This document shows, piece after piece, positions 1-15,027 of a stretch of DNA of 15,027 nucleotides. Both the position numbers and the translations under genes were made by a program. The notes beneath the pieces were generated by a model that worked only from the letters and a program-made list of their open reading frames with translations, had not been told where the DNA came from and searched no databases. Origin of the DNA: Planctomycetales bacterium (lineage in GTDB: Bacteria > 4484-113); the NCBI GenBank assembly GCA_037445915.1, contig JBBIJQ010000050.1:1-15027 (forward strand). The letters are read 5' to 3'. Position 1 is the first letter of the stretch; each line of letters starts with the position of its first letter.

Positions 1-785
1 GCGTGTTCGTGCGCGACGGCGGCTTTGCGCATATCCACCACAACGCCATCATCAACAACACCTGGGACGGCATCGCGCTTTACCGGGGCGCGCATGCGGT
101 CATCCACGACAACTTCATTTACGGTGGGCGCGGCGCGGGCATCGGCGTGACCTGGGACGGCGCCGCTGACGTTTACCGCAACATCATCTCCGCGTATTGG
201 AAGGGCATCGGCAGCTTCGGCGAGAGCATGGTCACGGTTCGCAACTGCATCGTCACCGACCTTGCGGGATGGGGCATTATCGCCACCGGCGAATCGCGCA
301 TGGACGCGGTCAACAACACTGTCGTGCGGATGGGCAACGTCGGCTTCGCGGGATGGGAATCTTCGGCGCAGCTGAAGATGATTAACAACATTAGCTACAA
401 CAGCGGCACGGTTGAGCAGTGGGTTGCTCCGCGAGTGGGGCTGTGGATGAACTGCGCGCCCGCGAACTACCGCGTGCTGAACAACTGCATCTTCGGCAGC
501 ACCGAAGCCAACTACCTCGGCATGGAAGACCCCACCGGCACATTCGGCAACATCAGCGCAGACCCGATGTTCGTCACCGGCAAGCTGAACCTTCCTGACG
601 GCGCGACGCCTGCAACAACTACCTTTGACGTCATTCCCGACGACCTGTTTGAACAGGTTGGCGGCGGCTACAGGCTGCAGGCAGGCTCGCCCTGCATCGC
701 GACAGGCTTTGAAGGTTATGTGAACCCCGACGGGACGCCGTCAGACCTAGGCGCGTTCGGCGGGTGGATGGCCCCGAACAAATAA
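1..785 (+). CDS. Right-handed parallel beta-helix (PbH1/pectin-lyase-like fold) protein, 5'-truncated by the window edge
   Basis: The frame is open from position 3 to TAA at 783-785. It has ~22-23-aa repeats of the type I..N.I......GI (IHHNAIINNTWDGIAL / IHDNFIYGGRGAGIGV / VYRNIISAYWKGIGS / VRNCIVTDLAGWGIIA). The C-terminal GNISADPMFV...YRLQAGSPCIATG...PDGTPSDLGAFGG tail is typical of secreted beta-helix proteins. Confidence 0.75.
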   Translation, partial: VFVRDGGFAHIHHNAIINNTWDGIALYRGAHAVIHDNFIYGGRGAGIGVTWDGAADVYRNIISAYWKGIGSFGESMVTVRNCIVTDLAGWGIIATGESRMDAVNNTVVRMGNVGFAGWESSAQLKMINNISYNSGTVEQWVAPRVGLWMNCAPANYRVLNNCIFGSTEANYLGMEDPTGTFGNISADPMFVTGKLNLPDGATPATTTFDVIPDDLFEQVGGGYRLQAGSPCIATGFEGYVNPDGTPSDLGAFGGWMAPNK

Positions 786-839
786 GCCTCGGCGAGAGTC
801 AAAAGAAGCATCTACATGCGGCCGTGCCGGCGAAAGCAG

Positions 840-848
840 TGTTATACT
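840..848 (+). promoter_or_regulatory. Putative extended -10 promoter element (TGtTATACT) for the DUF4349 gene
   Basis: TG-n-TATACT lies in the intergenic gap ~30 nt upstream of the GTG start at 880. No good -35 is present. Confidence 0.5.
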
Positions 849-879
849 CTGAATGGCGAAAGCCGGCTTGGGAGGAAAC

Positions 880-1911
880 GTGAATAAATCTGGCAGCAGT
901 AAAAGGATATCGCATACCGCGAAGGAAAAGACACAAGCGCGATGCACAAGCCTCAGCGCTGCATTACCTTTCTTCTTTGCTTTCGCCGTGCTTATCCTTC
1001 TTTCTGGGCTTGTCTCATGCGGCCACAGAGCGTACGAGAGTGCCGGTTCAATATCGCTTCAGCCAGAAATGGACGCCAAGCGAATGTCAGTTGCCGAGAG
1101 TGATATGGCAGGTTCGGCCTCTGCACCTGAGCAGGCGATGCCAGGCGCTCCTCCTGTTTCAAACTGGACTGGCGTGCTAGACCAGAAAGCATTCGCGCAG
1201 GAAACGACCGCGTCCGGCGTGAAGCCGATGATCATCTATAACGGCTCGCTGGCGATTAAAGTCGCGAAGCTAAAAGACGCATCAGACACCGTCCTCAAAA
1301 TGCTCCCCAAATACGACGGCTACGTCTCCAACATGTCCGAGAGCACCCAGGGGACGATGCAGCTCGTGACTATTACTGTGCGCGTGGACGCCGGTAAGGT
1401 AATGGACTTCATCGCTGAAGTAAAGAAGGTCGGCGAAGTTCTTTCGTCAGACCTGACCGGCGATGAAGTCACAGAGGAATTCGTTGACTTGCAGGCACAG
1501 CTATCGGCGTTGAGGATATCCGAGGCGCGCCTGAAGGACATGCTCTCAAAGAGCGGAAAGCTAAGCGACCTGCTGGAGATTGAGCGCGAACTATCCAATA
1601 AGCAGGCGCAGATTAACCAGGTCATGGGCCGCATGCGCTACTTGAGCGACCGTAGCAGCCGAGCCACGGTTGAGATTACATTACAGACCGAAGCGCCCCC
1701 GCCGCCTTCCACAATCCAGTTTGCATGGGGCTTTGGCGAAGTCTTCCAGCAGGCGTGGGTTAACCTCAAATACACTGTGCGCTCGTTCATCGCGGGCGTC
1801 ATTACCTTCGCAGTCAGCGCGCTGTTCTGGCTTCCCGCGCTTGCGGTAGTGGCTTGGGTACTCTTGCTTTTCAGGCGCCGCCTGCGCAGGATACCCACAG
1901 CAAAACCCTAG
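880..1911 (+). CDS. DUF4349-domain lipoprotein with C-terminal transmembrane helix
   Basis: GTG at 880 follows GGAGG (871-875) and is in frame with the 853 ORF. A hydrophobic stretch ends in a lipobox-like LVS-C (Cys codon 1018-1020), followed by an Ala/Pro/Ser linker. The core has IIYNGSLAIKV...GYVSN...ITVRV...DEVTEEFVDLQAQL...LSDLLEIERELS...GRMRYLSDR...ATVEITL, then a TM helix with a basic tail (WLPALAVVAWVLLLFRRRLRR). Confidence 0.8.
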   Translation: MNKSGSSKRISHTAKEKTQARCTSLSAALPFFFAFAVLILLSGLVSCGHRAYESAGSISLQPEMDAKRMSVAESDMAGSASAPEQAMPGAPPVSNWTGVLDQKAFAQETTASGVKPMIIYNGSLAIKVAKLKDASDTVLKMLPKYDGYVSNMSESTQGTMQLVTITVRVDAGKVMDFIAEVKKVGEVLSSDLTGDEVTEEFVDLQAQLSALRISEARLKDMLSKSGKLSDLLEIERELSNKQAQINQVMGRMRYLSDRSSRATVEITLQTEAPPPPSTIQFAWGFGEVFQQAWVNLKYTVRSFIAGVITFAVSALFWLPALAVVAWVLLLFRRRLRRIPTAKP

Positions 1912-1919
1912 ACTTGAAG

Positions 1920-3248
1920 CTAACTGGTTTTGTGCTCCGGATGGTGTAGCGGCCTGCCTATGAAGAGGATGGCGCAGATGGCAGCGCTGATGATGGCGCC
2001 ATTCAAGAGCGCATTGGAGACACCATAGTTCTTCGCAAACCAGCCCAGCAGCAGCGTGCCAACAGGATAAAGCCCGATGTGGAACATGGAATACACGCCC
2101 ATCGCGCGCCCGCGCATATCATCCGGAACGGCGAGCTGGATGATTGTGTTGCTGTTGGCGAAAGCCCAGTTAAAGCCTATGCCCGCGACCCCCAGTATTA
2201 TGTAGGCGAGCCAGAGAACATGAAGCTGTGAAAACACAATTATCCCGCCGATGAGCAAAACATAACCTGCACGGAGGATTATGTGTTGCAGGTTCTTTGT
2301 GCTGAGGAGCGCAAGAGCAAGCGACCCTGTGACTGCGCCAACGCCGAAGCTAGCCGCAAGGAAGCCGAATTGCGCCGGCCCAGCGTTGAGCTGGTAGCGC
2401 GCAATTGCAGGCAGAAGCGCAATCACCGGCGCAATGAGCAGCGCCAGCACGCCTATCATCACAACAATGCGGCGAATGCCGCGCGCCTGCGCCAAGTAGC
2501 GCATCCCTTCTGAAGTGCGTCGCATGTAGCTTTCTTTGTTCAGCCCGCCTTTCGCGCGCGCGGAAAAGTCGCCGCGCATCATTACAAGCGCCGCGATAAC
2601 CGCAATGAACGAAAGCGCGTTAAGCATAAATGCGTCAGCGACCTTGAAGTGCATCGCCAGCATAACGCCGGTAATGCCAGGGCCGAAGACGCGCGCGGAG
2701 TTGAAAACGCCGGAGTTCAGTGCAATCGCGCTGGGAAGGTGCTCGCGGCCGACAAGCTCAATCGCCATCCCCTGCCGCGCAGGAGTGTCAAGCGCAGTAA
2801 TGACTCCAAGGAACAGCGCTAAGACAATCAAGTAAGATATGTTAATGACACCGGCGTATGCCAATATCGCAAGCGCGAGAGCCTGCACAGCCAGCAGTGA
2901 TTGCGTGAATATGATGACGCGCCGCTTATCAAGGTAATCGGCAAAAACACCTGCGAATGGCGACAGCAACAGCACTGGCAAAGTATTCCATGCGCTGATA
3001 ACCGCGACCCACCAGCTCGTCATCGCCTCAATGTTAGCGCCGTCCGCTATGGGCATCCCCAAGACAAGATCTGTTACCAGCCACCCCATCGCCGTGCGCT
3101 GCATCCACGTTCCCACGAGGCTTATGATTTGCCCTAGCCAGTAGAGGCGGTAGTTGCGGTGCTTAAGCGCGGCAAACGGCTCGGGGACCCAGTTCAAATA
3201 GCCTGGCTCTGAATTCACCGAGTGCGCAGCTGAAATGCCTTTGTCCAT
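1920..3248 (-). CDS. Major facilitator superfamily transporter (MFS_3/DUF894-like, 12-TM)
   Basis: 442 aa with many hydrophobic segments. Motifs: FAALKHRNYRLYWLGQIISLVGTWMQ, motif A-like GVFADYLDKRR, DTPARQ..LVGREHLPSAIALNS..FNSARVFGP, and IQLAVPDDMRGRAMG. Confidence 0.9.
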   Translation of the reverse strand: MDKGISAAHSVNSEPGYLNWVPEPFAALKHRNYRLYWLGQIISLVGTWMQRTAMGWLVTDLVLGMPIADGANIEAMTSWWVAVISAWNTLPVLLLSPFAGVFADYLDKRRVIIFTQSLLAVQALALAILAYAGVINISYLIVLALFLGVITALDTPARQGMAIELVGREHLPSAIALNSGVFNSARVFGPGITGVMLAMHFKVADAFMLNALSFIAVIAALVMMRGDFSARAKGGLNKESYMRRTSEGMRYLAQARGIRRIVVMIGVLALLIAPVIALLPAIARYQLNAGPAQFGFLAASFGVGAVTGSLALALLSTKNLQHIILRAGYVLLIGGIIVFSQLHVLWLAYIILGVAGIGFNWAFANSNTIIQLAVPDDMRGRAMGVYSMFHIGLYPVGTLLLGWFAKNYGVSNALLNGAIISAAICAILFIGRPLHHPEHKTS

Positions 3249-3275
3249 CGTCCTGCAGCCTTGAAGGCGCGGATG

Positions 3276-3304
3276 AGTCTAGCCATATCCGACCTTTGAT
3301 GCAA
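3276..3304 (-). promoter_or_regulatory. Putative sigma70/sigmaA promoter for the MFS gene (TTGCAT-N17-TAGACT)
   Basis: The minus strand reads TTGCAT caaaggtcggatatggc TAGACT, a 17-nt spacer, ~28 nt upstream of the ATG at 3248. The -35 overlaps the U-tract of the groL terminator. Confidence 0.55.
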
Positions 3305-3329
3305 AAGGGGGCGCGTTCGCGCCCCCTTT
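3303..3329 (-). terminator. Intrinsic (rho-independent) terminator of groES-groL
   Basis: A perfect hairpin AAAGGGGGCGC-GAAC-GCGCCCCCTTT(T) lies on the minus strand, 30 nt after the groL stop. Confidence 0.85.
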
Positions 3330-3359
3330 CAACTGCAATGCGTTTTCGGCGAATGGCCT

Positions 3360-5003
<1,644 letters not shown>

Positions 5004-5034
5004 TTAGCACCTCCAATAGTAATAATCGTGCCTG

Positions 5035-5337
5035 CTACTCCTGCCAGGCCATAACGTCGTCTTCACGGAGAATCAGGTACTCAGCGCCGGCGAACTTAAA
5101 CTCTGTGCCAGAATACTTGCCGTAAAGCACCTTCATCCCAGGCTTCACAAAAACCTCTGAGCGCTGGCCGTTCTCCAACAAGCGCCCGATGCCGACGGCG
5201 ATGACTTCGCCGAGTACTGGGCGCTCTTTCGCGCTGTCGGGGATTAGTATCCCCCCTTCGGTCGTCTTCTCAGACTCCTCTGCCGGCTTGATTACAAGCC
5301 GCCCCGGAGCAGGCGTGAAGCTAAATTTCTTAGCCAT
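5035..5337 (-). CDS. groES: Co-chaperonin GroES (Hsp10)
   Basis: 100 aa with mobile loop EKTTEGGILIPDSAKERP, GEVIAVG.GR, VLYGKYSGTE and YLILREDDVMA. RBS AAAGGAGG at 5346-5353 (minus strand). It sits directly upstream of groL. Confidence 0.98.
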   Translation of the reverse strand: MAKKFSFTPAPGRLVIKPAEESEKTTEGGILIPDSAKERPVLGEVIAVGIGRLLENGQRSEVFVKPGMKVLYGKYSGTEFKFAGAEYLILREDDVMAWQE

Positions 5338-5409
5338 GTGAGTTTCCTCCTTTCAACAATCCATTATTTCACGTGGCGCGGGACTGCTATCAATACAAGC
5401 CTTAGGCTG

Positions 5410-5436
5410 TTAGCAGTCTCGCCAGACGATTGCTAA
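5410..5436. promoter_or_regulatory. CIRCE operator (HrcA binding site)
   Basis: TTAGCAGTC-tcgccagac-GATTGCTAA compared with consensus TTAGCACTC-N9-GAGTGCTAA: one mismatch per arm and an exact 9-nt spacer. It lies between groES and hrcA and abuts the groES -10. Confidence 0.95.
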
Positions 5437-5463
5437 GTATAGCAGGCGAATTTGCGTTGTCAA
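5436..5463 (-). promoter_or_regulatory. Housekeeping-sigma promoter of groES-groL (TTGACA-N16-TATACT with extended TG)
   Basis: The minus strand reads TTGACA acgcaaattcgccTGc TATACT. The expected start site falls inside the CIRCE element. Confidence 0.85.
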
Positions 5464-5539
5464 CACCTTAGAGCCAGAAAAGCCCGCAAATCCTCCCAGC
5501 TCGGCTTGTTCTGCGGTAAAATGAATGTAACCAATAACT

Positions 5540-6589
5540 ATGGCGTTTCAGATACCAATTAGTGCGCGCAAGAAAGACTTGCTGCTCCTCCTTACTGAGG
5601 AATTTATCCGCACAGTTGCGCCTGTAAGCTCGTCGTCACTCACGCGCTACCAGCAGGTTAGCAGCGCGACGATCCGTAATGAGCTGAAGGAGTTGGAAGA
5701 GCTGGGCTTCCTCAAGCGCCCGCACACCGCTTCCGGCTGCGTTCCGACTTCTGCCGCATACAGGTTATATGTCAACTCGTTGCTCGCCAACATTACCGTG
5801 GATACCGCTGAAGTCCGCGCGCTAGCTAAGACCTTCAACTTGCTGAGCAGCGAAATCAGCAAGCTGGGCACGAAGTCACTTGACCAGCTTGTGTCTGCGT
5901 CGGGATACATGGCTTTCGTTACAATGCCGCTCAACGCTTCGTTTGTCGTGCGCAGCATCAACCTTATTGAAACCGACGTAAACCAGTTAATGATAATGCT
6001 GGTAACCGACCTTGGCGTGCTGCAAAGCGAGCCTATTAAGACTGACGTTCCGGCGCGCAAACTAATGCTCGGCCACCTCAATGAAAGGCTGACTAACTTG
6101 TTGCGCGGGCGCAACCTGGCGGCTGTGCGCCAGGATGAGATTCGTGTCGCCCTAGAGGATTTCGCAGCCTTGCCTGTATCCATCCAGACGAAGCTGGAAC
6201 GTTTTTTCGGCGACATTAAGCCTGTTTCCAGCCGCATCGTTTTCAGCGACGCATACCGCCTCCTCACGCAGCCGGAGTTTTATAAGCTGGAGCACTTTCG
6301 TTCAATGCTGGACAGCGTGATGGACGAGGAATCATTCCTGCGGAAGCTGGAAGAGCGCAAAGGCATTGACCTAGGCGCGATTATCGGCGACGAATTTGGC
6401 ACTGACGAGCTGGCGGAGGTGAGCATCCTTTTCTCCAACTATCGCATAGGGGAGAGTTCGGAAGGGCGGGTTGGGGTTGTAGGCCCGACGCGCTTGTATT
6501 ACAGCAAGACGCTGCCGCTCGTTCTGCATGTTGCGCGCGCCATCAGCCAGGTGATTGACCAATGGAGGAAGGACAGTAATGAAAGCTGA
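5540..6589 (+). CDS. hrcA: Heat-inducible transcription repressor HrcA
   Basis: 349 aa. N-terminal wHTH with PVSS..L....VSSATIRNEL.ELEELGFLKRPHTASG.VPT..AYRLYVNSL. C-terminal L.QPEF, IIGDE and GRVGVVGPTRLYY. A CIRCE element and groESL are adjacent. Confidence 0.95.
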   Translation: MAFQIPISARKKDLLLLLTEEFIRTVAPVSSSSLTRYQQVSSATIRNELKELEELGFLKRPHTASGCVPTSAAYRLYVNSLLANITVDTAEVRALAKTFNLLSSEISKLGTKSLDQLVSASGYMAFVTMPLNASFVVRSINLIETDVNQLMIMLVTDLGVLQSEPIKTDVPARKLMLGHLNERLTNLLRGRNLAAVRQDEIRVALEDFAALPVSIQTKLERFFGDIKPVSSRIVFSDAYRLLTQPEFYKLEHFRSMLDSVMDEESFLRKLEERKGIDLGAIIGDEFGTDELAEVSILFSNYRIGESSEGRVGVVGPTRLYYSKTLPLVLHVARAISQVIDQWRKDSNES

Positions 6590-7703
6590 AGCAGACCTCT
6601 ACTCCATCCTAGGCGTTTCTCCCAGCGCTTCGGCGGATGAACTTAAGCGCGCCTACCGCAAGCTTGCGCGCCAGTGCCATCCCGACCTGCACGGGAACTG
6701 CACGGAGATGGAGGAAAAGTTTAAGCAGGTTTCAATGGCGTATGAGATACTCTCCGACCCAGCGAAGCGCTCGCAGTACGACCAGTTCGGAACGACCGGG
6801 GGGCCGGGCGGCAACGGCGGTTTTGGCAGCGTCGCGGACATCTTTGATTTCTTCTTTGGCGGCGGCTTCGGCGGTGGTTTCAGTGGCACGCGCCGCCAGC
6901 AACGTGATCCAGCCTATTCCGATGGCGAAGATATTGTTGAAACAGTCACGCTTGAGCTTAAGGATGTGCTGGCTGAGCGCAGCCTAACGATAAACTTCCG
7001 CAGGCTTGAGCTATGCCCCGATTGTGGCGGCTCGCGCGCTGCGCCTGGGACACACCCGTCAACTTGCAGGCACTGCAAAGGAAGTGGCGCGCTTTCCCAG
7101 ACAAGGCAAACGATACTTGGCGTATTCAGCACTGCGATGCCCTGCCCTAACTGCCATGGCGTTGGCAGGCTGATTGAGTCGCCGTGCAAGGCTTGCCGGG
7201 GAACCGGGCATACTGCAAACAACAGAGCGCTGAATGTCATCATCCCCGCAGGCGTCTCAGACGGAACAGCGCTTCGGCTGGGCGGCAGCGGACACACCGG
7301 CACTGGCGGCGGGAGGAACGGCGACATACTGCTTCGCGTGCGCGTGAAACCTCACCCTGTTTTTACTACTGAAGGGCCGGATTTGTTTGCTGAGTTGCCT
7401 TTAAGCTATCCAGAACTCGCGCTTGGGACGGAGCTTCACGTTGAGCATCCTTCCGGCAGCCAGATTAAAGTGAAGGTTCCCCCGCGAACGCAGCCGGGCG
7501 AGATAGTAACTCTGCGAAGCCATGGGATGCCGCGCCTGAACGGGAGAGGAAATGGCGATATGCACTTGCTGGTTAAGCTGGATATCCCGGCGAAGCATAG
7601 CAAGGACGAAGAAGCTGTGCTCCGTAACATGATGAGTGCAGGAGGCAAGCGCGGCAAAAACAACGACGGAGTTCGGCAGCTTAGAAAGCTGCGGAACAGC
7701 TGA
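6579..7703 (+). CDS. dnaJ: Type I DnaJ (Hsp40) co-chaperone
   Basis: Probable ATG at 6579 with GGAGG at 6564-6568, overlapping the hrcA end. J-domain DLYSILGV...AYRKLARQCHPD...AYEILSDPAKRSQYDQFG, then a G/F-rich region with DIF, four CxxCxGx(G/R) zinc motifs, and the C-terminal substrate-binding domain. Confidence 0.95.
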   Translation: MKAEADLYSILGVSPSASADELKRAYRKLARQCHPDLHGNCTEMEEKFKQVSMAYEILSDPAKRSQYDQFGTTGGPGGNGGFGSVADIFDFFFGGGFGGGFSGTRRQQRDPAYSDGEDIVETVTLELKDVLAERSLTINFRRLELCPDCGGSRAAPGTHPSTCRHCKGSGALSQTRQTILGVFSTAMPCPNCHGVGRLIESPCKACRGTGHTANNRALNVIIPAGVSDGTALRLGGSGHTGTGGGRNGDILLRVRVKPHPVFTTEGPDLFAELPLSYPELALGTELHVEHPSGSQIKVKVPPRTQPGEIVTLRSHGMPRLNGRGNGDMHLLVKLDIPAKHSKDEEAVLRNMMSAGGKRGKNNDGVRQLRKLRNS

Positions 7704-8587
7704 TGGACATTGACCGCGTAATGGACTCCTTCATCGCGTACTGCCGCGTTGAGCGAGGCTTGTCGGCAAACACTATCCTAGCCTACTCCAACGACCTTCA
7801 ACAATTCGCAGCGTGGCTGGGCAAGCCCGGCATCGGCGGCATTACTCCCGAAGTTCTCACTTCCTATGTCGGCCACATAAATACATCGCAAGACCTTGCG
7901 GCCAGCACAGTGCGTCGGCGCATCGCATCCCTTAGGCGTTTCACGCGCTTTCTTGCGATTCGCGGCTACATTGAAAAGGACCCCTTCCCTTCGCGGCTGC
8001 GCGCGCCTAAAGCTACGCCGCTGCCTAAAGCGCTAACAATCGCCGAAGTTGAACGGTTATTGGCTGCGCCTAACACCGAGATACCGCTTGGAATCCGCGA
8101 CCGCGCTTTGCTGGAAACGCTTTACGCATCAGGCATGCGCATCAGCGAATGCTGCGGCTTGACTCTTGCGGACGTTGATATGAACGCCGGCTTCGCGCGC
8201 GTAAAAGGTAAGGGCGGGAAAGTGCGCATTTGCCCACTTGGCGACTACGCGGTTGAGTGGCTTTGCAGATACCTTGGGGAAGTGCGGCCGGGCTTCAAGT
8301 GCGCGCACTCAAGCAAAAAGGTATTCCTGAGCCGGAAAGGTGAGCTTTCGCGCATCCAAGCCTACCGGCTTTTGCGGGCATATGCTTCAGGCGTTGGCAT
8401 AACATCGGACGTCTCCCCGCATACGCTTCGGCATTCATTCGCGACGCATTTGCTTGACCAAGGAGCGGACATCAGGGTTGTGCAGGAGCTGTTGGGGCAT
8501 TCGCGCATTGCCACGGTTGAATTCTATACTAGGGTTGTAATGTCCCGCTTGCGCGATGTGTATTCCAGCGCCCATCCACACGGCTAG
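7703..8587 (+). CDS. xerD: Tyrosine recombinase XerD-like
   Basis: 294 aa. N-terminal ERGLSANTILAYSNDL, then LPKALT..EVERLL.AP, RDRALLETLYASGMRISE, GKGGKVR and SPHTLRHSFATHLL.QGADIRVVQELLGH..IATVEFYT. The catalytic R-K-H-R-H-Y set is intact. The start overlaps the dnaJ stop (TGATG). Confidence 0.88.
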   Translation: MDIDRVMDSFIAYCRVERGLSANTILAYSNDLQQFAAWLGKPGIGGITPEVLTSYVGHINTSQDLAASTVRRRIASLRRFTRFLAIRGYIEKDPFPSRLRAPKATPLPKALTIAEVERLLAAPNTEIPLGIRDRALLETLYASGMRISECCGLTLADVDMNAGFARVKGKGGKVRICPLGDYAVEWLCRYLGEVRPGFKCAHSSKKVFLSRKGELSRIQAYRLLRAYASGVGITSDVSPHTLRHSFATHLLDQGADIRVVQELLGHSRIATVEFYTRVVMSRLRDVYSSAHPHG

Positions 8588-8640
8588 CAAGCCGATTCAG
8601 TCTTATTCCTGAGGAAATTGCCCAACTTCCCGCCGCAGTT

Positions 8641-8649
8641 TGGTAGAAT
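8641..8649 (+). promoter_or_regulatory. Putative extended -10 element (TGgTAGAAT) for the TIR-coiled coil-TPR gene
   Basis: TG-n-TAGAAT lies ~38 nt upstream of the TTG at 8687, with GAGGA at 8673-8677 between them. Confidence 0.5.
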
Positions 8650-8686
8650 AAGTGTTCAAGAACCTTTTCGGCGAGGAAACAGGTCG

Positions 8687-11600
8687 TTGGCGTATCATTA
8701 CGACGTATTCATCAGCTACCATCCGGAAAGCGCGTCGGCTGAGGCAAATTTACTAAACAAAGTTCTCACCGGCGCAGGCCTCCGGGTTTGGTACGACGAC
8801 GTACACGGCCCTGACGAAGAATCAGAGCGCGCCGCGGACGACGCCGCGCTCGTCAGCAACCATCTCGTCGTCATAGTCACCAAGCCATGGGCGCGTTCAC
8901 TTAACTGCGTCCATGAGATGAACACGCACCACCGAGCCTACCCCCATAACCAGCCGATTGCAGTCCTGTTCGCGCCCGGCAGCCTTCCCGCAGTCCTTGA
9001 ACATGCTGTGAAGATTGAACTGGATAGCGAGAGCGGGTGGACAACGCTGCTCAAGCAGACCGGCGTTAATGATGACAAGGCTACAAGCGCCCTAGCGCTG
9101 CTTCCGGAATTGTTAAAGCACTATGAGGCGAAGCGAGGCCAGCCGCCCCCCACCCCGCAGCCAAAGGCTGTCGCTTTTGCGCCTAAGCCTGAGCAGGCCG
9201 CAGAGGCGGAAGTGTCTACGAAGGCGATGGCTGATGATGCCAGCCGTAATGCATTAGAAGAACGCATGCGCGCGCTAGAGCAGGAAGTGCTGGCGCGCGG
9301 CAGAACGATAAAAGAGCTATCCGCACAAGTAGGAAAGTTACAAGGCTCGCCTGCGCCGGCAGCCGCATCGTCGGTTGTCGCCGAATTGGAGGCCGCTAAG
9401 GCGCTCAAAGCTGAGCTTGAAACTAGCTTGGACGAAAAGGATAAGAGTATCGCGGCCCTGCAAAAGCAGCTTGCCGAGCTTGCCGCGAAAGCACAGGATA
9501 CATCCGAGCTAGCATCCGCTTCCAGCGCTATGAAGCAGGCAGAAAGCAAGCTCGCTGAACTCCAGGCTATCGTAAACGAACGCGACGCGCGCATCAATAC
9601 GCTTAGTGCACAAATTGAAGAGCATGCTTCCAAACTACAATCGAAGGATGCGGGCACAGCCGAGCGTGAGGATATGGCGAAGCAGTATGAGGCCGTACTT
9701 GTTGAGCTAGATAAGTTAAAGAGAGATGCCGAGTCTAAAGCAGCAACAGCCAATGAACAAGCCAAGAATGCCTCATCAGCACGAAAGGAGTTGGAGGGAC
9801 AGGTCAAATCGCTGCAGGCGCAGATTGCCGACCGCGATGCGCGCATTGGCGAGCTTAACAAGCACCTTGAACAGCGCGAAGCGCTTGCCAAAGGCGAGCA
9901 GGGAAAGGCGCAAACGCTGGAACAGGTTCTCAGCGAGAACAGCGAGCGAATGCACCAGCTTGAAGAAAAGGCGCATCAGATGGAGGCTTCAGCGCGGGAT
10001 GAGAAAGCGCGCGCAGATATCCTTGAGCGCAAGCTGCAAGATGCCGAGAAGAAGTCTGCCGAACTGGTCGGCAAGAACAAGGAACTCCTGGAGAAGGTTG
10101 AGGAGCAAGCTGAAATAATCAAAAGCGCAGAACGTAACTCGCTGGAAACCGAAAGCGTGTTTAAACGCATGGAGTCGCAGATACAGGAGCGCTTTGCCCG
10201 CGCCAAGTCGCTGGAAGCCAGCCTTGAAGAAAGTAATGTCAAGGTGCGTGGGCTAAGCGACCTAGTTCAAGAGCGCGAAGCGCAAATCAAGGAACTGCGC
10301 GCGCGCATAACCCAGGCTGAAAGCTCGTTTGGCAAAGCGGACGCGCAGATGAAGTCGGCCGACGCGAAGGCCGCAGAGGTTCTTGCGCAACTTAAGGCTG
10401 CTGAAGAGCAAAAAGCCACCGCTGCTGCCCAGGTTAAGGAGCTTCAGGACAGGCTAGCGAAGCTGGACGCGCAAGCAGCAAAGAGCGCAAGGGATGCAGA
10501 CACGCTGAAGAAGCAACTGGAGGAGCGCGCTGTTGACGCAGGTGTAACTGCGAATACCCTGAAAGGCTTAGAGGGAGATCTGCGTGATGCGCATAGGATC
10601 ATAGTTGAACGGGAAGAAGAAGTCAGCCGTTTACAGAAAGCCGTTGACGCTTTGGACAAGCGCATCAAGGAAGCCGCGGATGCGCATCTTACTACAAACG
10701 GCTTTGCAAAAAAACTGGAAGGCGAATTGCAGTCCGCCGTCGCTGAGCGCATGCAGCTAGAAGCAAAACTCGCTAGCCGGGAAAACGAATTGTCCCAGAT
10801 TCGAGAAGCGGTTGAGAAGCAAAATACCAATGTCAAGCAACTCGCTGATAGGCTGAAACTGCGAGAGAGCGAACTGGCGGAAGCGCGCGCAGCTGCGGAG
10901 AAAGGCAGCTCTGATGCTAGCCAGCTTGCCAATTTGCTTGAGCAGCGCGAATTAGAGCTGTCAGGCTTGCTGGCCCACGCTAAGAAGTCAAGCGACGAGG
11001 CGGAAGCCCATATGATTGACGCGGCGAAGGCGCAGGAGATGCTTGCGGCACTTAAAAAAGACTTCGCCGCTGCGCAAGCATCCCTGAAGGAGCAGGAGGA
11101 AGCTGCCGCGGCCGCAGGCAAAGTGAACCAAGAGCTTCAGACCAAAATCGCCGATGCTGAGAAACGCCTGGCTGACGCCGAAAAGCGCGCGAGTGACGCG
11201 GCCGCAGGAGTGAAGGCTAAGGACGTGGAAGTAGCCAAGCTTAAAGCCGCCGCCGATGACCAAGCCAAGCAACTAGCCGCCGCCGCATCTAGCAAAGATG
11301 AAGAAGTGCGCAGCCTTAAGGCGCGTACTGATGAACTTGCTGCGAAGGTTGCGAATGCCGAAGAGCGCGCAGGCGGGCTTGCCGCTAAATTGGCAGTCGC
11401 GGAGAAGCACGCAGGCGAGATTGCTGCGAAAGCGGCGGAAGCCGAGAAACGCATCGCAGATGCCAACAAGCGCGCTGCTGATTCATCCGCTATCGCCAAG
11501 ACGCGAGAAGATGAACTAGTAAAGCTCAAGTCAGCTGCAGACGATCTCGCCAAGCAGCTTGCTGCCGCCTTATCAGGCAAAGACGAAGAAGCGCGCAGCC

Positions 11601-13036
11601 TTAAGGCGCGCGCAGACGAGCTCGCTGCAAAAGCTACAGATGCTGAGAAACGCGTGGCAGAAACTGCCGCAAAGCTTGAGGCCGCAGAGCGCGCAGGCAA
11701 AGTTCATGAGAATTTGGCCGCCAAGCACCAGAAAGACTTTGATGAGATGCATAAGATTGCCGAGGATTACGAGGCCAAAGCGAAGAGACACGAAGCGGCT
11801 GTAAAGGAGTTGACAGACAAGCTTGCGGCTAACGAATCTATATCTAGCGAGATGCAGGCGAAATACCACGAGCTTACTAGCCGCATTACAGAGCTTGAAG
11901 CTCAGCTCGCGGATGCGAATGCATCGGCGCAGGAGGCAGAAGTCAAGGTTGCCGCAGAAGCTGCGCAGGCTGCGCAGCGCATTGACGACCTGAAAGCGCT
12001 CGTCGCCGAAGGCAAGCATGAGGACGCCGTGAAAATGGCAGAGAAACTTGCGGCAGGGGATGCCCACGATAAGCCGCATGTCATCTACTACGCTTGGGGC
12101 GATGCCTTGCACGCGCTAGGCAGATATGAGGAAGCGGCGAAGAGATACGCCCAGGCCGTATTCCCCCACCTCAAATACGGCGATTCAACGTATAAGTGGG
12201 CGTTAGCGCTGGTGAAGCTTGGGCGTTACGAAGAAGCGCTGGGCAGGCTGCAAGTCGTAGCGGAGCTACAGCCCAAGAACGCGGAAGTGCTGCTGCTGGC
12301 CGGGCGCGCGCTTCAAAAGCTCAACCGCCACAAGGAAGCTGAAAACAAGCTTGAAGCAGCGGTGAAGCTTGCGCCCGACAACGCCGAAGCGCATACCGCG
12401 TTCGCGGAATCGCTCATTGAGCTTGGCGATTTCAAGGCGGCAATACCGCTGCTCAAGCGCGCATGCGAGCTGAACCCCAAAGACGGCGACACGCTCGCAG
12501 TGTGGGGCACTCTGTTATTCCGCTCAAAGAAACACGACGAGGCGATTGAACGCTTCAAGGAAGCTGAGAAGATCGGGTTCAAGTGGGCCGACGGATATTA
12601 TTACTGGGCGAACTCGCTTTACATGGTCAAGAAACTTGACGACGCCGTCGCCAAGTTTAAGAAGGCCATTGAGCTTGACCCAAAGGATGCGCGCTTCTAC
12701 CACAACATGGGGCATGCGCTTTCGGCGCTCAAGAAACTTGACGAAGCCGCGAACGCATACGAGCAGGCGGTTAAGCTCAAACCCGATTATTCAAGCGCGC
12801 TTTATGCGTGGGGCACCATCCTCGCGCAAAACAAGAAGCACGAAGAAGCGGTGAAGAAATACGAGGCGGCGGCCTTAGCCGACCCGAAGTTCTCCGCGAC
12901 ATACTACTACTGGGCTATGTCGCTGTCAGTGCTCAAAGACGACGCGGGCGCGAAGGTGAAGATGGCGGAAGCCGACAAGCTTGGCTTCATCCCGCCCGGC
13001 GGCTGGCCGAAATGGTATGAGCCGATAAAGAAGTAA
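8687..13036 (+). CDS. TIR domain - long coiled coil - TPR repeat protein (~1449 aa)
   Basis: Likely start is TTG 8687 with RBS GAGGA 9 nt upstream; the ORF track begins at 8618. TIR motifs are YDVFISY, L...GLRVWYD, S..LVVIVT..WARS.NC.HE and PIAVLF. A Pro-rich linker follows, then a ~900-aa A/E/K/L/Q-rich heptad region, then nine consecutive 34-aa TPRs at 12077-12994. Confidence 0.85.
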   Translation: MAYHYDVFISYHPESASAEANLLNKVLTGAGLRVWYDDVHGPDEESERAADDAALVSNHLVVIVTKPWARSLNCVHEMNTHHRAYPHNQPIAVLFAPGSLPAVLEHAVKIELDSESGWTTLLKQTGVNDDKATSALALLPELLKHYEAKRGQPPPTPQPKAVAFAPKPEQAAEAEVSTKAMADDASRNALEERMRALEQEVLARGRTIKELSAQVGKLQGSPAPAAASSVVAELEAAKALKAELETSLDEKDKSIAALQKQLAELAAKAQDTSELASASSAMKQAESKLAELQAIVNERDARINTLSAQIEEHASKLQSKDAGTAEREDMAKQYEAVLVELDKLKRDAESKAATANEQAKNASSARKELEGQVKSLQAQIADRDARIGELNKHLEQREALAKGEQGKAQTLEQVLSENSERMHQLEEKAHQMEASARDEKARADILERKLQDAEKKSAELVGKNKELLEKVEEQAEIIKSAERNSLETESVFKRMESQIQERFARAKSLEASLEESNVKVRGLSDLVQEREAQIKELRARITQAESSFGKADAQMKSADAKAAEVLAQLKAAEEQKATAAAQVKELQDRLAKLDAQAAKSARDADTLKKQLEERAVDAGVTANTLKGLEGDLRDAHRIIVEREEEVSRLQKAVDALDKRIKEAADAHLTTNGFAKKLEGELQSAVAERMQLEAKLASRENELSQIREAVEKQNTNVKQLADRLKLRESELAEARAAAEKGSSDASQLANLLEQRELELSGLLAHAKKSSDEAEAHMIDAAKAQEMLAALKKDFAAAQASLKEQEEAAAAAGKVNQELQTKIADAEKRLADAEKRASDAAAGVKAKDVEVAKLKAAADDQAKQLAAAASSKDEEVRSLKARTDELAAKVANAEERAGGLAAKLAVAEKHAGEIAAKAAEAEKRIADANKRAADSSAIAKTREDELVKLKSAADDLAKQLAAALSGKDEEARSLKARADELAAKATDAEKRVAETAAKLEAAERAGKVHENLAAKHQKDFDEMHKIAEDYEAKAKRHEAAVKELTDKLAANESISSEMQAKYHELTSRITELEAQLADANASAQEAEVKVAAEAAQAAQRIDDLKALVAEGKHEDAVKMAEKLAAGDAHDKPHVIYYAWGDALHALGRYEEAAKRYAQAVFPHLKYGDSTYKWALALVKLGRYEEALGRLQVVAELQPKNAEVLLLAGRALQKLNRHKEAENKLEAAVKLAPDNAEAHTAFAESLIELGDFKAAIPLLKRACELNPKDGDTLAVWGTLLFRSKKHDEAIERFKEAEKIGFKWADGYYYWANSLYMVKKLDDAVAKFKKAIELDPKDARFYHNMGHALSALKKLDEAANAYEQAVKLKPDYSSALYAWGTILAQNKKHEEAVKKYEAAALADPKFSATYYYWAMSLSVLKDDAGAKVKMAEADKLGFIPPGGWPKWYEPIKK
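10757..11008 (+). repeat. Three tandem 28-aa (84-nt) coiled-coil repeats inside the TIR protein
   Basis: LEAKLASRENELSQIREAVEKQNTNVKQ / LADRLKLRESELAEARAAAEKGSSDASQ / LANLLEQRELELSGLLAHAKKSSDEAEA start at 10757, 10841 and 10925. Confidence 0.7.
11144..11713 (+). repeat. Tandem 285-nt (95-aa) diverged duplication inside the coiled coil
   Basis: GCGCAGCCTTAAGGCGCG and GAGAAACGC each recur at an offset of 285 nt. Protein copies: AEKRLADAEKRA..KLKAAADDQAKQLAAAASSKDEEVRSLKARTDELAAK and AEKRIADANKRA..KLKSAADDLAKQLAAALSGKDEEARSLKARADELAAK. Confidence 0.9.
12077..12994 (+). repeat. Nine tandem 34-aa tetratricopeptide repeats
   Basis: The register is exactly 34 aa with TPR consensus positions, e.g. 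ARFYHNMGHALSALKKLDEAANAYEQAVKLKPDY and AEAHTAFAESLIELGDFKAAIPLLKRACELNPKD. Confidence 0.92.
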
Positions 13037-13045
13037 CGAGTCCAC

Positions 13046-13756
13046 GTGGCCGCACGCAATCAACTCCTCATTGCAGCCGTTTTCTGCGCCGCCGTTTACG
13101 CATGGGTCGCGCTGGGGCTTTTCGTCTTCAAGAGCGCGCTGCTCACAATGATTGTTTATCACGTCGCGCTTTGCGGCGGCGGCTGGTTCTTTCTGCGTCC
13201 CAAGCTACGGCTGCGCTTCAGCACAAAGCGCATCGGCGCAGCCGCGCTCGCGCTCACCAGCGGCTTTGCGCTTACGTGGCTCGTGATAGAGCACATTCTT
13301 CCGCTGCTCGCGCCGCATGCAATCCCTTCTGTGACACTAGGCTCACTCAACGCGGTGGGCTTGAACGCGCAGAGTTACCTACTGATCGCGGTTTACTTCG
13401 GGCTGATGAATCCGCTGGCGGAGGAGGCATTCTGGCGCGGCCGCATCCTGCCCACGCTTGCCGATGCGCGTACGCCTGCGCCTAACCTGCTTCACGCGAT
13501 TATCTTCGCAGGTTATCACGTCATGCCGCTGTCGCTCATGTTCACGCAGCTTTGGCTTCCGGCGGCAGTTGTCTTCATCGGCGGCATCATCTTTGGCATC
13601 GTCGCGCTCAGGACGCGCGGGTTGCTTGTTCCCCTGGCGCTTCACTTTGGCGTGAACGCCGCATTCTCATCTGGTTCTCGCGCTTCATCTACGCGGGGCA
13701 TTAGAAGCGGCATTGCGCGCTCAGTGCTAGAATCTCCGCGTGATAACCAGCGCTAA
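13046..13756 (+). CDS. CPBP family (CAAX protease/Abi-like, Rce1-type) intramembrane glutamic protease; probable 3' frameshift, alternative stop at 13704
   Basis: Multi-TM protein with the family motifs EExxxR (NPLAEEAFWRG), FxxxH (FAGYH) and HxxxN (HFGVN). The GTG start is 9 nt after the TIR gene stop. Confidence 0.85.
   Translation: MAARNQLLIAAVFCAAVYAWVALGLFVFKSALLTMIVYHVALCGGGWFFLRPKLRLRFSTKRIGAAALALTSGFALTWLVIEHILPLLAPHAIPSVTLGSLNAVGLNAQSYLLIAVYFGLMNPLAEEAFWRGRILPTLADARTPAPNLLHAIIFAGYHVMPLSLMFTQLWLPAAVVFIGGIIFGIVALRTRGLLVPLALHFGVNAAFSSGSRASSTRGIRSGIARSVLESPRDNQR
13725..13733 (+). promoter_or_regulatory. Putative extended -10 element (TGcTAGAAT) for rarA
   Basis: TG-n-TAGAAT lies 27 nt upstream of the ATG at 13761. 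Confidence 0.5.
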
Positions 13757-13760
13757 CAGC

Positions 13761-15027
13761 ATGCCTGCACCGACCGCACCCCTCGCCGAGCGCATGCGCC
13801 CGCGCAGCCTCGCGGAGTTCGCGGGGCAGGAACACCTCACCGGCGATGAAGGGCTGCTCAAGCGCATACTGCAGTCGGGCAAGGTGCCCTCGCTCATCCT
13901 GTGGGGCCCGCCCGGCAGCGGCAAGACGACGCTGGCGTTCATCCTCGGCACCCTCCCCGGCTATGAGTTCGTGAAGCTCTCGGCGGTGACGAGCGGCGTA
14001 AAGGAAGTGCGCGAAGTCATTGACGGCGCGGAGAAGAGTCGCCGCATGTTCCAGCGTCCGACCATACTTTTCGTTGACGAAATCCACCGCTTCAACAAGG
14101 CGCAGCAGGACGCGTTTCTCCCGCACGTGGAGCGCGGCACCATCGTCTTAGTCGGCGCGACGACGGAGAACCCGAGCTTTGAGGTCATCTCGCCGCTGCT
14201 GTCGCGCTGCAAGGTGCTGGTGCTGGAGCAGCTATCCGACGAAGCCATTGCCGGCATCATCACACAGGCGCTCGCCGACGATGAGCGTGGCCTAGGCGCG
14301 CTGAAGCTTGCGATGGACGAGGACGCGCTTAAGTATCTAGCGCGCGCGGCCGACGGGGATGCGCGGTTTGCGCTGAACGCACTGGAGCTGGCGGCTGATT
14401 TGCTGGGCAAGGAACACGGCGGGCAGCGCATCACGCTGGAGTTCATCCAGCAGGTCATGACGCGGCGCGAGCTGCTTTACGACAAGACCGGCGAGGAGCA
14501 CTACAACCTCATCAGCGCGCTGCACAAGGCCGTGCGCGGCAGCGACCCCGATGCGTCGCTGTATTACATGCAGCGCATGCTCGCCGCGGGCGAAGACCCC
14601 AAGTATCTCGCGCGGCGGATGGTGCGCATGGCGAGCGAGGACATCGGCCTGGCCGACCCATTCGCGCTGGTGCTGGCGCAGGCTGTGTTCAGGACGGTGG
14701 AGACGGTGGGCATGCCCGAGTGCGACAACGCGCTGGCGCAGATGGTGATTTACCTCGCCGCGGCGCCGAAGTCCAACAGCGTTTACACGGCGAACGGCGC
14801 GGCGCGCAAGGCGGTGCTGGAGCACGGGGCGCTGCCGGTGCCGATGAAGATACGCAACGCGCCGACGAAGCTGATGAAGGAGCTTGGCTACAGCGAGGGC
14901 TACCGCTATGCGCACGGGCACAGCGAACATGCAGGCGGCGGCGCAGGGGGCGAAGGTGCGGGTGCTGGTGGCGGGGATGTGGGCAGCGCGGAAGATGCCA
15001 TGGAGGCGACCGGCGGATTTGTGAACG
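13761..15027 (+). CDS. rarA: Replication-associated recombination protein A (RarA/MgsA AAA+ ATPase), 3'-truncated by the window edge
   Basis: This gene is absent from the ORF track because it has no stop in the window. Manual translation from ATG 13761 gives MPAPTAPLAERMRPRSLAEFAGQEHL, Walker A LWGPPGSGKTT, Walker B LFVDEIHRFNKAQQDAFLP, GATTENPSFEV..PLLSR, YDKTGEEHYNLISALHKAVRGSDPDA, ASEDIGLADP, APKSNSVY and RNAPTKLMKELGY.EGYRYAH. Confidence 0.97.
   Translation, partial: MPAPTAPLAERMRPRSLAEFAGQEHLTGDEGLLKRILQSGKVPSLILWGPPGSGKTTLAFILGTLPGYEFVKLSAVTSGVKEVREVIDGAEKSRRMFQRPTILFVDEIHRFNKAQQDAFLPHVERGTIVLVGATTENPSFEVISPLLSRCKVLVLEQLSDEAIAGIITQALADDERGLGALKLAMDEDALKYLARAADGDARFALNALELAADLLGKEHGGQRITLEFIQQVMTRRELLYDKTGEEHYNLISALHKAVRGSDPDASLYYMQRMLAAGEDPKYLARRMVRMASEDIGLADPFALVLAQAVFRTVETVGMPECDNALAQMVIYLAAAPKSNSVYTANGAARKAVLEHGALPVPMKIRNAPTKLMKELGYSEGYRYAHGHSEHAGGGAGGEGAGAGGGDVGSAEDAMEATGGFVN

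What the first reader, a model, noticed from the sequence alone, without database searches (positions are those of the whole stretch)
8687..13036. TIR effector joined to a nine-TPR sensor by a ~900-residue coiled-coil rod, with no NTPase: candidate new immune or signalling protein
Seen: an N-terminal TIR (~8693-9060), a PPPTPQP linker, a long heptad-rich rod (~9230-12000) and nine TPRs. I found no Walker A/B motifs, signal peptide or TM segment. Established: bacterial TIRs are oligomerisation-activated NAD+ hydrolases or signal makers (Thoeris, TIR-STING, TIR-SAVED, short Argonaute SPARTA). TPR arrays sense phage proteins in Avs/STAND systems, where an NTPase couples sensor to effector. Short coiled coils dimerise TcpB/BtpA-type TIRs. 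Inference: here a very long rod (on the order of 130 nm at ~0.15 nm/residue, if continuous) occupies the coupling position. It could cluster TIRs when the TPR ends bind a large multivalent object such as a phage particle or protein aggregate, or it could form a filament or polar scaffold. I do not recognise this architecture as a named system.
Basis: partly seen in the sequence, partly recalled or inferred. Interest (0 to 1): 0.85.

Follow-up and report, generated by a model that had tools for sequence, protein, structure and literature searches.

The report
Giant TIR, coiled-coil rod, TPR protein
A real 1449-residue gene joins a TIR (NAD-cleaving type) head to a TPR binding domain through a very long coiled-coil rod, but it is inherited like a conserved core gene in one small uncultured bacterial family, so it looks like a stretched relative of known TIR-TPR proteins, not a new mobile defence system.

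Summary
Window 8687-13036 (+) is one intact gene. It has an N-terminal TIR with the catalytic-type Glu77, a Pro-rich linker and a rod of about 910 residues. The rod has no proline for 905 residues and strong heptad periodicity. Nine TPRs and an invariant PPGGWPxWY tail follow. No NTPase, transmembrane segment or signal peptide was found.

TIR+TPR proteins without an NTPase are already known. The E. coli TIR-II antiphage system is one (PMC11350192). Short TIR-TPR relatives of 267-666 aa were also found here. The new element is the giant rod.

The family is tiny: 7 of 24 genomes of one candidate phylum, all in one family, plus 5 close metagenome relatives. The gene is single-copy and sits among housekeeping genes (xerD upstream, CPBP protease and rarA downstream). 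Its dN/dS is about 0.1. Its TIR is as conserved as HrcA, DnaJ and XerD. It has no phage, plasmid or PADLOC system match.

My best reading (0.4) is a clustering-activated TIR NADase whose dimeric rod separates the sensor end from the enzyme end. A non-catalytic scaffold is the main rival (0.3). No biochemistry exists. This scan found the same family earlier on another genome (e1-4900207) and reached a similar conclusion.

The parts
8687..13036 (+). Whole gene: 1449 codons plus a TAA stop, starting at TTG
   Evidence: ORF list and translation. The start is supported by the conserved TTG/GTG position in 6 of 6 orthologous loci.
8687..9136 (+). TIR domain, residues 1-150. The core beta-alpha fold covers residues 5-109 and extra helices run to residue 149.
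   Evidence: Pfam TIR_2 at 31.8 bits against a cut-off of 28. AF2 secondary structure. TIR structures rank top at Z 8.4-7.9 but tie with other flavodoxin-like folds. The PADLOC SAVED_TIR model matches residues 6-132, E 1.5e-8.
8915..8917 (+). Glu77 codon (GAG), at the position of the catalytic Glu of TIR NADases. Asn73 (8903-8905) replaces the Trp of the WxxxE motif.
   Evidence: Glu77 is invariant in 7 of 7 orthologs. It aligns with the Glu of 'WCLDEL' in the RUN1 TIR. Among 267 nearest TIR domains the -4 column reads Y 96, N 42, W 29, F 13. Codons checked.
9137..9253 (+). Pro/Ala-rich flexible linker, residues 151-189, including PPPTPQP
   Evidence: 7 Pro in 40 residues. pLDDT is about 31 for residues 159-185. 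The segment is poorly conserved and carries indels.
9254..11983 (+). Coiled-coil rod, residues 190-1099
   Evidence: 905 residues without Pro. Heptad periodicity z = 21.4, with only the first 56-residue window weak. Indels between close orthologs are mostly multiples of 7: 35, 42, 7, 7, 42, 112 and 70, with exceptions of 25 and 9. Identity to genus g5 is only 27-28%.
11337..11988 (+). Internal duplications inside the rod: 42-nt tandem units and diverged direct repeats 201-327 nt apart
   Evidence: TRF reports period 42 with 2.7 copies. Direct-repeat families D1 and D3. Protein self-similarity peaks at an offset of 95 residues near residue 851.
11984..12979 (+). TPR superhelix, residues 1100-1431: a capping helix plus nine TPR helix pairs
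   Evidence: Many Pfam TPR families match, for example TPR_2 at E 6e-35. AF2 pLDDT 94.8 with 20 helices. Fold match to the OGT TPR domain, E 5e-17.
12980..13033 (+). C-terminal tail, residues 1432-1449, with PPGGWPKWY at 1436-1444
   Evidence: PP(G/A)GWPxWY is invariant in 7 of 7 orthologs. The tail is non-helical yet confidently modelled, pLDDT 82-92. A similar tail, 'LGFQPREGWPEWF', ends the 267-aa mini-homolog P0003.
13046..13756 (+). Downstream CPBP/Rce1-like intramembrane protease. It starts 9 nt after the stop and is probably co-transcribed. It is a context gene, not an obligate partner.
   Evidence: Pfam Rce1-like, E 4e-15. No terminator-like site lies between the two genes. The adjacency is kept in genera g1 and g5 and in L039. 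In genus g2 a PheT-like gene (my reading of the ORF; no family search) lies downstream instead. In G003 the CPBP-rarA pair exists without the giant gene.

Best explanation
This is a stand-alone sensor-effector of the TIR+TPR kind, stretched by a giant coiled coil.

Shown:
- It has a TIR_2-type domain that keeps the catalytic-position Glu and the other consensus residues of its TIR subclass.
- A continuous heptad rod of about 910 residues follows.
- A nine-repeat TPR superhelix with an invariant Trp/Pro tail ends the protein.
- All three parts are under purifying selection.

Inferred:
- Two chains pair in register along the rod. At about 0.15 nm per residue (a recalled figure) the rod would be about 130 nm long.
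- This would put a pair of TIR heads at one end and a pair of TPR domains at the other.
- A TIR pair alone is inactive, as described for bacterial CC-TIR proteins.
- When the TPR/tail ends bind a multivalent or repeated ligand, many rods are gathered.
- The TIR pairs then stack into the head-to-tail assemblies that form the composite NAD+ site.
- NAD+ is then cleaved, either depleting it or making an ADP-ribose-derived signal.
- No NTPase is needed, as in most E. coli TIR-II systems.

The biological setting could be phage or other stress-triggered growth arrest. The conservation pattern says the function is constitutive for this lineage and not a shuffled accessory.
For: - TIR identity and Glu77.
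- The consensus residues F8, S10, W35, D37, S71, C74 and E77 match the majority residue of 267 nearest TIR domains.
- The nearest defence-library model is the TIR of the CBASS TIR-SAVED effector, E 1.5e-8, covering residues 6-132.
- The rod is a true heptad coiled coil and its phase is kept through indels.
- The TPR model is a peptide-binding-type superhelix like that of OGT.
- The tail is invariant and shared with a rod-less mini-homolog, so the TIR and the TPR-tail form a conserved functional pair.
- Single-protein TIR+TPR systems protect E. coli from phage and need the TIR active-site residues (PMC11350192, passages read).
- TIR activity in bacteria depends on assembly, and a CC domain holds AbTir in an inactive dimer (bioRxiv 10.64898/2026.10.06.757174, abstract and passages read).
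Against: - No activity data exist for any member.
- The Trp of the WxxxE motif is Asn (g1, g5) or Gly/Ser (g2). The AbTir preprint's passages call that Trp essential for NADase activity. Asn is common at this position among the nearest TIRs (42 of 267), but I know of no test of such variants.
- A conserved Glu is also present in non-catalytic animal TIRs (same preprint, Discussion passage).
- The evolutionary pattern is unlike typical defence genes:
  - single copy with housekeeping synteny kept across two genera;
  - TIR 63-65% identical between genera, the same as HrcA, DnaJ, XerD and CPBP at 61-68%;
  - dN/dS about 0.10 in the TIR, rod and TPR alike, with dS near saturation;
  - the TPR is not hypervariable (50% identity);
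  - no PADLOC system match and no phage or plasmid relatives.
- Parallel pairing of the rod is assumed, not shown.
Confidence: 0.4

Rival explanations
1. It is a non-catalytic scaffold or tether. The rod is a cytoskeleton-like spacer. The TIR acts only as a homotypic assembly module and the TPR as a docking site. Together they organise some cellular structure, such as a pole, the envelope or the nucleoid, in this small-genome lineage. The layout would resemble Myxococcus FrzS/AglZ, which have a flavodoxin-fold pseudo-receiver followed by a long coiled coil (recalled, not tested).
For: - The conservation is core-gene-like, with one copy per genome in a housekeeping neighbourhood.
- The rod stays long (about 760-990 residues) in 7 full-length members although its sequence is only 27-28% identical and it grows by independent internal repeats.
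- The WxxxE Trp is missing.
- Another effector-like domain fused to TPRs, the SIR2_2-TPR protein, is a conserved core protein of the whole phylum. Such fusions therefore need not be defence genes here.
Against: - The TIR keeps the catalytic-position Glu and every other subclass consensus residue in 7 of 7 orthologs.
- Its nearest library model is an enzymatic effector TIR.
- The gene is absent from 2 of 5 genera of the family (genome completeness 77% and 90%) and from all 17 other genomes of the phylum, so it is not essential.
- There is no match to known cytoskeletal coiled-coil families; crescentin rod scores 17.5 bits against a cut-off of 100.
Confidence: 0.3
2. It is a housekeeping NAD+-linked regulator of the SARM1 type. 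An alpha-solenoid (here TPR plus tail) locks the TIR until a metabolite or peptide signal releases it, and the coiled coil provides oligomerisation. For the TPR to reach a TIR, the rod would have to pair antiparallel or fold back, placing a TIR beside a TPR at each end.
For: - The set of module types matches SARM1: solenoid, oligomeriser and TIR (recalled knowledge of SARM1; SARM1 TIR is among the top fold matches).
- The mini-homolog P0003 places the TIR next to a single TPR and the same tail within 267 aa, which suggests a direct TIR-tail relationship.
- Purifying selection acts on all parts.
Against: - There is no evidence for an antiparallel or hairpin rod.
- Large one-sided indels occur without a mirror-image partner, for example 112 residues missing in G007 near residue 780. 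This is awkward for a fixed hairpin, although shifts by multiples of 7 could be tolerated in an antiparallel dimer.
- The gene is absent from most of the phylum.
Confidence: 0.15
3. It is an exported or host-directed TIR effector, like the Tcp proteins of pathogens, used by a small-genome organism that may depend on another microbe.
For: The genomes are small, 1.5-2.3 Mb. CC-TIR proteins of pathogens exist (recalled; AbTir preprint introduction not read in full).
Against: There is no signal peptide or transmembrane segment. There is no secretion-system neighbourhood. The protein is very large and has a cytosolic-type TPR.
Confidence: 0.05

Closest known systems
E. coli TIR-II antiphage system (TIR + TPR in one or two proteins; PMC11350192, passages read; accessions are in closed supplementary data)
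   Same: It has a TIR effector plus a TPR domain, in most cases without an ATPase, in a single protein. Defence requires the TIR active-site residues. This is the same logic as proposed here.
   Different: No long coiled coil is described for it. TIR-II is reported as widespread and also found in phages. The present family has no phage or plasmid relatives and behaves as a vertically inherited gene. Sequence-level membership could not be tested.
Short TIR-TPR proteins found here: P0003 (267 aa), P0004 (586 aa, identical to the 593-aa G005 paralog ORF from its Met8), P0034 (666 aa). Also Atlas clusters of about 280-290-aa TIR_2+TPR proteins and TIR 'group 6' of PMC7075850.
   Same: They have an N-terminal TIR of the same subclass, with the motif W-x2-[SR]-x2-C-x2-E, and C-terminal TPRs with no NTPase. 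P0003 also ends in the same GWPxW(Y/F) tail.
   Different: They lack the 760-990-residue rod; at most a short helical linker is present. TIR profile scores are only 46-68 bits, against more than 300 bits for true orthologs.
Bacterial CC-TIR proteins (AbTir, PdTIR, TcpB/BtpA type)
   Same: A TIR with a catalytic Glu is combined with a dimerising coiled coil that restrains activity (bioRxiv 10.64898/2026.10.06.757174). PdTIR, AbTir and the 7uxr TIR are the best PDB sequence hits.
   Different: Their coiled coil is short and N-terminal to the TIR, and they have no TPR. They keep the WxxxE Trp, which is Asn here.
CBASS TIR-SAVED / TIR-STING effectors
   Same: They give the closest PADLOC TIR model (SAVED_TIR, E 1.5e-8) and the top structural match (TIR-STING 6wt7, Z 8.4). 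Their activation by ligand-driven filament formation is the model for the proposed mechanism.
   Different: No SAVED or STING domain and no cyclase partner were found by Pfam. The sensor here is a TPR at the far end of a rod.
Avs/STAND-type TIR-NTPase-TPR proteins
   Same: They have the same end domains: a TIR effector and a TPR sensor.
   Different: The defining P-loop NTPase is absent. A coiled coil occupies that position.
SARM1 (ARM-SAM-TIR)
   Same: It combines a solenoid regulator, an oligomerisation module and a TIR NADase. SARM1 TIR is among the top fold matches (Z 8.2).
   Different: The domain order is reversed and the oligomeriser is a different domain. There is no homology outside the TIR.

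Membership tests
TIR domain superfamily (Pfam TIR_2, PF13676) | A sequence match above the curated threshold | tested here: met
   31.8 bits against a cut-off of 28 in the whole protein. 38.3 bits in the six-frame search.
TIR domain superfamily (Pfam TIR_2, PF13676) | A flavodoxin-like TIR fold | tested here: inconclusive
   The model has pLDDT 69.5. The top four VIA matches are TIRs at Z 8.4-7.9, but they tie with aaRS anticodon-binding domains at Z 7.9-7.6. Foldseek's best hit is the RUN1 TIR at E 0.02.
Catalytic (NADase) TIRs | A catalytic Glu at the start of helix alpha-C | tested here: met
   Glu77 is invariant in 7 of 7 orthologs. It aligns with the Glu of RUN1 'WCLDEL'. An E100A RUN1 mutant entry is listed; equating that residue with the aligned one is my own count.
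Catalytic (NADase) TIRs | The Trp of the WxxxE motif, four residues before the Glu | tested here: not met
   The residue is Asn73 in g1 and g5, and Gly or Ser in g2. Among 267 nearest TIR domains the column reads Y 96, N 42, W 29, F 13. The requirement for the Trp is quoted from passages of bioRxiv 10.64898/2026.10.06.757174.
Catalytic (NADase) TIRs | NAD+ cleavage activity | not testable with these tools
   This needs a biochemical assay.
E. coli TIR-II system (PMC11350192) | TIR and TPR domains in one protein, or in adjacent genes, with the ATPase optional | tested here: met
   Pfam finds TIR_2 plus TPRs in one chain and no ATPase.
E. coli TIR-II system (PMC11350192) | Sequence homology of the TIR and TPR to the E. 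coli TIR-II protein | not testable with these tools
   The accessions are only in Supplementary Data 2, which is closed. There are no tblastn hits of this TIR in phages or plasmids.
E. coli TIR-II system (PMC11350192) | Antiphage activity | not testable with these tools
   This needs a phage challenge.
Thoeris (ThsB + ThsA) | A ThsB-type TIR (PF08937) with an adjacent ThsA (SIR2 or TM plus SLOG) | tested here: not met
   There is no PF08937 hit. The neighbours are xerD, CPBP and rarA. The only SIR2_2 protein lies on another contig, is fused to TPRs, and is conserved in genomes that lack the TIR gene.
STAND/Avs NTPases | A P-loop NTPase (Walker A/B) between the effector and the repeats | tested here: not met
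   No [AG]x4GK[ST] and no GK[ST] motif anywhere. No NTPase Pfam domain.
CBASS TIR-SAVED / TIR-STING | A SAVED or STING sensor domain and a CD-NTase operon | tested here: not met
   Only the TIR part of the PADLOC SAVED_TIR model matches, positions 15-143 of 404. There is no cyclase among the neighbours.
SMC/Rad50/Lamassu LmuB/Wadjet JetC long coiled-coil ATPases | ABC-type ATPase head domains flanking the coiled coil | tested here: not met
   The matches fall only on coiled-coil stretches and far below cut-offs. SMC_prok_B scores 83.7 bits against 567. LmuB and JetC match within residues 236-828. There is no Walker A.
Crescentin/intermediate-filament-like CCRPs | A match to the rod-domain family | tested here: not met
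   Rod_CreS scores 17.5 bits against a cut-off of 100.

The most novel reading that the evidence does not exclude
The TIR is an active enzyme used for a constitutive cell-biological purpose, not for phage defence. In this reading a parallel coiled coil of about 130 nm acts as a fixed-length tether. It reports events at a distant site bound by the TPR/tail end (envelope, pole or a large assembly) by switching NAD+ cleavage or signal synthesis at the other end. This would be a bacterial 'TIR on a stick' mechanosensor or ruler, invented once in a candidate phylum by inflating a short TIR-TPR protein.
Probability: 0.12. Interest if true: 0.85.

Novelty: new variant of a known kind. Interest (0 to 1): 0.5.

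Why it matters
Nearly all bacterial TIR proteins studied so far are mobile defence or virulence factors. They are regulated by small sensor domains, NTPases or partner proteins.

In this gene the same effector-sensor pair (TIR + TPR) is pulled about 130 nm apart by a heptad-perfect rod. All three parts have then been kept under purifying selection as a single-copy chromosomal gene in a streamlined, uncultured lineage.

If the TIR is active, the protein would show how clustering at one end of a long rod can control an enzyme at the other end without any NTPase. It would also give a natural test of how much geometry matters for TIR activation.

If the TIR is inactive, this would be a case of a TIR domain recruited as a structural assembly module in bacteria.

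Either answer can be reached with ordinary expression, NADase and EM experiments.

Tried and rejected
- The search for homologous proteins with residues 1-185 found nothing at near lengths or shorter lengths. This is a word-index limit, not evidence of absence.
- The profile search of 1.84 billion representatives did not recover the family itself. The best hit was E 2.4e-15 with none at 1e-30 or better, although a G005 paralog is in that library. The library is therefore incomplete for this family, and rarity cannot be argued from it alone.
- Complex prediction of the TIR (1-152) against the TPR-tail (1100-1449) scored 0.00 in both runs. The tool gave no verdict.
- The look-up of sequencing runs listed no RNA holder. 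It listed only 4 DNA runs of one study, so nothing can be said on expression.
- The promoter and terminator scan found no more sites than shuffles give.
- The Rfam scan of the window found no matches.
- The idea of the rod as a strict molecular ruler was weakened. Rod spans looked tight at 866-987 residues in five orthologs, but metagenome members extend the range to about 760 and about 920, and one has about 19 TPRs.
- A 'CPBP protease partner' was rejected as obligate. The adjacency is absent in genus g2, and the CPBP-rarA pair exists without the giant gene in G003.
- Linkage with the SIR2_2-TPR protein as a Thoeris-like pair was rejected. That protein is conserved in genomes without the TIR gene.
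- A 'Planctomycetales' identity comes from the depositor label of one relative. It is doubtful because FtsZ-type tubulin is present in 5 of 5 genomes tested and the GTDB phylum holds only 24 genomes. That Planctomycetales lack FtsZ is recalled, not tested.
- Literature searches for this architecture found no description of a TIR/long coiled-coil/TPR protein. The searches were 'TIR-TPR'; TIR domain + coiled-coil + bacterial TIR + NADase + domain architectures; Planctomycetes + coiled-coil + TIR domain; and TIR + TPR repeats + coiled-coil + NAD+ + prokaryotic + effector-associated.
Full report
THE GENE

The window holds one long ORF on the + strand, 8618..13036. In 6 of 6 orthologous loci where I looked, a TTG or GTG lies three or four codons before the conserved YD.F(I/V)S strand. 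In the same-genus genome an in-frame stop lies only four codons further upstream. The product is 1449 residues. Independent contigs from four runs of a single study tile the whole gene without joints. One 2715-nt contig crosses the repeat zone of the rod, so I see no sign of a chimeric assembly. The best holder may be the source sample, so this is weak independent support.

ANATOMY

Residues 7-113 match Pfam TIR_2 above its curated threshold, 31.8 against 28 bits. The six-frame search gives 38.3 bits. Six of the eight weak PDB sequence hits are TIR proteins, led by PdTIR, a bacterial TIR (7uxr) and AbTir. A profile of seven orthologs hits three plant TIRs and nothing else at E <= 0.01. It aligns Glu77 with the Glu of 'WCLDEL' in RUN1.

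The AF2 model of residues 1-185 is of middling confidence, pLDDT 69.5. Its best matches in an unfiltered structure search are TIR-STING, SARM1, TIR-1 and a Hydra TIR (Z 8.4-7.9). These tie with the anticodon-binding domains of class II aaRS, and Foldseek gave nothing at E <= 0.001. The TIR call therefore rests on sequence, with fold as consistent but not decisive support.

A Pro/Ala linker (151-189, including PPPTPQP) is disordered in the model.

Then comes the rod. There is no proline for 905 residues (225-1129), and the composition is A22 E14 K11 L10 %. Hydrophobic periodicity at 3.5 residues is 21 standard deviations above shuffles. Only the very first 56-residue window is weak.

Indels between close orthologs inside the rod are 35, 42, 7, 7 and 25 residues for the window against G001. 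Among the g5 genomes they are 42, 112 and 70, plus a 9 near the rod's start. Seven of these nine are multiples of seven. The g5 comparisons are not independent of each other. The heptad phase is being preserved, which marks a true coiled coil and not a single alpha-helix or low-complexity filler.

The C-terminal 350 residues fold with pLDDT 94.8 into a capping helix, nine TPR helix pairs and an ordered non-helical tail. The nearest solved structure is the OGT TPR superhelix. The tail motif PP(G/A)GWPxWY is invariant in 7 of 7 orthologs.

There is no Walker A motif, no GK[ST], no hydrophobic segment that could span a membrane, and no NTPase domain in Pfam or NCBIfam.

WHERE IT OCCURS

The genome is a 1.79-Mb, 90%-complete assembly. 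Its GTDB phylum, as held here, has only 24 species genomes. The TIR profile finds the family in 7 of these 24, counting the window's own genome. That is 3 of 13 genera, all in one family: 6 of 8 relatives there, and 0 of 15 genomes of the other three families at E <= 1e-8. The two family genera without it are 77% and 90% complete.

Five close relatives turned up among 47 confirmed metagenome loci. They include an uninterrupted 1303-residue form and an 1836-residue form with about 19 TPRs.

The 1.84-billion-protein representative library does not contain the family at all (best E 2.4e-15). It does contain another protein of one of these genomes, so that library is incomplete for this family. 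The TIR has no tblastn match in 50,697 phage or 72,556 plasmid records.

The window's genome has this one TIR_2 match only.

CONTEXT AND SELECTION

In the window the order is groES-groEL (minus strand), hrcA, dnaJ, xerD, the giant gene, a CPBP/Rce1-type intramembrane protease starting 9 nt after its stop, and rarA/mgsA. The same order holds in the same-genus genome, in three genomes of a second genus and in one metagenome contig.

In the third genus the gene sits elsewhere. The ORFs around it look to me like a divergent lipB and a downstream pheT; I ran no family search on them. In G003 the CPBP-rarA pair exists with no giant gene upstream. In G004 the xerD-dnaJ-hrcA block is rearranged and rarA has other neighbours. 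No partner gene is therefore conserved with it across all three genera. The protease is a neighbour, not an obligate partner.

Between the two syntenic genera the TIR is 63-65% identical. HrcA, DnaJ, XerD and CPBP are 61-68% identical. The TPR is 50% and the rod 27-28%. Between the two same-genus genomes dN/dS is about 0.10 in the TIR, rod and TPR alike, against 0.04-0.25 for the neighbours; dS is near saturation for the TIR and rod.

No PADLOC system is matched. The whole protein gives only coiled-coil noise. The TIR alone matches the TIR part of the CBASS SAVED-TIR effector model at E 1.5e-8. This is the profile of a vertically inherited gene under purifying selection, not of a shuffled defence-island gene.

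RELATIVES AND ORIGIN

The best library hits to the TIR profile include short proteins with the same layout minus the rod.
- P0004 (586 aa) is identical, from its Met8, to a 593-aa paralog ORF in genome G005, which also has the giant gene.
- P0034 is 666 aa.
- P0003 is 267 aa and consists of a TIR, about one TPR and a C-terminal 'LGFQPREGWPEWF' that mirrors the giant protein's tail.

All share the subclass motif W-x2-[SR]-x2-C-x2-E. The protein atlas lists clusters of about 280-290-aa TIR_2+TPR proteins with 297 and 81 members. Their scores of 0.85 are below the 0.9 mark, so these are leads only. The giant protein thus looks like a short TIR-TPR-tail protein whose linker was inflated by repeated internal duplication. 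Traces remain as 42-nt tandem units and diverged repeats at 11337-11988, and as a different five-fold repeat in the G008 ortholog.

IS THE TIR AN ENZYME?

For:
- Glu77 is invariant.
- F8, S10, W35, D37, S71 and C74 match the majority residues of 267 TIR domains from the 150 nearest proteins.
- The nearest defence-library model is an enzymatic effector TIR.

Against:
- The Trp of the WxxxE motif is Asn, or Gly/Ser in one genus. Passages of the AbTir preprint (bioRxiv 10.64898/2026.10.06.757174) call this Trp essential for NADase activity.
- The same preprint notes that non-catalytic animal TIRs also keep the Glu.

Asn is the second commonest residue at that position among the nearest TIRs: Y 96, N 42, W 29, F 13 of 267. 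The substitution is thus a subclass trait and not decay. Its effect on catalysis is unknown to me.

MECHANISM

I commit, at 0.4, to a clustering-activated TIR NADase.

The shown steps are the domain identities, the continuous heptad rod, the TPR superhelix with its conserved tail, and purifying selection on all parts.

The inferred steps are:
- in-register parallel pairing of two chains, giving a rod of about 130 nm at about 0.15 nm per residue (a recalled figure);
- an inactive TIR pair at one end, by analogy with AbTir, whose coiled coil holds a TIR dimer in an inactive state (preprint abstract and passages);
- ligand binding by the TPR/tail at the other end;
- activation when many rods are gathered so that TIR pairs can stack into catalytic head-to-tail assemblies, as in TIR-STING, TIR-SAVED and AbTir filaments.

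That no NTPase is needed is supported by E. coli TIR-II. It is a TIR+TPR system in one or two proteins and is reported as the most widespread of the nine new TIR systems. Only about 30% of its members carry an ATPase, and its defence needs the TIR active-site residues (PMC11350192, passages read; supplements closed).

The main rival (0.3) is a non-catalytic scaffold or tether. It is favoured by the core-like evolution and by the fact that a second effector-like fusion, a 983-aa SIR2_2-TPR protein, is conserved right across the phylum. A SARM1-like autoinhibited regulator (0.15) would need an antiparallel or folded rod. A complex prediction of TIR with TPR-tail gave no verdict and says nothing either way. 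An exported effector (0.05) lacks any export signal.

COMPARISON AND NOVELTY

By architecture the protein meets the description of TIR-II (TIR + TPR, ATPase optional). Homology could not be tested because the accessions are in closed supplements. It fails the defining features of Thoeris, STAND/Avs, CBASS TIR effectors, SMC-type proteins and crescentin-like proteins (see the membership table).

Four literature searches and the passages I read in PMC7075850, PMC7159879, PMC8195603, bioRxiv 10.1101/2023.05.26.542521 and PMC11350192 describe TIR+TPR fusions. None describes a version with a coiled-coil rod several hundred residues long.

I therefore rate it a new variant of a known kind. This scan met the same family earlier on another genome (e1-4900207). 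Its follow-up also judged it core-like and named TIR-II as the closest known system. I reached the core-like verdict before seeing that note. I disagree with its 'protease partner' wording, for the reasons given under context.

VERDICT

Interest is 0.5. The architecture is unusual and the conservation pattern is unexpected for a TIR protein. But the effector-sensor logic is already known, the family is tiny, and nothing about its activity is established.

Noticed in passing
L089:5369-8320 (-) = G000:C13, about 25368-28319: A 983-aa protein with a SIR2_2 domain (residues 172-278, 31.2 bits against a cut-off of 24.5) and about 14 TPRs lies beside bshC and a flavoprotein gene. Full-length orthologs (38-66% identity) occur in 4 of the 5 other genomes tested, across three families of the phylum; in the fifth, G016, it is split over two contigs. 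These include genomes that lack the TIR gene. It is a second NAD-type effector-like domain fused to TPRs that behaves as a core gene.
   Followed up: partly
L015:1060-5490 (G001:C1): This is a second, degraded copy of the giant gene in the same-genus genome, with 17 in-frame stops in all. It is followed by the same CPBP gene and a broken rarA. It looks like an error-ridden duplicate contig of the same locus and not a true pseudogene.
   Followed up: partly
L038:175-1956 (-) = G005:C11: This is a 593-aa paralog made of a TIR, a short helical linker and about 8 TPRs. It occurs in a genome that also has the giant gene. From its Met8 it is identical to library protein P0004. It may resemble the ancestral short form.
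   Followed up: partly
P0003 (267 aa, metagenome protein; cluster of 3): This mini-homolog has a TIR, about one TPR and a C-terminal LGFQPREGWPEWF tail like the giant protein's PPGGWPKWY tail. Its source organism and neighbours could not be examined.
   Followed up: no
L043:4511-10018 (+), metagenome contig: This is the genus-g2-type ortholog without an assembly gap. It is 1836 aa, with a rod of about 920 residues and about 19 TPRs, so TPR number varies about two-fold within the family. In G002 and G006 the same gene is broken by a run of N or by contig ends inside the rod.
   Followed up: partly
window 5540-7703: The hrcA ORF (5540-6589) and the dnaJ ORF as listed from its first TTG (6555-7703) overlap by 35 nt. 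groES-groEL lie divergently upstream at 5337-3360. Together they form a compact heat-shock cluster directly upstream of xerD.
   Followed up: no
whole genome G000 and relatives: The GTDB phylum as held here has only 24 species genomes. One relative's public record is labelled 'Planctomycetales bacterium', yet FtsZ-type tubulin genes are present in 5 of 5 genomes tested. The label is doubtful.
   Followed up: partly
window 13543-13868: In contigs of runs X2-X4, strain differences crowd into the 3' end of the CPBP gene and the start of rarA. One contig carries a 1-nt insertion behind 13665. Only two differences inside the giant gene are among the 40 rows shown; 87 further rows were not shown.
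   Followed up: no
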